Source: an uncultured delta proteobacterium
Lineage (GTDB): Bacteria; Myxococcota_A; Polyangia; Polyangiales; Polyangiaceae
Length of the DNA stretch: 64,000 nt
Assembly (NCBI GenBank): GCA_963782055.1
Contig: CAWAIF010000003.1
Coordinates: 3,552,001-3,616,000, forward strand
Reading direction: 5' to 3'
Made by a program: the position numbers and the translations under genes
In this document: positions 1 through 64,000 of the stretch, one piece after another
How positions within the stretch are numbered: position 1 is the stretch's first letter
Layout: every line of letters begins with the position of its first letter
Notes under the pieces: generated by a model
What the model was told of the DNA's origin: nothing
The model's input: only the letters and a program-made list of their open reading frames with translations
Database searches by the model: none

Positions 1-2
1 CG

Positions 3-323
3 GCGCGCCTGGACGCCGCCGACGGCCTCGTCCAGATCCTGCTCAACCCCGACCCGCAGGCCCGCGTGCTGCTCGCGCTCAAGCAGCAGGCGGAGGTCCA
101 CGGCGAGCCCTCGCCGGAGGGGATCCGCATGCGCCTGGCGCCGGACACGCTCGCCATGGACGTCGGCGTCGAGCCGGCGCAGGTCTACGATGTGCTCTGG
201 CGACTGCACCGGTTGAAGATCATCGCCGACCCGGGCGACGGCACCTTGCTCATCGCCGACCTGGCCCGCCTCCACGAGTTCCTGGAGCTCGTGGAGATGC
301 CGAGAAAGTTCGAGGGCAGCTGA
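3..323 (+). CDS. Crp/Fnr-family (cyclic-nucleotide-binding) regulator, C-terminal part; 5' end outside window
   Basis: Frame open from window start (ARLDAADGLVQILLNPDPQARVLLAL...); HTH-Crp-like tail; TGATG-coupled to a cNMP phosphodiesterase. Confidence 0.55.
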   Translation, partial: ARLDAADGLVQILLNPDPQARVLLALKQQAEVHGEPSPEGIRMRLAPDTLAMDVGVEPAQVYDVLWRLHRLKIIADPGDGTLLIADLARLHEFLELVEMPRKFEGS

Positions 324-1090
324 TGGACCTGAAGGTCATCGGCTGCCACGGCGGGGAGACGCCGAAGCACCGCACCAGCGCCTTTGTGCTCGACGATCGC
401 CTCGCCATCGACGCCGGCTCCCTCACGAGCGGCATGGAGCTCAAGGCCCAGTGCGCGCTGGAGGCGTGCCTGGTCAGCCACGCGCACCTGGACCACATCC
501 GCGACCTGGCGACGATCGCCGACAACCGCGCGCAGAACGGCTGCGCCCCGCTCATCGTGGCGGGCACCCGTCAGACGATCGCCATCCTGAAGAAGCATTT
601 CTTCAACAACCTGCTCTGGCCGGACTTCACCAAGATCCCCAACGCTCAGCGGCCGACGATCCAGTACCTCCTCCTCAAGCCGGAGGTGGAGACCGTCATC
701 GCCGGCTACACCGTGCGCTCCATCCTGGTCAGCCACACCATCGAGTGCGGCGGCTTCGTCATCTCCGGCAAGGACGGCTCGCTCGCCTACAGCGGGGATA
801 CAGGCCCGACCGAGCGGCTGTGGGAGGTGCTCAACGAGACGCCGGACCTGCGCGCGATGCTCATGGAAGTGAGCTTCCCCAACTCCGAGCAGCGCCTCGC
901 GCGGGTGAGCGGGCACCACACCCCCGCCTCCCTCGCCGACGACCTGGCCAAGTACAAAAACCCAAAAGATCTCCCTACGTTGCTCTACCACATCAAACCT
1001 GTTTTCCAGCGTGTGGTGGAGCGCGAGTGTGGCAAGCTGAAGGGCGTGAACCTGACGCTGCTCGGCCTGGGCGACCACTTCATCCTGTAA
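323..1090 (+). CDS. Class II 3',5'-cyclic-nucleotide phosphodiesterase (metallo-beta-lactamase fold)
   Basis: GCHGG N-terminus, IDAG, SHAHLDH metal motif, FNNLLWPDF, YSGDTGP, EVSFPN, SGHHTP. Confidence 0.8.
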   Translation: MDLKVIGCHGGETPKHRTSAFVLDDRLAIDAGSLTSGMELKAQCALEACLVSHAHLDHIRDLATIADNRAQNGCAPLIVAGTRQTIAILKKHFFNNLLWPDFTKIPNAQRPTIQYLLLKPEVETVIAGYTVRSILVSHTIECGGFVISGKDGSLAYSGDTGPTERLWEVLNETPDLRAMLMEVSFPNSEQRLARVSGHHTPASLADDLAKYKNPKDLPTLLYHIKPVFQRVVERECGKLKGVNLTLLGLGDHFIL

Positions 1091-1130
1091 GCCGTTTGTG
1101 CTTGCGCGCGCGGCCGGACGGCATCACTAG

Positions 1131-3482
1131 TTGGGGCTTGCCGTGACGCTGACGCACGTGACCGACGACCAGATCCCCGGCCTGGAGGACGACGAGGAGG
1201 GGGCGCGCCTCGTCCGCGAGGAGCTGCGCCTGCTCGCCACCATCCAGCGCGCCCTGGAGGCGGCGCAGAAGGCGTCCAGCACCGCCGGGGAGGGCAGGGC
1301 GCTGGACGACGCGCGCCTGCTCGAGCTGCGCGACGACGTGGCGGTCGCCAAGCCGGAGGACCTGCCCGCGCTCTTCGAGCAGATGCACACCCTCGGCGCG
1401 CTGCGGGCGCAGCGCGGCAAGGGGCAGGCGGGCGCGGTGGACCGGCAGAGCCCGTACTTCGGCCACCTGCGCCTGGTGGAGGACGGCAAGCGGCGCGACG
1501 TGCTCATCGGCTCGCGCAGCTACCTGGACTCCGCCGCCGGGATCCGCATCGTGGACTGGCGCAACGCGCCGGTGAGCAAGATCTACTACCGCTACCAGGA
1601 AGGGGAGGACTACGAGGAGCCCCTCGGCGATCGCATCGTGGAGGGCGTGGTCGCCGCGCGGCGCAGCGTCGCCATCGTCGGCGGGGAGCTGGTCCGCGTC
1701 GCGGGGCCGCAGGGGACCTTCACCCGCAAAGGCGGGCGGTGGCTCCGCGTGGCCACGCAGCACGCGCGCCTGAGCATGGAGAAGCGCGAGCCGAAGGACG
1801 CGCGCCTGGGCATCGGGGCCGACGGGCAGATGCGGCAGGACAAGCACCTGCCGGAGATCGCCGCCATGCTCGACGCGGCGCAGTTCGAGCTCATCGCCCG
1901 CCCCAGCTCCGGGCTGGTGGCCATCCAGGGCAGCGCGGGCAGCGGCAAGACGACGGTCGGGCTGCACCGCGCGGCGTACCTGGCCTTCGCCGACCCGCGG
2001 CGCTTCCGTCCGGACCGCATGCTGATCGTCGTCCCGCACGAGGCGCTGCGCCACTATGTGGGCCGCGTGCTGCCGTCGCTCGGCGTCGAGGGCGTGGCCA
2101 TCACCACCTTCGATCGCTTCGCCCGGAGGGTGATGCCCGGCCTCTTTCCGCGGCTGCCCGGCGCCATCTCCGACGAGACACCGCCGGTCGTTTCCCGCGC
2201 CAAGGCGCACCCGGCGATGCTGCGGGCGATCACCGCGCACCGCGCGCGCGTCGCCGCCTCCCTGGACCAGAAGGTGCGCTCCGCGATGGGCCGCTGGCCG
2301 AACGGCGAGCTGGTGGTGAAGGCGTGGGCTGCCACCGCGGAGCTGGGCGTGCCCGACCTGCGCGTGACTGCGCTGGCGCAGTGGGTGGCGGGCAAGCGCA
2401 AGGTCATCCCGGATCCCCCCTCCGCGCTGCCCGACGTGACGCGCAGCGCGCTGGACAAGCTCGGCCACGACCTGCGCGGCCTCTCCCGCGGGATCGTGGG
2501 CGCGTGGGATGAGCTCACCACCTCCCGCGAGCGCCTGGCGGAGACGTTCGCCGCCATCCCCGGCTTCGGCAAGGGGCAGCTCGATCAGGTGCACGACTGG
2601 TGTGTGCGGCAGGCGCGCGTGCGGGCGGACGGGGAGCGCGACGGCGAGCGCCCCTCGCTGGACCTGGAGGACCACGCCCTGCTGCTGCGCCTCTGGCAGG
2701 CGCTGCGCGGGCCGATCGTCGATCCCGACGGCGCGCCCCTGCGCTTCGCGCACCTGTTCGTGGACGAGGTGCAGGACGTCTCGCCGGTGGCGCTGCGGGT
2801 GCTGCTGGAGCTCGCCGACAAGGACCAGAGCATCACCCTCGCCGGGGACACGGCGCAGCGCATGCTGGACGACGAGGACAGCGGCGGGGAGCTGGACTGG
2901 AACGGCCTGCTGGAGGAGATGGGGCTCCCGCACACCAAGCTGGAGCCCCTGAAGGTGAGCTACCGCTCCACCACCGAGATCACACGCTTCGCGCGGGGCG
3001 TGCTCGGCCCCTACGCGCACGAGGCGGAGCCCATCGCCACGCGGCACGGGCCGCCGGTGGAGCTGTTCGAGTTCGCCTCCCCGGGCGAGGCGGTCGCCTT
3101 CCTCGCGGACGCGCTCAAGCAGCTCGCGCGGGAGGAGCCGCAGGCCAACGTGGCGCTGCTCGCGCGCTTCGGCCCGCAGGCGGACGTGTACTTCGAGGGG
3201 CTCTCGCGCGCGGAGGTGCCCAACGTCCGACGCGTCACCAAGCAGGACTTCACCTGGGAGGCCGGCTTCGACATCACCGACATCCGGCAGACCAAGGGGC
3301 TGGAGTTCGACGAGGTGGTGCTGCTGGAGACCAACGCCTCCTCCTTCCCGGATCGCTCGCAGGCGCGGCACGCGCTGTACGTCGGCGCGACACGCGCGGC
3401 GCACCAGCTCTGGTGCACGACGAGCGAGCGGCCGTCCCCCGTCGTGACGGTGGCGCTGGAGGGTCAGTACTCCGAGACGTAG
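1131..3482 (+). CDS. HelD-like SF1/UvrD-family ATPase (RNA polymerase recycling helicase-like)
   Basis: SPYFGHL, IVDWRNAP, Walker A GSAGSGKTT, VDEVQD, GDxAQ, SYRS, KGLEFD, LYVGATRA. Confidence 0.75.
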   Translation: MGLAVTLTHVTDDQIPGLEDDEEGARLVREELRLLATIQRALEAAQKASSTAGEGRALDDARLLELRDDVAVAKPEDLPALFEQMHTLGALRAQRGKGQAGAVDRQSPYFGHLRLVEDGKRRDVLIGSRSYLDSAAGIRIVDWRNAPVSKIYYRYQEGEDYEEPLGDRIVEGVVAARRSVAIVGGELVRVAGPQGTFTRKGGRWLRVATQHARLSMEKREPKDARLGIGADGQMRQDKHLPEIAAMLDAAQFELIARPSSGLVAIQGSAGSGKTTVGLHRAAYLAFADPRRFRPDRMLIVVPHEALRHYVGRVLPSLGVEGVAITTFDRFARRVMPGLFPRLPGAISDETPPVVSRAKAHPAMLRAITAHRARVAASLDQKVRSAMGRWPNGELVVKAWAATAELGVPDLRVTALAQWVAGKRKVIPDPPSALPDVTRSALDKLGHDLRGLSRGIVGAWDELTTSRERLAETFAAIPGFGKGQLDQVHDWCVRQARVRADGERDGERPSLDLEDHALLLRLWQALRGPIVDPDGAPLRFAHLFVDEVQDVSPVALRVLLELADKDQSITLAGDTAQRMLDDEDSGGELDWNGLLEEMGLPHTKLEPLKVSYRSTTEITRFARGVLGPYAHEAEPIATRHGPPVELFEFASPGEAVAFLADALKQLAREEPQANVALLARFGPQADVYFEGLSRAEVPNVRRVTKQDFTWEAGFDITDIRQTKGLEFDEVVLLETNASSFPDRSQARHALYVGATRAAHQLWCTTSERPSPVVTVALEGQYSET

Positions 3483-4084
3483 ACGGCGAGGGTCTTGCCG
3501 CCATCGGCGGAGGCGCCCCAGTCCACGTTGATGGTGACCGTCGCGGGGCCCGCGGCGCAGGTGGCGTCGTAGGCGATCTGCACGCCGCCCACGCCGGGCA
3601 TGCACTCGATGACGAGGCGGTGGGTACCCGGAGGCCCGGCGTCGGCCTCGCCCGCCGAGACGAGCGTGCCGCCGGAGACGCGCGGATCGGCCGGGGCGGC
3701 GGCGGACGCGGATGGGGTCGCCGACGGTGCCGCGGACGGGGACGGAGCGGCCGGCGCCGATGCGGCGCCTGGCGCGGGCGCGGACGCCGACGCCGGCGGC
3801 GCCACCGCCGGCGCGAAGCTGGCCCCCGAAAGGGTGGGGGGCTGGACCGTCACCTCCAGCCGGGTGTGCGCGGCGTCGAGCCACGTCGCCTTCGCCACGA
3901 CGGTGCCGGCGATGCCCGGGCAGCGCGTGGGCGGTGGCATGGGGTCGACCACCGCGTAGCCACCCGTCGTCGAGCTGCAGCGGTTGCAAGCGACCGTGCC
4001 CACGAGCGCGGCGGTGGTCACCAGCCGCTGCATGTGGGCGATGGTCTTTCTCCGCGGGCCGCTGCTCGCCGGCGGGCCCTTCAT
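3464..4084 (-). CDS. Hypothetical lipoprotein-like protein, paralog of 4209..4916 (candidate radical SAM substrate)
   Basis: GAGGAG RBS, ATGA overlap with upstream ORF; RRKTIAHMQRLV leader, hydrophobic stretch ending TVAC, GYAVVDPMPPPTRCPGIA, Ala/Pro linker, ends VSEY. Confidence 0.7.
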   Translation of the reverse strand: MKGPPASSGPRRKTIAHMQRLVTTAALVGTVACNRCSSTTGGYAVVDPMPPPTRCPGIAGTVVAKATWLDAAHTRLEVTVQPPTLSGASFAPAVAPPASASAPAPGAASAPAAPSPSAAPSATPSASAAAPADPRVSGGTLVSAGEADAGPPGTHRLVIECMPGVGGVQIAYDATCAAGPATVTINVDWGASADGGKTLAVYVSEY

Positions 4085-4197
4085 GACTCCTCGCCGGAAC
4101 GGGACGTCGTCGCCGCGAGGGCGCCCACCTCGAGCGCCATCAGCTTGCGCATGTGCCGCAGGGTGGAGCGGCGAGAGCCACTGTCGCGGGGAGACAT
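4081..4197 (-). CDS. 38-aa peptide MSPRDSGSRRSTLRHMRKLMALEVGALAATTSRSGEES sharing the leader motif of its neighbours
   Basis: Tail of ORF 4081..4761; fills the gap between the two paralogs; stop overlaps the next start; motif RRSTLRHMRKL. Confidence 0.55.
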   Translation of the reverse strand: MSPRDSGSRRSTLRHMRKLMALEVGALAATTSRSGEES

Positions 4198-4208
4198 GCG
4201 CGCTTCAT

Positions 4209-4916
4209 TCAGTAGTCGGAGAGCTGGATGCTCGTCTTGGTGCCAGCAGTGGGGGTGCCTGTCCACTGCACGTTGGCGGTGAGGTGACCGGGGCCGGCGG
4301 AGCACGCCACCCCGGCGGACACGCCGAGCGAGGCGGAGCCGGCGGAGGACGAGGTGGGGCGAAGCCGCAGGATCACGCTGTGCCCGTTGAACTTCGCCCC
4401 GAGCAGGTTGGAGCCCCAGGAGGAGGGCGGCGCGCTCTTGTCGAACTGGGCGCCGTTGGCGCTGCCGAGGGTGATCGTCACCTCCAGATACACGCCGGTC
4501 TTGTCCTTGTGGAAGACGGCGGTGGCCTTCGCCGCGGCGGCGATCCCCGCGCAGCGCGCCGGCGCCGGCATGGGGTCGACCACCGCGTAGCCGGTGGGAG
4601 GCGCTGTGGCCGTCGGCGTGGCGGTCGCGGTGGGCACGGTGTGCTGGTGCGAGGCCATCGGGTTGGTGCCGGGGGTGGTCCCGGCGGCGCCGCCGTCCTC
4701 GGTGGAGGGGGGGATGGTGACGCTCACCGCGTCGGCGTTCTGCCCGGACTCGCGCGAGCACGCGGCCGCGGACACGGCGGCGGCGGTGGCGAGCAGGCGC
4801 CGCATGTGGCCCAGCGTGCGGTCCCGGACCGGCCCGCGCGCGGAGGCCGTGGGGGCGGGGAGCACCTCCGGCATCAACCCCAGCCTTCGCTTCCCGTTGG
4901 CGTTCTTCGTCTGCAT
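4209..4916 (-). CDS. Hypothetical lipoprotein-like protein (235 aa), paralog of 3464..4084
   Basis: GGGAGA RBS before ATG at 4916; RDRTLGHMRRLLA leader, AAAC lipobox-like, GYAVVDPMPAPARCAGIA, ends LSDY. Confidence 0.7.
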   Translation of the reverse strand: MQTKNANGKRRLGLMPEVLPAPTASARGPVRDRTLGHMRRLLATAAAVSAAACSRESGQNADAVSVTIPPSTEDGGAAGTTPGTNPMASHQHTVPTATATPTATAPPTGYAVVDPMPAPARCAGIAAAAKATAVFHKDKTGVYLEVTITLGSANGAQFDKSAPPSSWGSNLLGAKFNGHSVILRLRPTSSSAGSASLGVSAGVACSAGPGHLTANVQWTGTPTAGTKTSIQLSDY

Positions 4917-4936
4917 GTGCGTTCTCCCTGAGCGGG

Positions 4937-6583
4937 TCAGTGCCCCACCGCGATGGCCATGGCGCGCGCGGCCTGCAGCGGCGTGGCGACGCGATCCCCG
5001 ATGTCGGTGAGCGGCTTGCCGCGGCCCAGGCGCGCGTGGATGCGCCGCGCGAGGTCCTGGCAGCGCGCCCGGACGCTCGCCTCGGTGGCGCGCAGGGTGG
5101 GCACCAGCCGCGCGATCAGGGCGCGCTCCTCCTCGTGGGAGCCGTTGCGCTCCACCAGGTCCAGGATGGCCTCCATCGCCACCACGCCGTCGAGCGTCAG
5201 CGTGGCCGTGAGCTCCTTGCCCTCGGCGAGCCACGCCGGGTCGAAGACGTCGGAGTGGAAGTGCCGGGCGACCTCCACGTCGAAGCGCGTGCCCATGATG
5301 CGGTTGGAGAGCGCCTCCGGGCCGAAGTTGCGATCCATGAAGCACTCCATCGCCAGGCTGAAGACGCGCTCCACCTCCGGGCTGCCCAGGTCGTAGTCCC
5401 ACTGCAGGTAGTCGCCGCGCACGCGGTTCTCTGCCTGCATCCGCGCGAGGATCGGGGTGCCGGCGTACAGCTCGACGCGGCCGAAGTTGGACGGATACTC
5501 CGGCGCGTAGCGCAAGAACTCCATGTTCGTCCGGAGGCTCTCCAGCGTCGTGTCCGGGTCGAAGATGAGCATGTTGTAACAGGTGTACAGGTCCAGGCTG
5601 CGCACCAGGTCGATGGCGTCGTGGTTCTGCCGCGACTTCGCCCAGCGCCGCAGCGTGCGCAGGCCCTGGTCGGCGTCCGTCTCGATGCCGATGTAGCAGC
5701 GGATGCAGTGCAGCCGCTCGCACAGGATGCGGAAGACCTCCGGATCGCAGTCGGTGGGCCGCGCCTTGACGACGGTGGCGAAGCGGCCGATGCCGCGCGC
5801 CTCGAGGGCGTCGGCCAGCGCGGTGAAGCGCTCGCGGTTGTGGCGGTGGCCGGGCACGAAGAAGTTGTCGTCGTGGAAGACGAAGATGTCGACGCCGCGC
5901 TCCCGCTGCATCGCGACCATCTCGTCGGCCACCGCGTCGACCTCGCGCACGCGGTAGCGCTTGCCGGGGAGGCTCTGCTCGTGCCACGCGGCGATGCAGC
6001 AGAAGGAGCAGTTGGCGTAGCAGCCGCGGCTGGAGACCAGCGGGGCGATGCCGTGGCCGAAGCACGACGCGGGCTCACCACGGCGGTCGGGCCAGGGCAA
6101 CTTCGATAAGTCGGGCAGGGGCGGATGCTCGGTGATGACGATGCTGCCGTCGTCCGCGCGCAGGGCGAGGCCTGGCAGCTCGCGGTACGACGCGCCCGTC
6201 TCCAGGGCGCGGCAGAGCGCCAGCATCGTCTCCTCCGCTTCCTGCCGCACGACCGTGTCGATCTCCGGGAAGTCGGCCAGGATCTCGGCGGCGGCGAAGG
6301 TGCCGAAGTGGCCGCCCACGGTGATGTGCCCGCGGTAGCCGCCCTCGCGCAGGGCGACGGCGAAGGCCAGGAAGTCCCGGGCGCGCCACTGGAACGCCAG
6401 CGACAGGCCCACCACGAGGGGCGGCTCCGGCGCCTGAAGAATGGCCCGGAGGGCGGGCAGAAAGTCCGCCTCCATGTTGAACGGGACAATCTGCGTCTCG
6501 TAGCCCGCAGGGGCGATCGACGAGGCGATGTACCGCAGGCTCAGGTTCTCCTCGATCTCCGGTCCGACGAGCGCCACCCACAT
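4937..6583 (-). CDS. Cobalamin-dependent (class B) radical SAM enzyme, probable methyltransferase
   Basis: AAGGAG RBS; N-terminal B12-binding-like domain (ENLSLRYIAS, GGHFGT, EAEET); SSRGCYANCSFC CxxxCxxC; FHDDNF; YIGIE; YAGTP. Confidence 0.85.
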   Translation of the reverse strand: MWVALVGPEIEENLSLRYIASSIAPAGYETQIVPFNMEADFLPALRAILQAPEPPLVVGLSLAFQWRARDFLAFAVALREGGYRGHITVGGHFGTFAAAEILADFPEIDTVVRQEAEETMLALCRALETGASYRELPGLALRADDGSIVITEHPPLPDLSKLPWPDRRGEPASCFGHGIAPLVSSRGCYANCSFCCIAAWHEQSLPGKRYRVREVDAVADEMVAMQRERGVDIFVFHDDNFFVPGHRHNRERFTALADALEARGIGRFATVVKARPTDCDPEVFRILCERLHCIRCYIGIETDADQGLRTLRRWAKSRQNHDAIDLVRSLDLYTCYNMLIFDPDTTLESLRTNMEFLRYAPEYPSNFGRVELYAGTPILARMQAENRVRGDYLQWDYDLGSPEVERVFSLAMECFMDRNFGPEALSNRIMGTRFDVEVARHFHSDVFDPAWLAEGKELTATLTLDGVVAMEAILDLVERNGSHEEERALIARLVPTLRATEASVRARCQDLARRIHARLGRGKPLTDIGDRVATPLQAARAMAIAVGH

Positions 6584-6845
6584 GCTTGCACGGCTCCTTC
6601 GACCCGCATGCGGCGCGGGTCTCCAGGAGGGTACGCGGCACGGCGCGAGGGGCTCTCCTGAAAACGCCATCTGGGCGCGAAATGTGGGCGCACATGTGGG
6701 ACGGCGCTGGCGGCGGCCTTTCCCCCGGCCGAAACAAAAAGTTTACATAATGTATCTTATGCGAATTTCGTAGGAGGGCGAGGGAGGGGGGCCTGCGGTC
6801 GTTCGAGCGGCCCCCGCCGCGAGCGCGCGCCTGCCCAGCCGGCTT

Positions 6846-8138
6846 TTACGGCGTGTCCCGGCGGCCCAGCGGCGGATCGATCCCGAAGCCCAGGAAGGTG
6901 CCGCCGCTGGAGAGCGCGTAGAGCCGGTTGCCGTACGCCGCGGGGCTCGCCGAGAACGCGCTGCCCGTGAGGAAGCCGGACTCCATGTTGATGCCGTCAA
7001 TCGGGCGGCCGTCCAGCGGCGAGACGATGAACAGGCCATAGCGCGAGGTGCCGATGGCGAGCGTTCCGGCGACCGGCACCGGCGCGGTGACGCCGCCCTC
7101 CGGGACCGGCAGCCGCCAGAGCGGCGTGCCGCTGGCGGGGTCCATGGCCCAGAGGCCTGTCGACGCGCTGGCGGCGAAGAGCATGCGGCGCGCGGGCACC
7201 GTGGGGCCACCCTTGCTCGCACCCTTGGGGTGCGGCTTGTGCGCCGGCTCCTCCCAGTACAGCACGTCGTGGACGCCGCGCGCGTGGGTGTTCGCCCAGA
7301 CCCGCGCGCCCGACTCGGCGTCGAGCGCGTAGACGCCGCCGGCGTAGCTCGCCACGAACGCCACCCGGCCCACGCCCGGCAGGTCCGCCACGGCGGGTGT
7401 CGTGTCGACGTCCAGGTAGCGCTGGCTCTCCGCCGGACCGAGCGACTGCTCCGCCTCGGCCGCCAGGTCGACGCTCCACTGCTCGGCGCCGTTGCGCACG
7501 TCGTAGGCGCCGACGTGGCCGTCGGAGAACGCCAGCAGCACGTGGCCGTGGTCCAGCGTGGGCCCGGAGGCGCCGCCGATCTCGATCCCCAGCGCCGGCG
7601 TGCGGTGCACCTGCCAGAGCTGGTGTCCGGTGCGGCGGTTGACGGCGAAGAGCTGATCGGAGACGTTGGCGAAGAGCAAGGTCTCGCCGAAAAGCACTGG
7701 TTTTCTGCTGACTTCGCTCCCAGTATCAAAGCGCCAGATGAGGCCCCCGTCGGAGGCCCGGACCGCGTAGAGGGCGCCGTCGCCGGAGCCGAAGTAGACG
7801 ACGTCCAGGGCGCGATCGTAGAGCGGCTCGCTCTGCACCACCCCCGCCGTCTCGAAGCGCCAGATGGTGCTGCCATCGAAGGCGCGCAGGGCGTAGAGGC
7901 CGTGATCGGAGGTGCCCACGAAGATGCGCTTGCTGGCGGGGTCGATCTCCGGCTTGCCGCGCTCGAAGTCCTCCCCCACCTTCCGCCCCTCGATCGTCAG
8001 GGTGCGCCGGAAGACGAGGTGCAGATCGCCGCTCGGCCGGTGGAACCAGTCGGGGGTCTCCGGATTGATGCGATCGCCCTGGGCCGTCGCGCACGCCGAG
8101 GTCGCCGCGACGAGGAGGCACGCGACCTGGCGCTTCAC
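6846..8138 (-). CDS. PQQ-like beta-propeller lipoprotein (BamB-like)
   Basis: TSAC lipobox; repeated LYAL/VxAxDGxxIWRF blades; follows a YfgM-like TPR gene, as in yfgM-bamB synteny. Confidence 0.75.
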   Translation of the reverse strand: MKRQVACLLVAATSACATAQGDRINPETPDWFHRPSGDLHLVFRRTLTIEGRKVGEDFERGKPEIDPASKRIFVGTSDHGLYALRAFDGSTIWRFETAGVVQSEPLYDRALDVVYFGSGDGALYAVRASDGGLIWRFDTGSEVSRKPVLFGETLLFANVSDQLFAVNRRTGHQLWQVHRTPALGIEIGGASGPTLDHGHVLLAFSDGHVGAYDVRNGAEQWSVDLAAEAEQSLGPAESQRYLDVDTTPAVADLPGVGRVAFVASYAGGVYALDAESGARVWANTHARGVHDVLYWEEPAHKPHPKGASKGGPTVPARRMLFAASASTGLWAMDPASGTPLWRLPVPEGGVTAPVPVAGTLAIGTSRYGLFIVSPLDGRPIDGINMESGFLTGSAFSASPAAYGNRLYALSSGGTFLGFGIDPPLGRRDTP

Positions 8139-9460
8139 TCCGGGGCCCTCTTCTGCTGGTGAAGCAGCTTCGCGCGGAGCTCGGGCGGGAGCTGGTTGAT
8201 CAGCTCCGGCGGCAGCTCCCCGTTGGCGCCGATGTGCGGCTTGCGCGCGGGGAGCGCGGTGGGATCCAGCCGCCGCAGTCGCCCCTCTGTCGACTCCTTG
8301 AGGGCGTCGAAGAGGTGCTCGCTCCCCGCCTTGGTCAGGTCTTCGTAGAGCTTCTTCAGGATCTCGATGGCCTTGGCCTTGTCGCCCTTGGTCTCGTAGC
8401 AGCGCGCCTCGTGGTAGCGGGCCATCTGCGAGAAGCCGAGGACGTCGCTCGCCTCCATCTGCTTGTACTGCTGCAGGGCGGCGTCCAGGTCCTTGTCCTT
8501 CTGATCCGGCTTCTGCACCGCCTCGAGCTCGTAGGCGAAGCCGAGGCCCTCCATCGCCCGGCCCTTGACCTCCGGATCGGCCATGGCGAGGGGCGAGGCG
8601 ATGACCTCGTTGAAGGCGGCCATGGCGCCCTTGGCGTCCTGCTTGTCCAGCAGCAGCGACCCCTCCCCCAGACGCGCCAGGGTCGCGGCGCCGGTGCCAG
8701 GGTAGGTGGTGGCGGTCTCGCGGTACTTGGCGAGCGCCGCGTCCTGCCGCGCCGCCACGGTGGCGAAGACCTTGATGGGCGGCTTGGGGCGCGAGTCGTC
8801 GTCGTCGTCGGGGTTGCCGATCATGCCCTGCTCGTCGGCGACGGCCTCCGAAAGCGCGGCGGACGCGGCGACGGTCTGCGAGTGCTCGTGGTACGCGTAG
8901 ACGCCCAGCCCGATGCCGCCGAGCACGATGGCCACGGCGGCGGCCTGCACCAGTCGGGTGTTGCGCTTGGCCCAGTCGCCGAAGCGCTGGGTGCGGTCGA
9001 TGATGGGATCGGCGGCCTCCACCGCCTCGGGGACGGCGCGCTTGCGCGGCTTGGCCTTGGTGCCGATCTTGGCCAGCCGGCGCGAGGCGGCGGCGTCCAG
9101 CCCGGCCTTCTTCTTCTTCTTGGGGCCGCGCTCCTTGGTGCGCCGCGCCGCGAGCTTGGCCTCTTCCTCGCGGGCGAGGCGCTCGTCGTCCTCTTCTTCG
9201 TCCCCACCCAGAGCTTCCAGACGCTTGGCGATGGCCTCGGGGGAAGCGGAGTCTTGCTCCTCCTCTTCATCCTCTTCGTCTTCGTCTTCGTCCTCGTCGC
9301 CGGACGCGCTCTCGTCCTCCCCGCTGGACTTCGCCTCGGCCTTGGCCTCGCCGGGCTCGGCGTCGCCGGGCTCGGCGTCGCCGGACTCGTCCGACTCCTC
9401 GGCCTCGGACTCGTCTTCGGGCTCTTCTTCTGCGGGCTTCTTCTTCTCGTCCTCGGACAC
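8135..9460 (-). CDS. Membrane-anchored TPR protein (YfgM-like) with long acidic N-terminal tail
   Basis: Probable GTG start at 9460 (MSEDEKKKP); D/E-rich low complexity; one TM helix; TPR-like helices (YPGTGAATLARL). Confidence 0.6.
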   Translation of the reverse strand: MSEDEKKKPAEEEPEDESEAEESDESGDAEPGDAEPGEAKAEAKSSGEDESASGDEDEDEDEEDEEEEQDSASPEAIAKRLEALGGDEEEDDERLAREEEAKLAARRTKERGPKKKKKAGLDAAASRRLAKIGTKAKPRKRAVPEAVEAADPIIDRTQRFGDWAKRNTRLVQAAAVAIVLGGIGLGVYAYHEHSQTVAASAALSEAVADEQGMIGNPDDDDDSRPKPPIKVFATVAARQDAALAKYRETATTYPGTGAATLARLGEGSLLLDKQDAKGAMAAFNEVIASPLAMADPEVKGRAMEGLGFAYELEAVQKPDQKDKDLDAALQQYKQMEASDVLGFSQMARYHEARCYETKGDKAKAIEILKKLYEDLTKAGSEHLFDALKESTEGRLRRLDPTALPARKPHIGANGELPPELINQLPPELRAKLLHQQKRAPE

Positions 9461-9521
9461 GGGCACCTCGCGACCGGCGGAGACTAGTGCAGAACCGAGG
9501 GCCAAGCCAGCGCGGCCGCGC

Positions 9522-12449
9522 TCAATCGGTCCCCGCGTCCTTGGGGGCGGGTGGGGGCAGCTCGGGGGCTCGCGGGACGACCCAGAAGCCGAGCACGCCG
9601 GAGGCCGCCGCCGCGGCCACCTCCACGGCAACGCGGCCGGCGTGGCGGTCGGGCAGGTCCGCGGTCCGCTCGGTCCCCTCACCGCCCAGCGGCACCTCGA
9701 CCCCGTCGACCTTCGCGCTCACCTTTCCCGCTCCGCCGACCAGCACGAGCAAGCGCGCCGGGCCGTCCTCGGACAGCGCGACCTTCTGCGCCACCTGACC
9801 CGGCGTGGCGCCCGCCGGCGCGGTCCAGCCGCCGTGGGCGGCGTCGAGTAGCGCGGCCTGCCGCGCCGTCGCGACCGCGCCAGCCATCGGCTCGGGCACC
9901 CCGGCGAAGCGTCGCAGCGGCTCGCGCAGCTCCTGCCGCACGCCCAGCGCGAGCAGCGCGCGCGCCTCGTGCGGGCGCGTCGTGACGTAGCGCTCCTTCG
10001 CGAACTGGGCGAGCAGCGGTCCGCTCGCCGACGCGTCGCCGATCGCCCCCAGCGCGTCCGCCAGGTAAGGGCGCAGGCGCACGTCGTCCAGCGCGCCGAC
10101 CAGCGCGGGCACGGCGGCGCGGCTCCGCACCTTCCCGAGGGCGCTCAGGATCTCCCGCTGCCGCGCGAAGGACACCTGCTTGTCCCCGAGCCACGCCGCC
10201 AGGTCCGCCGCGCCGCGGTCGTCGCCCTGCTCTGCGAACGCGAGCCCCGCACGCCGCCGCCACGCCGGGTCGGGGTCCTTCGCCAGCGCCTGCGCCTCCG
10301 GCGACGCCGGCTGCCCGACGCGCAACAGGGCGAGCGCGCACCAGCGACGGACGTCGGCGTCCTCGTCCTTCTGCAGGGCGCGCCGCAGCGAGGGCGCGAC
10401 GTCGGCGGAGCGCAGGTCGTAGAGCGCGGCCGCCGCCTTGCGACGCACCTTCACGTCGGCGTCGTCCAGCAGGCCCGCGGTGTCGGGCGCGGCGGTCACG
10501 TCGCCCTGCATCGCCCGGCGCAGCGCCTCCGGCAGCCCGGAGGTCCCCTGCCCCTCCAGCTTCCCCTGCTCGCTGATGAGCGTGTCCAGCTCGGCGTGCA
10601 TGCGACGCGTGTCGGCCGCTCGGTCGCGCGCGATGTCGTGCCGCTCGTGCGGATCGGTGGCGATGTCGTAGAGCGCGCACGCCCCCAGGTGCTTCTGGCA
10701 CACCAGCCGCAGGCTCCGCTCGGCGAGCAGGGCGTAGTCGTCGGTCTCCGCCAGGGCGAGGCCGGCGTCGTCCGGGGCGTCCTTGCCGGCCAGCAGCGGT
10801 CCCAGATCGCGGCCGCGCACGCGGGCAGGTCGCGGGATGCCGAGCGCCGAGAGGGTCGTCGGGAAGAGGTCGATGGTCTGCACCGGTGTCGCGACGCGCG
10901 CGGGCCGCACGCCCGGGCCGACCACCACCAGCGGCACCCGCACCTGCTCCTCGTAGACCGAGCTGCCGTGGTAGCGCCCGCCGTGATCGCCGAACTCCTC
11001 GCCGTGATCGGCCGTGACGATGACCACCACGCGCGGGCGCGCCTTGCGCACCATGCCGACGATGGCGCCGATGCCGTCGTCGGCCTCGGCGATCTCGCCG
11101 TCGTAGCGGTCCAGATCGCTCTGGCCGTCGCCGAAGCGGTGGTCGGAGTGGGCGACGTAGGGCTCGTGCGGCTCGAAGAAGTGCACCCAGAGAAAGAGCG
11201 GCGTCCCCGGCGCGGCGTGCGCCAGGTAGTCGCGCATCTGCGCCTCACGCAGCGCGGGGCCGGCGAACTCCTCCTTGCGGTACTCGAAGTCCAGCCCTCG
11301 GTCGCGGAAGGCGGTGAAGCGATCAGGGTCGATGAAGAAGACGGCGGGCGGGTAGAAGGCGGCCGTCCGGTAGCCGTAGCGGCGCGACGCCGCCGCCCAG
11401 GTCTCCGAGTCCTCCCCCAGGCCGAGGGTGAGCAGCGGCCGCATGTACTTGCCGGTCATCAGCGAGGTCACCGAGTACGACGTGTGCGGCGTCGGGCAGT
11501 AGGCGTGCTCGAAGAGCGCGCCCTCGCGCGCCAGGGCGTCGAGGTGCGGAGTCGTCGGGCGGCCGTAGCCGTAGGCGCCGACGTGATCGGCCCGCAGCGC
11601 GTCCACCGTGATGAGCAGCACGTCGCGGCCGCCCCAGTCCAGCGCGCGCGGCACCTCGCCGGGCATCGCCACCTTCACCGTCGCCTCCGGCGGCGGCGGC
11701 GCGATCCACGATGCCAGGCGCACCCCCCTGCCCTCCCACGGCGCGTGCTCGACCAGCAGCAGGCGCATGTTGTCGTAGCTCTGGAGGCTGTGGGCGCCGA
11801 GCGGCCCGAGGACCACGCCCAGCGCCGCGAAGCCGATGGACACCCAGACACCGCGGCCGAGCTGCGGGGCGATCGCCAGGCCGGCGAGCGACCACGCGAG
11901 CCAGGAGGTGGCGAAGAGGCCGGCGTGGAAGGCCGGGTAGAGGCGCGGCAGCACCGCGGCGTCCGCCCAGATGAGCGCCGCCCCGAGCGCCGCCATGAGC
12001 GCGGCGAGCACCCAGGGCCGGGCGCGCGCGCGGGCGACGAGCGCCGGGAGGCCGAGCGCGAGCACCGCCGCGCCGGCCGCGCCGGCGGCCACCACGAAGG
12101 GCGCGCGCAGCGCCCAGGAGGCGAAGTGGCGGCCGAAGGTGACGCCGTAGCCCTGGGCGAGCCCCGCGGCGCCGCCGGCCGCGGCCAGCGCGCGCCGCGA
12201 CGCCGGGGAGGGCGCGAGCGACGCGCGCCACGCGAGCACCGCGAGCGGAGACGCCGCGAGCATCACCGCGGCCAGCATGGGCATGACGAAGATGCGGTCG
12301 GGCGTGAGCTCCCAGAAGCCGGTGAACTGCGGGCGGAAGCGCAGGCCCACCGCCGCATGCTCCAGCAGCAGGCCGGCGATGCAGCCGGTCAGGGCCGCGC
12401 CGGCGTCCCGCGCGAAGCGCGAGAACCTGCCGTCGTCCCGTGCGCCCAA
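9522..12449 (-). CDS. Membrane-anchored sulfatase-like hydrolase/transferase with C-terminal HEAT repeats
   Basis: Multi-TM N-terminus; LITVDALRADH, TPHLDALA, WVHFFEPHEPY, YDGEI, TADHGEEFGDHG; DADVKVRRKAA HEAT-like repeats. Confidence 0.75.
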   Translation of the reverse strand: MGARDDGRFSRFARDAGAALTGCIAGLLLEHAAVGLRFRPQFTGFWELTPDRIFVMPMLAAVMLAASPLAVLAWRASLAPSPASRRALAAAGGAAGLAQGYGVTFGRHFASWALRAPFVVAAGAAGAAVLALGLPALVARARARPWVLAALMAALGAALIWADAAVLPRLYPAFHAGLFATSWLAWSLAGLAIAPQLGRGVWVSIGFAALGVVLGPLGAHSLQSYDNMRLLLVEHAPWEGRGVRLASWIAPPPPEATVKVAMPGEVPRALDWGGRDVLLITVDALRADHVGAYGYGRPTTPHLDALAREGALFEHAYCPTPHTSYSVTSLMTGKYMRPLLTLGLGEDSETWAAASRRYGYRTAAFYPPAVFFIDPDRFTAFRDRGLDFEYRKEEFAGPALREAQMRDYLAHAAPGTPLFLWVHFFEPHEPYVAHSDHRFGDGQSDLDRYDGEIAEADDGIGAIVGMVRKARPRVVVIVTADHGEEFGDHGGRYHGSSVYEEQVRVPLVVVGPGVRPARVATPVQTIDLFPTTLSALGIPRPARVRGRDLGPLLAGKDAPDDAGLALAETDDYALLAERSLRLVCQKHLGACALYDIATDPHERHDIARDRAADTRRMHAELDTLISEQGKLEGQGTSGLPEALRRAMQGDVTAAPDTAGLLDDADVKVRRKAAAALYDLRSADVAPSLRRALQKDEDADVRRWCALALLRVGQPASPEAQALAKDPDPAWRRRAGLAFAEQGDDRGAADLAAWLGDKQVSFARQREILSALGKVRSRAAVPALVGALDDVRLRPYLADALGAIGDASASGPLLAQFAKERYVTTRPHEARALLALGVRQELREPLRRFAGVPEPMAGAVATARQAALLDAAHGGWTAPAGATPGQVAQKVALSEDGPARLLVLVGGAGKVSAKVDGVEVPLGGEGTERTADLPDRHAGRVAVEVAAAAASGVLGFWVVPRAPELPPPAPKDAGTD

Positions 12450-12455
12450 GTGCTC

Positions 12456-13310
12456 TCAGATGACGATGTGCTTGAGCTTCATCTGCACGTCGCTCGACCA
12501 GTGGTTCTTGAACGCGCGCACGCATGTCGAGAGGTACCGGTCGTACTCGCCGAAGACCTTGTCGCCCCACTTGGCGCGGATCTCCGGCTCGTGCAGCTTC
12601 ATGCGGCGCAGCCACTCGCCTGTCGTCTTGCCGTAGTGCACGCGGCGCGTCTTGAGCTCCAGGATCTCCCACGACGGGTTGACCGCCATGACGAGCTCCT
12701 CCAGGCGCGGGTTGAGGCCGCCGGGGAAGATGACGTCGGCGGTGAACTTGAGGTCGGCGATGTCCTCGCGCGTGCGCGGCACGCGGTTGCGCAGGATCGC
12801 CTGGAAGCCGAAGGTGCCGCCGGGCTTGATCCACTCGGCGACGCGGTTGAAGTACTTGCGGTACAGGTCCACCGCCATGCCCTTGTTCGCCTGCGCGGGC
12901 GAGCAGAGGTGGTCGATCATCTCGATGGAGACCAGGCCGTCGTACTTCTGCGCGGGCGCGTAGTCCTTGTAGTCGGTGCACCAGACCTTCACGCCGGGGA
13001 GCTTGCGGGCGTTGATCTCCTCGGTCTGCGCGGTCGACAGCGTGATGCCGTGCGCGTCCTTGATGCCGCGGCGGGCGATGTACTCCAGGTTCGCCCCCCA
13101 GCCGCACCCGATGTCCAGCACCGTCTTGTCCGGCCCGAGCTCGGCGTACTCGTACAGCACGCGGCTCTTGTTCTCCTGCGCCTGCTCCAGCGTGTCCGTC
13201 TCCTTCTCGAAGACGGCGCACGTGTAGTGCATGCGCTCGTCCAGCCAGAGGCGGAAGAACTCGTTGGAGACGTCGTAGGCGACCTCAATCTCTTCTTTGG
13301 TGGAAGTCAC
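12456..13310 (-). CDS. Cyclopropane-fatty-acid/mycolic-acid synthase-type SAM-dependent methyltransferase
   Basis: YDVSNEFFRLWLDERMHYTCA, LEQAQENK, LDIGCGWG, ITLS, SIEM, IFPGG, HYGKT; GTG start at 13310. Confidence 0.8.
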   Translation of the reverse strand: MTSTKEEIEVAYDVSNEFFRLWLDERMHYTCAVFEKETDTLEQAQENKSRVLYEYAELGPDKTVLDIGCGWGANLEYIARRGIKDAHGITLSTAQTEEINARKLPGVKVWCTDYKDYAPAQKYDGLVSIEMIDHLCSPAQANKGMAVDLYRKYFNRVAEWIKPGGTFGFQAILRNRVPRTREDIADLKFTADVIFPGGLNPRLEELVMAVNPSWEILELKTRRVHYGKTTGEWLRRMKLHEPEIRAKWGDKVFGEYDRYLSTCVRAFKNHWSSDVQMKLKHIVI

Positions 13311-13434
13311 GGCAAATCCCTCGAAAGGGGAGCTTACTACACCACTTTCGGCCGGGCGAAACCCCCTTGCCGTGCGTACGTGTCTACGCAGAAGCATGAG
13401 CTTGCGGCCGCGATCGTCGCGCCGGTCGGGACGT

Positions 13435-13908
13435 CTAGCCGAACTCCACCTCGAGGACCTCGTACACCCGTTCCCCGCCGGGCATCCGGACCTTCACCTC
13501 GTCGCCTACTTCCTTTCCCAGGAGCGAGCGCGCCAGCGGGCTGGAGATGCTGATGCTGCCCTTCTCCAGGTTGGCCTCGTCCGCGCCCACGATGCGGTAG
13601 GTGACCTCCTCGTCGGTCTTGGCGTTGGAGAGCTTCACCCTCGCCCCGAACATGACGCGCGAGCCGGAGAGCTTGGACGGGTCGATCACCTCGGCGGTGG
13701 CGAGCTTCGCCTCCAGCTCCTTGATCCGGCCCTCGATGAAGGACTGCTTGTCGCGCGCCGCGTGGTACTCGGCGTTCTCCTTGAGGTCGCCGTGCTCGCG
13801 GGCCACTGCGATGGCCTGGATCACCGCGGGGCGCTCCACGCTCCGCAGATTGTTCAGCTCCTCGCGCATCCGGGTGTTGCCTTCCGGCGTCATCGGGTTC
13901 TTGTCCAT
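13435..13908 (-). CDS. greA: Transcription elongation factor GreA
   Basis: [50 protein letters not shown]. Confidence 0.95.
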
Positions 13909-13960
13909 GGCAGATAGCGGTTCTACCACCGGCCCCCCTTCTCCATCTAGGCTGGGCTCC

Positions 13961-14248
13961 ATGAGCGTCGCCGGAGGTCGCCCCGCGCACGGACTGCGTC
14001 TACGCCTGGAGCGCGCCGGCGCCGGCGAACCCCTGCGCTACGAGGGCGTGGCGTCCACCGCGCAGCGGGACTTCGCGCTGCAAATCACGGTGGAGGCCTC
14101 CGGTGCGGTCGCCGTCACGACCGAGGAGGGGGCGCCGGCCGACCTCGCCGAGAAGGCGCGGCTCATCGTCCGCGCGGCCCTGCGCCACGCCCAGGCCGAG
14201 GGCCTGGGCCCGCCGCGGCGCATCCAGCGCTGGCGCGGCGAGAAATGA
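13961..14248 (+). CDS. Hypothetical protein (95 aa)
   Basis: ATG at 13961, divergent from greA, directly upstream of bamD; ends [12 protein letters not shown]. Confidence 0.5.
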
Positions 14249-14303
14249 CCGCCGACCTCGGACTTGCTCGGGCACGGGCACCGCGGTACCAAGCGATCGC
14301 CTC

Positions 14304-15152
14304 ATGCGCCTCGCCCTCCTCGCCCTGGTCCCCGGCCTGACGTTCGCCCTCGCGGCGTGCGAGGGGCCGCCCGTCCGCTCTCCCACGCTGAGCTACACCG
14401 CGGACGCCCGGCGCGCCTACCAGGAGGCGATGAAGGACTTCGACGCCCACGACTGGATCGAGGCGCAGGAGCTGATGCGCGAGGTGAAGCGCAAGTACAG
14501 CTACACCCGGTACGCGCGCCTCGCCGAGCTGCGCATCGCCGACGCCGACTTCGAGCAGGAGAAGTTCGCGGACGCGCTGCGCGAGTACAAGCAGTTCATC
14601 CACGACCACCGCTCCGACAACGACGAGGTGGAGTACGCGCAGTCCCGCGTGGCGGAGACGCAGTACCGGGAGATCTCCGACTCCATCCTGCTGCCCGCCT
14701 CGGAGGAGCGTGATCAGTCCACGGTGCAGGACGCCTACAAGGACATCATGAGCTTCCTGAAGGACTACCCGTCCGGCAAGGAGACGCCGCACATCTGCGC
14801 GCTGCTCGACGACGTCGTGGCGCGCCTGGTCAAGCACGAGATCTACGTCGCCCGCTACTACCTCGCGCGGGACAACTTCGACGCGACGGTGGCGCGCCTG
14901 CAGTACGCGATGCGCAACTTCGCCGGGAGCGACGTGTGTGGCCCCGGCGTCCGCGAGAAGACCTCCGCCGACAACCCCTACGGCCTCATCCCCGACACCC
15001 TCCTCCTGCTCGGCGAGACGTACCTGCGCATGCACCGCTACGACGACGCGCGCACCGCCTTCGACGCCATCCTGCACCGCTACCCGGAGAGCGCGCTCGG
15101 CACGCAGGCCCGCCGGTACCTGGACCTGCTGCAGCACGAGAAGCCCGGGTGA
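14304..15152 (+). CDS. bamD: Outer membrane protein assembly lipoprotein BamD
   Basis: LAAC lipobox; KYSYTRYARLAELRIAD, ERDQS, HEIYVARYY TPR pattern typical of BamD. Confidence 0.8.
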   Translation: MRLALLALVPGLTFALAACEGPPVRSPTLSYTADARRAYQEAMKDFDAHDWIEAQELMREVKRKYSYTRYARLAELRIADADFEQEKFADALREYKQFIHDHRSDNDEVEYAQSRVAETQYREISDSILLPASEERDQSTVQDAYKDIMSFLKDYPSGKETPHICALLDDVVARLVKHEIYVARYYLARDNFDATVARLQYAMRNFAGSDVCGPGVREKTSADNPYGLIPDTLLLLGETYLRMHRYDDARTAFDAILHRYPESALGTQARRYLDLLQHEKPG

Positions 15153-15156
15153 GGCC

Positions 15157-16635
15157 GTGACCAGCGCGCCGCCGATCGAGGCCCCCGCGGCCAAGACGGT
15201 CCTCGTCGTGGACGACGAGAAGAACATCCGGCGCACCCTGCAGCTCGTGCTGGAGGGTGAGGGCTACCACGTCCTCGCCGCCGAGACGGCCGGCCAGGCG
15301 CTCGCGGTGCTCGCCAACCCCGCCCTGCCGGTGGACCTGGCCATCGTCGACGTGAAGCTCCCCGACGGCAGCGGCCTGGACGTGCTCGAGCGCACCCGCA
15401 AGGACGAGGCCACGCGGGAGATGCCCATCATCGTGATCAGCGGGCACGCCACGGTGGAGGACGCGGTGCTCGCCATCAAGCTGGGCGCCAGCGACTTCTT
15501 CGAGAAGCCCCTCGCCCGCGAGCGTGTGCTCGTCAGCGTGCGCAACGTGCTGGAGACGGCGCAGGCCCGCCGCGCCCTCGCCGAGGCCATCCGCCAGGAC
15601 CTCGAGCGCTACGAGATGATCGGCAAGAGCCCGGCGATGCAGCGGCTCTTTCACGAGATCGAGAAGGTCGCCCCCACGCGCGCCAGCGTGCTCATCACCG
15701 GGGAGAGCGGCACCGGCAAGGAGCTCATCTCCCGCGCCATCCACCGCCTCAGTCCCCGCAACGGCGGCCCCTTCGTGAAGGTCAACTGCGCGGCCATCCC
15801 GCGCGAGCTGATCGAGAGCGAGCTGTTCGGCCACGAGAAGGGCTCCTTCACCGGCGCGCAGACGCGCAAGCGCGGCTTCTTCGAGCAGGCGCACGGCGGC
15901 ACGCTCTTCCTGGACGAGATCGGCGACATGGACCTGGTGGCGCAGGCCAAGGTGCTGCGCGCGCTGCAGTCGGGCGAGGTCTCCCGTGTGGGCAGCGAGC
16001 ACGTGATGCACGTCGACGTGCGCGTGCTCGCCGCGACGAACAAGGACCTCTCGCGGGAGGTGGAGCGGCAGGCCTTCCGCGAGGACCTCTACTTCCGCCT
16101 GAACGTCTTCCCCCTGCGCAGTCCGGCGCTGCGCGAGCGCGTGGAGGACATCCCGCTGCTCGCCGAGTCCTTCATGCACGCCTTCTCCCGGGAGAACGGC
16201 ACGAAGCCCAAGCCGATAGACCCCGGCGTCATCGCGGCGCTCGTCGTGCGCAAGTGGCCGGGCAACGTGCGCGAGCTGAAGAACGTGGTGGAGCGGATGG
16301 CCATCCTGAGCGGCGACCGCGTCACCATCGCCGACCTGCCGGAGGACCCGCACGAGAGCCCCTTCGACGAGGACCCGGCGGAGGCCTCGCCGTCGGACCC
16401 GCCCGCGGCGGACGCGGGGTCGGAGGCGGACGAGCCGCGCACAGCGCCGCCTCCCCCGCCGGCGAACTACCTCTCGCTGCGCGAGTTCCGCGAGCAGTCG
16501 GAGCGCGGGTACATCGTCGAGACGCTCAAGCTGACGGGCTGGAACATCTCGCGCACCGCCGTGCTGCTCGGCGTCGAGCGCACCAACCTGCACAAGAAGA
16601 TCCGCGCCTACGCCATCAAGCGCGGCGAGGGGTAG
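15157..16635 (+). CDS. Sigma54-dependent response regulator (NtrX/NtrC family)
   Basis: Receiver domain VLVVDDE...[46 protein letters not shown]; Fis-type HTH. Confidence 0.9.
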   Translation: MTSAPPIEAPAAKTVLVVDDEKNIRRTLQLVLEGEGYHVLAAETAGQALAVLANPALPVDLAIVDVKLPDGSGLDVLERTRKDEATREMPIIVISGHATVEDAVLAIKLGASDFFEKPLARERVLVSVRNVLETAQARRALAEAIRQDLERYEMIGKSPAMQRLFHEIEKVAPTRASVLITGESGTGKELISRAIHRLSPRNGGPFVKVNCAAIPRELIESELFGHEKGSFTGAQTRKRGFFEQAHGGTLFLDEIGDMDLVAQAKVLRALQSGEVSRVGSEHVMHVDVRVLAATNKDLSREVERQAFREDLYFRLNVFPLRSPALRERVEDIPLLAESFMHAFSRENGTKPKPIDPGVIAALVVRKWPGNVRELKNVVERMAILSGDRVTIADLPEDPHESPFDEDPAEASPSDPPAADAGSEADEPRTAPPPPPANYLSLREFREQSERGYIVETLKLTGWNISRTAVLLGVERTNLHKKIRAYAIKRGEG

Positions 16636-16720
16636 CGGTGCCCAGCGGCGCGAGCCGCGCGGCGGCGCCCTTCCCCATCTTCCTCGACCGGCTGGCCCCT
16701 CTGCGGACCCCCACATCCTC

Positions 16721-17173
16721 TCAGTGCCGGCCGGTGGAGCCGTAGCCGCCGCGGCCGCGCGGGGTCGGCTCCAGATCCGTCACCAGGGTGAGCTCCGCGC
16801 GCGCGACCGGCGCGATGACGAGCTGGGCGATGCGCTCCAGCGGGGCGATCGTCACCGCGGAGTCGCCCAGGTTGACCAGCACCACCTGCACCTCCCCGCG
16901 GTAATCGGAGTCGATGGTGCCGGGGGCATTCAGGACGGTCACGCCCGACCTGGCCGCGAGGCCGGAGCGCGGGCGGACCTGCCCCTCGTACTGCGGCGGG
17001 ATCGCCATCGCGAGGCCGGTGGGCACCAGCGCCCGCGCGTGCGGCAGCAGCAGCAGCGGCTCGCCGAGGGCGGCGTGCAGGTCCATGCCTGCGGCGCCAT
17101 CGCTCTGGTAGCGCGGCAGCGGCACCTGCACCGAGCCGACGCGGACCACCGCAATGCACACGTCCGGGACCAC
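16721..17173 (-). CDS. dut: dUTP diphosphatase
   Basis: [42 protein letters not shown]. Confidence 0.95.
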
Positions 17174-17274
17174 GAGGAATCCCTACCACAATCCCCGGGG
17201 AGACCAAGAAAAGGGCGGAGTTTGCCTTAGCAAACTCGCCTTGGCGCGCCCGGGGTCTGTTACCATGAGGAGAG

Positions 17275-18792
17275 GTGACTTCTCCCTCCGACACGACCGG
17301 GCCCGTCCGCGTCATCGGCCGCTACGCCCTGTACGGCGAGATTGCGGCTGGCGGGATGGCCACCGTCCATTACGGGCGCCTGCTCGGCCCGGTCGGCTTC
17401 TCCCGGACCGTGGCGATCAAGCGGCTGCACCCGCAGTTCGCGAAGGACCCCGAGTTCGTCTCCATGTTCCTCGACGAGGCTCGCCTCGCCGCGCGCATCC
17501 GCCACCCCAACGTCGTGCCCACGCTCGATGTCGTCGCCGCCCAGGGCGAGCTCTTCCTGGTGATGGAGTACGTCCAGGGCGAGTCGCTCTCCCGCCTCAT
17601 CCGGTCCGCGCGCGAGCGCTCGCAGCACATCCCCGTACGCATCGTGGCGAGCGCCATGTGCGGCGCCCTCCATGGCCTGCACGCCGCCCACGAGGCGAAG
17701 AACGAGCGCGGCGAGGCGCTCGACATCGTCCACCGCGATATCTCCCCGCAGAACGTCCTGGTCGGCACCGACGGCATCGCCCGCGTCCTGGACTTCGGCG
17801 TGGCGAAGGCGGCCGGCCGCCTCCAGACCACGCGCGAGGGGCAGCTCAAGGGCAAGCTCGCGTACATGGCGCCGGAGCAGATCCAGGGCTCGGTCACGCG
17901 CCAGACGGACGTCTACGCCGCCGCCGTCGTGCTCTGGGAGGCGCTCGCGGGCAAGCGCCTCTTCAAGGGCGAGAACGAGGCGCACATCCTGTCCAAGGTG
18001 CTCGCCGGCACGGCCGAGCCCGCGAGCGTCCACAACCCGGAGGTGTCCCCGGAGCTCGATGAGGTGGTTCGCAAGGGCCTCGCCCGCGAGCCGGCGAGCC
18101 GCTACGCGACCGCGCGCGACTTCGCGGTCGCCCTCGAGAAGTGCGTGGGCCTCGCCTCCCCCACGGAGGTGGGCGAGTGGGTGGAGGCGGCCGCGCACGT
18201 CACGCTGGCGGAGCGCGCCGGGCGCATCGCCGAGATCGAGAGCATCTCCACGCTCAGCCAGCCCCTGGCGGCGATGCAGGGCAGCATCGCCGCCACCTCG
18301 GCGGCGACGCTGGCCGACCCGCCGGTCTCGCAGGCGTCCAGCATCTCGGTGTCCAGCGCCGCGGCGGTGCCGCAGCGGATGCCCCGGTGGATCGTCGCGG
18401 TCGCCGTCGCCGCCGTGGTGATGCTCGTCGGCTCGCTGGCGATCGTAGTCGGCGTGGCGCGCGCGCCCGCTCCGGGGGCAGCCCCGGAGGAGTCCATCGT
18501 GGCGCCGAAGGACTCCGTCGCCCCGACGCTCGACTCCACGGCGGCGGCGACGGCGAGCGCAGCTCCCTCCGCCTCGAGCATCGCGGCGCCCCCCACCACC
18601 GCTTCCGCCACCGAGAGCGAAAGCGCCAGCGCCACCACCAAGCCACCGCCGGTCAAGCGGACGGTCCACACGACGACGCACAAGACGAACCCCGCGCCCG
18701 CCCCGACGACCACCACCAAGAAGCGCAACTGCGACCCGCCCTTCACCCTCGACGCGGCGGGCCACAAGCAGTGGAAGATGGAGTGCCTCTGA
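17275..18792 (+). CDS. Membrane Ser/Thr protein kinase
   Basis: GGMATV, VAIK, HRDISPQN, DFGVAK, GKLAYMAPEQ; TM helix; C-terminal CDPPF..KMECL. Confidence 0.9.
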   Translation: MTSPSDTTGPVRVIGRYALYGEIAAGGMATVHYGRLLGPVGFSRTVAIKRLHPQFAKDPEFVSMFLDEARLAARIRHPNVVPTLDVVAAQGELFLVMEYVQGESLSRLIRSARERSQHIPVRIVASAMCGALHGLHAAHEAKNERGEALDIVHRDISPQNVLVGTDGIARVLDFGVAKAAGRLQTTREGQLKGKLAYMAPEQIQGSVTRQTDVYAAAVVLWEALAGKRLFKGENEAHILSKVLAGTAEPASVHNPEVSPELDEVVRKGLAREPASRYATARDFAVALEKCVGLASPTEVGEWVEAAAHVTLAERAGRIAEIESISTLSQPLAAMQGSIAATSAATLADPPVSQASSISVSSAAAVPQRMPRWIVAVAVAAVVMLVGSLAIVVGVARAPAPGAAPEESIVAPKDSVAPTLDSTAAATASAAPSASSIAAPPTTASATESESASATTKPPPVKRTVHTTTHKTNPAPAPTTTTKKRNCDPPFTLDAAGHKQWKMECL

Positions 18793-18793
18793 G

Positions 18794-19654
18794 ATGCGAA
18801 CCACGGCCGTCCTTCTGGGACTCACCCTCGTCCTCGCCGCCGCCCCTGCCCTCGCCGACGACAAGGCCGACTGCGTCCACGCGTCGGAGAAGGCGCAGGC
18901 GCTGGGGGACCAGGGCAAGCTCACGCAGGCTCGCGAACAGCTGCTGGTGTGTGGCCGGGACGTGTGCCCGGGCCCCGTCAAGAAGGACTGCGCCGAGCAG
19001 CTCGACACGGTCACGCGCCGCATCCCGACGGTGGTGGTGCAGGCGAAGGCCCCGTCGGGCAACGACGCCATCGCGGTGACGGTCACGATCGACGGCAAGG
19101 TGGTCGCCACGCAGCTCGACGGCAAGGCCATCCCGCTGGACCCGGGGGTGCACGAGTTCCACTTCGAGATGGTGGGCGCGCCGGCCGTCGACCAGCGCAT
19201 CGTCGTCGCGGAGGGCAAGCAGAACCGCCCCATCGTGGTCACCTTCGGCAGCCACTCCCCGCACGGCGGCGAGACGCCGCACCCCGCGCCTGCCGGCAAG
19301 GGCCTGCCGGTGGTGGGCCTCGTCGTCGGCGGCCTGGGCGTGATCGCCGGGGCGGTCGTCGCCCCCATCTTCTGGACGCTCGGACTGGACGAGAAGAGCG
19401 GCTACGAGAGCGGTCCCGACCAGTGCGCGCCCAACTGCACCAGCGATCAGAAGAGCTCAGTGGAGACCAAGCTGGTGGTGGGCGACATCTTCCTCGGCGT
19501 GGGCGTGGCGGCGGTCATCACCGGCGCGATCATGGTCATCGCCCACTACGCCGGCGGCTCGCCCGCGCCGAAGGCGACCGGCGCGCTCCAGCCCTTCTTC
19601 GATGCCGGGCCGATCCGCGGCGGCGGCTACGCGTCCGCGGGCCTGCACTTCTGA
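18794..19654 (+). CDS. Secreted/membrane hypothetical protein (PEGA-like), partner of the upstream kinase
   Basis: Signal peptide; Cys-containing helical N-domain; LDPGVH beta domain; C-terminal TM hairpin. Confidence 0.6.
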   Translation: MRTTAVLLGLTLVLAAAPALADDKADCVHASEKAQALGDQGKLTQAREQLLVCGRDVCPGPVKKDCAEQLDTVTRRIPTVVVQAKAPSGNDAIAVTVTIDGKVVATQLDGKAIPLDPGVHEFHFEMVGAPAVDQRIVVAEGKQNRPIVVTFGSHSPHGGETPHPAPAGKGLPVVGLVVGGLGVIAGAVVAPIFWTLGLDEKSGYESGPDQCAPNCTSDQKSSVETKLVVGDIFLGVGVAAVITGAIMVIAHYAGGSPAPKATGALQPFFDAGPIRGGGYASAGLHF

Positions 19655-19696
19655 GCGCCCCATGACGCGCGGCGTCCGGCGTGCTACGGGGCGCGC

Positions 19697-21258
<1,562 letters not shown>

Positions 21259-21259
<1 letters not shown>

Positions 21260-21570
21260 TGCGGCGCGCGGCCCTCCTCTTCGCACTCGCCTTGCCGCTC
21301 GGGACCGCCGGGTGCCCGCCGCCGGCGGAGAGCCCCCCGACGGTCTCGCTGCGCATGACCGGCAGCCCGCCGGACGCCCGGGTGATCATCGACGACGAGT
21401 TCGTCGGCCCGCTCGACGTCGTCGTCGCCCGCGGGGTGGCGCTGCCGCCCGGGCAGCATCGCATCTCGGTGGAGGCGCCGGGCTACTTCCCCTTCGACAC
21501 CATCGTGGTCGCCAAGGAGGGGGAGCGCCTGATCCGCGTGCAGGCCAGGCTGATGGCCGTGCCGGAGTGA
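21259..21570 (+). CDS. PEGA-domain lipoprotein
   Basis: TAGC lipobox; PPDARVIIDDEFVG...LPPGQHRISVEAPGY. Confidence 0.7.
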
Positions 21571-21585
21571 TGCTACGCTCGGAGG

Positions 21586-21978
21586 ATGGACTTTCTTCGC
21601 CTGCTCGGCAGCTTCGCCTTCGGCGCGCTCGTGCTCGCCGCGTGCGGTGGCGACACCTTCTCCTCGAGCGCTGACGGCGGCACCGACGACGGCGGCCGCT
21701 GCGACTACACCGACCGGCGCGGGCCCGTCACCAAGGGGTGCACGGGCGACACCAGCTGCGCGGTGGTGATGCACGCCGAGAGCTGCTGTCAGGTTCGCGC
21801 TCTGGGCATCAACCACGCCTTCGTGACCGACTTCAACGCCGCCGAGAAGGCCAGCACCTCCGGCTGCGTGTGCAACACCGGCTGCAACGCCCAGCCGGTG
21901 GACGAGCAGAACATGCCCGGGACGAACTTCGAGGCCAAGTGCGAGAACGGCGTCTGCGTGTCCCGGGTGGTCAACTAG
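21586..21978 (+). CDS. Cys-rich lipoprotein
   Basis: GGAGG RBS; LAAC lipobox; multiple Cys in the mature region. Confidence 0.65.
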   Translation: MDFLRLLGSFAFGALVLAACGGDTFSSSADGGTDDGGRCDYTDRRGPVTKGCTGDTSCAVVMHAESCCQVRALGINHAFVTDFNAAEKASTSGCVCNTGCNAQPVDEQNMPGTNFEAKCENGVCVSRVVN

Positions 21979-22037
21979 CCGGGCCAGGGCGGACGAGCTT
22001 GACGGGCGCGGCGTTTTGGAGCACATATCCCGCCCCC

Positions 22038-22196
22038 ATGTCGAACCGCGCCATCTGGAACGTACGCAAGCGCCACGAGTGGCTCGCCACCCCCCTCAAG
22101 TCCAAGCGCATCAAGCGCGCCACGCGCCTGCGCTGCGGCCTGCAGGACGCCATGGACCGCAAGGCCCTCGTCGCCGCCCGGCACGAGAAGGGCTGA
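22038..22196 (+). CDS. Small, very basic protein (52 aa)
   Basis: MSNRAIWNVRKRHEWLATPLKSKRIKRATRLRCGLQDAMDRKALVAARHEKG; GC-rich third positions; TTGACG box about 35 nt upstream. Confidence 0.6.
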   Translation: MSNRAIWNVRKRHEWLATPLKSKRIKRATRLRCGLQDAMDRKALVAARHEKG

Positions 22197-22199
22197 GCC

Positions 22200-23117
22200 T
22201 CAGTAGCCGCTCTGCGGCTCGGTCCAGCCGTCCGCCATCGCCGCCCAGGACATGGTCACGGTCGAGCGGGCGAACGCGAGCCGTCCCGCCGCGTCCACCA
22301 GGATGAGCCCGCCCGGGCTGCCGGTGCGGTCGAGCATCATCTGGATGGCCGCGCGCGCCGCCTCCTCGGGGTGCAGCGCCTGGCGCATCCACTCCACCGC
22401 GGCCTTGCCGAGACACACGCGCATGATGGCCTCCCCCACGCCCGTCGCCGACACCGCGCCGGCCTGGTCGTCGGCGTAGGTCCCCGCGCCGAGCACCGGG
22501 GTGTCGCCCACACGGCCCGCGCGCTTGAAGAAGGTGCCGCCGGTGCTGGTGGCCGACGCGACCCCGCCGCGCGCGTCTCGCGCCACCGCCCCCACCGTGC
22601 CGCCCGCCCAGCCGTGGGCTGGGGCGTCCCTGTCGCGCTCGAAGCGCTCGCGCACGCGCGGGGGGATCATCGCCGCCTCGTCGGCGCGCACGAAGCCGTG
22701 CTCCAGGGCGAAGCGCTCCGCGCCCTGCCCCGCGTAGAGGACGTGGGCGCCGTCGTCCAGCGCCGCCCGCGCGATGGTGATGGGATGGAGAAAGGGCGGG
22801 AGCGCGCACACCGCCCCCGCGCGCAGTCCCGTACCCTCCATCACCGCGGCGTCCAGCTCGACGTGGCCGTCGCGCGTGAGGGCCGCGCCGGTGCCGGCGT
22901 TGAAGCGCGGATCGTCCTCCAGCACCTCCACCGCGCGCTGGGCCGCGTCGAGCGCGCTCCCGCCGCGGGCGAGCAGCTCACCCCCGGCGCGCACGGCGGC
23001 GGCGCACCCCCCGGCATGCAGCACGCGCGAGGCCTCCGGCACGTTGCCCGCCCCGCCGTGCACGAGGATGGACCAGCCGGTGACCTCCAAGCCGCGCGAG
23101 GCGGTCAGCTTGTCCAT
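22200..23117 (-). CDS. iaaA: Isoaspartyl peptidase / L-asparaginase (Ntn hydrolase)
   Basis: VHGGAG, LEDDPRFNAG, ELDAAVM, GTVGAVARD, STGG, GRVGDTP, ATGVGE. Confidence 0.85.
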   Translation of the reverse strand: MDKLTASRGLEVTGWSILVHGGAGNVPEASRVLHAGGCAAAVRAGGELLARGGSALDAAQRAVEVLEDDPRFNAGTGAALTRDGHVELDAAVMEGTGLRAGAVCALPPFLHPITIARAALDDGAHVLYAGQGAERFALEHGFVRADEAAMIPPRVRERFERDRDAPAHGWAGGTVGAVARDARGGVASATSTGGTFFKRAGRVGDTPVLGAGTYADDQAGAVSATGVGEAIMRVCLGKAAVEWMRQALHPEEAARAAIQMMLDRTGSPGGLILVDAAGRLAFARSTVTMSWAAMADGWTEPQSGY

Positions 23118-23851
23118 GCCGGAGCACGATAGCGAATCGCCGCGACGCCGAGGAGCGCAAGCAGCGGCAGCGTGGCGAGCCAGGCCGGGGCGCCGCCCGC
23201 GGCGGCGGCGTGCAGGAGCACGATGCAGGCGCCAGCGGCGAGCCCGGCGGCCCCGATCGCCCGGCCCGCCCTCTCGAAGGCGGCGCGGGCGCCGAGCGCC
23301 GGCAGGGCGAGCGCGGCGAGCGCGACGACGAGCGCCGCCGAGGCGCGCCCCCCGGCAGGCAGCGGGGCCGACGGGATCGCCGCCGCCGCGACGCGCGAGA
23401 GCGTGCCGTCCTCGTCGATCCGCACGCCGCGCGAGCGGTCCACGAAGCCGGCGTCCTGCGCGACGACGTCGTCGGAGACGACACGCGGGAAGAAGGTGCT
23501 CACGTCCGCGCCGGACGGCACCGCGAGCACCGCCGCCGCGATCATGCCCGCGCACGCCCCGCCCGCCACCGCCGCTTGCGCGTTCTGGGCGAAGCTGCGG
23601 CCGATCGCGGCGAGGGCGAGCAGCTCGCCGCGACGCGCCGCCGTGCGCAGGGTCACGTACGTCGCCACCGCACCGCAGAGCGGGAGCACCGGCACCGCGC
23701 GCGCCACGCGCGTCGCCCACGCCACCCCCCCCTCGTCGGTCGCCCCGGAGGCCAGGCACGTCACCACGAAGAGCGCGGCCGCGAGTCCCAGCGCGCGGGC
23801 GAAGACGCGCACGTCCCACGCGGTGAGGACCGGGGCGGCGCGCGCGGGCAT
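23105..23851 (-). CDS. Hypothetical membrane protein, possibly LptF/LptG-related
   Basis: Several TM helices; RRGELLALAAIG resembles the LptF/G E-x-x-A-x-x-A-x-G motif. Confidence 0.45.
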   Translation of the reverse strand: MPARAAPVLTAWDVRVFARALGLAAALFVVTCLASGATDEGGVAWATRVARAVPVLPLCGAVATYVTLRTAARRGELLALAAIGRSFAQNAQAAVAGGACAGMIAAAVLAVPSGADVSTFFPRVVSDDVVAQDAGFVDRSRGVRIDEDGTLSRVAAAAIPSAPLPAGGRASAALVVALAALALPALGARAAFERAGRAIGAAGLAAGACIVLLHAAAAGGAPAWLATLPLLALLGVAAIRYRAPAWTS

Positions 23852-24243
23852 GGCCCAGGATGCCGCGTTTCGCGGGGGCTTGGGTAGCGGTTCCAGCTCA
23901 GCCGGTCGCGGGCGGCCCTTTCAGGTTGTCGCGGGACGGTCGTCGGTGTGCAGGATGGCACCCGGACCGTCGCTCCGAAGCTCTCCGCCCGCCTCGTGGC
24001 GCGGGCTCCGGGTCGTGTTACATTCGAAGCATGACGCCGAGCGCGGGCAGCTGCGAACCAGCTCCCGGAATGGTCCGGCAGGGAGATTGCCTCGTCGAGC
24101 TCCGGCTCGAAGGCGCACCTCCACGCGCGCGCGGCGACGGCAAGGCGCGGGCTCCCAACCCGCGGCCCATGAAGGAAACGCTCGTGGAGGCGGTCGCGAT
24201 CTTCGAGGCCGACCCCCGAGTGCCGGCGCGTCCGGAGGAGGTA

Positions 24244-24249
24244 TACAAT
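24244..24249 (+). promoter_or_regulatory. Probable -10 box (TACAAT) of the ncRNA candidate
   Basis: Near-consensus TACAAT in a locally AT-rich patch about 12 nt before the structured region; -35 is weak. Confidence 0.5.
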
Positions 24250-24260
24250 CATGCATAGTA

Positions 24261-24501
24261 CCCGTGGCCCCAACCTGGATGGGCTGACGCCGTAGCTCGT
24301 GTGCGTGTCCGGTTCGCGTCCCTCTCGAGAGGGCGCGAGACCTCCCTCCGTGTGAACGAAGGTGGTCGAGCGGTCCGCAGAGCGCGGACCCTCTCGGACG
24401 TGCGTACGGCCCCGGGGTTCCATGAGGTTGCCGGGCACCGAGCCCGGCGTTCGGCCTCATGCAACCGGGTGGCCTGGTCGGCTTCCAGTTAGGTGGCCGG
24501 G
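24261..24501 (+). ncRNA. Unassigned multi-branched structured RNA candidate
   Basis: 5' and 3' ends are complementary; nested helices with G-U pairs favouring the + strand; GUGA GNRA tetraloop; upstream -10 and downstream terminator. Confidence 0.55.
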
Positions 24502-24543
24502 ATGGCCCGGGTGGCGCTCGTCACCCGGGCCATTCTTTATTTT
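24502..24543 (+). terminator. Intrinsic terminator
   Basis: ATGGCCCGGGTGGC-GCTC-GTCACCCGGGCCAT hairpin followed by TCTTTATTTT. Confidence 0.75.
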
Positions 24544-25891
24544 GTGGCGGGCGAGGGGGCGCCGAAGTACCCCTAGCGTTGCTCTGCGGGACTAACTCAG
24601 TTGGTAGAGTGCCAGCTTCCCAAGCTGGATGTCGCGGGTTCGAATCCCGTGTCCCGCTCATAGTTTCATGTACTTGGGCGCCGTTCGGACGTTTCCCGGA
24701 CGATTCGTTTCCGCCACCTCCCGCACCGCCAGCGTCGGGCGCGATGAGCGATGCCGGCAGCGGGCCGAAGGGCTGGCCAACGTCGCCGTGCCCCACCGCT
24801 TCCGCTTCGGCGATGTAGCGCTGCGTGGTCGCCGTGTCCGCGTGTCCGAGTCGCGTTTGGATCTGCAGCTCGCGCGCGCCCCCAATCGCAAGCCACGTTG
24901 CGAACGTGTGGCGCAGGTCGTGGAAGCTCAGGGGGCGCCGGTGCTCGTCGGCGGCGTGTAGCTCCTGGCGCGTCACCTTGGCGAGCTCCAGGTGCTCGCG
25001 CATCCGGCCGGCGCGGGTCGCTGTCTTCTCGTTCGCAGGCGTCTCGAGCAACGTCGCTTCCGCGTCGCGCCCTTCGACGAGCGCCTCGAGCAGCGGAAGG
25101 AGGTTCGGCTCGATGGGGACGCGGCGAGCCTTCCGCCCCTTGGTGCTCTTGGTGCCCCCCGTCGCCCGATCGTGGGCGTGGTGCACGCTGATGTAGCCAC
25201 CGTCCAGGACGACGGCGCCGACGCGCAGCACGGCGAGCTCGCCCCGGCGTAGGCCAGTGTAGAGCGCCAGCGCGTAGAGCACGCGGGCCGATCGCGGCAC
25301 GTCTTCGCAGGCCAGGAGCTTCGCGGCCTCACGAGGGAACAGGTAGGCCGACTGCCGCTCTTCCCCAGCGTCCGGGCCTCGCACGCCGTCGACGGGGTTG
25401 CGCTCGAGCACGCGCAGCTCGAGCCGCTTGGAGTGCGTCGCATCGTCGAACATCTTCGAGAGGGTGCCGAAGACGTTGGCGGCCGTCTTCGCGGCGATCT
25501 CCCCTGCCCTGACTCGTTCGTCGAGGCGAGCCACGACGCGTTCCACGTCCTCGCGCGACACCGCCGTCATGACCAGATCCCGCATGATCGGCAGGATGTG
25601 GAATCGCAGGTGCGCGCTCGCGTCCTTGGGATCGCGCCGAGTCTTGAGCCACTTTTCGGTCCACACGTCGACGGTGTTCCCCGTCAGGGCCCCCCGCTTC
25701 GGCTCCGGGAGCTTCTCCCAGCCTTCCGCTTCCGCCTGCCTCGTGAGCCGCACCGCTTCGGCCCGCGCGTCCTGCTCGGACACGCCCACGGACAAGCACA
25801 CGCTGTTGCCGCGCGAGCCGTCCGGCAACGTGACGCGTATGTCCCAGTGGTTCCCGTGCCAGAAGGCGGAGCCCGTGCGGGTGCGCGGCAT
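24521..25891 (-). CDS. Tyrosine recombinase (integrase); integrated-state form reading through attL and antisense to tRNA-Gly
   Basis: YTGLRRGEL, STKGRK, FHDLRHTFA, RLGH, TTQRY catalytic motifs. Confidence 0.92.
   Translation of the reverse strand: MPRTRTGSAFWHGNHWDIRVTLPDGSRGNSVCLSVGVSEQDARAEAVRLTRQAEAEGWEKLPEPKRGALTGNTVDVWTEKWLKTRRDPKDASAHLRFHILPIMRDLVMTAVSREDVERVVARLDERVRAGEIAAKTAANVFGTLSKMFDDATHSKRLELRVLERNPVDGVRGPDAGEERQSAYLFPREAAKLLACEDVPRSARVLYALALYTGLRRGELAVLRVGAVVLDGGYISVHHAHDRATGGTKSTKGRKARRVPIEPNLLPLLEALVEGRDAEATLLETPANEKTATRAGRMREHLELAKVTRQELHAADEHRRPLSFHDLRHTFATWLAIGGARELQIQTRLGHADTATTQRYIAEAEAVGHGDVGQPFGPLPASLIAPDAGGAGGGGNESSGKRPNGAQVHETMSGTRDSNPRHPAWEAGTLPTELVPQSNARGTSAPPRPPQNKEWPG
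24586..24658 (+). tRNA. tRNA-Gly (anticodon CCC); CCA not encoded
   Basis: GCGGGAC/GTCCCGC acceptor stem; ACTC-AGTTGGTA-GAGT D arm; CCAGC-TTCCCAA-GCTGG anticodon arm; GCGGG-TTCGAAT-CCCGT T arm. Confidence 0.97.
24639..24659 (+). repeat. attL core (21 bp, 3' end of tRNA-Gly)
   Basis: TTCGAATCCCGTGTCCCGCTC, identical at 35059..35079. Confidence 0.92.
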
Positions 25892-25894
25892 GGC

Positions 25895-26173
25895 CTACGC
25901 CTTCCCTTCCGCCGCCGCGTGCGGCTCGCCTTGGTGGGCGGCGCACTCGGCGCACCGGCCCGCGTCGTCACTCTCGCTAGCGTGCGTGGCGGCGCCGCAG
26001 CCGGGGCAGCGGTCCAGGTCGAAGGTGCGCCCGCTCGCCACGTCCTCGCGGAGTGAGGCAAGCAAGACGCGCATCGGCGCCAGCGCGGGCGCCTCGGCCA
26101 GCGCGGCGATCGTCGCGTCAAGGACGGCCAGCACCCGAGCGCGCTCCTGACGCACGGCCTCGCGGGCGTTCAC
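25895..26173 (-). CDS. Hypothetical protein with CxxC...CxxC zinc-finger-like motif
   Basis: CPGCG...CAEC; GTGA-coupled to the upstream RHH ORF and directly before int. Confidence 0.55.
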   Translation of the reverse strand: MNAREAVRQERARVLAVLDATIAALAEAPALAPMRVLLASLREDVASGRTFDLDRCPGCGAATHASESDDAGRCAECAAHQGEPHAAAEGKA

Positions 26174-26367
26174 TTCCGCCCCCGGCGCTTCGCGGGCTTC
26201 GCCGTGGGCTCCACCACGATTCCGAGCGCGCGGGCCTCACGCGCGACAAGCGAGCGAATGAGCCCCGCGGCGCTCAGGCTGGACGCATCGGCCACGGCGT
26301 CGAGCTTGGCGCGGTCGAGCGGCGAAAGGCGGATCTGGAACGTGGTCTCTTTCAGGTTCGGGTCCAT
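26170..26367 (-). CDS. Ribbon-helix-helix (CopG-like) DNA-binding protein, 65 aa
   Basis: AGGAGA RBS before ATG at 26367; TTFQIRLSPLDRAKLDAVA...LSAAGLIRSLV pattern. Confidence 0.65.
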   Translation of the reverse strand: MDPNLKETTFQIRLSPLDRAKLDAVADASSLSAAGLIRSLVAREARALGIVVEPTAKPAKRRGRK

Positions 26368-26628
26368 GGTGATTCTCCTACCTGAGACTGTACGTACATT
26401 CTCAGAAGAGTCAAGCCCCCCAAGCAGATCCCCCACCTCCACGCCCAGCGCCGAGGCGATGCGGGCGAGCCATTCGGCCGATGCGGCAACCTCGCCACGG
26501 CACACCCGGTAAAGCTGCGCGGTGCCCACGTTCGCCTTCGTGGCGAGCCGAAAAAGGCTCATGCCTCGCGCCTCCGCAAGTGCCCGGATGTTCCGCGCAA
26601 TTCGTTCCCGCATGCCTTGTCCGTCCAC
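26170..26628 (-). CDS. XRE-family HTH regulator, in frame with the RHH ORF with no stop between them
   Basis: IARNIRALAEARGMSLFRLATKANVGTAQLYRVCRG...WLARIASALGVEVGDLL. Confidence 0.65.
   Translation of the reverse strand: MDGQGMRERIARNIRALAEARGMSLFRLATKANVGTAQLYRVCRGEVAASAEWLARIASALGVEVGDLLGGLDSSENVRTVSGRRITMDPNLKETTFQIRLSPLDRAKLDAVADASSLSAAGLIRSLVAREARALGIVVEPTAKPAKRRGRK
26382..26405. promoter_or_regulatory. 24-bp operator-like palindrome overlapping a minus-strand sigma70-type promoter
   Basis: CTGAGA-c-TGTACGTACA-t-TCTCAG; on the minus strand TTGACT-N16-TACAGT then AGGAGA and ATG. Confidence 0.65.
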
Positions 26629-26750
26629 GCCCGAACGCTACCGCCCCTTGTCCGGCGGTTGTGGATGGTCGTACAAGATCACATAGGCTCGAAACGAAAC
26701 GGCCCGGCGAGGCGCAAACCTCCCGGGCCAGGCCACCAAGGAGATTACCC

Positions 26751-27083
26751 ATGGCGACGACAAGCAATGTGGACGTAGTGCGAGCGCTCGGCAAGCTGGA
26801 CGACGCGATCATCGACGGCAAGCGGCTCCTGCGGGCCGAACGCATCGGGCAGCTACGAGCCCTCGCGTACGAGGCGGTGGGCATGGCTCGCCACGACACG
26901 CGCACCGGCGAGGGCGTAGGCCCCGACGATGCGGACGTGGTGTTTTTGATGTACGGCCCCGAAGGGCTGGACATGGTGGAGCGCGACGTGTTCATCAGGC
27001 ACGCCAGGGCGGCGCTGGCGCCCCCGGTGCCCCTGTCCCCCTGCGACGTGGCCCGCGTCGCCCTGCGCCGGGTGCCGCGATGA
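26751..27083 (+). CDS. Hypothetical protein (110 aa), divergent cassette gene 1
   Basis: AAGGAG RBS before ATG at 26751; ATGA-coupled to the next ORF. Confidence 0.6.
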   Translation: MATTSNVDVVRALGKLDDAIIDGKRLLRAERIGQLRALAYEAVGMARHDTRTGEGVGPDDADVVFLMYGPEGLDMVERDVFIRHARAALAPPVPLSPCDVARVALRRVPR

Positions 27084-27316
27084 TCGGCTACGAGGCGGCG
27101 GGCTCGGTCTGCGGATCATGTGGCCACCACCACCGGACGATCGCCACGGCGTACGCCTGCGCGGACGCGCACGGGCGGGCCATCGGGCGCGCCTACCCGA
27201 GCACGTTCCCCACGCGGGCGTACAGCGATCGGGTCGTCTGCCGTCTAGACGGCGAGCCGCTGTCGGAAGCGGAGCAGGACGAGCTTGTGCAGGCGGCCGA
27301 AGCCGCGGACGAGTAG
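27080..27316 (+). CDS. Hypothetical Cys/His-rich protein (78 aa), divergent cassette gene 2
   Basis: GSVCGSCGHHHRT...C motif; followed by a hairpin. Confidence 0.55.
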   Translation: MIGYEAAGSVCGSCGHHHRTIATAYACADAHGRAIGRAYPSTFPTRAYSDRVVCRLDGEPLSEAEQDELVQAAEAADE

Positions 27317-27323
27317 CACCGCA

Positions 27324-27674
27324 TCACCTCGCAGTACGAGAGGGCTCCGCGGCTTCGGCTGCGGGGCCCTTCGCTTTGGCCCGCAGCTCCCGCACCTCTT
27401 GAAGCAGCTCGGTGCATCGCGCCTGCGTGCGCGCGAGGGCGTCGGCCACCGCGGACCGCTCCCCGGCGAGCTTGCCGATCGCGTCGTACACCAGCGCGTC
27501 AAGCATCTCGGCGCGAAGCTCCGCGGTCCAGGCGCGCGCGTCCTGCGCGATGCGGAGCTCCCCGTACTGGCGCCGCCCGGTCGCGAGCCGATCCGCAATC
27601 ATGCAGAGTACACGCACCTCGTCCGGGCCCAGCGTCGCCACGATGGCGCCCAGGCGATCCGCAGGGCTCACCAC
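27324..27674 (-). CDS. Hypothetical phage-type protein, possibly an all-alpha NTP pyrophosphatase
   Basis: RLATGRRQYGEL...AEMLDALVY followed by a coiled coil. Confidence 0.5.
   Translation of the reverse strand: MVSPADRLGAIVATLGPDEVRVLCMIADRLATGRRQYGELRIAQDARAWTAELRAEMLDALVYDAIGKLAGERSAVADALARTQARCTELLQEVRELRAKAKGPAAEAAEPSRTAR
27341..27377 (+). terminator. Terminator-like hairpin with C(UUCG)G loop
   Basis: AGGGCTCCGCGGC-TTCG-GCTGCGGGGCCCT then TCGCTTT. Confidence 0.6.
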
Positions 27675-27910
27675 GGGGACTCGTCCTCGCGCTGCCTCTG
27701 GAAGTAGTCCGGCGAGTGCGGCTTCGCGATGTCATGAGCCGCGGCAAGGCGCCCGGCCTCGTCCAGCCGCAGCGTGGGCATGTCGCGCGGGCGCTCGGGG
27801 CTTGGCGCGCCCGCGTCGCGCGGGACGATCGTCCCGTCATCGATCAACGCGGCGCGGAGCTCGCGCGCGAAGGCCCGCCGTGCGCTGGAGTGCGTCGTCA
27901 GATCACCCAT
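27668..27910 (-). CDS. Hypothetical protein (80 aa)
   Basis: GGAGG RBS before ATG (MGDLTTHS); stop overlaps the next start. Confidence 0.5.
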   Translation of the reverse strand: MGDLTTHSSARRAFARELRAALIDDGTIVPRDAGAPSPERPRDMPTLRLDEAGRLAAAHDIAKPHSPDYFQRQREDESPW

Positions 27911-28182
27911 GCTTTGCCTCCGCGCACGCGCACCGTCACGCGCTCGCCCTGGAGCATGCCTCGCCGGTGCACCATGACGAACCGGCCGTGCCCCAGCCGA
28001 ACCGTGGCGGTGCCGTCGTCGCAGTGCACGACCGTGCCGTCGAGCGCAGAAAGCGGCGGGTGGGCGCGCCGATCGAGGGGAGGCCTTCCCCTCTCCGGCG
28101 CCGCGAGGGGAGCCAACCCTCGCGCACGCGGGTGGATAGTCCGCGCGGCCCGAGACGATGCGACGGGATGGCGCCGCCGCAT
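27898..28182 (-). CDS. Hypothetical protein with beta-rich (OB-like) C-terminus; start and frame uncertain
   Basis: LDGTVVHCDDGTATVRLG...GERVTVRV; a competing ATG at 28198 lies in another frame. Confidence 0.3.
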   Translation of the reverse strand: MRRRHPVASSRAARTIHPRARGLAPLAAPERGRPPLDRRAHPPLSALDGTVVHCDDGTATVRLGHGRFVMVHRRGMLQGERVTVRVRGGKAWVI

Positions 28183-28194
28183 CGCCTATGTCCT

Positions 28195-28620
28195 TCATGG
28201 CGCCGCCCGCCACAGGTCGGCGGGCGCGGCCTCTTCCGGTGCGGGGCGGACCATGGTGGCCACCTCGTACTTCGCGATCGTAGTCGCGACCGGGAGCAGG
28301 ATCAGCGCCCACCGATGCGTCCAGGGAAGGGGGCCGAAGTCGGGGGCGTCCCGGGCGATGATCGCTTCGACGTTCCCGCGCATCGTGCGCCCGGCGATCT
28401 CCGCGCCCCCGTCGTCGTCGCCCGGCCACATGACCACCGTGTCATCCACCCGCGAGAGGAAGGCATCGCGGTCCGCAAAGGCGACATGGCACGCACGGAA
28501 GACCATGTGCTCGTCCACGGTCGCGCCGCCCAGGGCGACGAAGTGATCGGTGGGGCAGTCGGCGAGCCCGGCGCGCAGCGCATCGATCAGCGCGTCGACC
28601 GTGGCGTCGCCGGTGCTCAC
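28195..28620 (-). CDS. Hypothetical protein
   Basis: GTGA-coupled to the upstream ORF in the element's long operon. Confidence 0.55.
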   Translation of the reverse strand: MSTGDATVDALIDALRAGLADCPTDHFVALGGATVDEHMVFRACHVAFADRDAFLSRVDDTVVMWPGDDDGGAEIAGRTMRGNVEAIIARDAPDFGPLPWTHRWALILLPVATTIAKYEVATMVRPAPEEAAPADLWRAAP

Positions 28621-28985
28621 GACTCACCCGCGGCGAGGGCGAGACGCGCGAGCCGGACCGCCTCGGCGGACTCCGCTTCGCGACCCTTTGCGAGGAGCCG
28701 CCTCGCCTCGGCCGGCGTGATCGAGCCGAGCACGTAGCGGCCAGTCGCGCGCTCGTAGTGCACACCCTCCGCCGGCGATCGGAGCCCCATGCGAGCGGCG
28801 ATCCGTGCGTGCTCCGGGCTCTTTGTCGAGGGTCTGGGCTTCGTCGCGAGGATCTTCTTCGCCTGCTCCCTCGAGATCGGGCCCAGGGTGAAGAGGCCTC
28901 CCGCGAATGTCGAGACGGGCGCCTCGCCGTGGAAGACGCCCATGCGCCGATCGATCTCCTGCTGTTCTGCGGTCCGCTTCTTCAT
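28617..28985 (-). CDS. Hypothetical protein with a short internal repeat
   Basis: ATGA-coupled; IDRRMG...LGPISREQAKKILA and IAARMG...LGSITPAEARRLLA. Confidence 0.55.
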   Translation of the reverse strand: MKKRTAEQQEIDRRMGVFHGEAPVSTFAGGLFTLGPISREQAKKILATKPRPSTKSPEHARIAARMGLRSPAEGVHYERATGRYVLGSITPAEARRLLAKGREAESAEAVRLARLALAAGES

Positions 28986-29782
28986 CGGAGCAACTCCCTC
29001 TCCGCGCTGGTGCGCTTGAGATCCAAGGCCGCAACCTCGGAGTCATCCGCCGGCGCCTGGCGCCTCCCGCGCGGCGGCGCGGGGGCCTTAGGGGCGCGTG
29101 CAGCCTTTTTCGCCTCGGCCTTCTTCGCGATGAGCGCGGCCTCAGCGTCGCGGGCCGCGGCGTACCCATCGACGCGGCACACGCGCGAGCGCAGCGACTC
29201 TCCGCGAGCGCGCACGATCTCGGGGTCGATCGAAGCGTGGAGCCGAACGACTGCGCGCTCCACGGCTCGCTCGAGCTCCGCCACGGAGTCGCCGAACTCG
29301 AGCGGCCCGCAGGTCGAGCGCCCGACGCGGGCGATCAGGCTGTCCGCCAGCGGGCCCGCGTGGTCCGTCTCGTACTGCGTGAACGCCGGCGACCCGTGCA
29401 TCGCGACCCTCTCGTCGCCGTGCGCCGCCGCTGCAATCAGGTGCCACGCCGAGAGCTCGCCACCGAGTTCTTCGCGAGCGCGCCGGATGATCTCGCCGGC
29501 GTTCCGGATGACCTCCGCCCAGCTCGCGCGCTTGCCGTCGCACGCGGCGATCGCGTCGCGCCAGTCGGAGACGAGCGAGAGAATTTCGGCCTCCTGCCGC
29601 GCGCGGGCCGCGGCGGCGGCGGCCTCGGCGTCTTTGATCCGGGCGGAGTGCTCGCTCGTCATTGCGAGCCGCGCCGCCCGGTGGACGTGGTCGAGTGCGG
29701 AGAGCTCGTCCAGGCACGAGCGGGTGAGGTCGTCCAGCGCGCGAGCGCGTTCGGCGTGCGAGGTGTGGGTCACGTCGGTCAT
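28982..29782 (-). CDS. Hypothetical helical protein (266 aa)
   Basis: ATG at 29782 overlaps the upstream stop; Ala/Arg-rich helical composition. Confidence 0.55.
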   Translation of the reverse strand: MTDVTHTSHAERARALDDLTRSCLDELSALDHVHRAARLAMTSEHSARIKDAEAAAAAARARQEAEILSLVSDWRDAIAACDGKRASWAEVIRNAGEIIRRAREELGGELSAWHLIAAAAHGDERVAMHGSPAFTQYETDHAGPLADSLIARVGRSTCGPLEFGDSVAELERAVERAVVRLHASIDPEIVRARGESLRSRVCRVDGYAAARDAEAALIAKKAEAKKAARAPKAPAPPRGRRQAPADDSEVAALDLKRTSAERELLR

Positions 29783-30030
29783 GCGGACACCCTGCTCCCG
29801 TCGGAGTCTACAGTTGTGGAATTCGTCGGAGGCGCGAGCCACGACGCGGGCGCGATGGCGTACACCTCGGCGAGGCGAACGGCGACGCGGAGCCCGGGCA
29901 GTCGCGTCCCCGCGAGAAGGGAGTAGAGGGTCGCGCGCTTGATCCGTGTGTGGTGCAGGACGAGCGTCAAGCCGTCGCGCGCGACCACGGCGGCGAGCGC
30001 CTCACGGCCTGCACTTCGCGCGGGGGTCAC
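29779..30030 (-). CDS. Cro/XRE-like HTH protein
   Basis: GTGA-coupled start; IKRATLYSLLAGTRLPGLRVAVRLAEVYAIAPASW. Confidence 0.55.
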   Translation of the reverse strand: MTPARSAGREALAAVVARDGLTLVLHHTRIKRATLYSLLAGTRLPGLRVAVRLAEVYAIAPASWLAPPTNSTTVDSDGSRVSA

Positions 30031-30191
30031 GGCTCGTTGCCCTCCGGCGCGGGCGCCGGCGCGCGCGAGGGCTCCGCGGCGGGGCGCGGGGCTCCGCACG
30101 TGGGGCACCGCCCCTTCTTGCGGGCGAGCTCCGCCAGTAGGCGCCTCGCGAGCGACGCCGCCGGCGAGCTCGGGGCTTCGGGCGCCCTCAC
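30027..30191 (-). CDS. Small hypothetical protein with CPTCG motif (54 aa)
   Basis: GTGA overlaps at both ends within the coupled operon. Confidence 0.4.
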   Translation of the reverse strand: MRAPEAPSSPAASLARRLLAELARKKGRCPTCGAPRPAAEPSRAPAPAPEGNEP

Positions 30192-30772
30192 GGCTTCATG
30201 CCCTCCAGCGCCGCAGCAACGGCCCCCATCGCCTCCGGGTAAGGCTCGAGCGCATCGCCGATCGCGACCTGGATCCTCGCAAACGTGGGCGTGCTCAAGA
30301 TCCGCCGATCGAGTGCGGCGCCGTCGATCTTGTCCAGGATGGCCAGCGACGCGCAGCACGAAGAGACGACGCGCGCGCGGGCGGACGGAGGCAGGCCCGC
30401 GGCTCCCTTGGCCCGGAGCGCCCCTAGCAGCCCGGCGATCGTCTTCCGGAGCTCGCTAGCCACCTCGTCCACGTCGAGCGCGTCGGAGTCGCTCTCGCCC
30501 ACCGAAGGAGGGTCACCCTCCTTTTCCCTGCGCGGCGGGGCCTGGCTGGCCTCAGGGAGCGCCGGGCCGCACGCCTGGTCCCAGGCGCCCACCGGGATGG
30601 CGTAAGCGGCCTCAAGGGCCCGCCTGGCGGCCGCGCCGGGCCTGCTCCGGCACTTCGTCCAGTGGTGCGCCGAGGTGACGGAGGCGCCCGCCGCCGTCGC
30701 GATTTCCTCGAGGGTGAGGCCAAGCCGGGAGAGCAGATCGGCGCCGAGGTTGGCCTTGTCGTGTCGGGTCAT
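30188..30772 (-). CDS. HTH-containing protein, possible small-terminase-like
   Basis: ATG at 30772; N-terminal HTH (LTLEEIATAAGASVTSAHHW...RPG); C-terminal ILSTPTFARIQVAIGDALEPYPEAMGAVAAAL. Confidence 0.55.
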   Translation of the reverse strand: MTRHDKANLGADLLSRLGLTLEEIATAAGASVTSAHHWTKCRSRPGAAARRALEAAYAIPVGAWDQACGPALPEASQAPPRREKEGDPPSVGESDSDALDVDEVASELRKTIAGLLGALRAKGAAGLPPSARARVVSSCCASLAILDKIDGAALDRRILSTPTFARIQVAIGDALEPYPEAMGAVAAALEGMKP

Positions 30773-30908
30773 GTCGTTTTCACCTGTGAAGGTTTGAGTT
30801 TTCGGAAGCGGCCAGTTCCACGCGACGCACCCCCCGGTGTTGTGCTCCCCACCACTGTTGAAGGGGGGGTCATGGTCACCAGGGCGGGCCACGGCGGCGC
30901 AGTCGAAG

Positions 30909-31081
30909 CGTGGGCGCGTGGGCAACGTGGGTACCCACGCCGTGTGCCCACCCGTCCACGCCCCAAGCGTGGGCGTGGGCACGCAGGGGGGGTAACCCCC
31001 GCAGGCCTGTCGCTCCCCTGGCACTGTTTGTGAGGGGGGGTGCATGGGCTCGTGCTGCCCCTCTGCTCTGCCCACGTTGCC
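30909..31081. repeat. Iteron-like CGTGGG/CCCACG cluster
   Basis: CGTGGG at 30909, 30917, 30926, 30968, 30974; inverted copies at 30934 and 31071; GGGGGGGTAACCCCC near-palindrome at 30986..31000. Confidence 0.55.
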
Positions 31082-31138
31082 CTGTGCGGGCCTCGCTCGA
31101 GGGGGGCGGGCCGGCGTGCATGGTGGGGGCAGGCCAGC

Positions 31139-32395
31139 TCACGGCCGCGCCTCGTGGGTTGAGTCCTCGGTGGCGGCAGTCCCGCTCTCCACACACCCCT
31201 CAGAGGTTGACGACGGACTGGACTCCTTAAGGCTGGAGTCCGAGTCCTCCGTCAAACCAGCCGGACTCAGTCCGCCGTTAGTCCTCGGTGAGTCCTTCAG
31301 TCCTCCGTCAACGCGAGGGGCAGCGCCCGGACGGAACTCGGACGAGCGGCCGACCTTGGCGCGGTGGATCTCGCCGGCCTCGATGGCCCCCTGGACAGCG
31401 AGGGCCACCGTGGACTTCATGGCGCGGACGGCCATCCGGATCGCGTCGACGCTGGCCAGGGGGGCACCGTTGGCGCAGGCGCGCGCGACGGCGGCTACCA
31501 CCTTGGGCTGGACCACTCGCAGGGCGGCGGCCTCCTGGGCGGCGGCCTTCTCAGCCCGAACGTGCTCGATGCGCTCGGCGCTGAAGAGCTTGATGGCCAG
31601 CCCGCTCTTCGGCCCGAAGTCGCCGGGCACGTCCTGGATCTCGACGTTCAGATCGTCCACGAGCTCGCCGTGCTCGCGGGCCTTCTCGCAGGCGATCTTG
31701 ATGGGCTCGCCCTTCTGCGCGGTGAACACGTAGATCGCGTCGCAGCCGTCGTAGAAGCCGGAAGATCCACGGATGGTGAACTTGGCGCCGGCGTCGTCTT
31801 GCTGGGGCTTGCGCGCGTGGTGGATGACGATGGCGCGGCACCCGGTTTCCTCGGAGAGAGAGCCGAGCAGGTCCAGCGAGCGACGCACCTCCGAGCTGTT
31901 CTCGTCCACGTCAGGGCACGCCGCGCGCCATGAGTCGATGACGATGAGCGCGCGCCCCTTCATGAGCGACACCCACCGATCGCGGTGCTCGGCGACGAGC
32001 CGCAGATCGGGCCGTGACGCGACGACGATGCGATCGCCGAGCTCGGCGAGGTCGATGCCCATGGCGTGGGCCAGGCGCTTGTAGCGGCGCTTCGTGAGAC
32101 GCACGCCTTGCTCGAGGTCGGCGTGCACAACATCCGCCGCCGTGCACCTGAGCCCGCCCCACGCGGCGCGGCCCGCGGCCATGGCGAGCACGAGGGCTTG
32201 CGCCAGCATCGTCTTTCCGGAGAAGCCGTAGCCCGCGAACATGTGCGGCGCTCCGCTGCCCGCGGTCATGCCGAGGGCTTCGACGATGTACTCGAGCGGC
32301 GGATCGTCGGTCGCGAGCGCGGGGCCGTTGAGCAGGACGATCGCGTTCGGATCCGGCGCGGCCGGCTTGCCCTCGAGGCTGATCACGTTGCTCAC
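31139..32395 (-). CDS. RepA/AAA_25-type (RecA/DnaB-like) replicative helicase
   Basis: GTG at 32395 overlapping the primase stop; Walker A GYGFSGKT, ADLEQG, LIVIDS, IHHARK, IRGSSG. Confidence 0.8.
   Translation of the reverse strand: MSNVISLEGKPAAPDPNAIVLLNGPALATDDPPLEYIVEALGMTAGSGAPHMFAGYGFSGKTMLAQALVLAMAAGRAAWGGLRCTAADVVHADLEQGVRLTKRRYKRLAHAMGIDLAELGDRIVVASRPDLRLVAEHRDRWVSLMKGRALIVIDSWRAACPDVDENSSEVRRSLDLLGSLSEETGCRAIVIHHARKPQQDDAGAKFTIRGSSGFYDGCDAIYVFTAQKGEPIKIACEKAREHGELVDDLNVEIQDVPGDFGPKSGLAIKLFSAERIEHVRAEKAAAQEAAALRVVQPKVVAAVARACANGAPLASVDAIRMAVRAMKSTVALAVQGAIEAGEIHRAKVGRSSEFRPGAAPRVDGGLKDSPRTNGGLSPAGLTEDSDSSLKESSPSSTSEGCVESGTAATEDSTHEARP
31162..31303. repeat. Iteron-like AGTCC/GGACT cluster at the helicase 3' end (candidate replication origin)
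   Basis: 11 copies in about 140 bp, both orientations, around CCTTAAGG at 31225..31232. Confidence 0.6.
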
Positions 32396-33297
32396 GATGC
32401 GCTCCGGTTCTGTAGGGGTCGCAGATCGGAACGCTTCCGCGCGCCGTCCAGCTTGTGCGCGAGCTCGCCTTCGCTCCACGGCGGCTTGCATCGGATGTTG
32501 AACTCGGCGAGCAGCGCCTCTTGCTCGGCGTGGCTGTCGACGTTCGCGACGATGACGCACGCGGCGCGAAAGGTGGCCTTGTGCCCTCCGGAGCCAGAGA
32601 CGGCCGGATCCATCGCAGCGAGGTACGCGCGCACGCGGTCCAGGGTCGGCGTCCGGCCGATCGTGGCCTGGGCCCTGGCGAGCATGGCTCGCGCTTCGGC
32701 CTCGAGCTCGGCGGCGGTGACGAGTGCGGCGTCGACGTCGAAGGGCCGGCCGTCGCTCGCGTAGCACTCCCAATGCCCGCCCGGCCGAACGCAGGGCAGG
32801 TACCAGAGCCGGCACGGATCCACCGCGCTCGAGTCGAGGGGAGCGCCAGCGTCCCGAAGGTTCGCGTGCACGTTGCCGATGTAGCGCGCGTGCTCGTCGC
32901 CCGTGGCGGGCCTGGACAGCGCCACGATCGCGCGCCAGCGGGGCGCCTCCACCGTGCTCGAGAACGTCGTGTAGACGACGTGGCGGTAGCCGCTGAGGAG
33001 CGCGTGAGCCCTCGCCACCGGCATCCCGGTTTCGTCGCCGTCGAGCCCCAGGGCGGTGACGCGGGCCACGTTGGCTTCGCAGCGCGGGCCGTTCAGCTCG
33101 GCGAGGCAGAAGGCGCCGTGCTCTTCCTTCGCGGTCGCGCGCACGGGGTTGCCGATCCACCGGAGGAGCCCGTCCCAGTCTTCTCCGTCGACCCAGATCC
33201 CACGGGGCTTCGGAATGCCGTTGGCCCACTGGCCTTCGGGGGTCCTGGCGAGCTTGCCGCCGAACCAAAGGCGCTCGGGAGGGTAGAGCGTGATCAT
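32392..33297 (-). CDS. Primase-like protein (AEP/prim-pol type with C-terminal helical domain)
   Basis: LGLDGDE, YTTFSST, PRWRAIVALSRP, DPCRLWYLP, PAVSGSGGHKATF...FNIRCKPPWSEGEL. Confidence 0.7.
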   Translation of the reverse strand: MITLYPPERLWFGGKLARTPEGQWANGIPKPRGIWVDGEDWDGLLRWIGNPVRATAKEEHGAFCLAELNGPRCEANVARVTALGLDGDETGMPVARAHALLSGYRHVVYTTFSSTVEAPRWRAIVALSRPATGDEHARYIGNVHANLRDAGAPLDSSAVDPCRLWYLPCVRPGGHWECYASDGRPFDVDAALVTAAELEAEARAMLARAQATIGRTPTLDRVRAYLAAMDPAVSGSGGHKATFRAACVIVANVDSHAEQEALLAEFNIRCKPPWSEGELAHKLDGARKRSDLRPLQNRSAS

Positions 33298-33641
33298 GCT
33301 GCTCCCAGGGCCGGAGGCAGGTGGATCCACGTCCGCGTTCTGCCGCTCGCGTGGCAGTGCACGACGATCGCGCCGCACCGGGGATCGTGAGCCCTGACGA
33401 GCGCGGCCTGGCGCCGATAGTCGAAGCGCTCGAGGACGCCGGCCACGGCCTCCAGGTTGCCGACGAGCATCTGATCGTCAACGACGAGCGCGGCGTCTGC
33501 ACCGTGTGCGAGGGCGGCCTCTCCAGCGGCGAGGAGCGCGGGGTCGTTGCAGGGTGTGGAGTCGTCGGCTAGATTTCTCACGTTCGTTCCGTTCTCTCGA
33601 GGCGCCGCGCTTTCCTTGCTGGGGGTCGCGGCGTCTCCCAT
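33294..33641 (-). CDS. Hypothetical protein
   Basis: ATGA-coupled to the primase gene. Confidence 0.45.
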   Translation of the reverse strand: MGDAATPSKESAAPRENGTNVRNLADDSTPCNDPALLAAGEAALAHGADAALVVDDQMLVGNLEAVAGVLERFDYRRQAALVRAHDPRCGAIVVHCHASGRTRTWIHLPPALGAA

Positions 33642-33648
33642 TTCGGGG

Positions 33649-33825
33649 TCAGCGTTTCGCGCGCTTCCGGAAGCCCATCTTTTCGAGCAGCGCGTCACCG
33701 GAGGCGCGCGCCTTGTCCGCGTCGAGGCGCCGCGCGCGGCGGGCTCCGATCGTCGTGGGCTGCAGACGAGCGGCGACGAGCTCGGCCACGCGCTCGGCGA
33801 GGGCTTCCAGCTCGGCCGGCGTCAC
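33649..33825 (-). CDS. 58-aa protein MTPAELEALAERVAELVAARLQ...GFRKRAKR (below ORF-track cutoff)
   Basis: GTGA-coupled to the upstream ORF; amphipathic N-terminal helix of a kind common in small phage DNA-binding proteins. Confidence 0.5.
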   Translation of the reverse strand: MTPAELEALAERVAELVAARLQPTTIGARRARRLDADKARASGDALLEKMGFRKRAKR

Positions 33826-34013
33826 GAGCGGCCACCCGGCAGGACTTCGAGCGTCCGCGGTCCGAGCACGATCCCGAGCTTCGCGGCCTGCTCGATGATG
33901 TCCTCACGAGCTCGCCGGACGCCGATGGCGTGCGCCCCTTGCTCGATGGCCTTGCGCGCCGTGGCGACGGCGACGCGAGCGTGTGCGGCGAGGAGAAGCA
34001 CCTGGTCAGGCAT
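33822..34013 (-). CDS. Small hypothetical protein, possibly DNA-binding
   Basis: First ORF of the replication operon; LAAHARVAVATARKAI looks HTH-like. Confidence 0.45.
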   Translation of the reverse strand: MPDQVLLLAAHARVAVATARKAIEQGAHAIGVRRAREDIIEQAAKLGIVLGPRTLEVLPGGRS

Positions 34014-34105
34014 GGGGTGGAAAACGATTCCCACGCTCGCCCATCGTTGCCACGCGTCTGCTCACACCTGCAGGTGTGCGAATCGCACCTATTACGTGAG
34101 CGATC

Positions 34106-34801
34106 TCACCCGCGGTTGCGGAAGTTCCAGACGCCTCGCGCGACTCCAGACGGGACACCGCACGTCAGCAGGAACTGCACGACCATCGTCTCGGCCATGT
34201 AGTAGTGCTCGCCCGGCTCGCCGCGTTGGCGCTTGCGTTTGAGCGTGGCCGTGAACGCGCGTTGCCACGCGTCGCCCTCGATCTTCGCTTCCGTCGTGTG
34301 CTCCGCGACGAGTGCCCGAAGGTTCGGCGCCCCGTACAGCACGAGCACGGTGAGGGTGCGCGCGATCTCGTCGGTAGGGCGGCCCATCTCCAGGTGCTCT
34401 ACAAGCACGCGGTGGACGTCTTCCAGGTCGTCTTTCCGCTCTTGCGCGATCTGCGGCGGGTACTTGTGAGCGCTCTTCAGGTGCAGCGCGGCACGGTTCG
34501 CCAGGCCGTGCACGGCCTTCGCGTCGCCCTCGCGAAGAACCGTCAGCACGCGGGCCACGTCGACAGCGTGCGCGCGCGCCTGGGGGTCCACCGTGGCCTT
34601 CGCGATGAAGGTCCACATGGCAAAGAGATCCCCGAGTCGGCGCGTAGCCACCGCCAGCGTCTCGGGCGAGCCCCAAGGCAAGTGCCCATCGTCGGCGCGC
34701 AGCTCTTCCACGACCGGAGGAGGCGCGGGGCGAGGTACCGCACGCGGCCGCGTCGGCGCTCTCCGTCCGGCCGGGGTCGCCGTCGCTTTCTTCGTCGCCA
34801 T
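34106..34801 (-). CDS. Hypothetical protein (231 aa)
   Basis: ATG 4 nt after the stop of the detached integrase C-terminal segment. Confidence 0.55.
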   Translation of the reverse strand: MATKKATATPAGRRAPTRPRAVPRPAPPPVVEELRADDGHLPWGSPETLAVATRRLGDLFAMWTFIAKATVDPQARAHAVDVARVLTVLREGDAKAVHGLANRAALHLKSAHKYPPQIAQERKDDLEDVHRVLVEHLEMGRPTDEIARTLTVLVLYGAPNLRALVAEHTTEAKIEGDAWQRAFTATLKRKRQRGEPGEHYYMAETMVVQFLLTCGVPSGVARGVWNFRNRG

Positions 34802-34805
34802 GGGC

Positions 34806-35058
34806 CTACTCACGATCGCGCCTCCGCTCTGCCAGATCAACCACGTCCGCGCCGCCCTGGCCCGCGTCGTCGCCGCCCAGGAGCTCGCCTTCCCAGCGGT
34901 GCACGAGCTTGGCCAGCGCGACGTCTCGAGCAGCGAGCGCGGCGCCCTTCACGGCGGCGAGGGCGCGGTGTGCGTCGAGGCGCGGATCGGCGCCGGCTTG
35001 AATCGTCCTCGGGGACAAACTGCTTGGGAACTGTGCGGAATTATTGGGCTGACACGTT
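34806..35058 (-). other. Detached 3' segment of the integrase gene (in frame after excision)
   Basis: Joining at the att core gives ...SGTRDS-KTCQPNNSAQFPSSLSPRTIQ...VVDLAERRRDRE* with no stop. Confidence 0.75.
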
Positions 35059-35079
35059 TTCGAATCCCGTGTCCCGCTC
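35059..35079 (+). repeat. attR core (21 bp)
   Basis: Exact copy of 24639..24659. Confidence 0.92.
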
Positions 35080-35287
35080 CCCCAGGGAGGATGGCGTCAG
35101 GCTGGCGCGAGGCCTCCCTCGCTTGCTTCCCCTTCGTCCTCCCGCACTCGTGCATCGGCGCTGACGGGCGGCACACGCGGGGCGGATGCCGATGCACTCG
35201 TGCACTCGGATTCGAATCCCTTGCGCCGGCATCGGCCTCGCCGATGCCTGGAAACGGGCGGGGCGCGGGCCGGATGCGGACCCGGCC

Positions 35288-35854
35288 TCAGAAGCGGCCG
35301 GCGAGGCTCAGGAGGGCGCCGTTGCGGGTGGGGGTCAGCGAGGGCGTGATCGTGAGGGGCGGCGCGTGGTCGCGGGGGTGTCGGGCCCGAGCGAGGACGA
35401 AGGAGTCGACCGTGGTCGCGGCGAGGAAGCCCATCGCCGCGCCGATGCAGGGACCTTCGAAGAACATGTCGTTGAGGTTGTTGGGACGGATGACAAAGTC
35501 GATCGGGATGCCGATGGTGGCCGCCACGCCCACGATCCACCCGAAGCGCATGCCCAGGCTCCCGAGCGCCGTGAGATAGCGCTTGTGCAGCAGGTGGACG
35601 ACCGGGCCGGTGAAGAGGGCGAGCAATCCGATGGAGAGCATCGGCGCGTAGAAGGCGTAGGTGCCCTCGAGGCTGGGGACGGCGGCGACGACCGCGGTCA
35701 CCCACGTCGCCGTCGCCGCGACCGACGTGTCGGCCACGAGGATCTGCCAGCCGTACGCGCGCGTGTCGTCGCGGGGCGGATCGGCGCGCGCGGACCCCGC
35801 CGTGCACGCGACCATCAGAGCTGCGGAGAGCCCCACCCACCCCGCACGTCCCAT
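35288..35854 (-). CDS. Hypothetical membrane protein
   Basis: Signal peptide, YGWQILVAD, GPVVH, TM helices, C-terminal LSLAGRF. Confidence 0.6.
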   Translation of the reverse strand: MGRAGWVGLSAALMVACTAGSARADPPRDDTRAYGWQILVADTSVAATATWVTAVVAAVPSLEGTYAFYAPMLSIGLLALFTGPVVHLLHKRYLTALGSLGMRFGWIVGVAATIGIPIDFVIRPNNLNDMFFEGPCIGAAMGFLAATTVDSFVLARARHPRDHAPPLTITPSLTPTRNGALLSLAGRF

Positions 35855-36004
35855 CCCGAACCTTGACCTGCGCGGCGCCGAAGTGCCAGCGCCGCGGCGG
35901 GGCCCGGGAGATCCACGTCGGGATGGGGGCCGCCGGCATGGCCGAGGCCCGGAGGAGTGGCCGACGCTTGACGTTCCCCTGCCCCGTTCCTCATAACCTC
36001 CCCC

Positions 36005-36748
36005 ATGAAGAAGCTCGTCCTGCTCCGCCACGGCCAGAGCCAGTGGAACAAAGAGAACCGCTTCACCGGGTGGGTGGACATCCCGCTCAGCGAGGAGGGG
36101 CTCGCCGAGGCGCACGCCGCCGCCAAGCTGCTGCGCGAGGGCGGCTACGACTTCGACGTGGCGTACACCTCGGTCCTGAAGCGCGCCATCAAGACGCTCT
36201 GGGTCGTCCTCGAGGACAGCGACCGGATGTGGCTCCCCGTCATCCGGAGCTGGCGCCTCAACGAGCGGATGTACGGCGCCCTGCAAGGGCTGAACAAGGC
36301 GGAGACCGCCGCCAAGCACGGCGAGGCGCAGGTGCAGATCTGGAGGCGCAGCTACGACACGCCGCCCCCCGCGATGGAGGAGAGCGACGAGCGCTGGCCG
36401 GGGCGCGACCGGCGCTACGCCGGCCTCCCCAGGAGCGAGGTGCCGCGCACCGAGTGTCTGAAGGACACCGTCGCGCGCTTCCTTCCCTTCTGGGAGAGCG
36501 ACATCGCCCCCGCCATCCGCCGCGGCGAGCGCGTGCTCATCGCCGCGCACGGCAACAGCCTGCGCGCGCTGGTCAAGCACCTGGACAAGGTGGGCGATCA
36601 GGAGATCGTCGGCCTGAACATCCCGACGGGCATCCCCCTCGTCTACGAGCTGAACGACGACCTCACCCCGATCAAGCACTACTACCTGGGCGATCCGGAG
36701 GCGGCGAAGCGCGCGGCGGAGGCCGTCGCGGGGCAGGTCAAGGGCTGA
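36005..36748 (+). CDS. gpmA: 2,3-bisphosphoglycerate-dependent phosphoglycerate mutase
   Basis: [48 protein letters not shown]. Confidence 0.96.
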
Positions 36749-36812
36749 CGACCGCCCGCGCGCGGCGCGGAGACCTTTGCGATGCGCCCCCGTGGGTGGC
36801 ATTCTTTCGCCG

Positions 36813-37322
36813 ATGCGCCTCGACGCCGCTCGCCGCGGGGGCTTCTCGATACCGCTCGCCGCGGGGGCGCCGCGGTGGCTTCTCCTCGCCGCCGCGCTGC
36901 TGCTGTCCTGCTCGAGCGACCCCGCCGCGCCGCCGAAGCCGGCCGCGTTCTGCGCGAGCGATCCGCGCGTCGCGGATTTCTCCCTGGGACTGCAGGCGGT
37001 CTGCCCCGACGGCAAGCTGCAGATCAGCATCGACTCGGCGGCTCCCGACCCGGTGATCCAGGGCGTCAACGACTGGGTGATCTCGGTGCGCGACGGCGCC
37101 GGTCAGCCCGTCGACGGCGCCACCATCGACGTCAAGCCGACGATGCCCGACCACGGCCACGGCAGCCCCACGCGCACCACCGTCACGCCCAGGGGCGGCG
37201 GGCAGTACGCGCTGGACGGCATCAACCTCTCCATGCGAGGCGTGTGGCTCATCACCCTCGACGTCACCGCCGGGCCCGTCACCGACACCGCGACCTACAC
37301 CTTCTGCGTCGACGGCAGCTGA
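36813..37322 (+). CDS. YtkA/FixH-like lipoprotein
   Basis: LLSC lipobox; PTMPDHGHG and LSMRGVW motifs. Confidence 0.7.
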   Translation: MRLDAARRGGFSIPLAAGAPRWLLLAAALLLSCSSDPAAPPKPAAFCASDPRVADFSLGLQAVCPDGKLQISIDSAAPDPVIQGVNDWVISVRDGAGQPVDGATIDVKPTMPDHGHGSPTRTTVTPRGGGQYALDGINLSMRGVWLITLDVTAGPVTDTATYTFCVDGS

Positions 37323-37326
37323 GCGC

Positions 37327-38661
37327 TCACGGCACGCAGCCGTAGCCGGCGTCCTTCTTCCACTCCAGCACGGTGCCGCTCAGCGTGAACGTCGGCATCT
37401 TGGCGACGAGGCTCGCGTCCAGATCGCCGCTCTGGACCAGCGCGTTCATCACGTCCAGGCCGATGGGGACGATCCGCACCCGCATCTTCACGTCGTCGAC
37501 CGCCGGGGGCAGCGTGTATGGCCTCGAGACCGCGTGGTAGTACGCGGGGTTCTGCGGATCGTTGGTGACCGCCGGCTGGAGGAAGTCCTCCTGCTTGCTC
37601 TGCGCGTCCCAGAGGAAGAGCGCCGGGGCCTTCGCGCCGTCGAAGAGCTGCTCGCGCAGCAGCCAGAGGTCGGGATCGGCGAGGGTGGTCACGTCGGTGC
37701 CGTCGGGCACGACGCCGGACTGGTAGACCGTCTGGCCCGCCGCCGTGCCGACGAGCTCGACCCAGAGGCGCCTGTCGTGCGCCGCGCCGCTCGGCCACGC
37801 GTGGCCGACGAAGGCGTTGTCCAGGGTGACGGTGACGTTGGGTCCACCCTGCGGCGGGTCGACGCACAGCTTGGCGACGATGGCGGCGTCGAGCAGCGTC
37901 TGCACCGCCTTCTTCTGCCCGTCGGCGTCCGGGAAGGGCGTGAGGGCGACGTCCACCGCGGCCATGGAGTGATCGTGGATGCGGCGGTCCGGCGCGCCCT
38001 CCACGTTCGCCGCCTTGCCGGTGCTGGCGGTCATGTGGCAGCCGCCGCAGGAGTCGAACACCGTCGGGTTGGTCTGCGCGTAGAGGCTGCCCTTCCACTC
38101 CGCGAAGGTGCGCTCGATGTCCACGCCGTGCCCGTTCTGCACGTCGTGGCAGCTCCCGCAGAGGCCGGAAGAATCCGGGGTGGAGAGGTCGTGGAGCGCC
38201 GAGGACATGGACGCGTGCGCCGCGCCGGGCGCGGGATCGGCGATGGGGCCGCGGATGACGTCGTCGTCGGCGAGCACCGGGCCGCCGTTGTGATCCTGGG
38301 CGATGCTCGTCACCGAGTGGCAGAAGAAGCACGTGACGCCGTGGAGGTTCGCCGGGATACCGGAGAGATCGCTGCCGTCGGTGAGCCCCATGCGCTGCGC
38401 GAGCGGCGCGTGGCAGCGGACGCAGAGGTCGTTCTTTCCCTGCTCGCGCACGAACCGCGCGTTCATCGCGACGAAGACGGGGTCGTCGGTCGCGTACGCG
38501 TGCATGCTGCCCTGCCACTGGGCGAACTGCGTGGGGTGGCAGCCCGCGCACGACTGCGGGTCCATGAGCTGGTCCTTGGTGAGCTGGGGCACCGGCGGCG
38601 GCGAGCTTGAGCAGCCGAGCAGGGCGAGGACCGGTGCGATGACGAGCTTCCAGCAGCGCAC
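37327..38661 (-). CDS. Multiheme cytochrome c lipoprotein (5 CxxCH)
   Basis: LLGC lipobox; CAGCH, CVRCH, CFFCH, CGSCH, CGGCH; WQGSMHA; GHAWPSG. Confidence 0.85.
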   Translation of the reverse strand: MRCWKLVIAPVLALLGCSSSPPPVPQLTKDQLMDPQSCAGCHPTQFAQWQGSMHAYATDDPVFVAMNARFVREQGKNDLCVRCHAPLAQRMGLTDGSDLSGIPANLHGVTCFFCHSVTSIAQDHNGGPVLADDDVIRGPIADPAPGAAHASMSSALHDLSTPDSSGLCGSCHDVQNGHGVDIERTFAEWKGSLYAQTNPTVFDSCGGCHMTASTGKAANVEGAPDRRIHDHSMAAVDVALTPFPDADGQKKAVQTLLDAAIVAKLCVDPPQGGPNVTVTLDNAFVGHAWPSGAAHDRRLWVELVGTAAGQTVYQSGVVPDGTDVTTLADPDLWLLREQLFDGAKAPALFLWDAQSKQEDFLQPAVTNDPQNPAYYHAVSRPYTLPPAVDDVKMRVRIVPIGLDVMNALVQSGDLDASLVAKMPTFTLSGTVLEWKKDAGYGCVP

Positions 38662-38671
38662 GATGGAGAGC

Positions 38672-39064
38672 TTAGTTGTCGGGGGCGCCGCAGACCAGCC
38701 ACCCGAGCAACTTCGCGCGCTCGTCCGCGCCGAGCAATCCGTCCTGCGGCATGCGGCACGAGTAGACCTGGTTGAGCACCGCGCTGCGACGCACGTGGAC
38801 GTCGTCGTACGTGACGAGGGGCACGGTGCCCGCCGCGCCTCCTTGCGTGTGGCAGCGCGTGCAGCGGCTCGCGACGATGGGCTGCACGTCGGCCGACCAG
38901 CTCGGCGACGGCGTGGGGCACGCCGCGGGGAGATCGTTGGGACACGATCCACCGCCACAGGCCGCGAGGAGCGAGCTCGCCGCGAGGATCGCGACGATCG
39001 CGAGGATCAAAGAGACGTCCGCGCGCACACGGGTTTGTATGTGAGATTCACTCGCACCGGTCAA
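38672..39064 (-). CDS. Small monoheme cytochrome c lipoprotein (start uncertain)
   Basis: LAAC lipobox; VQPIVASRCTRCH; distal MP; WLVCGAP. Confidence 0.7.
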   Translation of the reverse strand: MTGASESHIQTRVRADVSLILAIVAILAASSLLAACGGGSCPNDLPAACPTPSPSWSADVQPIVASRCTRCHTQGGAAGTVPLVTYDDVHVRRSAVLNQVYSCRMPQDGLLGADERAKLLGWLVCGAPDN

Positions 39065-39123
39065 GCGCGCGTCCGCGACGAGGGGCTTGCGTTCGCGTCC
39101 CGCTGCTGCTTAGGTTGGCCGCG

Positions 39124-39660
39124 ATGCTCGAGCTCGTCGCGGCGTGGCTCGTGGGGGCCATGGTGGCGTGGGTCCCTCCGCAACACGAGGTGGACCGCGA
39201 TCGCTACGACAGCATCGCGCACGACGTCGTCGCCGTAGCCTTCGACAAGACCGAGGAGCCGGTGTTCGCCGGGGAGCTCGGCCGCGCGAAGACCGCGCTG
39301 TTGATGGCCTCCATCGCGAGCTTCGAGAGCGGCTTCCGCGCCGACGTGGACGACGGACGCGTCACCGGAGACCACGGCGAGTCCTTCTGCCTGATGCAGA
39401 TCCGCGTCTTCGGCAAGACCGCGGAAGGGTGGACCGGCGCGGACCTGGTCCACGACCGGCAGAAGTGCATGCTGGCCGGGCTGCGGCGCATCCGCACCAG
39501 CTTCGCGTGGTGCAAGGACCACGCGCTCGCCGACAGGCTCGCCGGCTACACGGTGGGCACCTGCCGCGACAACGAGCACCTCTCGCGCGACCGCGTGTGG
39601 CGCGCGAAGGCGTTCTGGGCGCGCTCCCCCTTCGTCCCCCCCGACGATCCCGTCCCCTGA
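39124..39660 (+). CDS. Secreted protein, possible lysozyme/lytic transglycosylase fold
   Basis: ASFESGF...GDHGESFCLMQI resembles the ES...GLMQ signature. Confidence 0.5.
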   Translation: MLELVAAWLVGAMVAWVPPQHEVDRDRYDSIAHDVVAVAFDKTEEPVFAGELGRAKTALLMASIASFESGFRADVDDGRVTGDHGESFCLMQIRVFGKTAEGWTGADLVHDRQKCMLAGLRRIRTSFAWCKDHALADRLAGYTVGTCRDNEHLSRDRVWRAKAFWARSPFVPPDDPVP

Positions 39661-39665
39661 GCCCG

Positions 39666-40739
39666 ATGGAAGCGACCTCGCTGTCCTTCGAGCTGGAGAG
39701 GCTGCTCGTGCGCGAGTTCCTCGACGAGTGGCGCAACGTCAACCGGTCCTACTTCAAGGGCGCGCTGACGGCGCCGGTGCTCTCGCTCGCCGAGCATCGC
39801 TCGCACCTCGGGCGGTGGACCTCGGCGACACGCACGCTGGAGCTCTCCCGCCCGCTGGTGCTGGAGCGGCCGTGGGGCGTCGTCGTGGAGGTGCTCAAGC
39901 ACGAGATGGCGCACCAGTACGTCCACGAGGTGCTCGGCCGCACCGACGAGACGGCGCACGGCCCCGCGTTCCGGGAGGTGTGCGCGCGCCTGGGGATCGA
40001 CGCCGCTGCGGCGGGCATGCCGGACGCGCCGGCGCCGGTGGAGGACCGCATCGCGCCGCGCATCGCGCGCCTGCTCGCCCTCGCCGAGAGCCCCAACGTC
40101 CACGAGGCGGAGGCGGCGATGGCCGCGGCCCAGCGGCTGATGCTCAAGTACAACCTGGAGGCGCGCTCCGCCGGCACGCGCGGCGCGTACGGCTTCCGCC
40201 ACCTGGGGCCGCCCTCCGGGCGCGTCGGCGAGCCGGACCGGCTGCTGGCGATGATCCTGGCGAAGCACTTCTTCGTGGAGGTGATCTGGGTGCCCGTCTA
40301 CCGCCCGCGGGAGGGCAAGCGCGGCAGCGTGCTGGAGGTGTGCGGCACGCCGGAGAACCTGGCGCTCGCCGAGCACGTGCACTCCTTCCTGCGCCACACC
40401 GCCGAGCGCCTCTGGGTCGAGCACAAGCGCGCGGGCGGGCTGCGCGGCAACCGCGACCGCCGCGTCTTCCTCGCCGGGGTGATGGCCGGCTTCGCCGAGA
40501 AGCTGGCGTGGCAGGCGAAGTCCAACCGCTCGCGCGGGCTGGTGTGGGTGAAGGACGGCGACCTGGAGCAGTTCTACCGGCGCCGGCACCCGCACATCCG
40601 CAACGTGCGCTACGGCGGGCAGCGCCGCAGCGACGCGTTCGCCCACGGCAAGGAGGCCGGCAAGCGCATCGTCATCCATCGCCCCGTGAAGGCGGCGGGG
40701 GGTTATCATGGTCGACTCCTCGGGCCTTCCCGGAGCTGA
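39666..40739 (+). CDS. SprT-like zinc metalloprotease with DUF2786-like domain
   Basis: VLKHEMAHQY, HGPAF; IARLLALAESPNVHEAEAAMAAAQRLMLKYNL. Confidence 0.75.
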   Translation: MEATSLSFELERLLVREFLDEWRNVNRSYFKGALTAPVLSLAEHRSHLGRWTSATRTLELSRPLVLERPWGVVVEVLKHEMAHQYVHEVLGRTDETAHGPAFREVCARLGIDAAAAGMPDAPAPVEDRIAPRIARLLALAESPNVHEAEAAMAAAQRLMLKYNLEARSAGTRGAYGFRHLGPPSGRVGEPDRLLAMILAKHFFVEVIWVPVYRPREGKRGSVLEVCGTPENLALAEHVHSFLRHTAERLWVEHKRAGGLRGNRDRRVFLAGVMAGFAEKLAWQAKSNRSRGLVWVKDGDLEQFYRRRHPHIRNVRYGGQRRSDAFAHGKEAGKRIVIHRPVKAAGGYHGRLLGPSRS

Positions 40740-40741
40740 CG

Positions 40742-41227
40742 ATGGGGAAGCTGATCTTCTCGACCGCTTTCGGACCATGCGTGCTGGAGTACGGCAGCGC
40801 GGGCGTGACGCGCATCGCCCTGCGCCGCGGCCGCGCGCCGGCGAAGCGGGCCGACGAGGACGTGCCCCGCTTCGTGCGCGCGGCGGCGCGGCGCATCGCG
40901 CTGCACCTGTCCGGCCACCCGCAGGACCTGCGGGCGGTGCCGCTGGACCTCTCGCTGGTGCCGCCCTTCCACCGCCGCGTCTACGAGGTCGCGCGGCGCG
41001 TGCGGTCCGGGCAGACGATCACCTACGGGGAGCTGGCCGCGCGCGTCGGCTCCCCCGGCGCCGCCCGCTCGGTGGGCCAGGCGATGGCCCGCAACCCCTT
41101 CCTCATCGTGGTGCCGTGCCACCGCGTGCTCGGGGCTGGCGCGCGCCTGGGTGGCTTCTCGGCCCCGGGAGGCGTCAAGACGAAGGCCCGGCTCCTGGAG
41201 CTCGAGGGCTCGCGGCAGCGCGCATGA
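40742..41227 (+). CDS. ogt: Methylated-DNA-protein-cysteine methyltransferase
   Basis: TYGELA, AARSVGQA, NP, PCHRV active site. Confidence 0.9.
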   Translation: MGKLIFSTAFGPCVLEYGSAGVTRIALRRGRAPAKRADEDVPRFVRAAARRIALHLSGHPQDLRAVPLDLSLVPPFHRRVYEVARRVRSGQTITYGELAARVGSPGAARSVGQAMARNPFLIVVPCHRVLGAGARLGGFSAPGGVKTKARLLELEGSRQRA

Positions 41228-41883
41228 CCCTGCCCTTCGACGCCGGGGAGGCGCTGCGCGCGGTGACCGGGCGGGACGCGCCGCTGGCGAAGCTCGCCGC
41301 GCGCGTCCCCTTCACGCTGCAGATCGCGCCGCGCGCCGGCGTGTTCGATGCGCTCGCGCGGTCCATCCTCTACCAGCAGCTCAACGGCAAGGCGGCGGCG
41401 ACGATCCACGGTCGCTTCCTCGCCCTCGCCCGGCCGAAGGCGGACGGCGTCGACTGGACCTCCACCCCCACCGACCCGCGGCGCGTGCTCCGGCTGAAGG
41501 ACACCTCGCTGCGCGCCGCCGGCGTCTCCGGCAACAAGGTGCTCGCCATCCGCAATCTCGCGCGCAAGGTCCAGGACGGCACGGTCCCCCCGATGGAGGA
41601 GCTCGCGGCGATGGACGACGAGGCCATCGTGGAGCGCCTCACCGCCGTGCGCGGCATCGGCCGCTGGACCGTGCACATGCTCCTCATCTTCCGCCTCGGC
41701 CGCCCCGACGTGCTCCCCGTCGACGACTACGGCGTCCGCCAGGGCTTCGCGCGTCTCTATCGCAAGAAGGAGCTCCCCTCGCCCGCCGACCTCGCCCGCC
41801 GCGCCGAGCGCTGGCGCCCGTACCGCACCGTCGGCAGCTGGTACATGTGGCGCGCCGTCGAGCACCTCCCCCCGCGCAAGTAG
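41224..41883 (+). CDS. alkA: DNA-3-methyladenine glycosylase II (AlkA/HhH-GPD family)
   Basis: SILYQQL, VRGIGRWT HhH, LPVDDYGV, WRPYRT. Confidence 0.85.
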   Translation: MTLPFDAGEALRAVTGRDAPLAKLAARVPFTLQIAPRAGVFDALARSILYQQLNGKAAATIHGRFLALARPKADGVDWTSTPTDPRRVLRLKDTSLRAAGVSGNKVLAIRNLARKVQDGTVPPMEELAAMDDEAIVERLTAVRGIGRWTVHMLLIFRLGRPDVLPVDDYGVRQGFARLYRKKELPSPADLARRAERWRPYRTVGSWYMWRAVEHLPPRK

Positions 41884-41910
41884 GGCATCCTTGTGTAGGA
41901 TGCGGGCCCC

Positions 41911-43992
41911 ATGCGCTCTCGCCTCCTCCTCCCGCTCGCCCTCGCCGCCGTCACCGCCCTCGCCGCCACCGCCCGCGCCGACGAGGGCATGTGGCCCTTC
42001 AACATGGTGCCCAAGGCGCAGATCCAGAAGGACCACGGCGTCGCCCTCACCGACGCGTGGCTGGACCACCTGCGCCTCTCCACGGTGCGCATCTCCAGCG
42101 GCGGCACCGGCTCCTTCGTCTCGCGCGGCGGGCTGCTGCTCACCAACCATCACGTCGCCTCGGAGTGCATCGCCAACCTCGCCTCCGCCACGCACAACTA
42201 CATGGACGAAGGCTTCCTCGCCGGGCGGGACGGCCCGGAGGCGAGGTGCCCGAACATCGCCGCGGACGTGCTGGAGACGATGGAGGACGTCACCGACAAG
42301 GTGACCGCCGCGCGCAAGCCGCAGATGAGCGACGCCGACGCCAACACCGCCATGAAGGCGGCGATGAGCGAGCTGGAGAAGTCCTGCACCGAGAAGAACA
42401 AGGCGGCGCTGGGCGACGCGCGGTGCGAGGTGGTCACGCTCTACGCCGGCGCGAAGTATCAGCTGTACACCTACAAGCGCTACACCGACCTGCGGCTGGT
42501 CTTCGCCCCGGAGGCGAAGATCGCCTTCTTCGGCGGCGACCCGGACAACTTCACCTACCCGCGCTTCGACCTGGACATGGCGCTCTTCCGCGCCTACGAG
42601 GGCGGCAAGCCCGTCGCCCTGAAGGACTGGCTGACGTGGAACCCGGCGGGCGCAAAGGACGGCGAGACGGTCTTCGTGAGCGGCAACCCGGGCAGGACCG
42701 GGCGGCTGTCCACCGTCGCGCAGCTCGAGCAGCTCCGCGACACCGTCTACCCGTACGTCATCGACGCCCTGAAGCGCGAGCGCGACCTCCTGCAGAAGCT
42801 GGGCGCGCAGGGGCCGGAGTACGAGCGCGAGGCGCGCGAGGAGCTCTTCGGCGTGCAGAACGCCATCAAGGCGCTGGACGGCTACGAGCGCGGCCTGCGC
42901 GACCCCGCGCTGATGAAGAAGAAGCGCGACGACGAGGCGGCGCTGGTGAAGGCCATCAAGGCGGACCCCAAGCTGAAGGCCGAGTACGGCACCACCTTCT
43001 CCGACGTCGCCAGGGTGGAGGCGAAGGTGCGCACGCTCTACAGGCCCTACTTCGCGCTGGAGCGCACGGGCGGCTCCGAGCTGCTCGGCTTCGCGCGGAC
43101 GCTGGTGCGCTGGGCGGACGAGCGCTCGCTGTCGAGCGACAAGCGCCTGCGCGAGTACGGCGACGCCAACATGGATCAGGTCAAGCAGCAGCTCTTCTCC
43201 GCCGCCCCCGTCTACGGCGCGGTGGAGGTGGTGCTGGTGCGCGCGTGGATGGAGCGGGCCCAGCGCACGCTGGCGGGCAAGCCCATCCTGGCCAGGATCC
43301 TCCACGGCGAGACGCCCGCACGCGCCGCGCAGGAGCTCGTCGCTCGCTCCAAGCTCTTCGACGTCTACGCTCGCAAGCGGCTCTTCGCGGGCGGAAAGGC
43401 CGCCATCGCCGCCTCGCACGACCCGGCGATCGAGCTCATGCGCGCCATCGACCCCGACGCCCGCGCGATCCGCAAGCAGTACGAGGACGACGTGGAGGCC
43501 CCGATGCGCCAGCTCGGCAAGAAGGTCGCGCAGGCCACCTTCGCGGTGCGCGGCCAGAGCATGATGCCCGACGCGACCTTCACCCTGCGCCTCTCGGTCG
43601 GCGTGGTGAAGGGCTACACCGAGCACGGCAAGGCCATCCCCTTCGCCACCGACTTCACCGGCATGTACGCCCACGCCACGGGCAAGGACCCCTACGCCCT
43701 GCCGCCGCGCTGGCTGCAGAAGAAGGGCGCCCTCAAGCTGGGCACCAAGCTGGACTTCGTCTCCACCGACGACATCATCGGCGGCAACAGCGGCAGCCCG
43801 GTGGTGGACGCCAAGGGGCAGCTCGTCGGGCTCATCTTCGACGGCAACATCAGCAGTCTGCCCAACAACTTCATCTACCGCGAGGTGACCGAGCGCGCCG
43901 TCAGCGTCGACTCCTCCGGCATGCTCGAGGCGCTCCGTGACGTCTACGGCGCCGGCGCCCTCGCCGACGAGATCCTCGGAAAACGCATGTAG
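41911..43992 (+). CDS. S46 family dipeptidyl-peptidase
   Basis: Signal peptide, ADEGMW, TNHH, FGGDPDNFTYPR, PDATFTLR, DIIGGNSGSPV. Confidence 0.92.
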   Translation: MRSRLLLPLALAAVTALAATARADEGMWPFNMVPKAQIQKDHGVALTDAWLDHLRLSTVRISSGGTGSFVSRGGLLLTNHHVASECIANLASATHNYMDEGFLAGRDGPEARCPNIAADVLETMEDVTDKVTAARKPQMSDADANTAMKAAMSELEKSCTEKNKAALGDARCEVVTLYAGAKYQLYTYKRYTDLRLVFAPEAKIAFFGGDPDNFTYPRFDLDMALFRAYEGGKPVALKDWLTWNPAGAKDGETVFVSGNPGRTGRLSTVAQLEQLRDTVYPYVIDALKRERDLLQKLGAQGPEYEREAREELFGVQNAIKALDGYERGLRDPALMKKKRDDEAALVKAIKADPKLKAEYGTTFSDVARVEAKVRTLYRPYFALERTGGSELLGFARTLVRWADERSLSSDKRLREYGDANMDQVKQQLFSAAPVYGAVEVVLVRAWMERAQRTLAGKPILARILHGETPARAAQELVARSKLFDVYARKRLFAGGKAAIAASHDPAIELMRAIDPDARAIRKQYEDDVEAPMRQLGKKVAQATFAVRGQSMMPDATFTLRLSVGVVKGYTEHGKAIPFATDFTGMYAHATGKDPYALPPRWLQKKGALKLGTKLDFVSTDDIIGGNSGSPVVDAKGQLVGLIFDGNISSLPNNFIYREVTERAVSVDSSGMLEALRDVYGAGALADEILGKRM

Positions 43993-44044
43993 TCTGCAAA
44001 AGTCGAGCGCATGGCCCCCCGGGTCGCTACCATGACCTGGACCG

Positions 44045-45448
44045 ATGGCGACGGACGAGGACAGCTACGAGCTCTCCGAGGGCACCCGCCTGCTCGATCG
44101 TTACGTGGTCATCGACCGCGTGACCGGCGGCGGGATGGCGTCCATCTACCGCGCCACCGACGAGCGCCTGGACCGCGTGGTGTGCGTGAAGCTGCTGCGC
44201 CTGGTGCTCGAGGCGGGCAGCACCAGCGGCAGCGCCGTCTACCGCGCCACCTACTCGCACTTCCTCCAGGAGGCGCTGGCCCTCTCCCGGCTGATGCACC
44301 CCAACACCCTGAAGATCTACGACTTCGGCTACCTGGAGGAGTCGGGGAGGCCCTTCCAGATCAGCGAGTTTCTGGACGGCGGCCACCTGGAGCACCTGTT
44401 GCGCCGGCGCGGGGCGCTCCCCGCCGAGCAGGTGCTCTCCATCCTGGAGCCCATGGGCGGCGCACTCGCCGAGGCGCACGATCACGGCATCATCCACCGC
44501 GACGTCAAGCCGTCCAACATCCTCTTTGGCCGCATCGGCGGGTCGCTGGTGCCGAAGCTGGCCGACTTCGGCATCGCGCACTCCAACGTGAAGCGGGCCC
44601 AGGCCGACGAGGACGAGCCGGTCAGCGTCGTCACCCTCTTCTCGCCGCGCTGGGCGGCACCGGAGCAGCTCGCCGGCGGCGCCTCCAGCACGGCGACCGA
44701 CGTCTACGCCCTCGCGCTGGTCACCGTGTTCATGCTCCTCGGCCGGTCCATGTTCGACGGCAAGGAGGTGCGCGCCACCTTCCCCGAGCGGATCACCGGC
44801 GACGCGCTCGTCACCCGCAGGCTCGCGGAGATGGGCGTCCCCTTCGCCGCGCAGGCCGTCTTCCTGCGGGCGCTCCGCGCGCATCCGAGCCAGCGCACCC
44901 AGAGCGTGACCCAGTTCGTCCGTGAGCTGCGTGCCGCCCTCAACGGACCCACCAGCATGCACCCGCCGCCCCCGCGGCCCCCCAGCATCACGACGGAGAT
45001 TGACGTCCCGACCTCCCGCGCCGCCCCCGCGCCACACGAGGTGCGCTTCGGGGCCCACTCGGCCCGGATGGTCACCGTGGACGAGCGCCTGGACCTGACC
45101 ATCCCCACCCCGGCGGGGGTGGAGGCGCGCGTCCGGCTCACCTTCGTCCCCAGCCTGGATGGCTACCGGCTGAACATCAAGGGGCTGAACTGCTTCGTCG
45201 CCAAGGAGGGGCGCCCGGCGGCGGCGGCGCTGGCCGACAGGGACGGCTCGGTGGAGCTGCTCACCAGCGCCCGCGAGCGCATGGGAACGCTGCGATACTC
45301 CTTCGGCACGGTGGTGGGTGGCGACCGCGTCTTTGGGGTGAACGGCGACCAGTTGGTGGTACCCTTGCATGAGGCGGCACGGTCCGTGGCCGTCATGCTG
45401 GACACCGGCGAGGTCGTCGTGATGTCCCAGAGGAGCGGAGCGGCTTGA
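44045..45448 (+). CDS. Ser/Thr protein kinase with C-terminal beta-rich domain
   Basis: GGMASIY, VCVK, HRDVKPSN, DFGIA, WAAPEQ, DVYAL. Confidence 0.85.
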   Translation: MATDEDSYELSEGTRLLDRYVVIDRVTGGGMASIYRATDERLDRVVCVKLLRLVLEAGSTSGSAVYRATYSHFLQEALALSRLMHPNTLKIYDFGYLEESGRPFQISEFLDGGHLEHLLRRRGALPAEQVLSILEPMGGALAEAHDHGIIHRDVKPSNILFGRIGGSLVPKLADFGIAHSNVKRAQADEDEPVSVVTLFSPRWAAPEQLAGGASSTATDVYALALVTVFMLLGRSMFDGKEVRATFPERITGDALVTRRLAEMGVPFAAQAVFLRALRAHPSQRTQSVTQFVRELRAALNGPTSMHPPPPRPPSITTEIDVPTSRAAPAPHEVRFGAHSARMVTVDERLDLTIPTPAGVEARVRLTFVPSLDGYRLNIKGLNCFVAKEGRPAAAALADRDGSVELLTSARERMGTLRYSFGTVVGGDRVFGVNGDQLVVPLHEAARSVAVMLDTGEVVVMSQRSGAA

Positions 45449-47337
45449 CGCAACGAAACTCACCGACGGCGAGCGACACCCCGGAGGAGCTCGAGCCTCT
45501 CCGGAGCGGGACCACGCCCGACGGAGTTCCCGCGGCCGCGGCGTCGTCGGGCCCGGTGCCGCGTCCCTTCGCCCGGCCGGCCACCCCCACCACGCCCTTT
45601 TCCCCGCAGAACGCGGTGCATCAGGCGATCGCCGCCGGGACAGCGGGCCCCCCGCCGGTGCCCGCTCGCCCCCCCGGGGCCTCCTCCGGTCCGCCGCCGG
45701 TGCCCTCGCGCCCGCCGCCCTACCCCCCGCCTCCGGTGGCGGCTGCCCCTTCCTTCACCCCGCCGCCGCCGTCCTACACCCCGGCTCCCGGCTTCAGCCA
45801 GCCGCCGCCCCCGGTGGGGCTCCGCGCCGACGCCGGGGCGGCCACCTCCCGCGCCCGCGGCTCGCTCCTGCGGTCGCGCGGGTACGCCTTCCTGCTCAAC
45901 GCCCAGGGCCTCCCGATCGAGGTGGGCTCTGGCCGCTTCGCCAAGGCCTACCTGGGGGAGGAGCGCTGGCTGGAGTCCAAGACCGACTTCCGCCGGCAGA
46001 TCGTCATCAAGATCCTGCAGAAGGGCGTGAGCGAAGAGGACGCCATGCGCTTCCAGATGGAGAAGGAGCTGCTCGAGCGCGTCCAGGGCCACCCCAACGT
46101 GATCCGCCTCTTCGCCTCCGGCGAGGGCGACGACGCCGAGTTCATCCCGCCCTCCATCCGTGATCAGGTCGAGTCGGAGTACATGATCCTGGAGAAGCTC
46201 GACATGTCGCTCGAGGAGCGGCTGAAGGGCTCGCGCGGCGGCAGCCAGAAGGAAGACCTGCTCGCCTTCAGCATGCAGGAGCGGATCTTCCGCGTGCTCG
46301 ACTACATGATCCCCACCGCCTCGGCGATCGAGTACGCCCACCTCGTCCGCAACATCTGCCACCGGGACATCAAGCCGGCCAACGTCCTGGTCGCCCTCCC
46401 CGACCCGAACCTGCGCGGCTCCACCCTGGAGGTGCGCCTGGCGGACTTCAACGTCGCCAAGCTGCACGACGACGACGTCAGCATCCGGATGACGCAGCTC
46501 CGCTCGGTGCCCGGCACCCTCTTCTTCCAGAGCCCCGAGCAGGAGACGAACATCATCGAGCTGCTCGTCAACGTCCAGCAGGGCGTGGCGGAGGTGGAGT
46601 TCTTCGAGGACTTCTACATCCAGATCGAGAAAAACGACACCTTCTCCCTCTTCAACCGCGGCGAGCAGTACCCGGTGCTCTACGCCGACCGCGCGCGCAA
46701 GCGCATCATGCTGGCACGCCCGTACCGCGGCCCCTCCGAGACCAACGTCCGCGCGCGCATCCAGAAGAGCGTCGGGCGCCCGGCGGACATCTACTCGCTC
46801 GGGGCGATGTTCTACTACCTGATCTCCGGGGCCTACGCGAACCCGAAGACCCTCTACGACACCTTCCACAAGTTCATCGAGTACGAGCGCACCGAGGAGA
46901 CGAACACCATCGAGGGCTACCTCGCCCACGAGTACTCGGTGATCAACTCCTTGCGCGCGCCCAAGAGCGAGGACGGCGTGGAGCTCGCCCCGGCCGACCG
47001 CTTCTTCACCTACAAGCACTACCTGGACGGCAACGGCGAGCTCATCGACCCGCACGTCATGCGGATCATCGCCCGCTGCATGATCCGCAACAAGCCGGAC
47101 AGCTACTGCCAGGCGCACGACACCGAGACGCGCGGCGTGAGCGACCTGGTGCAGGATCTGATCGAGCTCTACACCATCTTCGGCGTGCACCCCGCGGCGC
47201 GGCCCCCGCACCTGGGCCGCATGGGCGGCGGGCACAGCAAGCCGAAGAAGCGGTCGCTGGACCGGGTGGGGAGCACGGTGCGCTGGTGGTGGGCGAGCTT
47301 CATGCAGACCCTGCGAGGCGGCAAGAAGCGCAAGTGA
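45445..47337 (+). CDS. Atypical Ser/Thr kinase with Pro-rich N-terminus and large internal insertion
   Basis: [23 protein letters not shown] in place of DFG, SPEQ, distant DIYSLG. Confidence 0.8.
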
Positions 47338-47382
47338 GCCTCACCCCCGCGGGGGGGGCGCCGTCACCGGCTTGTCGAGGGC

Positions 47383-48301
47383 TCAGTGGCGCACCGCGCT
47401 GGACGGCGCGGCCGCGGCGATCTGCACGTCGTCCTGCGACGGCTCGGGCCGGTTCGGCTTGTAGGCGTGCTCGGGGCCGGGGAAGGTGCCCGCGCGCACC
47501 TCGCGCACGTAGTCGCCGACCGCGCCGACGACGGCGTCGCCCAGGGCGGCGAAGCGCTTGGCGAACTTGGGCGAGTGCCCGCGCGACATGCCGAGCAGAT
47601 CGGTGCAGACGAGCACCTGCCCGTCGCACCCCACGCCGGCGCCGATGCCGATCGTCGGGACGCGCACCGCTTGGGTCACGCGCGCGGCGAGGTCCGGGGG
47701 GATGGCCTCCAGCACGATGCAGAAGGCGCCCGCGCTCTCCAGCGCGACGGCGTCCCGCACCACCTGCTCGGCGGCGTCGTCTCCCCTGCCCTGCACCTTG
47801 AAGCCGCCCATGGCGTGGACGCTCTGCGGGAGCAGCCCCACGTGCCCGACGACAGGGATACCCGCCCGCACGATGCGCAGCACGTGCTCGGCGAAGGCCT
47901 CCCCGCCCTCCAGCTTGACGCTCTCGAAGGCGCCGTCCTTCATCATCCGGCCGGCGCTCTCCACCGCCTGGAGCGAGGAGACCTGGTAGCTCATGAAGGG
48001 CATGTCGCCGACGACGTGCGCCCGCCCCACCCCGCGCGCGACGGCGCGGCCGTGGTAGCAGAATCTCGTCGAGCGTCACCGGGATGGTGTTCTGCAGGCC
48101 CTGCACCACCATCCCGAGCGAGTCACCCACCAGGACCATGTCGACGCCCGCCTCGTCCACGAGACGCGCCATGGTGAAATCGTAGGCGGTCACCATCGCG
48201 ATGGCGTCGCCTTCTCCTGCCGTCGACTTCCGGGCCCGAAGCTCCGGTGCCGTGATCTTGCGCGCGCCGCCGGGCGCGCGCGCGCTGTTCGTGTTGTACA
48301 T
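47383..48301 (-). pseudogene. panB: 3-methyl-2-oxobutanoate hydroxymethyltransferase with a 1-nt frameshift near 48062 (real lesion or sequencing error)
   Basis: [19 protein letters not shown] in one frame; [39 protein letters not shown] in another. Confidence 0.85.
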
Positions 48302-48418
48302 GCGATCCTCGGGTCGCCGCTCGAAGGTCGAGTCGACGCCTGTGGGGAACTTAGCCCCAGACGAGGCGTCGGGCAAGATGAGTCAAGGCCGAATCTCGGT
48401 GCTAATGTCCCGTGCCGC

Positions 48419-48856
48419 ATGCGCCGCGCCCACCTGATCCTCGGGCCCCTCGCCCTCGCCGTCGCGCTGGGGGCGTGCGACCGGCCTCCCTCCTCCGACA
48501 AGGCCACGGTGTGGACACCGGCGGACCACGATCAGCTCGACCCCTCGCAGAAGGTGGCGGGCCCTCAGGTCAACGCGAAGCCCGCCGCGGGCCAGGGCGG
48601 CGCCAAGACCCTCATCGAGATCACCTGGATGCAGAACTGCTCCGCGTGCCACGGCGAGACCGGCCACGGCGACGGCCCCAACGGGCCGATGGTCAAGGCG
48701 CCCGACCTCACCCGCGACGACTGGCAGGCCACCGTCAGCGACGCGCAGATCGCCGCGCGCATCAAGAGCGGCAAGGGCCTCATGCCCAAGTTCGACATGC
48801 CCGACTCCACCCTGCAGGGGCTGGTGGCGCGGATCCGGGCGCTGCGGGGGAAGTGA
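48419..48856 (+). CDS. Monoheme cytochrome c lipoprotein
   Basis: LGAC lipobox; CSACHGETGHGDGP; GKGLMPKF. Confidence 0.85.
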   Translation: MRRAHLILGPLALAVALGACDRPPSSDKATVWTPADHDQLDPSQKVAGPQVNAKPAAGQGGAKTLIEITWMQNCSACHGETGHGDGPNGPMVKAPDLTRDDWQATVSDAQIAARIKSGKGLMPKFDMPDSTLQGLVARIRALRGK

Positions 48857-48859
48857 CCA

Positions 48860-49242
48860 GTGCGGAGGCGGGCGTCCCTCCTCGTCTTCGCCATCCTGGG
48901 CGCGGCGCTCTATTTCTTCCTGGCCCCCCGCTGGCCCAAGGACCAGTCGGTGAACGTGGTCCTGGGCGATGGGGCGAGCCGCGTCCGCGAGGTGACGCTA
49001 CGCTACGAGAGCGCCGGCGACGACGCCTGGTCGCGCGAGGCCACCTTCCTGTACGACGAGAACAAGGCCCCGCGCGTCGTGCACCACGCGCCGCGCCTAC
49101 CCGACGGAGACTACGTGGTCGAGATCGAGCTACAGAGCGACGCCGGAGCGACGACCGTCTCGCGCAACGTGGCGCTGCGCGGCGGGTCGACATCCATCGA
49201 CGTCGCCGACGCCCTGACCTCCCTCGCCCACGCCGGAGCCCC

Positions 49243-49246
<4 letters not shown>
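48860..49246 (+). CDS. Hypothetical protein with N-terminal TM anchor
   Basis: Hydrophobic N-terminus; LPDGDY Ig-like strand pattern; operonic position. Confidence 0.55.
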
Positions 49247-50589
<1,343 letters not shown>

Positions 50590-50590
50590 C

Positions 50591-50638
50591 CCTTCTTCTC
50601 CCCCCTCCCTCGTAGGGAGACGGGGCCGGGGGGTGAGG
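50591..50638. repeat. Short palindromic intergenic element (CCTCACCCC...CTCCC-Nx-GGGAG type) between convergent genes
   Basis: Minus strand reads CCTCACCCCCCGGCCCCGTCTCCCTACGAGGGAGGGGGG. Confidence 0.4.
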
Positions 50639-51904
50639 TCAGAAGCCGGCGGAGATGCCGAGCGTCAGCAGGTAGGCGCGGGAGTCGGTCACCGGGTCCC
50701 CGGCCAGGGTGTAGTCCTCGTAGTTGAAGAAGAGGATGTCGGCGTTGCCGATGGCCTTCAGCTCCTTGACGAAGCTCTTCTGCGTGGAGGCGAACGCGTA
50801 GGTGACGCGCAGGCCGACGAGCCCGCTCCAGAAGGGGGACAGCTCGCGGTCGGCGGTGAAGTACTGCCCCTTCGGGCCGAGGGGCGGGTCGCCGCCGGTG
50901 TAGTCGTCGCTCCAGAAGATGGCGCCCGTCTGCTTGTAGATGCGGCCGTCCAGGCCCACGCGCAGGGCATCGCCCAGGTACTGCTCGTACTCCGCCTCCA
51001 GCGACCCGGAGACGATGTTCCAGGTGTCCCAGTAGCCGCGCAGGCCGAGGCGAATGGCGGACTTGAGCGGGCGCAGGTAGACGTTGCCGCGCAGCGCCAG
51101 CGAGTGGCGCGTGCGGTTGCCCGGGTCGTGCTCCTGCGCCTTGAGCCCCTGCCCCAGCACGATGCTGCGGTACGGGTCCGACTGGAAGCCGTTGACGATC
51201 TGCATCGTGTAGACGGCCTGGGTCTGAAAGGTCGGCGTCCACGCCTGCGACCAGCTCCCCTGCAGGCTGTCGATGGCGATGTCGCGGGTGGTGCGCGTGG
51301 CGTCGTCGGTGAAGCAGCCCTTCGACGAGGGCAAGGCCAGTCGCAGGGAGGGCAGCGCGTTGGGGTTCTGCACCAGGTCGCACACCGAGTCGAAGTTGTG
51401 GGCGAAGTCGATCTGGAGCTGGGTGTTGTGCTCGAACAGCTCGGTGCGGGCGGTCACGTTGAAGGAGTGCGAGCGGTAGTCGTTCTCCGTGGAGTAGACG
51501 TACCCGCCGCCGAAGCTGGCGCTGCCCTGCTTGATGGTGAAGGAGCCCTTGCCCACGTTGCGGAAGTCGTGGACGCTCGCGGTGGAGATGACGTCCGCCA
51601 CCGGCTGCGTGGCCTTGTACGCGGGCCCGGCCTTGATGGAGACGCTGGCGCCGGAGACGACGTCCGCCTCCCACCCGGCGGTGACGTTCAGCCAGTCGGT
51701 GGGGCTGACGCCCGCCGTGACCGAGGGCGTGTAGACGAACATCTCGGTGCGCGACGGCTTCTCGTAATAGACCGAGTGCGTCGTATCCAGGGTGAGCACC
51801 TGCGCGCGCGCCGGCCGCCCCAGCGCGAGGAGCGCCGCGGCGAGGGCGAGCGACACGGCCCACGAGGCCGCGCGCGGGGGCCGTCGGCTCAGTTGCACCC
51901 GCAC
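50639..51904 (-). CDS. DUF3570-family outer-membrane protein
   Basis: ADVVSGAS, DVISTAS, STENDYRS, GFQSDPYR, YWDTWNI, TADRELSPF; next to a DUF4266-like gene. Confidence 0.75.
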   Translation of the reverse strand: MRVQLSRRPPRAASWAVSLALAAALLALGRPARAQVLTLDTTHSVYYEKPSRTEMFVYTPSVTAGVSPTDWLNVTAGWEADVVSGASVSIKAGPAYKATQPVADVISTASVHDFRNVGKGSFTIKQGSASFGGGYVYSTENDYRSHSFNVTARTELFEHNTQLQIDFAHNFDSVCDLVQNPNALPSLRLALPSSKGCFTDDATRTTRDIAIDSLQGSWSQAWTPTFQTQAVYTMQIVNGFQSDPYRSIVLGQGLKAQEHDPGNRTRHSLALRGNVYLRPLKSAIRLGLRGYWDTWNIVSGSLEAEYEQYLGDALRVGLDGRIYKQTGAIFWSDDYTGGDPPLGPKGQYFTADRELSPFWSGLVGLRVTYAFASTQKSFVKELKAIGNADILFFNYEDYTLAGDPVTDSRAYLLTLGISAGF

Positions 51905-52101
51905 CCTCCGCCCGCCACCCCCGATCCGCCGAAGGACCCCTCGCGGTTGTCGATGGCGTGGTGCACCTGCGCCGCGACGACGGGATCACCCTCGAACTGC
52001 ATGATCGGGTCGGCGAGCACCGCGCGCTGCTGCGGCTGAACGGTCACGCACCCCCAGAGAGGAAGGGTCAAGAGAACGAGCAGCAGGGTTCGCATCGCCA
52101 T
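51889..52101 (-). CDS. DUF4266-family small lipoprotein
   Basis: GCVTVQPQQRAVLADPIM...REGSFGGSGVAGGGCGCN. Confidence 0.85.
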   Translation of the reverse strand: MAMRTLLLVLLTLPLWGCVTVQPQQRAVLADPIMQFEGDPVVAAQVHHAIDNREGSFGGSGVAGGGCGCN

Positions 52102-52106
52102 GTCCC

Positions 52107-52901
52107 TCAGAAGTACACGCCCAGGCCGCCGGTGACCGTCTGCGCGTTGGCATACGACTCCGCGGTGAACAGCGTCATGTTGCTGGCCTCGATGCGCACC
52201 AGGATGCGGTTGCGCAGCGCGAACAGGAACCCGCCGCCGGCACGGGTCACGAAGAGGTCCTCGCGCTGGAGGACGAAGGAGTCCGCCTTGGGGAAGACGC
52301 TCAGGCCGCCGCCGCCCAGGCTGAGGAACGGCGAGAGCACCCAGCGAGGGAACGGAAAGATGGTGACGTTGCCGCCGTAGAAGACCTGCGCGCCGTCGGC
52401 GGTGAGGCCGTCGCCGAAGAAGCCCTCGATGCTGAAGGTCTTGTCCAGCACCATCTGCGGGCGCACCTCCACGTAGCCGTACTGGCGGGTGGAGTTGTCG
52501 CGGATGGGGATGCTCAGCATGCCGCCCATCAGCGCGAAGCCGGCGCGCGAGCCCTCGAGCGGGGGCGGCGCGAAGAGGCCCGGGCGGCTGGGGGCTCCCG
52601 GCTCACCCGGCGTCACCGCGAAGGGCTCCACCTGCTCGCCCATCGCGTAGGCGCGGCGGCCGTCGGGCAGCAGCACGCGCAGCCAGAAGCCGCTGCCCTG
52701 CCGGCCGTCCAGCGCGAAGGTCTCCCCGCGGTGCGCCGAGTAGATGACGCGGAAGGCCACCCCTGGCCCGCTGCGCAGGTCCGCCGTGTCCACGACGACG
52801 CGGGCGAACGCCTCCGGCTCGTCGTCCGCCGCCCGAGCCGCCGGGGCGACCATCACGAGGAACAGCGCTGCGAGGAGGAAGCCGAGGAGCAGCCGCCTCA
52901 T
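52107..52901 (-). CDS. SH3-domain protein with C-terminal beta-barrel
   Basis: Signal peptide; LRSGPGVAFRVI SH3b motif; terminal GGLGVYF. Confidence 0.7.
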   Translation of the reverse strand: MRRLLLGFLLAALFLVMVAPAARAADDEPEAFARVVVDTADLRSGPGVAFRVIYSAHRGETFALDGRQGSGFWLRVLLPDGRRAYAMGEQVEPFAVTPGEPGAPSRPGLFAPPPLEGSRAGFALMGGMLSIPIRDNSTRQYGYVEVRPQMVLDKTFSIEGFFGDGLTADGAQVFYGGNVTIFPFPRWVLSPFLSLGGGGLSVFPKADSFVLQREDLFVTRAGGGFLFALRNRILVRIEASNMTLFTAESYANAQTVTGGLGVYF

Positions 52902-53548
52902 GGTTTGGACGCCCAGGTCTGGATCACGTCGAGGATGGCCTGGTCGTTGGGATCGTAGATCTGACGCGGGTGCGCCTGCGTGCTGGTGGGGCGCACGTAG
53001 ATGGGCGCCGTCGCGTAATCGCGGCTCATCTCCAGCGAGACGGAGGTGTAGTCGGCGCGCGCCGCGCTGCCCTGCGAGACCTGCGTCGGGTCGACGGGAA
53101 CGTCGCCGCCGCCGCAGTCGACCGGCGGGTGATCGAGCAGCGCCATTCCGCTGACGGCCGAGGAGTTGAAGTGGCAGTTGCCGTTGTCGCCCGGGTCCCC
53201 CGAGCCGCAGCCTTTACCGAAGATGAGCACCGGCTCCACGTGGCAGTAGTAGTAGTCCTCGTTGAACTGCGTGTTGGGGATGACGAAGTTGGGGCCGGGG
53301 TCGACGGTGGTGCAGGACGACGCCACCGTCGCGGTCAGGGCGACAGCGCCTGCGGCGAGCATCCAGCGGGCCGAGCTGGCGCGCGCCACGAGCCGTCGCC
53401 AGGGCGTGGCGCCCGGGCTGGAATGTGCTCGTGAGCCGGTGGGCACGGAGCGACGATAGACCGTCCGACCGTGTGCCGGCAACACCAGGGTGTGTCCGGG
53501 CGGACGCAGCGGCGCCTGATTCATCGCCGCGATTTCGACCACTTGCAC
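52898..53548 (-). CDS. Hypothetical Cys-containing lipoprotein (true start probably downstream of 53548)
   Basis: ASSC lipobox-like; YYCHVEPVL...GC...NCH; ATGA-coupled to the SH3 gene. Confidence 0.55.
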   Translation of the reverse strand: MQVVEIAAMNQAPLRPPGHTLVLPAHGRTVYRRSVPTGSRAHSSPGATPWRRLVARASSARWMLAAGAVALTATVASSCTTVDPGPNFVIPNTQFNEDYYYCHVEPVLIFGKGCGSGDPGDNGNCHFNSSAVSGMALLDHPPVDCGGGDVPVDPTQVSQGSAARADYTSVSLEMSRDYATAPIYVRPTSTQAHPRQIYDPNDQAILDVIQTWASKP

Positions 53549-53811
53549 ATTTTCCGTCCCTGGCGCGGCGCATGCGTGACGTTGTCCTACCTTTCGGAGG
53601 CCCGCGCCCGCTGGCTGGACGGTTTCACTTGCATAAGTCGCAGCCAGGTCGCTAGAAAGTTTCCTGTCCGCAAGGGGTGTCGTATCTTATCTTACATGTG
53701 GGATTCCCTCGCTCCCTCCGTCAGTAGGACCTCAGAGGCAGCGATTCGAGCGAAGGACCCCACCGCCCATGTGGCGCGCATTCCCGCGCGGCCCGGGGCA
53801 CCGGAGAGACG

Positions 53812-54009
53812 ATGAAGCTCACCCCCTGGTATCTCGCTGCCATCGCCCCGATCGCCGTCGCCGGCTGCTCGGGTGCCTTCCTCGGCCAGTTCGCCGTGCT
53901 GGCGCTGACCCTCGGCATCTTCTTCGGCACCCTGTCGCTCGGCCGCCACGCGACGCCGGCCCCCGTGGCCGACGCCGGCCCCGCTGGCCAGGTCCACAAG
54001 CGCGCCTGA
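53812..54009 (+). CDS. Small membrane protein (65 aa)
   Basis: GGAGAG RBS; two hydrophobic segments. Confidence 0.55.
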   Translation: MKLTPWYLAAIAPIAVAGCSGAFLGQFAVLALTLGIFFGTLSLGRHATPAPVADAGPAGQVHKRA

Positions 54010-54108
54010 GCGCGTCGGGCCGACCTCCGGCCGCGCGTCGGTGACGATCGCAAGTCGGAGACGGTTGCGCTCGGCCCGGACCTGCGCTACTCGCCGGAGC
54101 GCGATTTC

Positions 54109-54180
54109 GGGCGCATAACTCAGCGGTAGAGTGCCACCTTCACACGGTGGAAGTCGCAGGTTCAAATCCTGCTGCGCCCA
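54109..54180 (+). tRNA. tRNA-Val (anticodon CAC); CCA not encoded
   Basis: GGGCGCA/TGCGCCC acceptor stem; CCACC-TTCACAC-GGTGG anticodon arm; GCAGG-TTCAAAT-CCTGC T arm. Confidence 0.96.
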
Positions 54181-54199
54181 CGAAGAACCCCCGGCAGCC

Positions 54200-55009
54200 T
54201 CACGGCGCCCCCCGCGGCCTCCAGAGCCGCGCCAGCTCGATCCCGACGATCATCTTGAAGACGAGCGGGTCGCTCGCATCGGTGAAGCCGTGGCCGACCC
54301 CGACGTTGAGATCCAGTCCCTTCGTCAGGACGAAATCACCTGCAAAGTACAAGTAATGCTCCTGCTCGGCGAGGGGCAGCGGGTTCGCGATGGGGCCGAC
54401 GCCGCCGTAGTACTCCAGGCCGACGGCGGCGCGGGGCGAGAGCACCAGATCGAGCAGCGCGGCGGGCTCGAAGCCCGGGCCCTCGCTGCGGGTGAGGGGG
54501 ACGCCCACGATGGGGTTGATGGAGGCGCGGAGCATCCCGTACTCCACCGACGCGATCGGACGCACCTCGATCGCCCACTGCTCGGCGTCGAAGAGCGTGG
54601 GGACGTCCCCGAGCTCCAGGTTGAGGCCGAAGTGGAAGTACCGGAAGGTGTCCGGCGGCACGACGAACTTGCTGCGCAGCTTGAAGCCCGCCCACTCGAT
54701 GCCGCGCTCGGGGACGTACGCCGTCTGGATGTAGACGCCCGGCTCCCAGAAGGACGTCAGCCCCAGCGCGCCCTCGAAGGTCCAGTGGAGCTGGCGGTCG
54801 GTGGGGGCCTCCGGGCCGGCGGCGTCGCGCTGCCCGCGCGCCACCAGGTTGACGTGGTTCTCCAGCGTCAGCAGGCCCGGGGCGTTGGCGGTGCCGTCGT
54901 AGACCTGGATCTCGAAGGGGTCGGTGGCGCGCGCCGCGGGAGCGGCGAGCAGCGCGCAGGCGAGGCTGGTCGCCGCGACGAAGCGCGCGGGCGCTCGGAC
55001 CGGTAGCAC
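54200..55009 (-). CDS. Hypothetical outer-membrane beta-barrel-like protein
   Basis: Signal peptide; FEIQVYD, LENHVN, GLEYYG, LNVGVG alternating strands. Confidence 0.6.
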   Translation of the reverse strand: MLPVRAPARFVAATSLACALLAAPAARATDPFEIQVYDGTANAPGLLTLENHVNLVARGQRDAAGPEAPTDRQLHWTFEGALGLTSFWEPGVYIQTAYVPERGIEWAGFKLRSKFVVPPDTFRYFHFGLNLELGDVPTLFDAEQWAIEVRPIASVEYGMLRASINPIVGVPLTRSEGPGFEPAALLDLVLSPRAAVGLEYYGGVGPIANPLPLAEQEHYLYFAGDFVLTKGLDLNVGVGHGFTDASDPLVFKMIVGIELARLWRPRGAP

Positions 55010-55126
55010 GCCTAACGATCTCCCACGCCGTCACTGTACGCGTCTCGACGGGCGTCGGGGAGCCGGCGGGGCGGCACGTCGCACCCGGCCTCGCCAACGG
55101 GCTGCCGGGCGTGGTAGTGCGGTCGC

Positions 55127-55552
55127 GTGCGATCGCCGCCTCGCGTCCGCGCCGCGACCCTTCACGTGGCCCTGCCCCTCGCGGTCGGCGCGCTCACGTA
55201 CGCCCTCTGGCCGCGGGGCGTCGCCGCCGAGCTGCTCGCGCGGCGTCTGGGCGCGCCCGCGTACGCCGGCCTCCCCCGCCCCCCCGCGTGGCTGCTCGGT
55301 CACGCCGCCGACGCCCTCTGGGCCTACGCCATGGCGGCGCTGGTCACCATCGTCTGGCGGGGTGGCCCCGCGCGCCCGCGCGCGGCCTGGACGCTCACCG
55401 CCTTCAGCGTCGTCGTCGCGGCCGAGGTCGGCCAGCGGCTCGGCTGGCTCCCCGGCACCTTCAATCCCACGGACCTCCTCGTCACGAGCCTCGCGTTCGG
55501 GGTGGCGGTCCTCTTGCTGCGAACCCCCATCCCCGAGAGACGCCCTGCATGA
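55127..55552 (+). CDS. Hypothetical membrane protein (DUF2809-like)
   Basis: DALWA, AEVGQ, GTFNPTDL motifs; TM helices. Confidence 0.5.
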   Translation: MRSPPRVRAATLHVALPLAVGALTYALWPRGVAAELLARRLGAPAYAGLPRPPAWLLGHAADALWAYAMAALVTIVWRGGPARPRAAWTLTAFSVVVAAEVGQRLGWLPGTFNPTDLLVTSLAFGVAVLLLRTPIPERRPA

Positions 55553-56367
55553 GCACGACCAAGCAATCCGACGCCCCGAAGCACCTGGCCACCTTCCTCG
55601 GGATCGTCCTTCTGGGCGCGCTCGCGATGGGCAGCCACCGCAAGTCGAAGGTGACGGTGACGCACCCGGAGGCCGGCGCGGCGGTGGCGACGGTCGACGC
55701 GGCGGCCACCGAGAAGGCGGACGTGCCCGACCCGGCTTCGGACTACACCTCGCTCGACGACGCCAAGCTGGACGGCGCCAAGGCGTACGGCAAGACCGCC
55801 CTCATCCGCGTGTGGCGCGGCAACACCGAGCCGAAGAAGGTCACCCTCTACCAGTGCGGCGCCAAGGGCATGAGCTGGCTCAACGCCACCTACACCGAGG
55901 AGCAGAAGGCGCTCGTCAAGGCGCTGCCCACCACCATCTCGCTGCACGGCCGCTGCCCGCGCGTGCTGGTGAAGATCACCGGCAAGGAGCGCTACGGCGG
56001 CATGCTCAAGGCGGAGCTGCAGCAGATCCTGGACGTGGAGGCGGCGGAGGAGAAGCCGCTGCCCGCGGGCGTCGACTTCGTCTCGATGGACGACGTCAAC
56101 ATGACGGGCAAGAGCGCGGCCGGGAAGGTGGCGCGCATCCGCGTCTACCGCGGCAACGAGGACACCAAGAAGTTCGTGGCGTACGAGTGCGGTCGCGTCG
56201 GCGGCATCCAGTTCGTCAACGTGCACTACACGCCGGACCAGAAGGAGGCCATCAAGACGCTGCCGACGATGCCCTCCGGCTGCCTGCCCATCAAGATCAA
56301 GCTGAAGAGCCAGGACTTCACGCACACCTGGACCGCCGACCTCGTCGAGGTCGACAAGGACGAGTGA
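55549..56367 (+). CDS. Exported protein with two tandem ~105-aa Cys-containing repeats
   Basis: DYTSLDD..G...GK.A.IRVWRGN...Y.CG and DFVSMDD..G...GK.A.IRVYRGN...Y.CG. Confidence 0.65.
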   Translation: MSTTKQSDAPKHLATFLGIVLLGALAMGSHRKSKVTVTHPEAGAAVATVDAAATEKADVPDPASDYTSLDDAKLDGAKAYGKTALIRVWRGNTEPKKVTLYQCGAKGMSWLNATYTEEQKALVKALPTTISLHGRCPRVLVKITGKERYGGMLKAELQQILDVEAAEEKPLPAGVDFVSMDDVNMTGKSAAGKVARIRVYRGNEDTKKFVAYECGRVGGIQFVNVHYTPDQKEAIKTLPTMPSGCLPIKIKLKSQDFTHTWTADLVEVDKDE

Positions 56368-56389
56368 CCGATTGCGCTAGGCTCTTGCC

Positions 56390-56848
56390 GTGGCGCGCAA
56401 GCTCTCCCTGCCCACCCTGGAGGACCGCCTCCGCGGCAACCCGACGCTTCAGCAGGCGCGCCGGCGCCTCGGCGGGCGCGGCAGCACCTCCGCGCGCGCC
56501 GGGGGCGTCGTCGTCACCGGCGGGGCGCGGGGGGTGGTGCTCTACGCCGATGACACGGAGTGCGACGTGCTGCTGGAGTCCGGGCTGGTCAAGCGCACCG
56601 CCCTCGACCGCGTGACGACGACGTCGGGGGCGCCCGCAGCGCTGGAGGAGGCCGCGGTGGCCGTCCGTGTCTTCGCCCGCCTCGCCGAGGGAGAGCGCGT
56701 GCGCTTCGAGCAGCTCGAGGCGGCCGCCGCGGAGGGCCGCCTCATCGAGAAGTGCCGCTACGGCGCGCTGATCGCCCGCGACGACGGGAGCATCGTGGCG
56801 GTGGGCTTCCGGCGCATCTGGCCGCTCTCCCCCGCCGCCACGTCGTAG
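56390..56848 (+). CDS. Hypothetical protein
   Basis: Plausible codon usage; EGRLIEKCRYGALI motif; directly upstream of ygiQ. Confidence 0.5.
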   Translation: MARKLSLPTLEDRLRGNPTLQQARRRLGGRGSTSARAGGVVVTGGARGVVLYADDTECDVLLESGLVKRTALDRVTTTSGAPAALEEAAVAVRVFARLAEGERVRFEQLEAAAAEGRLIEKCRYGALIARDDGSIVAVGFRRIWPLSPAATS

Positions 56849-56891
56849 CGCGTTTGCGCCGCGCGCGCGGGGCGTGCAGACTGGCCCCCGC

Positions 56892-58826
<1,935 letters not shown>

Positions 58827-58873
58827 CCAGGCGAGAGGGAGCCTTCGCGCCCGGATGGCGTACGATACTCCCG

Positions 58874-59242
58874 ATGCAAGGACCTCCGCAGAACCCCTGG
58901 GGCCAGCCTCCGCAAGGCGCTCCCCCTCCCGGTTACGGCTACGGTGCGCCCGGAGGCTACGGGCAGCCCGGCATGCCGCCGCAGGGCATGCAACGGGCGT
59001 GGCCGGGCTACGGCTGCCCCCGCTGCGGCAGCCCGCACGTTCGCCAGCCGGGCTTCACCTGGTGGGGCGGCCTGATCGGCCCGAAGATCCTCTCTCACAC
59101 GATCTGCGCGAGCTGCGGCCTGGGCTTCAACGGCAAGACCGGCAAGTCGAACAACACCGCCATCGCGATCTACATGGGCGTCGCCGTTGCCCTGGTCTTG
59201 ATGGTCTTCGGCTTCGTGGCCTTCGCCGGCGCGATGAACTGA
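58874..59242 (+). CDS. Pro/Gly-rich zinc-ribbon membrane protein
   Basis: CPRCG...FTWWGG...CASCG...FNGKTG plus C-terminal TM helix. Confidence 0.6.
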   Translation: MQGPPQNPWGQPPQGAPPPGYGYGAPGGYGQPGMPPQGMQRAWPGYGCPRCGSPHVRQPGFTWWGGLIGPKILSHTICASCGLGFNGKTGKSNNTAIAIYMGVAVALVLMVFGFVAFAGAMN

Positions 59243-59246
59243 CGAG

Positions 59247-59891
59247 CTACGGGCTGGGGGCTTCAGGCTCTTCGACGACGAGCGCGAGCAGCCTCCCCCA
59301 CAGCGCCTCTCTTCCCTCCCCGCTCTCCGCGCTGAACCCGGTGACCTTGCAGCCCGCGTCCTTCTGGATCTGGAGCACGGCCGCCTTGCGCCGCGACGAC
59401 GGCAGCTTGTCCAGCTTCGTCGCCACCACGATGCACGGCTTGTGCACCACCTGCTCCATGAACTCGAAGAGCTGCCGCTCCTCGTCCTCCACCCCGCGGC
59501 GCACGTCCACGATGACCACCAGCGCCCGCAGCGCCTCGCGTCGCTCCAGGTACTGCTCCACCATCGGCCCCCAGGACTTGCGCTCCTCGCGGCTGCGGGC
59601 GGCGAAGCCGTAGCCCGGCAGGTCGGTCACCATCAGGTCGACGTCGCGGCCCTCGCTGTGCACGCGCGCCTGAAAGAGGTTGACGGCGCGCGTCGCGCCC
59701 GGCGTGCTGCTGGTACGCACCAGCTTCTTGCGGGAAAAGAGGGTGTTGAGCAGGCTGGACTTGCCCACGTTGGAGCGCCCGCCGAAGGCGATCTCCGGGG
59801 CCTCGCCCTCCGGGAGCGACGCCAGGCCGGTGGCCGAGGCGACGAAGGACGCGCTGTCCACGCGGAACTGGGTGGCTCTTGCGTCCTTCAC
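59247..59891 (-). CDS. engB: Ribosome biogenesis GTPase YihA/YsxC
   Basis: GRSNVGKSSLLN, TSSTPGAT, DLPGYG, TKLDK, FSA. Confidence 0.92.
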   Translation of the reverse strand: MKDARATQFRVDSASFVASATGLASLPEGEAPEIAFGGRSNVGKSSLLNTLFSRKKLVRTSSTPGATRAVNLFQARVHSEGRDVDLMVTDLPGYGFAARSREERKSWGPMVEQYLERREALRALVVIVDVRRGVEDEERQLFEFMEQVVHKPCIVVATKLDKLPSSRRKAAVLQIQKDAGCKVTGFSAESGEGREALWGRLLALVVEEPEAPSP

Positions 59892-61531
59892 GGGGCGGCA
59901 CCTTGCTTCGTCGCGCGGCCGCGCGCAAGCCGCCTTCGCACGCCGCCGGCGACCTCCCGTAGCTCCGGGGAGCGCAGCACCCACGCGGCGGCGAAGAAGA
60001 CGACCGCGAAGACGCCGCCGGCGGCCAGCCCGGGGAGGGCTCGCGCGGCCGCGCCCTGCCCCGCCGGGAGCATCCGCGCGACGGCCCAGCCGCACCCGCC
60101 CGCAGCCGCGGAGGCCGCCAGCGTTCGCGCCGAGGAGCCGAGCACCTCCCGGGCGCACAGCGTGCCCAGTCGCCGCCGCAGCGCGACGAAGAGCAGCGCC
60201 ATCTGCACGGTGCTGGAGCCGGCGACCGCCGCGGCGATCCCGGCGTGCCCCATGGGCTTGCGCAGGAGCAGGGCGAGCCCGATGAAGGCGCACAGGTCGA
60301 TGGCGCTCACGATCACCGGGGTGCGCGTGTCCCCCAGCGCGTAGAAGACGGGCACGAGCTGCCGCACGGCCGAGACGGTCCAGATGGCGCCGCCGAGCCA
60401 CACGAGCGCGCGCGCGGTCTGGTGCGCCGCCGCCGCGTCGAAGGCGCCGCGCTGGAAGAGGGTGACGACCACCGGCTCGCCGAGCACCACCAGCGCCACG
60501 CTGCAGGGCAGCGCCACGAACATGGAGAGGCGCATGGCGTGGGCGTAGGTGCGGGCCACCTCGTCGAGCGCGCCTTTCGCCGCGAGCGCCGACAGCGAGG
60601 GCAGCGCGGCGGTGGACAGGGCCATCACGAAGATGCCCTGCGGGAAGTCGCACAGGCGCATCGCCCAGGTGAAGTAGCTCTGCGCCCCGGTGCCCAGCTC
60701 GGAGAGGAAGCGGCGGGAGAGCACCAGGTCGACGTAATACACGCCGATCCCGAAGGTCATCGGCCCCAGTCGCCGGAGCACCTCCCGCACCCCCGGGTCG
60801 GAGAAGTCGACGATGGGCCGCGAGAAGAAGCCGATGCGCCGCAGCGCTGGCCACTGCGCCAGCACCTGGAGCGCGCCGCCGACGAGCGCGCCGATGCCCA
60901 TCGCCCAGGCGGGATCCATCCCGGCGCGGGCGAGCGCCGCCGGGAGCGCGAATGCGGCGACCAGGAAGGCGACGTTGAGCAGCCCGGGCGCGAAGGCGGC
61001 GACCGCGAAGCGCCGCTTGGCGTTGAGCGCCGCCATGCCCAGCGCGGCGGTGCCCATGAAGAAGATGTACGGGAAGCACAGCCGCGTGAGCGACACCGTG
61101 CGCTCGAACTCGGCGGGGCGCGCGTGATACCCGGCCGCGAACAGGTCGGTGAGCGGCCGCGCGAAGACCATCCCGAGGACGGTGACCACCGTCAGCGCCA
61201 CCAGCGACGCGCCGCGCACGCGCGCGAAGAAGGCCTGCGCCTTCTCGTCGCCGTCGGTCGCCAGCTTGCCCGAGAGCACGGGCACCACCGCGCTGGCGAC
61301 CGCGCCCTCGCCCAGGAGCTGCCGCAGGGCGTTGGGGATGGTGAAGGCGACGAAGAAGGCGTCGGTCTCGGCCCGCCCGAAGACCGCGGCGAGCGCCATG
61401 TCGCGCCCCAGCCCGAGCAGCCGCGAGACCAGGGTCCCGGCGCCCACCACTCCGGCCCGCGCGGCGAGCTTCCTGCGCTCGCCGGCGCCCTCGCCGGCCA
61501 CGTCGCTGGGGGGCGTCGGTTGACCCGTCAA
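59888..61531 (-). CDS. murJ: Lipid II flippase MurJ (MviN)
   Basis: SRLLGLGRD, DAFFVAFTIPN, LGEGA, PQGIF, LFQRGAF, FYALGDTRTPV. Confidence 0.93.
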   Translation of the reverse strand: MTGQPTPPSDVAGEGAGERRKLAARAGVVGAGTLVSRLLGLGRDMALAAVFGRAETDAFFVAFTIPNALRQLLGEGAVASAVVPVLSGKLATDGDEKAQAFFARVRGASLVALTVVTVLGMVFARPLTDLFAAGYHARPAEFERTVSLTRLCFPYIFFMGTAALGMAALNAKRRFAVAAFAPGLLNVAFLVAAFALPAALARAGMDPAWAMGIGALVGGALQVLAQWPALRRIGFFSRPIVDFSDPGVREVLRRLGPMTFGIGVYYVDLVLSRRFLSELGTGAQSYFTWAMRLCDFPQGIFVMALSTAALPSLSALAAKGALDEVARTYAHAMRLSMFVALPCSVALVVLGEPVVVTLFQRGAFDAAAAHQTARALVWLGGAIWTVSAVRQLVPVFYALGDTRTPVIVSAIDLCAFIGLALLLRKPMGHAGIAAAVAGSSTVQMALLFVALRRRLGTLCAREVLGSSARTLAASAAAGGCGWAVARMLPAGQGAAARALPGLAAGGVFAVVFFAAAWVLRSPELREVAGGVRRRLARGRATKQGAAP

Positions 61532-61534
61532 GCG

Positions 61535-61909
61535 TCACATCCTGGGGATCGGCTCGTGCTCGCCCGCCCCGAGCTCCGCCCGGCACGCCTCGCACTGACA
61601 GAGCGCGCGCAGGTACCTGAAGGAGTACAGGCCGCTGCCGTGCCCGTCGAACCACTGCAGGCGCAGCGCGTAGTTGCCGACCACCTCGATGTCGTCCAGC
61701 TCCAGGGCGATCCCCTCCGCGGGCACGAAGGAGATGGTGCCGGTGTGGCCCTGGCACCCCGCGCACGGGCAGTAGCCGCGCAGGATGACGTGTGGGTAGA
61801 CGCTCTTGTGGCCGTCGCCCCAGTCGATCTCGGTGACGGTCGCACCGCGGGGGGAGCGCACGGCCACGCAGCGGGTGCGGGCTCGGTCGTCGGTGCTGGG
61901 ATCGGTCAC
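61535..61909 (-). CDS. DUF971 / gamma-butyrobetaine hydroxylase-like N-terminal domain protein
   Basis: WGDGH, LRGYCPCAGCQGH, VGNYAL, DGHGSGLYSFRYL. Confidence 0.85.
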   Translation of the reverse strand: MTDPSTDDRARTRCVAVRSPRGATVTEIDWGDGHKSVYPHVILRGYCPCAGCQGHTGTISFVPAEGIALELDDIEVVGNYALRLQWFDGHGSGLYSFRYLRALCQCEACRAELGAGEHEPIPRM

Positions 61910-62865
61910 GGGGCTCCTCGGTGCACGATGCGGCGGGCCGCCTGGAGGCCGGTCAGCCCGCCGGCGGCGCCTACCCTGGAAACGGCCTTGGCGCCGAGGA
62001 TATGCCCCACCCGCAGCGCGTCGCCAAATACCTGCGGGTCCCGCCAGGCCGGCGTGCCCGGGCGGGCGTCGCGGCGGACCAGCACCGCGAGCAGGCCAGC
62101 GAGGAAGGCGTCCCCCGCGCCGGTCGCGTCCACGCACCGGGCCGGCCGCGCCGGGGCGCGCGTCTCGCCGTGCGCGCCGCGGGCGATCGCCTCCCCGGGG
62201 CCGTCGGTGATCACCCACGTGGCGTGCGGCGCGCGCGCGAGGAAGCGCCCGCCGCCCAGCGCGGCCAGGTCGGGCCGCGAGCCCTTGATCAGGTCGGCGT
62301 GGCGCGCGAGCCGGGCGATCGCCCGCCGCATCTGCGCGGGCTCCTTCCAGAGGTGCGCGCGCACGTTGAGGTCCACCACGATGCTCGCCCGCTGCGCGCG
62401 TGCCAGCCGCGCCAGCGCGTGCGTCGCCTTCGCGAGGCCCGGGTGCACCAGGGTGCTGGTGCCGAACAGCACCCAGCGCGCCCGCGCCATCGCCGGGCGC
62501 AGGTGGGACGCGCGCACGCTCATGTCCGCGGTCTGGTGGCGGTAAAAGAGGAAGCTCGGCTCCCCGCGCGCGTCGCGCCGCACGAAGGCCAAGCCGGTGC
62601 GCTCGGGGAGCTGGACCAGCAGCGACGAAGCCACGCCCTCGGCGCGCAGCCGCACCGCCAGCGCCTCGCCGAAGGCGTCGCGGCCGACGCCCCCGACCAC
62701 CGCCGAGCCCACGCCGAGCCGCGCCAGGCCCACCGCGACGTTGGCCGGCGCGCCCCCCAGCTCGCGCCGGAAGACCCGCGCGATGGGCTCGCCCGCCACG
62801 CGCGGGCCAGCCTCGAAGACGTCCCAGAGGATCTCGCCGAAGCAGATGACGTCGGGGCGGCTCAT
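61906..62865 (-). CDS. PfkB-family carbohydrate kinase
   Basis: GEILWD, GGAPANVA, VGRDAFG, DLNVR, VDATGAGDAF. Confidence 0.9.
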   Translation of the reverse strand: MSRPDVICFGEILWDVFEAGPRVAGEPIARVFRRELGGAPANVAVGLARLGVGSAVVGGVGRDAFGEALAVRLRAEGVASSLLVQLPERTGLAFVRRDARGEPSFLFYRHQTADMSVRASHLRPAMARARWVLFGTSTLVHPGLAKATHALARLARAQRASIVVDLNVRAHLWKEPAQMRRAIARLARHADLIKGSRPDLAALGGGRFLARAPHATWVITDGPGEAIARGAHGETRAPARPARCVDATGAGDAFLAGLLAVLVRRDARPGTPAWRDPQVFGDALRVGHILGAKAVSRVGAAGGLTGLQAARRIVHRGAP

Positions 62866-63566
62866 GCGCGGCCGGTGGAGGGGTCGAAGCCGGCGTGGGC
62901 GGCCATCGCCGCGTCCACGAGGGCGATCATCGCGTCGGCCTGCGACGAGGTGAGCTCCCCCCCCTCCCCGGCTTGCAGCCGCACCGCCATCGCGCGCAGC
63001 TCGGCCGAGACCACGCGTCCCGCGCCGCCGCATGCCCGACAGACCAGGCCCCCGCGCGCCGGATCGAAGGCCCCTGGTCGGTCCTGCGGGCAGGGCTTGC
63101 CGCAGCGCACGCAGCGCTCGAACTCCAGGGCGTAGCCCACGTCGGACAGGAGCCGCAGGCTCGCCGCCGCCAGCTCACGGCGTGGATCGGTCGATGGGTC
63201 GTCCAGGGCGTCCAGGAAGGCGACCAGCGTCGCGTACGCCGAGGGCTCCGGCGTCCGCGGCGGGCAGAGGTGGCGCACCCACCGCAGGGCGACGCCGGCG
63301 GCCTCCACCGCCTCCAGCCTCCCGAGGATGCCCGCCCGCACGCGCACAATCTCCGCCTCGCGCAGGGGCGAGACCTCCCCGCCCTGGTCGTCGTAGGCGA
63401 GGCGCACGGTGTGGAAGGGCTCCATCGCCCCGCCGACCCGCCTGGCGCCGCGCCGCGCGCCGCGCACCATGAGCGCGACCTTGCCCTCCGCCAGCGTGAG
63501 CGCGGTGGCCACCACGTCGCTCTCGCCGTACGGCACCGTGCGGACCATGAGCGCGTCCGTCTGCAC
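62862..63566 (-). CDS. recO: DNA repair protein RecO
   Basis: YGESD, GKV..VRGAR OB fold; CVRCG...GGLVCRAC zinc motif. Confidence 0.88.
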   Translation of the reverse strand: MQTDALMVRTVPYGESDVVATALTLAEGKVALMVRGARRGARRVGGAMEPFHTVRLAYDDQGGEVSPLREAEIVRVRAGILGRLEAVEAAGVALRWVRHLCPPRTPEPSAYATLVAFLDALDDPSTDPRRELAAASLRLLSDVGYALEFERCVRCGKPCPQDRPGAFDPARGGLVCRACGGAGRVVSAELRAMAVRLQAGEGGELTSSQADAMIALVDAAMAAHAGFDPSTGRA

Positions 63567-63586
63567 GCGCCGCGCGGCCTTGCGGG

Positions 63587-64000
63587 CTAGACGAGGCGCG
63601 GCGCGTCCCCGGCGTGCTGCATCGTCTGCTGCATGCTGAGCTCCGCCGGCATGTCGTGACCGCGCGGCTTGAGCACGATGCTGAGCGCCAGGGTGAAGAG
63701 GATCAGCAAGAGCACGAAGGCGATGGCGACGCCCACGCGCTTGCCGCTCTGCCGGACGGCGGTGACCGGCGAGGCGACCGGCAGCGGCGTGGCGATGACC
63801 ACGCGCCGGCTGGAGGTGTAGCGGGCCAGCGCCTCGGCCGGCGCCACGCCCACCGACTGCGCGTACGACTTGAGGAAGCCGCGGACGAACACCTCGCCCG
63901 GCAGATCGTCGAACTGGTCCGCCTCGATGGACGCGAGCGTCACCACCGGGATGCGCGTCACGCGCGAGACCTCGGCCAGGCTCATCTGCCGGTCCACGCG
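63587..64000 (-). CDS. RodZ-like HTH protein with TM anchor; 5' end outside window
   Basis: SLAEVSRVTRI...IE...LPGEVFVRGFLKSYA; C-terminal TM helix. Confidence 0.75.
   Translation of the reverse strand, partial: RVDRQMSLAEVSRVTRIPVVTLASIEADQFDDLPGEVFVRGFLKSYAQSVGVAPAEALARYTSSRRVVIATPLPVASPVTAVRQSGKRVGVAIAFVLLLILFTLALSIVLKPRGHDMPAELSMQQTMQHAGDAPRLV

Follow-up and report, generated by a model that had tools for sequence, protein, structure and literature searches.

Gene content of the locus

The locus occupies positions 3464-6583 of the analysed window, a stretch of 64,000 nucleotides from an uncultured member of the Polyangiaceae (GCA_963782055.1, contig CAWAIF010000003.1). It consists of a gene for a B12-binding radical SAM enzyme (4937-6583, 548 aa) and, as an earlier sequence-only reading had described, three open reading frames (ORFs) that follow it on the same, minus strand. 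These are precursor 1 (4209-4916, 235 aa; supported by translation, alignments and a structure model), a 38-aa leader-only ORF (4081-4197) and precursor 2 (3464-4084, 206 aa), whose start overlaps the stop of the 38-aa ORF. Two DNA read runs cover scattered pieces of the region only and do not reach the 3' part of the 38-aa ORF, where the assembly could therefore be wrong.

The flanks hold a convergent gene for a HelD-like helicase and a BamB gene, in line with the earlier remark that no peptidase or transporter gene is adjacent. No riboswitch or other RNA element was found between positions 3000 and 7200. Just upstream of the system, at 6739-6768 (no strand), lies what we take to be a dif-like chromosome resolution site. 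It is single-copy in the genome, the polarity of KOPS-like octamers switches there, and the GC-skew maximum lies 43 kb away. We regard it as context and not as a part of the system.

Precursor proteins

Precursor 1 is built, in order, of a long N-terminal region, the leader (4794-4826, minus strand, located by pattern and profile search), a hydrophobic stretch, Cys53, a Thr/Pro-rich linker, the core motif GYAVVDPMPAP (4560-4592, minus strand; Asp114 codon at 4575-4577) and an all-beta end domain. Its structure model had a pLDDT of 89.9. Precursor 2 shows the order leader (4022-4054), Cys33 (3986-3988), core motif GYAVVDPMPPP (3929-3961, minus strand; Asp47 codon at 3944-3946) and an end domain bearing an Ala/Pro-rich insert. 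Its core is predicted to lie inside the enzyme barrel.

The motif RxxT(L/I)xHMx(R/K)L had been quoted before from all three ORFs, and each copy was recovered. A six-frame search of the 7.6-Mb genome for RxxT[LI]xHMx[RK]L gave four occurrences, three at the locus and one at C3:1662081, and three shuffled genomes gave 0, 0 and 1. With a leader profile, only four ORFs of this genome scored at least 19.6 bits; the next best reached 12.7 bits. Two paralogues are unlinked to the locus, C3:1661425-1662147 and C3:4420238-4420834 (truncated). An amphipathic leader helix was considered and rejected, its moment being 0.37 vs 0.36 for shuffled sequences.

The earlier reading had grouped the three motif-bearing ORFs together. 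The middle ORF, however, has no Cys, no core motif and no C-terminal domain, which leaves the two full precursors as the possible substrates. The 38-aa ORF is an N-terminal stub, 36-46% identical to a Cys-less third-gene family of 104-140 aa that bears the core motif in relatives. By this similarity it is a remnant of that family, reduced to the leader.

The precursors matched no Pfam family. The end domain matched neither a Pfam nor an NCBIfam family, the Atlas gave no match, and Foldseek returned none at E <=0.001, its top rows being N-terminal DsbD (TM 0.34-0.44). Most precursors retain a folded domain, whose two invariant Cys lie 3-5 residues past the core. Short precursors with two cores and without an end domain occur at three loci (L017, L018, L022). 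Leader and core persist while the remaining precursor changes, and the leader spans unrelated mature regions and families.

Both lipobox-like cysteines noted earlier (AAAC and TVAC) are present; they lie in the two full precursors, each of which combines a hydrophobic stretch with a lipobox Cys. Among 115 leader-bearing sequences, 25 matched the strict and 95 the relaxed lipobox pattern; a Cys was present in 105 and absent from 10. The genome encodes Lgt (three genes) and LspA (two genes). Tat export was rejected: the twin arginine is not conserved, and V/P/A and A/G/D/S predominate on either side of the anchoring Arg. The window's own BamB likewise has a relaxed lipobox.

The B12-binding radical SAM enzyme

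In Pfam, the enzyme scored 48.7 bits with PF02310 (cut-off 32.1) and 37.9 bits with PF04055 (cut-off 29.5). A CxxxCxxC motif lies at residues 188-195, and its three Cys are invariant across all clades. By domain content, the product of 4937-6583 qualifies as a B12-dependent (class B) radical SAM enzyme. It belongs to a split-type clade and has no N-terminal signal.

No NCBIfam family reached its cut-off with the enzyme. The top score was for BchE, far under the cut-off, and the lipid enzymes HpnR and HpnJ were among the other below-cut-off matches. The closest solved relative was OxsB (E 1.8e-19), which is not known to methylate. W66 aligns to Trp76 of TokK, the Trp under the cobalamin in TokK/CysS-type radical methylases, but an alignment gap adjoins it. 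Among the split enzymes 26 of 27 keep Trp at this position, and fused ones vary; in TokK, Trp76 was reported to tolerate substitution. CobS was not found in the genome (97% complete), so B12 would have to be imported.

Co-occurrence of enzyme and motif proteins

Motif-bearing neighbours proved to be the rule for enzyme homologues of this clade, as the sequence-only reading had anticipated. A same-strand leader ORF was present in 26 of 29 loci selected by the enzyme, as found with a leader profile made from 40 sequences of these same loci. The strict core pattern occurred in 47 of the 53 leader ORFs of the 26 loci; most of the leader ORFs have a GYxVVD(P/M)xPxP core. None of 50 loci of other enzyme clades had a leader match.

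When metagenomes were scanned for the core alone, the enzyme was present in 26 of 61 loci, and in 19 of the 23 loci that had at least 1.5 kb of upstream DNA. The other four comprised three orphan-like loci and one resembling a chance match. Within the limited sensitivity of the search, leader-plus-core proteins were detected solely in enzyme-holding genomes, which agrees with the earlier expectation that motif proteins do not occur widely without the enzyme. Weak precursor matches in seven other genomes included none with leader plus core. In a single case, an enzyme-less genome (G038) encoded an end-domain homologue with an ordinary signal and without a core. No further biosynthetic gene was conserved near the enzyme loci; BamB and HelD alone recurred, each at 9 of 28 loci.

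Fused relatives and the wider family

Relatives at a greater distance from the enzyme (27-44% identical), one of which is encoded in this genome (C3:3161625-3163556), bear a C-terminal fusion made up of a hydrophobic segment, in most cases a lipobox-like Cys, and [D/E]-x-x-P repeats in tandem. Across 401 genomes, the signal-like segment and tail were fused to the enzyme in 40 of 57 family matches. Tail statistics were based on the 91 long proteins among the best 150 cluster representatives. Of these, 89 had a hydrophobic segment and 75 a subsequent Cys. Asp-type cores were observed 94 times (20.9 expected) and Glu-type cores 112 times (12.6 expected). The tails hold up to 11 core repeats and terminate in varied envelope domains, e.g. 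TonB_C, Ig-like and ankyrin.

The wider family comprised 718 clusters at E <=1e-30 and was found in Myxococcota and one Acidobacterium; its members are currently annotated as BchE or YgiQ. Three core-contacting residues, Y297, N427 and G431, differ between Asp-tail and Glu-tail enzymes, a covariation that amounts to about two changes per label on the tree. Tyr is an unlikely family-wide target because most fused cores lack it; in the split clade it could be one.

Predicted enzyme-precursor complex

Complex prediction gave a score of 0.90 for enzyme and precursor, and 0.13 for the best of three controls. The score mark is passed by 116 of 157 solved complexes vs 2 of 215 mismatched pairs, counts that apply only roughly here. 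Runs shared at least 68% of contacts, with a partner pLDDT of at least 65. In the predicted complex, the leader sits at the B12-binding domain and the barrel takes up the core. Conservation of the core-contacting face was 0.89 vs a background of 0.75. On the predicted leader-binding face, clade-specific residues were not enriched (3/25 vs 77/496). The fusion proteins and this score both support the earlier interpretation.

Proposed pathway and alternatives

We put the probability at roughly 0.55 that the enzyme binds the signal-region leader and C-methylates the core at or beside the Asp, after which general lipoprotein export and anchoring would follow. The sequences themselves show the domain content, the operon, the conserved motifs, their co-occurrence with the enzyme and the fusion of such cores to enzyme homologues. 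According to the complex model, a leader handle RxRTxxH(M/L)xxL in the precursor signal region would be gripped by the enzyme, its helix (R11, T14, H17, M18, L21) lying against the outside of the B12 domain while the core threads into the barrel. As is usual for the family, one SAM would generate the radical and methylcobalamin would donate the methyl group. Conservation suggests that the acidic core residue is either the target or a key recognition residue. Sec export and Lgt lipidation would come next, and LspA would then remove leader and signal, in the role of a leader peptidase; the modification would have to outrun export. This would yield an envelope protein, anchored in the membrane, whose modified proline-rich stalk precedes a disulfide-bonded beta-sandwich. 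Our guess is that the modification stiffens the stalk or protects it from proteases. The two unlinked paralogues may be served in trans.

A broader evolutionary proposal is more tentative, and we would not bet on it at even odds. The split system could be a modular offshoot of a widespread family of enzymes that equip acid-x-x-Pro envelope stalks with an unusual residue, for example methyl-Asp, methyl-Glu or a novel backbone alteration, and whose ancestors had their substrate in the same chain, behind a buried lipobox. After fission, the signal peptide would have gained an 11-residue, RRE-less leader that docks on the B12 domain. Such a leader would be a portable tag to put the modification on any exported protein.

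The same partners and docking could also serve a non-methyl chemistry in which the Asp/Glu-x-x-Pro core undergoes a radical rearrangement, is decarboxylated or becomes cross-linked. We consider this unlikely, though it has points in its favour: OxsB as best solved relative, BchE as best (far below cut-off) NCBIfam score, the near-constant Trp at the TokK position in split but not fused enzymes, and the C-S, C-P, ring contraction and cyclisation reactions published for B12 radical SAM enzymes. Methylation is, however, the commonest reaction of these enzymes according to the accessible part of PMC11659888, and the handling of Asp and Glu cores by one family would suit simple C-H methylation. It is distinctly improbable that the substrate is a small molecule or lipid, with the motif proteins as regulators, tethers or product carriers. 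HpnR and HpnJ among the sub-cut-off matches and the variety of envelope domains ending the tails would fit such a role. It would leave the repetition of the core in fused tails and its predicted place inside the barrel unaccounted for, no other biosynthetic gene is conserved near the loci, where BamB and HelD alone recur, and an exported core would be across the membrane from the enzyme.

The short repeated-core precursors without a folded domain would suit later excision of the modified core by an unlinked protease, yielding a small secreted peptide in classical RiPP style. We give this little credence, since the core has no conserved flanking peptidase, transporter or cleavage motif and is followed in most precursors by the folded domain with its two invariant Cys. 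Least probable by far is a shared motif that is simply the inherited signal-peptide sequence of duplicated genes, unrelated to the enzyme. The precursors are indeed paralogues and the leader-binding face lacks special conservation, but the leader persists over unrelated mature regions, the complex scores far above its controls, and in the one case where a genome without the enzyme encodes an end-domain homologue, that protein bears a plain signal and lacks the core.

Comparison with known systems

The sequence-only reading did not recognise the system as a described one, and a search of mostly open-access literature found no description of it. Cytoplasmic tailoring ahead of the lipoprotein pathway, however, has been published as DAG-RiPPs (PMC13056109). 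As presented in the accessible text of that paper, these are RiPP-lipoprotein hybrids (DybA/DybH) with MNIO (ChrH-type) enzymes and a CPACGMG core. They share with the proposed pathway a cytoplasmic enzyme, an internal motif, a lipoprotein-signal precursor, Lgt/LspA processing and the lack of a dedicated peptidase. The features by which DAG-RiPPs are recognised, a lipobox-Cys precursor and an adjacent modifying enzyme with a conserved core, are found here in sequences and models. DAG-RiPPs combine an MNIO enzyme with a CPACG-type core, whereas this locus combines a B12 radical SAM enzyme with an acid-x-x-Pro core. In the same accessible text, radical SAM, cobalamin, B12 and "fused" have 0 mentions, and enzyme-substrate fusions, which occur in relatives of this enzyme, do not appear. 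It predicts DAG-RiPP pathways to be leader-independent or follower-based (PMC13056109), whereas the present leader seems to form part of the signal region. If the methylation pathway is true, RiPP-lipoprotein hybrids extend from MNIO to B12 radical SAM enzymes, and a lipoprotein signal peptide doubles as an enzyme-recruiting leader, which PMC13056109 deemed unlikely.

ApyD of the aminopyruvatide pathway, likewise a B12 radical SAM enzyme, methylates a ribosomally made peptide (10.1101/2023.10.30.564719), as the present enzyme would in our proposal. The ApyD system has an RRE, beta-methyl-Tyr in a C-terminal GYLYD motif and MNIO/P450 partners; here there is no RRE family match, the core is internal and no such partner lies at the locus. 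An argument for Asp methylation by analogy was rejected because ApyD methylates Tyr. The ApyD family NF050148 gave 74 bits with our enzyme against a cut-off of 750 (E 7e-21). In proteusins, the B12 radical SAM enzymes PoyB and PoyC act on a peptide in a leader-guided manner. The RiPP C-methyltransferase family TIGR03975 scored 43 bits (cut-off 282), and proteusin/TIGR03975 systems have Nif11 or nitrile-hydratase-like leaders, whereas here there are none and the substrates are lipoprotein-like.

The C-methyltransferases of methyl-coenzyme M reductase (the Gln enzyme and Mmp10) are alike in methylating residues of a full-size protein with B12 radical SAM chemistry. In the accessible accounts, their target is cytoplasmic and archaeal, without leader or export, unlike here. 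TIGR04014 scored 53 bits against a cut-off of 360. The main text of a 2026 review of B12 radical SAM enzymes mentions neither lipoprotein, aspartate nor proline. If the proposed pathway is right, it supplies a testable substrate, an 11-residue core with a named Asp, for enzymes that number hundreds of clusters, and the short leader and core could serve site-specific C-H functionalisation of proteins.

Borosins hold a backbone alpha-N-methyltransferase and core in one chain and are not known to have an internal lipoprotein signal; the alpha-N-methyltransferase domain is absent from the domain content of our enzyme. The fused relatives share this one-chain layout of enzyme and core, whereas the copy in the window is split, and the proposed pathway would link split and self-modifying layouts within one family.

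The operon and its precursors

Translation of the window recovered the four ORFs of the sequence-only reading, all on the minus strand: a B12-binding radical SAM gene (4937-6583, 548 aa), precursor 1 (4209-4916), a 38-aa ORF (4081-4197) and precursor 2 (3464-4084). Both enzyme domains scored above Pfam cut-offs, and the enzyme reached no NCBIfam family cut-off. Its nearest relatives were named as Polyangiaceae and other Myxococcota. Genes for Lgt and LspA were both present in the genome; CobS was sought there and not found.

The leader consensus, RxxT(L/I)xHMx(R/K)L, occurred four times in this genome, versus 0, 0 and 1 times in three shuffles. With a leader profile, four ORFs scored at least 19.6 bits, two of them at the operon and two unlinked; the next best reached 12.7. 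The unlinked precursors (G000:C3:1661425-1662147, minus strand; G000:C3:4420238-4420834, plus strand) each combine the leader with a Cys and the core GSDPVPPP. The latter is cut short and sits ~2.7 kb from a transposase-like ORF. An ORF near a precursor paralogue is presumably methylmalonyl-CoA-mutase-like. The 38-aa ORF scored 12.4; it is a stub from the third-gene family, which has no Cys and whose full-length members carry the core. Therefore, at most two of the three leader-sharing ORFs could serve as substrates.

The precursor N-region is basic, with R-x-R-T-x-x-H-(M/L)-x-x-(L/M), and is followed by a short Ala-rich hydrophobic stretch, Cys, a variable linker, the Asp-containing core and usually an end domain. 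The Cys was found in 105 of 115 precursors (lipobox strict in 25, relaxed in 95). Conservation of the core is circular at the positions that had served for selection; more telling are that leader and core are kept while the remaining precursor sequence is exchanged, and that the residue after the core Asp varies (P, M, E). The end domain, of ~115 aa and with two invariant Cys, was modelled as all-beta (pLDDT 89.9), with no significant match among solved structures. A second conserved element, RRL-x-x-MPEVLP-x-P, precedes the leader in many first-position precursors (residues 10-23 of protein P0002); it lies outside the fragment modelled with the enzyme.

Co-occurrence of enzyme and precursor

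The system is real, conserved and specific, and its chemistry is putative. Twenty-nine loci were picked by the enzyme alone (at least 48% identity, tail absent). As the sequence-only reading had expected of enzyme homologues, motif-bearing neighbours were usual: a same-strand leader ORF, in runs of up to seven, was present at 26/29 loci, a partly circular count because the leader profile was trained on 40 sequences from these same loci. The other three were a 1.7-kb contig, a gene close to a contig end and a divergent leader recognized by eye. The strict core pattern was met by 47 of 53 leader ORFs; the six off pattern comprised two close variants, an apparent frameshift, the 38-aa stub, a probably spurious match and a divergent short precursor.

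An independent test used a core-only DNA pattern, which retrieved 61 distinct metagenome loci. The enzyme, each time of the split type, was found at 26 of them, and at 19/23 of those with at least 1.5 kb of upstream DNA. The converse possibility, motif proteins occurring widely without the enzyme, was not borne out: leader-plus-core proteins were found in 6 of the 401 genomes of the phylum, always adjoining a split enzyme, among the 7-17 candidates scored per genome, in a search that divergent precursors of two enzyme-bearing genomes escaped, so that further such proteins may exist elsewhere. In one genome that lacks the enzyme, a protein with the end domain has an ordinary signal and is devoid of the core.

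Fused and short relatives

Of the 401 genomes, 40 contained family matches, 57 in all. Forty of these are fused and 8 split; another 8 are short enzymes that lack a tail, and one sequence is cut off, some labels being assigned by eye. In the fused enzymes the reading frame stays open into a basic-hydrophobic segment, mostly with a Cys after it, and on through cores in tandem; 28 are of Asp type and 11 of Glu type, and the remaining one lacks both a Cys and a clear core. The present genome has one such paralogue (G000:C3:3161625-3163556, minus strand), 43% identical to the enzyme, whose tail has an internal signal-like segment, Cys and five D-P-x-P repeats. Among the best 150 of 718 cluster representatives (E up to 1e-30), 91 had at least 620 aa, with a hydrophobic segment in 89 and Cys in 75. 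With patterns fixed beforehand on an earlier sample, Asp and Glu cores in these 91 were 4.5-fold and 9-fold above shuffles. At their ends, fused tails carry a TonB_C, Ig-like, ankyrin, TSP3 or esterase domain. The P0203 cluster (Ca. Sulfotelmatobacter), annotated just as "TonB family protein", joins the enzyme through a lipobox-like Cys and a Glu-type core to CarboxypepD_reg and TonB_C domains. The acidic residue was the sole position common to every core examined, and the Pro three places on nearly so.

A quick, midpoint-rooted tree covered 75 of 80 enzymes, five rows having been removed as partial or frameshifted. All 26 split enzymes in it fell on one branch (SH-aLRT 100) amid fused and short clades. 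The split form may have arisen by gene fission, the split label being partly defined by identity and the root being a midpoint. More than one split layout is suggested, because next to some short enzymes there are genes for lipoprotein-like proteins that have an Asp or Glu core and lack that leader. Upstream genes at four short-enzyme positions (L082, L091, L043/L104, L085) encode homologous lipoprotein-like proteins, two with a Glu-type AEMAP core and a fused-tail-like end domain; at L073, a lipoprotein-like ORF lies downstream, with an Asp core and without the leader.

Predicted complex and proposed mechanism

The enzyme (68 alignment rows) and residues 1-55 of precursor 2 (34 rows) were modelled together, SAM and a 4Fe-4S cluster being included. 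The complex scored 0.90 in three runs, against at most 0.13 for three controls; the mark was met by 116/157 solved complexes and 2/215 mismatched pairs, counts only roughly valid for this job. Contact agreement between runs was at least 68% and partner pLDDT at least 65. The model supports a predicted binding of leader to enzyme, placing the leader on B12-domain residues 38-43, 69-77 and 100-105, plus 389-396, and the core against residues of the barrel and the C-terminal part, among them K273, R295, Y297, N337, R369, E371, N427 and G431. Three residues tracked tail type (N427, 16/16 Asp-type versus 2/48 Glu-type enzymes; Q65, 16/16 versus 10/48; Y297, 13/16 versus 0/48), a pattern found ahead of the prediction and resting on ~2 changes per label on the tree. 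Clade-specific conservation was not found on the leader-binding face, which counts against the model. Solved structures included only distant enzymes and no complex of this family.

We propose that the leader would tether the unfolded precursor to the enzyme, which would modify the core, after which Sec, Lgt and LspA would yield a lipid-anchored protein. With a probability of about 0.55, the leader-held core is C-methylated at or beside Asp before this delivery. If the core is modified, the odds that Asp is the site would be about even, with Pro, Val or Tyr taking the remainder. Radical chemistry of another kind is a less probable alternative. That the motif proteins have a non-substrate role is unlikely, and release of the modified core as a peptide is more doubtful still. 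Least probable is mere descent of the shared motif.

The system is a variant of RiPP-lipoprotein hybrids, with putative chemistry. DAG-RiPPs follow the same logic of pathway with MNIO enzymes instead, and their defining paper expects them to be leader-independent (PMC13056109). ApyD, the aminopyruvatide enzyme, is reported to methylate Tyr (10.1101/2023.10.30.564719). No description of the present system was found among openly accessible main texts.

Genomic neighbourhood

Positions 6739-6768 hold what we take to be a dif-like site. It is unique in the genome and KOPS-like octamer polarity flips there; the GC-skew maximum is 43 kb off. In 10 related loci the same site precedes the enzyme by 0.1-4.9 kb, once in inverted orientation. 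The operon therefore lies at the terminus of replication, and the DNA between site and enzyme is variable. A HelD/HelR-like RNA polymerase recycling helicase (1131-3482, plus strand; family cut-offs not reached) is convergent with the operon, overlaps its last gene by 19 bases and is close by in 9/28 related loci. On the other side, 6846-9457 (minus strand) encodes a TPR_21 protein with an acidic N-terminus and then a BamB-like lipoprotein, BamB being close by in 9/28 related loci. The window also encodes a class II cAMP phosphodiesterase-like protein (323-1090, plus strand) and a membrane sulfatase with HEAT repeats (9522-12449, minus strand).

What the first reader, a model, noticed from the sequence alone, without database searches (positions are those of the whole stretch)
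24244..24543. Unassigned ~245-nt multi-branched ncRNA candidate upstream of tRNA-Gly
Seen: a TACAAT -10 box, then a region whose ends pair (CCC..GGCC CC AAC.TGGA..GGCTGAC at 24261-24288 with GTCGGCT TCCAGTT.GG.GGCCGGG at 24477-24501). Arm 1 (GCCGTA...GTGCGTGTCCG with CGGACGTGCGTACGGC) encloses three hairpins: 24314-24338, 24339-24367 (GUGA GNRA loop) and 24368-24393. Arm 2 (24411-24469) contains CATGAGG/CCTCATG and GCCGGGC/GCCCGGC. A strong terminator follows. Many G-U pairs favour the + strand and no credible ORF covers the region. I see no SRP, RNase P or tmRNA hallmarks, no 6S central bubble, and no downstream CDS for a riboswitch. Inference: a standalone structured RNA of unknown class.
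Basis: partly seen in the sequence, partly recalled or inferred. Interest (0 to 1): 0.7.

Follow-up and report, generated by a model that had tools for sequence, protein, structure and literature searches.

The report
Abundant myxobacterial RNA with translated mini-gene
This is the back half of a roughly 500-base folded RNA, kept as a single copy in most of a large group of soil myxobacteria, that carries a strong ribosome landing site and a tiny 14-codon gene whose length, not whose peptide, is conserved, which suggests the ribosome itself is used to flip the RNA's shape.

Summary
The folds are real, but the unit is twice as long and carries a reading frame. Soil RNA contigs cover exactly 24036-24530 with near-empty flanks, matching an extended -10 at 24016 and the terminator. 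Homologs, nearly always one per genome, occur in 119 of 150 Polyangiales genomes; no Rfam family matches. Conserved: covarying leader helices, the SD, the start (ATG 155, GTG 12) and an in-frame stop (TAG 86, TGA 58, TAA 23) after 12-24 codons in 165 of 167 complete loci; 84 of 87 independently found ORFs have exactly 14 codons. The peptide shows no frame-specific purifying selection (pN/pS about 0.8). In this RNA codons 1-5 are open and codons 6-13 pair with the strand before the terminator. Best reading (0.5): a standalone RNA switched by its own translation; translation and output are not shown. Rivals: micropeptide mRNA or dual-function sRNA; type I toxin-like locus with an antisense promoter. 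No look-alike found in earlier scan notes.

The parts
24016..24024 (+). Extended -10 promoter element (TG-n-TACATT); predicted start about 24031
   Evidence: One TGnTAnnnT per locus, 178-345 nt upstream of the AUG, in 64 of 94 Polyangiaceae loci; weak -35-like bias in 73 promoters; RNA contigs start at 24036-24039
24031..24545 (+). Whole transcript, about 510 nt
   Evidence: One 492-495 nt contig per run covering 24036/38/39-24530 at depth 8-33 in 4 of 4 soil metatranscriptome runs laid; the other 7 kb nearly empty. Strand inferred from promoter, SD and terminator, not from the contigs
24035..24136 (+). 5' four-way junction: P1 24035-47/24124-36, P2 24049-63, P3 24065-78 (loop AUGG), P4 24082-24122
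   Evidence: P3 and P4 predicted by RNAalifold on 33 homologs, 8 of 10 pairs with compensatory changes; coordinates from a fold constrained on P3, P6, P7. P1 and P2 not tested by covariation
24174..24222 (+). Conserved GGAAA linker and helix P6 (base 24179-83/24218-22) with a variable top
   Evidence: 5 of 5 pairs in 108 of 113 loci anchored without using pairing; all Watson-Crick in 83 vs 22 in shuffles; 4 of 5 pairs change on both sides
24223..24235 (+). Hairpin P7 (CCGG/CCGG) abutting the SD
   Evidence: CCGG/CCGG in 138 of 141 loci, three compensatory variants, loop 4-8 nt
24234..24241 (+). Strong Shine-Dalgarno GGAGGAGG
   Evidence: Near-invariant in alignment A2; 7-12 nt from the start, 9-10 nt in 79 of 94 loci, spacer sequence free
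24244..24249 (+).
   Evidence: Not conserved; A>G at 24247 in the RNA runs and transcript begins upstream
24251..24295 (+). Mini-ORF, 14 codons, MHSTRGPNLDGLTP then TAG
   Evidence: Start, frame and stop kept in 165 of 167 complete loci (12-24 codons); 84 of 87 at 14 codons in a set chosen on the first four codons only. Translation itself not shown
24266..24498 (+).
   Evidence: Most pair probabilities 0.8-1.0 here, first 15 ORF nt open; own 3' strand pairs better than foreign ones in 104 of 121 loci, -24.8 vs -20.4 kcal/mol
24277..24283 (+). Position of a second, SD-like purine run before the stop (GGAGG in most homologs; degenerate GGAUGGG here)
   Evidence: GGAGG ending 4-11 nt before the last sense codon in 120 of 165 loci, but in only 32 of 87 ORFs of the unbiased set
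24299..24407 (+). Variable arm 1 with three hairpins
   Evidence: Fold; not alignable to relatives
24408..24474 (+). Variable arm 2
   Evidence: Fold; reduced to a small loop in minimal homologs
24499..24545 (+). Intrinsic terminator
   Evidence: terminator called in 135 of 144 loci; RNA contigs end at 24530
24255..24260 (-). Candidate antisense -10 (TACTAT) inside codons 2-4; would start an antisense RNA across the SD
   Evidence: TAnnnT in this register in 94 of 168 loci vs 0 of 135 control gene starts; missing in f17 (0 of 6), f52 (0 of 3), f9 (1 of 11). No transcript evidence
24586..24659 (+). Neighbouring tRNA-Gly(CCC); separate gene
   Evidence: follows the element in only 24 of 144 loci

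Best explanation
A standalone RNA of about 510 nt (261-639 nt in 59 homologs) that uses the ribosome as its switch. Shown: it is transcribed as one unit; it has covarying leader helices, a strong SD, an AU-rich open landing pad (codons 1-5) and a short ORF whose later codons are locked in a helix with the 3' end. Inferred: a ribosome loads on the open pad, has to unzip that helix to reach the stop, and ends at its top, where a second SD-like run may hold it; this frees the 3' strand and refolds the RNA. The RNA thus has two states set by ribosome activity. Speculative: the output is a change in its stability or partner binding, or the parking of ribosomes, serving as a read-out of translation capacity. 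The peptide is mostly a by-product.
For: Transcript ends match promoter and terminator. ATG/GTG and TAG/TGA/TAA interchange while frame and short length hold. Longer ORFs (16-24 codons) gain codons at the open 5' end and keep the GGAGG-to-stop spacing at 5, 8 or 11 nt. pN/pS 0.76-0.85, no lower than in the two wrong frames (0.68-0.80); Ser3 is AGT in 130 of 130. Codons 2-5 are 45% GC vs 66% in the leader. The helix begins at ORF nt +16 here, about where an initiating ribosome's footprint ends (established knowledge, recalled). Anti-SD pairing of -6 kcal/mol or better before the stop in 160 of 165 loci and 75 of 87 unbiased ORFs vs 695 of 2530 ordinary genes. No fixed downstream gene: 57 same-strand CDS, 26 convergent CDS, 24 tRNA-Gly of 144. 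No conserved restart codon near the stop (none in 118 of 165).
Against: No ribosome profiling, proteomics or probing; no output identified. pN/pS is a weak negative test because synonymous sites are under RNA constraint; Thr4 uses all four codons and Gly6 is kept in 132 of 155, so partial peptide function is possible. The internal GGAGG was part of my search models; in the unbiased set it is exact in only 32 of 87 at the usual spacing and it is degenerate in this genome. The own 5' half is no more stable than shuffles (z -0.07) and P3 appears in the minimum-energy fold of only 26 of 43 leaders. Averaged over 59 transcripts the landing pad is only partly open (unpaired 0.53 vs 0.29 for codons 6-12). 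The RNA evidence is contigs only, from two 2022 soil studies that may be one campaign, and X2 and X5 look like one data set; strand and level cannot be read.
Confidence: 0.5

Rival explanations
1. mRNA or dual-function sRNA for a working micropeptide: the 13-16 aa product (consensus M[QH]ST.G...[EK]G) is the output, fast-evolving because it co-evolves with a partner; the RNA structure meters its synthesis and may also base-pair in trans.
For: Strong SD, open start region and kept frame; M[QH]ST.G recurs in families f1, f3, f11, f15; Thr4 uses four synonymous codons; 14-15 aa functional peptides exist (peTrpL, SpfP; PMC12310071 Table 1).
Against: No frame-specific purifying selection; peptides of f7, f9, f17, f22, f52 share little; frameshifted versions of the 3' codons are tolerated; 11 longer peptides hit no NCBIfam model; no signal or hydrophobic segment (median GRAVY -0.72); the strand opposite GGAGG varies, so no conserved seed was seen.
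Confidence: 0.25
2. Type I toxin-antitoxin-like locus: a stable, long-range-paired mRNA repressed by a cis antisense RNA whose promoter lies in codons 2-4 and which covers the SD.
For: Antisense TAnnnT in fixed register in 94 of 168 loci vs 0 of 135 controls; mRNA size, long leader and long-distance pairing resemble type I toxin mRNAs (PMC8594479, PMC5668327 passages).
Against: Peptide 12-24 aa, hydrophilic and unconserved, against 20-60 aa mostly hydrophobic toxins; nearly always single copy, chromosomal, no real copy in viral or phage collections; the SD is not stably sequestered; antisense box missing in several families; only a 2-3 U run where an antisense RNA would end.
Confidence: 0.12
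3. A purely non-coding RNA (or the first reader's 245-nt processed RNA) in which SD, AUG and stop are incidental or only bind a protein.
For: Rich structure and abundance; ORF bases are constrained at nucleotide level.
Confidence: 0.07
4. Attenuator: the ORF is a leader peptide controlling read-through of the terminator into the next gene (here tRNA-Gly).
For: Order ORF, pairing strand, terminator is that of an attenuator; tRNA-Gly follows in 24 of 144 loci.
Against: Downstream gene differs and is convergent in 27 of 144 loci; no run of control codons; contigs stop at the terminator.
Confidence: 0.04

Closest known systems
Attenuator leader ORFs / uORF motifs (ilvB and fthC uORF candidates, PMC11109978 passages; mok in hok/sok, PMC5668327 passages)
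   Same: Short ORF with SD and kept start and stop inside a structured RNA, next to a terminator; translation is thought to refold the RNA
   Different: No consistent downstream or overlapping gene to control; 220-nt structured leader; accumulates as a standalone RNA
Dual-function sRNAs (S. aureus RNAIII 514 nt; Spot 42/SpfP 15 aa; rnTrpL/peTrpL 14 aa; PMC12310071, first part read)
   Same: Standalone RNA with a small ORF; similar size to RNAIII, whose 3' end is thought to hold back translation
   Different: No sequence match; peptide not under detectable selection; no base-pairing targets or conserved seed shown
Type I toxin mRNAs with a fully overlapped antisense RNA (AapA/IsoA, Hok/Sok; PMC8594479 passages)
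   Same: Size, long leader, long-distance pairing, possible antisense promoter near the ORF start
   Different: Peptide shorter, hydrophilic, unconserved; 3' strand pairs with the ORF, not mainly the SD; single vertical copy
Calicivirus TURBS termination-reinitiation elements (PMC5972666 passages)
   Same: An rRNA-complementary motif upstream of a stop, hidden in structure until translation opens it, proposed to tether the finishing ribosome
   Different: Bacterial anti-SD rather than 18S h26; no restart codon or second ORF conserved here
Pxr of Myxococcus xanthus (RF01812; PMC10217877, PMC8538405 passages)
   Same: Myxobacterial standalone regulatory RNA; could fill a related regulatory niche (speculation)
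   Different: No Rfam match; Pxr depends on a sigma54 regulator, arose in Cystobacterineae, and the paper text searched holds no mention of an ORF or peptide

Membership tests
Any Rfam 15 family | Covariance-model match at gathering score | tested here: not met
   None over 24031-24495 at E up to 10; none at gathering score in 10 diverse homolog loci
6S, RNase P, SRP, tmRNA | Is the genome's copy of that housekeeping RNA | tested here: not met
   Each found elsewhere in G000
Pxr sRNA | RF01812 match | tested here: not met
   No match in the region or in G000; that genome search had no positive control
Attenuator / uORF leader | Consistent same-strand downstream gene | tested here: not met
   57 same-strand CDS of many families, 26 convergent CDS, 25 tRNA, 27 none or short, 9 no terminator, of 144
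Attenuator / uORF leader | [quoted passage not shown] | tested here: met
Dual-function sRNA | ORF is translated | tested here: inconclusive
   Strong comparative signal; no ribosome or peptide data
Dual-function sRNA | Peptide has its own function | tested here: inconclusive
   pN/pS 0.76-0.85, not frame-specific; synonymous sites constrained, so the test is weak
Dual-function sRNA | Base-pairs with trans mRNA targets | not testable with these tools
   No interactome data for Polyangiales; no target scan run
Type I toxin-antitoxin | Toxin of 20-60 aa, mostly hydrophobic | tested here: not met
   14 aa here; 149 of 167 are 12-16 aa; median GRAVY -0.72, above 0.5 in 6 of 165
Type I toxin-antitoxin | Cis antisense RNA | tested here: inconclusive
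   Antisense -10-like box in 94 of 168; contigs give no strand
Type I toxin-antitoxin | SD sequestered by an anti-SD | tested here: inconclusive
   SD unpaired 0.42 on average, 0.23 paired with the 3' domain; only its first two G lie in P7
Type I toxin-antitoxin | Toxicity of the peptide | not testable with these tools
   Needs expression in the host
T-box / tRNA-sensing leader | Invariant UGGN for tRNA 3' end and T-box model match | tested here: not met
   P3 holds TGGT in 77 of 109 located hairpins, other loops lack it; no Rfam match. Defining motif recalled

The most novel reading that the evidence does not exclude
A new class of housekeeping-like bacterial RNA: an abundant, order-wide, standalone RNA built as a ribosome-operated device. 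It has a landing pad, a fixed-length run that unzips a lock helix and a second SD that parks the finishing ribosome, so that it senses or stores ribosomes, with no protein product or downstream gene as its purpose.
Probability: 0.35. Interest if true: 0.9.

Novelty: new variant of a known kind. Interest (0 to 1): 0.77.

Why it matters
An abundant, nearly always single-copy RNA kept across most Polyangiales (soil predators and natural-product producers) has no Rfam entry and was not found in my literature searches. Its design, with start, length and stop conserved but not the peptide and no gene downstream, separates the act of translation from its product more cleanly than attenuators or dual-function sRNAs do. 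It gives a direct test of whether bacteria use a standalone RNA to sense or hold ribosomes. Minimal homologs of about 260-300 nt suit probing and cryo-EM with ribosomes.

Tried and rejected
Plain DNA search finds only the core in close relatives; no second copy in G000. An upstream ORF read from 24031 changes frame between relatives (read by eye), so the leader is non-coding. Viral and phage collections: 8 and 10 pattern hits, none with the full architecture, and no blastn match. Eight weak R2 hits were dropped before counting (16S rRNA or ordinary genes: G461, G437, G450, G439, G445, G375 and the first hits of G325 and G396), and G366 was lost to a parser miss. Likeness of P7+SD to 16S helix 40 explains those chance hits; G000's own 16S differs there, so mimicry is not supported. 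Pairing of the C-rich stretch before P6 with the SD: 0.01. The 3' domain pairs about as well with the SD as with the ORF (-17.8 vs -17.4), uncontrolled, so not counted. Pxr searches rang nowhere (0 of 150, 0 of 123), so Myxococcus and its kin were probably not in the samples and remain untested. MAFFT could not align P1/P2 or the 3' helix. Ten literature searches listed no paper on this RNA; the supplement of PMC11109978 could not be read, and subscription papers such as the M. xanthus ncRNA survey were not seen.

Full report
Observation. Rfam has nothing over it at E up to 10. The genome's 6S, RNase P, SRP and tmRNA lie elsewhere. Named matches to the core motif are Polyangiaceae, Polyangiales, Byssovorax or unclassified deltaproteobacterial records, 14 in all.

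The unit is larger than reported. In the six same-genus genomes only query positions 6-48 or 10-72 matched, the very 5' edge of the finding. Eight soil metatranscriptome runs hold 51-55% of the sampled words of 23900-24700. I laid four of them on 19500-27000: each gave one 492-495 nt contig spanning 24036/38/39-24530 at depth 8-33 with a single difference (24247, inside TACAAT). The rest was empty except two short exact pieces at depth 2-3 in one run and short, less alike pieces, mostly over the tRNA. Contigs show neither strand nor level, X2 and X5 look like one data set, and the two studies may be one campaign.

Distribution. A covariance model of the core found exactly one match in 90 of 150 Polyangiaceae genomes, 61 of 89 genera. 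A refined model (R3) found it in 119 of 150 genomes of the order, in 17 of 20 families sampled; it was not found in f8 (0 of 3), f10 or f16 (0 of 1 each) and in 12 of 24 of f17 (one of the 119, G399, is unpublished and only counted). Outside the order I accept, after reading the DNA, G547 (same class) and four of 17 genomes of family f52 in another class; other phylum-level hits were chance. Of ten negative genomes retested with laxer filters, two were positive, one with two copies. Myxococcus is untested. No real copy turned up in viral or phage collections.

Structure. P6 forms 5 of 5 pairs in 108 of 113 loci anchored without using pairing, all Watson-Crick in 83 against a mean of 22 in shuffles; on 61 aligned sequences P6 and P7 are 100% paired, 5 of 9 pairs change on both sides and 0 of 500 shuffles reach this (relatedness inflates such tests). 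P7 is CCGG/CCGG in 138 of 141 loci. P3 and P4 of the 5' junction carry compensatory changes in 8 of 10 pairs (33 sequences). Against: the own 5' half is no more stable than shuffles (z -0.07 vs -5.27 for the 3' half). The ORF's later codons pair with the strand before the terminator: own partner better than the mean foreign one in 104 of 121 loci (loci without a terminator call and 15 doubtful or truncated ones left out).

The ORF. In 168 loci read (a subset of all hits; drops listed under Tried and rejected), 167 are complete and 165 of these have 12-24 codons, two have 41 and 45. Starts are ATG 155 and GTG 12; stops TAG 86, TGA 58, TAA 23. Yet pN/pS along a minimum spanning tree is 0.76-0.85, no lower than in the wrong frames, and Ser3 is AGT in 130 of 130. 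Codons 2-5 are AU-rich (45% GC, third positions 39%) and open in this RNA, with the helix starting at nt +16. Longer ORFs add codons in this open part and keep a purine run 5, 8 or 11 nt before the last codon. That run pairs with the genome's anti-SD at -6 kcal/mol or better in 160 of 165 loci and 75 of 87 unbiased ORFs, against 695 of 2530 ordinary gene ends; exact GGAGG at the usual spacing occurs in only 32 of 87 unbiased ORFs and is degenerate in this genome. No restart codon is conserved.

Context. Downstream of the terminator lie 57 same-strand CDS of many families, 26 convergent CDS, 24 tRNA-Gly(CCC), 1 inverted tRNA and 27 unclear cases; 9 loci had no terminator call (144 loci). This is a gene of its own, not a leader.

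Mechanism. Shown: one transcript, covarying helices, a conserved initiation site, frame and stop. Inferred: ribosomes load, unzip the ORF/3' helix and terminate at its top, so the RNA's fold depends on translation (0.5). The output is unknown; stability control, partner binding or ribosome parking are the options I favour. Rivals are a micropeptide mRNA or dual-function sRNA (0.25), a type I toxin-like locus (0.12, raised by an antisense TAnnnT in codons 2-4 in 94 of 168 loci vs 0 of 135 controls), a pure ncRNA (0.07) and an attenuator (0.04).

Comparison with the known. It works like an attenuator leader or mok in that translation would refold RNA, but it fails the downstream-gene test. It resembles RNAIII-type dual-function RNAs in size and layout, but neither function is shown. 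It resembles type I toxin mRNAs in layout but not in peptide. Papers seen: passages of PMC10217877, bioRxiv 10.1101/2025.09.11.675593, PMC5972666, PMC11109978 (supplement unreadable and may bear on novelty), PMC5668327, PMC8538405, PMC8594479, and part 1 of 6 of PMC12310071. Ten searches listed no description of this RNA; most subscription papers are outside the library. Ribosome footprint size and the T-box motif are recalled, not from a call. Five look-ups of earlier scan notes found no look-alike; two loosely worded notes were on unrelated elements.

Verdict. A real, transcribed, order-wide RNA family without an Rfam entry, twice the reported length and carrying a mini-ORF conserved in form rather than product. 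New variant of a known kind, with a 0.35 chance of being a new class; interest 0.77.

Noticed in passing
window 24639-24659 and 35059-35079: 21-nt direct repeat of the tRNA-Gly 3' end bounding a 10.4-kb integrated element with a tyrosine integrase (24521-25891 minus, Pfam Phage_integrase) and an HTH gene (26170-26628 minus).
   Followed up: partly
L170, L178, L207, L210, L216, L276: ychF (ribosome-associated ATPase) ends within 0.9 kb of the element in 6 loci of 5 families, in both orientations; a lower bound, as flanks were short. In G000 it lies about 314 kb away.
   Followed up: partly
many Polyangiaceae loci, e.g. L030, L066: An unannotated cysteine-bearing lipoprotein-like gene flanks the element in 50 neighbour calls, on either side and strand; no NCBIfam hit; in G000 it has moved to C3 about 124 kb.
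   Followed up: partly
window 24218-24241: P7 plus the SD resembles 16S rRNA helix 40; weak model hits in other families were 16S genes. G000's own 16S differs in the stem.
   Followed up: partly
L408 and L411 (G020): Two copies with near-identical cores and different 5' domains, a rare duplication.
   Followed up: no
L104 (G022) and L277 (G325): The only two long ORFs (45 and 41 codons); L104 has a stop one base out of frame at the usual place. Could be sequencing errors or relaxed copies.
   Followed up: no
L340 (metagenome contig, 1764 nt): Holds two different copies head to head plus 5S rRNA-like sequence; looks like a chimeric assembly.
   Followed up: no
window 23105-23851 minus: Membrane protein gene with no Pfam or NCBIfam hit, next to the element in 10 neighbour calls.
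   Followed up: no

Follow-up and report, generated by a model that had tools for sequence, protein, structure and literature searches.

The window, a stretch of 64,000 nucleotides from an uncultured delta proteobacterium, contains an integrated element whose integrase gene (int) encloses its own attachment site. As read from the sequence, attP sits in the linker that joins the catalytic domain to a helical hairpin conserved at the C-terminus. According to the computed junctions, integration shifts the hairpin-coding arm 10 kb off and leaves an enzyme that is catalytically complete and carries a tail set by the tRNA, and excision restores the in-frame fusion. With a probability of about 0.7, we consider that int encodes a self-editing integrase of the Mx8 type, the full-length form of which would integrate, while the tail-less form would be weaker and serve excision. 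Like the initial annotation, we infer by analogy a built-in directionality switch.

The integrated element and its target

The element (24639..35079) lies between two att cores on the + strand, at 24639..24659 and 35059..35079, which form an exact 21-bp repeat with no third copy anywhere in the 7.58-Mb genome. Since both cores have the same sequence, the junction does not depend on where within them the crossover takes place, and the predicted circle measures 10,420 bp. The integration target is an intact tRNA-Gly(CCC) gene (24586..24659, + strand); the tRNA-side core extends from the T-loop to the tRNA 3' end and is located inside int. A copy of this tRNA with 100% identity was found in six of six same-genus genomes. 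The DNA beyond it is unlike the right flank of the element in five of them, a related integrase is present at this tRNA in the sixth, and no empty attB allele was found among the six. Several sister elements occur in the same genome, including one at a tRNA-Lys and one at a tRNA-Ser. No read or contig with the attP joint of the circle was detected in one soil run of thin cover (8% of words), and a repeat search of the element gave no convincing arm-type binding sites.

A hairpin (24499..24545, + strand) with its T-run on the + strand precedes the tRNA, and a similar hairpin is found upstream of tRNA-Gly(CCC) in all six same-genus genomes. It is therefore a host terminator, serving the strand opposite to int. 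The initial annotation had correctly placed the stop codon of the integrated int within the part 24499-24536 of this hairpin, on the other strand; a role of the hairpin as int terminator is not retained.

Two forms of the integrase

The int gene starts at the ATG 25891 (minus strand) and is open through the att core without a stop. The 417 codons common to both states (24641..25891, minus strand) encode an arm-binding-like N-terminal domain, a core-binding domain, a catalytic domain and the start of a flexible linker. In the integrated state, the frame runs antisense through the tRNA (24521..24640, minus strand), adding 39 residues up to the stop at 24521-24523 for a protein of 456 aa. In the circle, the far arm (34806..35058, minus strand) finishes codon 418 and continues for 83 codons to the stop at 34806-34808, adding 84 residues for a computed protein of 501 aa. 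These lengths, and the splitting of int by its own att site, had been claimed beforehand and were reproduced by repeat and frame computation.

The residues R215, K248/K251, H324, R327, H350 and Y359, whose roles we presume from the tyrosine-recombinase consensus, all belong to the common 417 aa, where the catalytic motifs had been expected. The domain PF00589 matches residues 199-363 (76.8 bits). With the R-K-H-R-H/W-Y catalytic set and the three-domain fold both present, Int is a tyrosine integrase of the lambda type. The predicted structure of its homologue P0011 has lambda Int as best structural match (E 2.7e-12), this model being alignment-based (the single-sequence fold gave a pLDDT of 39).

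The circle-state tail as a coding module

In a window of 71% GC, 50% of random starts are followed by at least 84 open codons and 69% by at least 39, so the openness of the 84 codons is by itself no evidence for a tail. That the tail is a chance frame without role has nevertheless next to no likelihood, since it is refuted by homology. The 84-aa tail shares 50% identity over 58 aa with P0011, a natural single-ORF integrase of 502 aa, and 33 of 54 residues with the circle-frame tail of the relative L091; the 39-aa tail has no such resemblance, and the homologue comparison suggested in the initial annotation thus came out in favour of its reading. In the comparison with L091, the mismatches by codon position (15/15/35) are biased to the third position, and different codons are used at 21 of the 33 identical residues. 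The conserved part (34809..34988, minus strand) comprises a two-helix hairpin and a basic C-terminal end, and displays a coding-type GC pattern by codon position (0.93/0.50/0.82). The pattern of the integrated-state tail is non-coding (0.67/0.67/0.49), and this tail is not conserved. These comparisons show the circle tail to be a real coding module.

The layout of the tail is a linker followed by the helical hairpin. In the predicted structure of P0011, the tail helices correspond to residues 446-463 and 466-481 (pLDDT 86-89). The window tail represents a divergent subtype, scoring 10.5 bits in the first profile test and 7.4 bits against a profile built without itself and L091. Among the 122 members of the tail families, none matches Pfam and one has a weak match in PHROGs; the search of the PDB gave no match (best E 0.075). 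Judged by sequence comparison, the tail is thus an undescribed, unnamed domain without Pfam, PHROGs or PDB match. A homodimer prediction for the tail scored 0.28, against a mark of 0.42, which speaks neither for nor against self-association. The tail profile matches 2,003 database clusters.

Conservation of the frame in related elements

Both att copies were located in 26 elements, and all 26 have a circle-frame tail of 68-159 aa (median 97.5), a count that overstates independence as the relatives are kin. Such a tail is present in only 5 of 52 cases for the other two frames of the same elements. The integrated-state tails have a median of 6.5 aa (range 0-51) and no motif in common. In a leave-one-out profile test, 19 of the 26 tails scored above all 200 shuffles and seven did not. 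When the search was started from the tail, all six complete elements outside the training set had it in frame with int; in that set, 11 of 23 matches have no strict T-loop motif upstream, and four have a stop between the T-loop motif and the tail motif. The frame is also kept in L047, in L091 and in the tRNA-Ser element of this genome, the latter joined across a contig gap. All three phases through the tRNA T-loop are used (10, 9 and 6 of 25 scored), the targets span at least eight tRNA types, and phases and targets are mixed over the tree, which indicates that the frame has been kept through many target changes. Where a tRNA or tmRNA adjoins int, the gene reads antisense into it at 46 of 48 loci.

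The fused protein also exists naturally. The length predicted for it is approached by P0011, and 11 of 55 database integrase homologues end in the C-terminal tail motif as a single ORF, although these fusions are judged from proteins and some could be assembly products. Several of them come from contigs that, at about 10 kb, are as long as a circle would be.

A very improbable alternative is that the tail represents a separate small gene, for a regulator or an excisionase, that lies at the end of the element and is fused to int incidentally. A 70-aa ORF with a TTG start is indeed callable at 34806-35018, 139 of the 150 best tail-profile matches are at most 160 aa long, some tail matches have no clear att core, and the Atlas look-alikes are short hypothetical proteins (scores below 0.9, a lead only). 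However, gene callers turn a separated arm into just such short database ORFs, and natural fusions exist. A stand-alone gene would be in frame by chance one time in three, to be compared with the six of six tail-first cases and with the stop-free linker running from the core; moreover, a start with a ribosome-binding motif was found in only 5 of 26 tails and not in that of the window.

The tail is common to two integrase clades, for which alone the quick tree was used and which are well supported, and tail-bearing integrases are confined to one family among the 301 genomes searched. The elements of this group measure 4.5-17 kb and have varied replication genes. A pattern scan of genome contigs with a single integrase protein recovered no relative, whereas the genome search did. 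The IMG/VR scans (integrase alignment; P0017) recovered no relatives, and GenBank phages gave distant integrases only, below 29% among the best 30 matches.

Other genes of the element

Directly upstream of int, a 92-aa ORF (25895..26173, minus strand) has a weak PF25745 match. It is preceded by a gene for an Xre/CI-type HTH regulator (26170..26628, minus strand), the C-terminal part of which, by eye, presumably resembles a ribbon-helix-helix. The only sigma70-like site in 24-36 kb (26387..26414, minus strand; consensus match only) is directed at int and precedes an in-frame ATG at 26367 with AGGAG. A divergent pair of small genes, encoding 110 and 78 aa (26751..27316, + strand), is also present in the tRNA-Lys sister element. 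The replication genes code for an AAA_25 helicase-like protein (31139..32395) and a primase-like protein (32392..33378; phrog_9765, E 4.5e-13), both on the minus strand with approximate starts. No directionality factor was identified in the element. A 231-aa gene without detected homologue (34106..34801, minus strand) starts at the ATG 34801, 4 nt behind the computed tail stop; the earlier proposal that excision puts it directly behind int therefore holds for this element. Such coupling was rejected as a family trait, being seen in 4 of 26 elements against a background of 27%.

No capsid or terminase match was obtained among the 22-24 ORFs scanned, most of which belong to no family, so that a divergent capsid may have escaped the scan. 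An integrase, a repressor and a replication module without such a match give the element, on its genes alone, a PICI-like content. We liken the layout to that of phage satellites/PICI (about 10 kb, tRNA 3' insertion, int, HTH repressor, divergent small genes, primase and helicase).

Possible consequences of the tail exchange

In the favoured Mx8-type reading, the tail-bearing Int would be made from the free circle only and would be the efficient integrating enzyme, as suggested by Mx8. The tail-less Int from the integrated copy would be weaker and used for excision, probably aided by a small element-encoded directionality factor. The state of the DNA would itself select the form of the enzyme, and a separate regulator would not be needed. 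More speculatively, the amphipathic hairpin and the basic end may help to build the attP x attB synapse via self-association or a grip on DNA. As the Mx8 tail has no profile match here, its function need not carry over to this tail.

It is conceivable, though doubtful, that the tail is a portable synapsis/directionality module that tyrosine integrases of two or more distant clades have received by grafting through attP, that is swapped independently of the catalytic part, and whose deletion by integration would make the reaction one-way. As a synapsis domain it would be analogous to the coiled coil found in large serine integrases. In that case, about 2,000 database clusters annotated as small hypothetical proteins would consist of severed tails of integrases.

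It is unlikely that the tail is required for all recombination, in the manner of a suicide-like switch, with a dead integrated enzyme and an excision that awaits full-length Int supplied by a newly arriving element, a sister element or a rare circle. The purifying selection on the tail and the several sister elements able to help in trans would suit this explanation, and SSV-type enzymes are so described in an excerpt of PMC8371274. However, the integrated form loses no catalytic residue and none of the three folded domains, the frequency of natural fusions (11/55) suggests that excision is not rare, and the truncated Mx8 form remains active according to a portion of PMC6070905.

We hold it equally improbable that the exchange changes abundance and not catalysis, either because protein or mRNA is more stable with the circle tail, or because the antisense run over the tRNA damps the integrated message. 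Lambda sib is the model for such a retroregulation-like effect, and the antisense reading at 46 of 48 loci would allow it. In Vibrio cholerae Aux3, a tail truncated via IS5 insertion lowers the integrase level, as stated in an extract of PMC7721734. The integrated tails, of 0-51 aa and without common motif, nevertheless imply no common degron, and a folded conserved hairpin exceeds the needs of a stability tag. An effect on abundance is compatible with the Mx8-type reading.

Comparison with known systems

In the portion of a 2016 survey concerned (PMC4701971), att sites inside integrase genes are described as very rare, with Mx8 as the example; there, integration replaces 112 residues by 13 and the modified enzyme is less active. 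The title of a 2003 article, cited in the reference list of PMC11610982, states that excision does not need the Mx8 tail. The comparison with Mx8 made in the initial annotation was apt, the geometry being the same and the sizes similar: a tyrosine integrase gene runs antisense into a tRNA 3' end, attP is in int past the catalytic domain with the core downstream of all catalytic residues, and a tail of about 100 aa is exchanged for a short tRNA-derived one. Mx8 Int has 533 aa with the core near codon 420 and ranks fourth in the viral fold search; the Mx9 integrase is reported to be similar to it. In contrast to this geometry, Mx8 Int is only 28% identical over about 200 aa, its tail is not homologous by profile (-0.9 bits), and it falls outside both clades in the quick tree (on a long branch, hence unsure). 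The integrase of the window, lacking close sequence and a homologous tail, does not belong to its orthologous group. Mx8 is a phage of 49.5 kb, compared with the elements of 4.5-17 kb with many tRNA targets found here. The layout was thus already known from Mx8; here a large group of integrases in one family of myxobacteria has it as a rule, and the question of the role of the Mx8 tail becomes testable with many natural pairs. The integrated enzyme passes for complete in annotations, which enter the tail as a hypothetical protein of its own, and those who clone such integrases from genomes for engineering would obtain the truncated form if they did not first reconstruct the circle junction.

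The archaeal suicidal integrases of SSV1, pTN3 and pT26-2 also have att within the integrase gene and tRNA targets. In these, integration separates int(N) from a catalytic int(C), both parts being inactive according to the excerpt of PMC8371274. The initial parallel with SSV1 is accordingly kept for the location of att and dropped for the mode of splitting: the arm-like, core-binding and catalytic domains are all within the common 417 aa, and only a C-terminal accessory tail is lost. The streptococcal ICE integrases in rumA, as outlined in part of PMC4701971, likewise have att inside the integrase gene and a different C-terminus in the excised form, but they are serine recombinases with a protein-gene target, unrelated to the tail described here.

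Borders of the element and of its integrase gene

The tRNA-Gly(CCC) gene at 24586-24659 (+), the only one of its kind in the window, ends with 21 bases that are repeated exactly at 35059-35079 (+), which gives the inserted element a size of 10,420 bp. A search of the whole 7.58-Mb genome detected only these two copies of the core. The minus-strand integrase gene (int), whose start is at 25891, is open up to the core. In the integrated state, its frame passes through the tRNA to a stop at 24521-24523, for a product of 456 aa. When the cores are merged in silico, codon 418, at the computed joint, encodes Lys instead of Asn, and the circle form reaches 501 aa, with a stop at 34806-34808, 4 nt ahead of the ATG at 34801. 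The Pfam integrase domain corresponds to residues 199-363, and R215, K248/K251, H324, R327, H350 and Y359, which we take to be the catalytic residues from the tyrosine-recombinase consensus, are all located in the 417 residues common to both forms. Recomputation reproduced every coordinate and length of the initial annotation, which had proposed an exchange of C-termini. The 84 codons of its circle tail are indeed open, but a frame of this length opens at half of the random positions in this GC-rich window, and the openness alone was therefore insufficient as proof of a real tail.

The circle tail as a coding module

Three results indicate that the circle tail of the window is a coding module. 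The first is P0011, a database homologue of 502 aa encoded by a natural single ORF and 55% identical to the integrase over the core: its C-terminal segment displays 50% identity with the window tail over 58 residues (E 2e-12), including the stretch WEGELLG. The second is L091, a 10.2-kb element at a tRNA-His with an integrase 63% identical to that of the window. Its tail, read in its own circle frame, shares 33 of 54 residues with the window tail, 21 of these 33 being encoded by differing codons; mismatches at codon positions 1/2/3 are 15/15/35, a pattern like that of the integrase core (111/91/200). The third is the GC content by codon position, of 0.93/0.50/0.82 in the conserved part of the circle tail versus 0.67/0.67/0.49 in the integrated tail. 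A frame open by chance, which the frequency of such frames in the window would allow, is made very improbable by the P0011 homology, the codon-position mismatches with L091 and the coding-type GC pattern.

In an alignment-based structure model of P0011 (mean pLDDT 86.5), the region up to residue ~390 forms three folded domains, the best structural match of the core being lambda Int, and then comes a disordered linker containing the att core. The linker is followed by helices 446-463 and 466-481 (pLDDT 86-89) and by a basic end that is modelled with less certainty. The consensus of the tail family is ALxxAxxAGRxDVVAQLARELEARR, then NVVxL and basic residues; Pfam, PHROGs and the PDB contain no family explaining the tail. 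The window tail represents a divergent subtype, scoring 7.4 bits with a profile lacking the window and L091 and 20.9 bits once L091 is included. A quick tree placed tails on two well-supported integrase clades with a mutual identity of only ~25-30%. The near neighbours of the window's integrase bear either subtype, which suggests that tails have been exchanged between elements.

Distribution and reading frame among relatives

Of 151 genomes from the host's family, its own included, 69 contained integrase relatives. Searches of 301 genomes sampled across the phylum gave matches to the integrase alignment in 8 of the 23 other same-family genomes and in two outside the family, and to the tail profile in 11 of these 23 and in none of the remaining 277. 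A homologue named from Polyangium aurulentum, and Atlas look-alikes that are mostly Myxococcota, make Polyangiaceae the probable identity of the family.

From the high-scoring end of more than 100 relative matches, 60 were taken with up to 20 kb each (two being the same gene), and seven sites of the window's genome were added, five with an integrase match, for a total of 65 loci. An antisense tRNA or tmRNA follows int in 48 of them and is entered by the int frame in 46; in L033, L050 and L063 the target is a tmRNA, into which int also reads, and the far ends were not found in the stretches examined. Both copies of the att core could be located in 28 loci; in the other 37, the stretch examined contained no second core long enough to qualify. 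Two were dropped, L060 (internal stop) and the tRNA-Pro element of the window's genome (integrase stopping before the core), leaving 24 relatives, the window's element and its tRNA-Lys sister. These 26 elements (4.5-17.1 kb, cores of 16-47 bp) have integrated tails of 0-51 aa (median 6.5) and circle tails of 68-159 aa (median 97.5). Tails of at least 60 aa occur in all 26 circle frames versus 5 of the 52 control frames; in 24 elements, the longest of the three tails is the one in the int frame. In a leave-one-out profile test, 19 tails scored above all 200 shuffles and seven did not. All three T-loop reading phases are present (10, 9 and 6 of 25 scored), and phases and tRNA targets are intermixed across the integrase tree. 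This points to a tail frame kept through repeated target changes, with kinship reducing the real independence of the counts.

The test was also made from the tail, using 20 regions around 33 tail-profile matches, already-used ones left out, with 23 motif matches inside. In six cases the stretch also contained an integrase and a shared core, and in all six int is in frame with the motif, with no intervening stop. The strict T-loop motif lies upstream of 12 of the 23 (background 14%), a stop preceding the tail motif in four of them, and is absent upstream of the other 11; matches with a stop or without the T-loop motif may represent decayed arms, different cores or copies existing on their own. 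That the tail is a stand-alone small gene is quite improbable and was disfavoured: a start codon with a ribosome-binding motif is found in only 5 of the 26 tails and not in that of the window, and the tail-first elements are in frame in six cases out of six.

In 11 of 55 homologues from databases, a single ORF (482-558 aa) has the motif at its C-terminus, and the short homologues mostly end with tRNA-antisense peptides. The contigs carrying P0010, P0016 and P0020, known from their protein records, have 10,281, 9,932 and 10,109 bases, about the size of a circle. Natural fusions could be misjoined where cores are longer than the assembly word. The tail profile recovered 2,003 matches at E ≤0.001 from 1.84 billion representatives; the best 150 include 139 proteins of at most 160 aa, three full-length integrases and a further five integrase fragments to which a tail is joined.

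Gene content of the elements

Going upstream from int, the window's element contains a 92-aa ORF, a gene for an HTH regulator, two small divergent genes and a run of genes of unknown function; an AAA_25 helicase and a primase-like gene are also present. None of its 22 ORFs matched a capsid or terminase, and a satellite-like life is likely. The HTH regulator (26170-26628, -) is fused to a second small domain. Within its gene, AGGAG accompanies an in-frame ATG at 26367 and a sigma70-like consensus match lies at 26414-26387; these could yield a short isoform and transcription into int. The tRNA-Lys sister has kept the fusion (40%) but not the ribosome-binding motif.

Excision would place a 231-aa gene behind int, as initially noted for the window's element, but this is not a family trait (4 of 26 elements versus 27% at random positions). 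The 80 proteins scanned from relatives, of 348 called in 27 elements, include varied primases, helicases and replication initiators. L037, L045, L048, L055, L059, L072 and L086 (9-17 kb) have tape-measure-like, peptidase, baseplate, tail or head-protease-like genes, with no recognised capsid among their scanned proteins, and could be satellites with partial virion modules.

Other elements of the genome and flanking regions

The tRNA-Lys(TTT) sister (G000:C3:3417814-3428090 of the window's genome; 10.2 kb, 47-bp core) shares 4.3 kb at 91% identity with the window's element and has a different replication region. Its integrase belongs to the other clade and also crosses its core (tails of 24 and 84 aa). 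An element at tRNA-Ser(GCT), at least ~29 kb and bigger than the others, spans a contig gap (G000:C3:1-3151 and G000:C2:1-26500; common 24-bp core); joined, it has a canonical circle tail from the far arm on C2, and its arms thereby orient the two contigs. Further tRNA-anchored repeats are found on C3 at tRNA-Thr (4707920; 47-bp core, 10.0 kb), tRNA-Val (6234313; 46 bp, 11.6 kb), tRNA-Gly (5387335; 44 bp, 58.4 kb) and tRNA-Pro (6515205; 21 bp, 8.7 kb).

Upstream of the window's tRNA-Gly, the stretch 24015-24545 (+) is structured (24250-24560 folds with z -5.4), has no Rfam match, contains a block at ~24215-24290 conserved in 6/6 same-genus genomes and a strong ribosome-binding motif ahead of a 14-codon ORF at ~24251, and may represent a host RNA or leader not yet described, with its end at the terminator 24499-24545. 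Beyond the right end, a phosphoglycerate-mutase-type gene (36005-36748, +) was not found with this query in six same-genus genomes, and this flank may itself be variable DNA.

Proposed mechanism and comparison with known systems

The sequences show that recombination takes away and gives back a conserved folded tail of the integrase. By analogy with Mx8, we favour a switch, with a probability of about 0.68: the circle would encode the full-length 501-aa enzyme, integrating efficiently, and integration would strip the tail, leaving a shorter, weaker enzyme serving excision. It is unlikely that the integrated form is dead, and equally unlikely that the swap controls the protein or mRNA level.

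The att-inside-int arrangement of the window is real and better supported than the initial annotation could know. The search covered titles and abstract openings of mostly open literature and found no description of the integrase family or of the tail; these elements may be catalogued without comment in island databases. The parts available of PMC5861418 contain nothing bearing on such a switch or tail, and those of other sources describe suicidal integrases (PMC8371274) and an IS5-blunted integrase tail (PMC7721734). Islander lets int cross attP, citing Mx8 and SSV (PMC4383910, in part), and rumA ICEs are covered alongside Mx8 among the att-within-integrase cases, said to concern "very few integrative elements" (PMC4701971, in part). 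According to the portions available, Mx8 has attP within int and integration gives a new 3' end without inactivating int (PMC6070905); 112 residues are replaced by 13 and the enzyme is less active (PMC4701971); and the tail is not required for excision, by the title of Tojo and Komano 2003 (reference list of PMC11610982). The principle of the tail swap is thus already known from Mx8; its family-wide use in small elements and the unnamed, portable tail domain are new.
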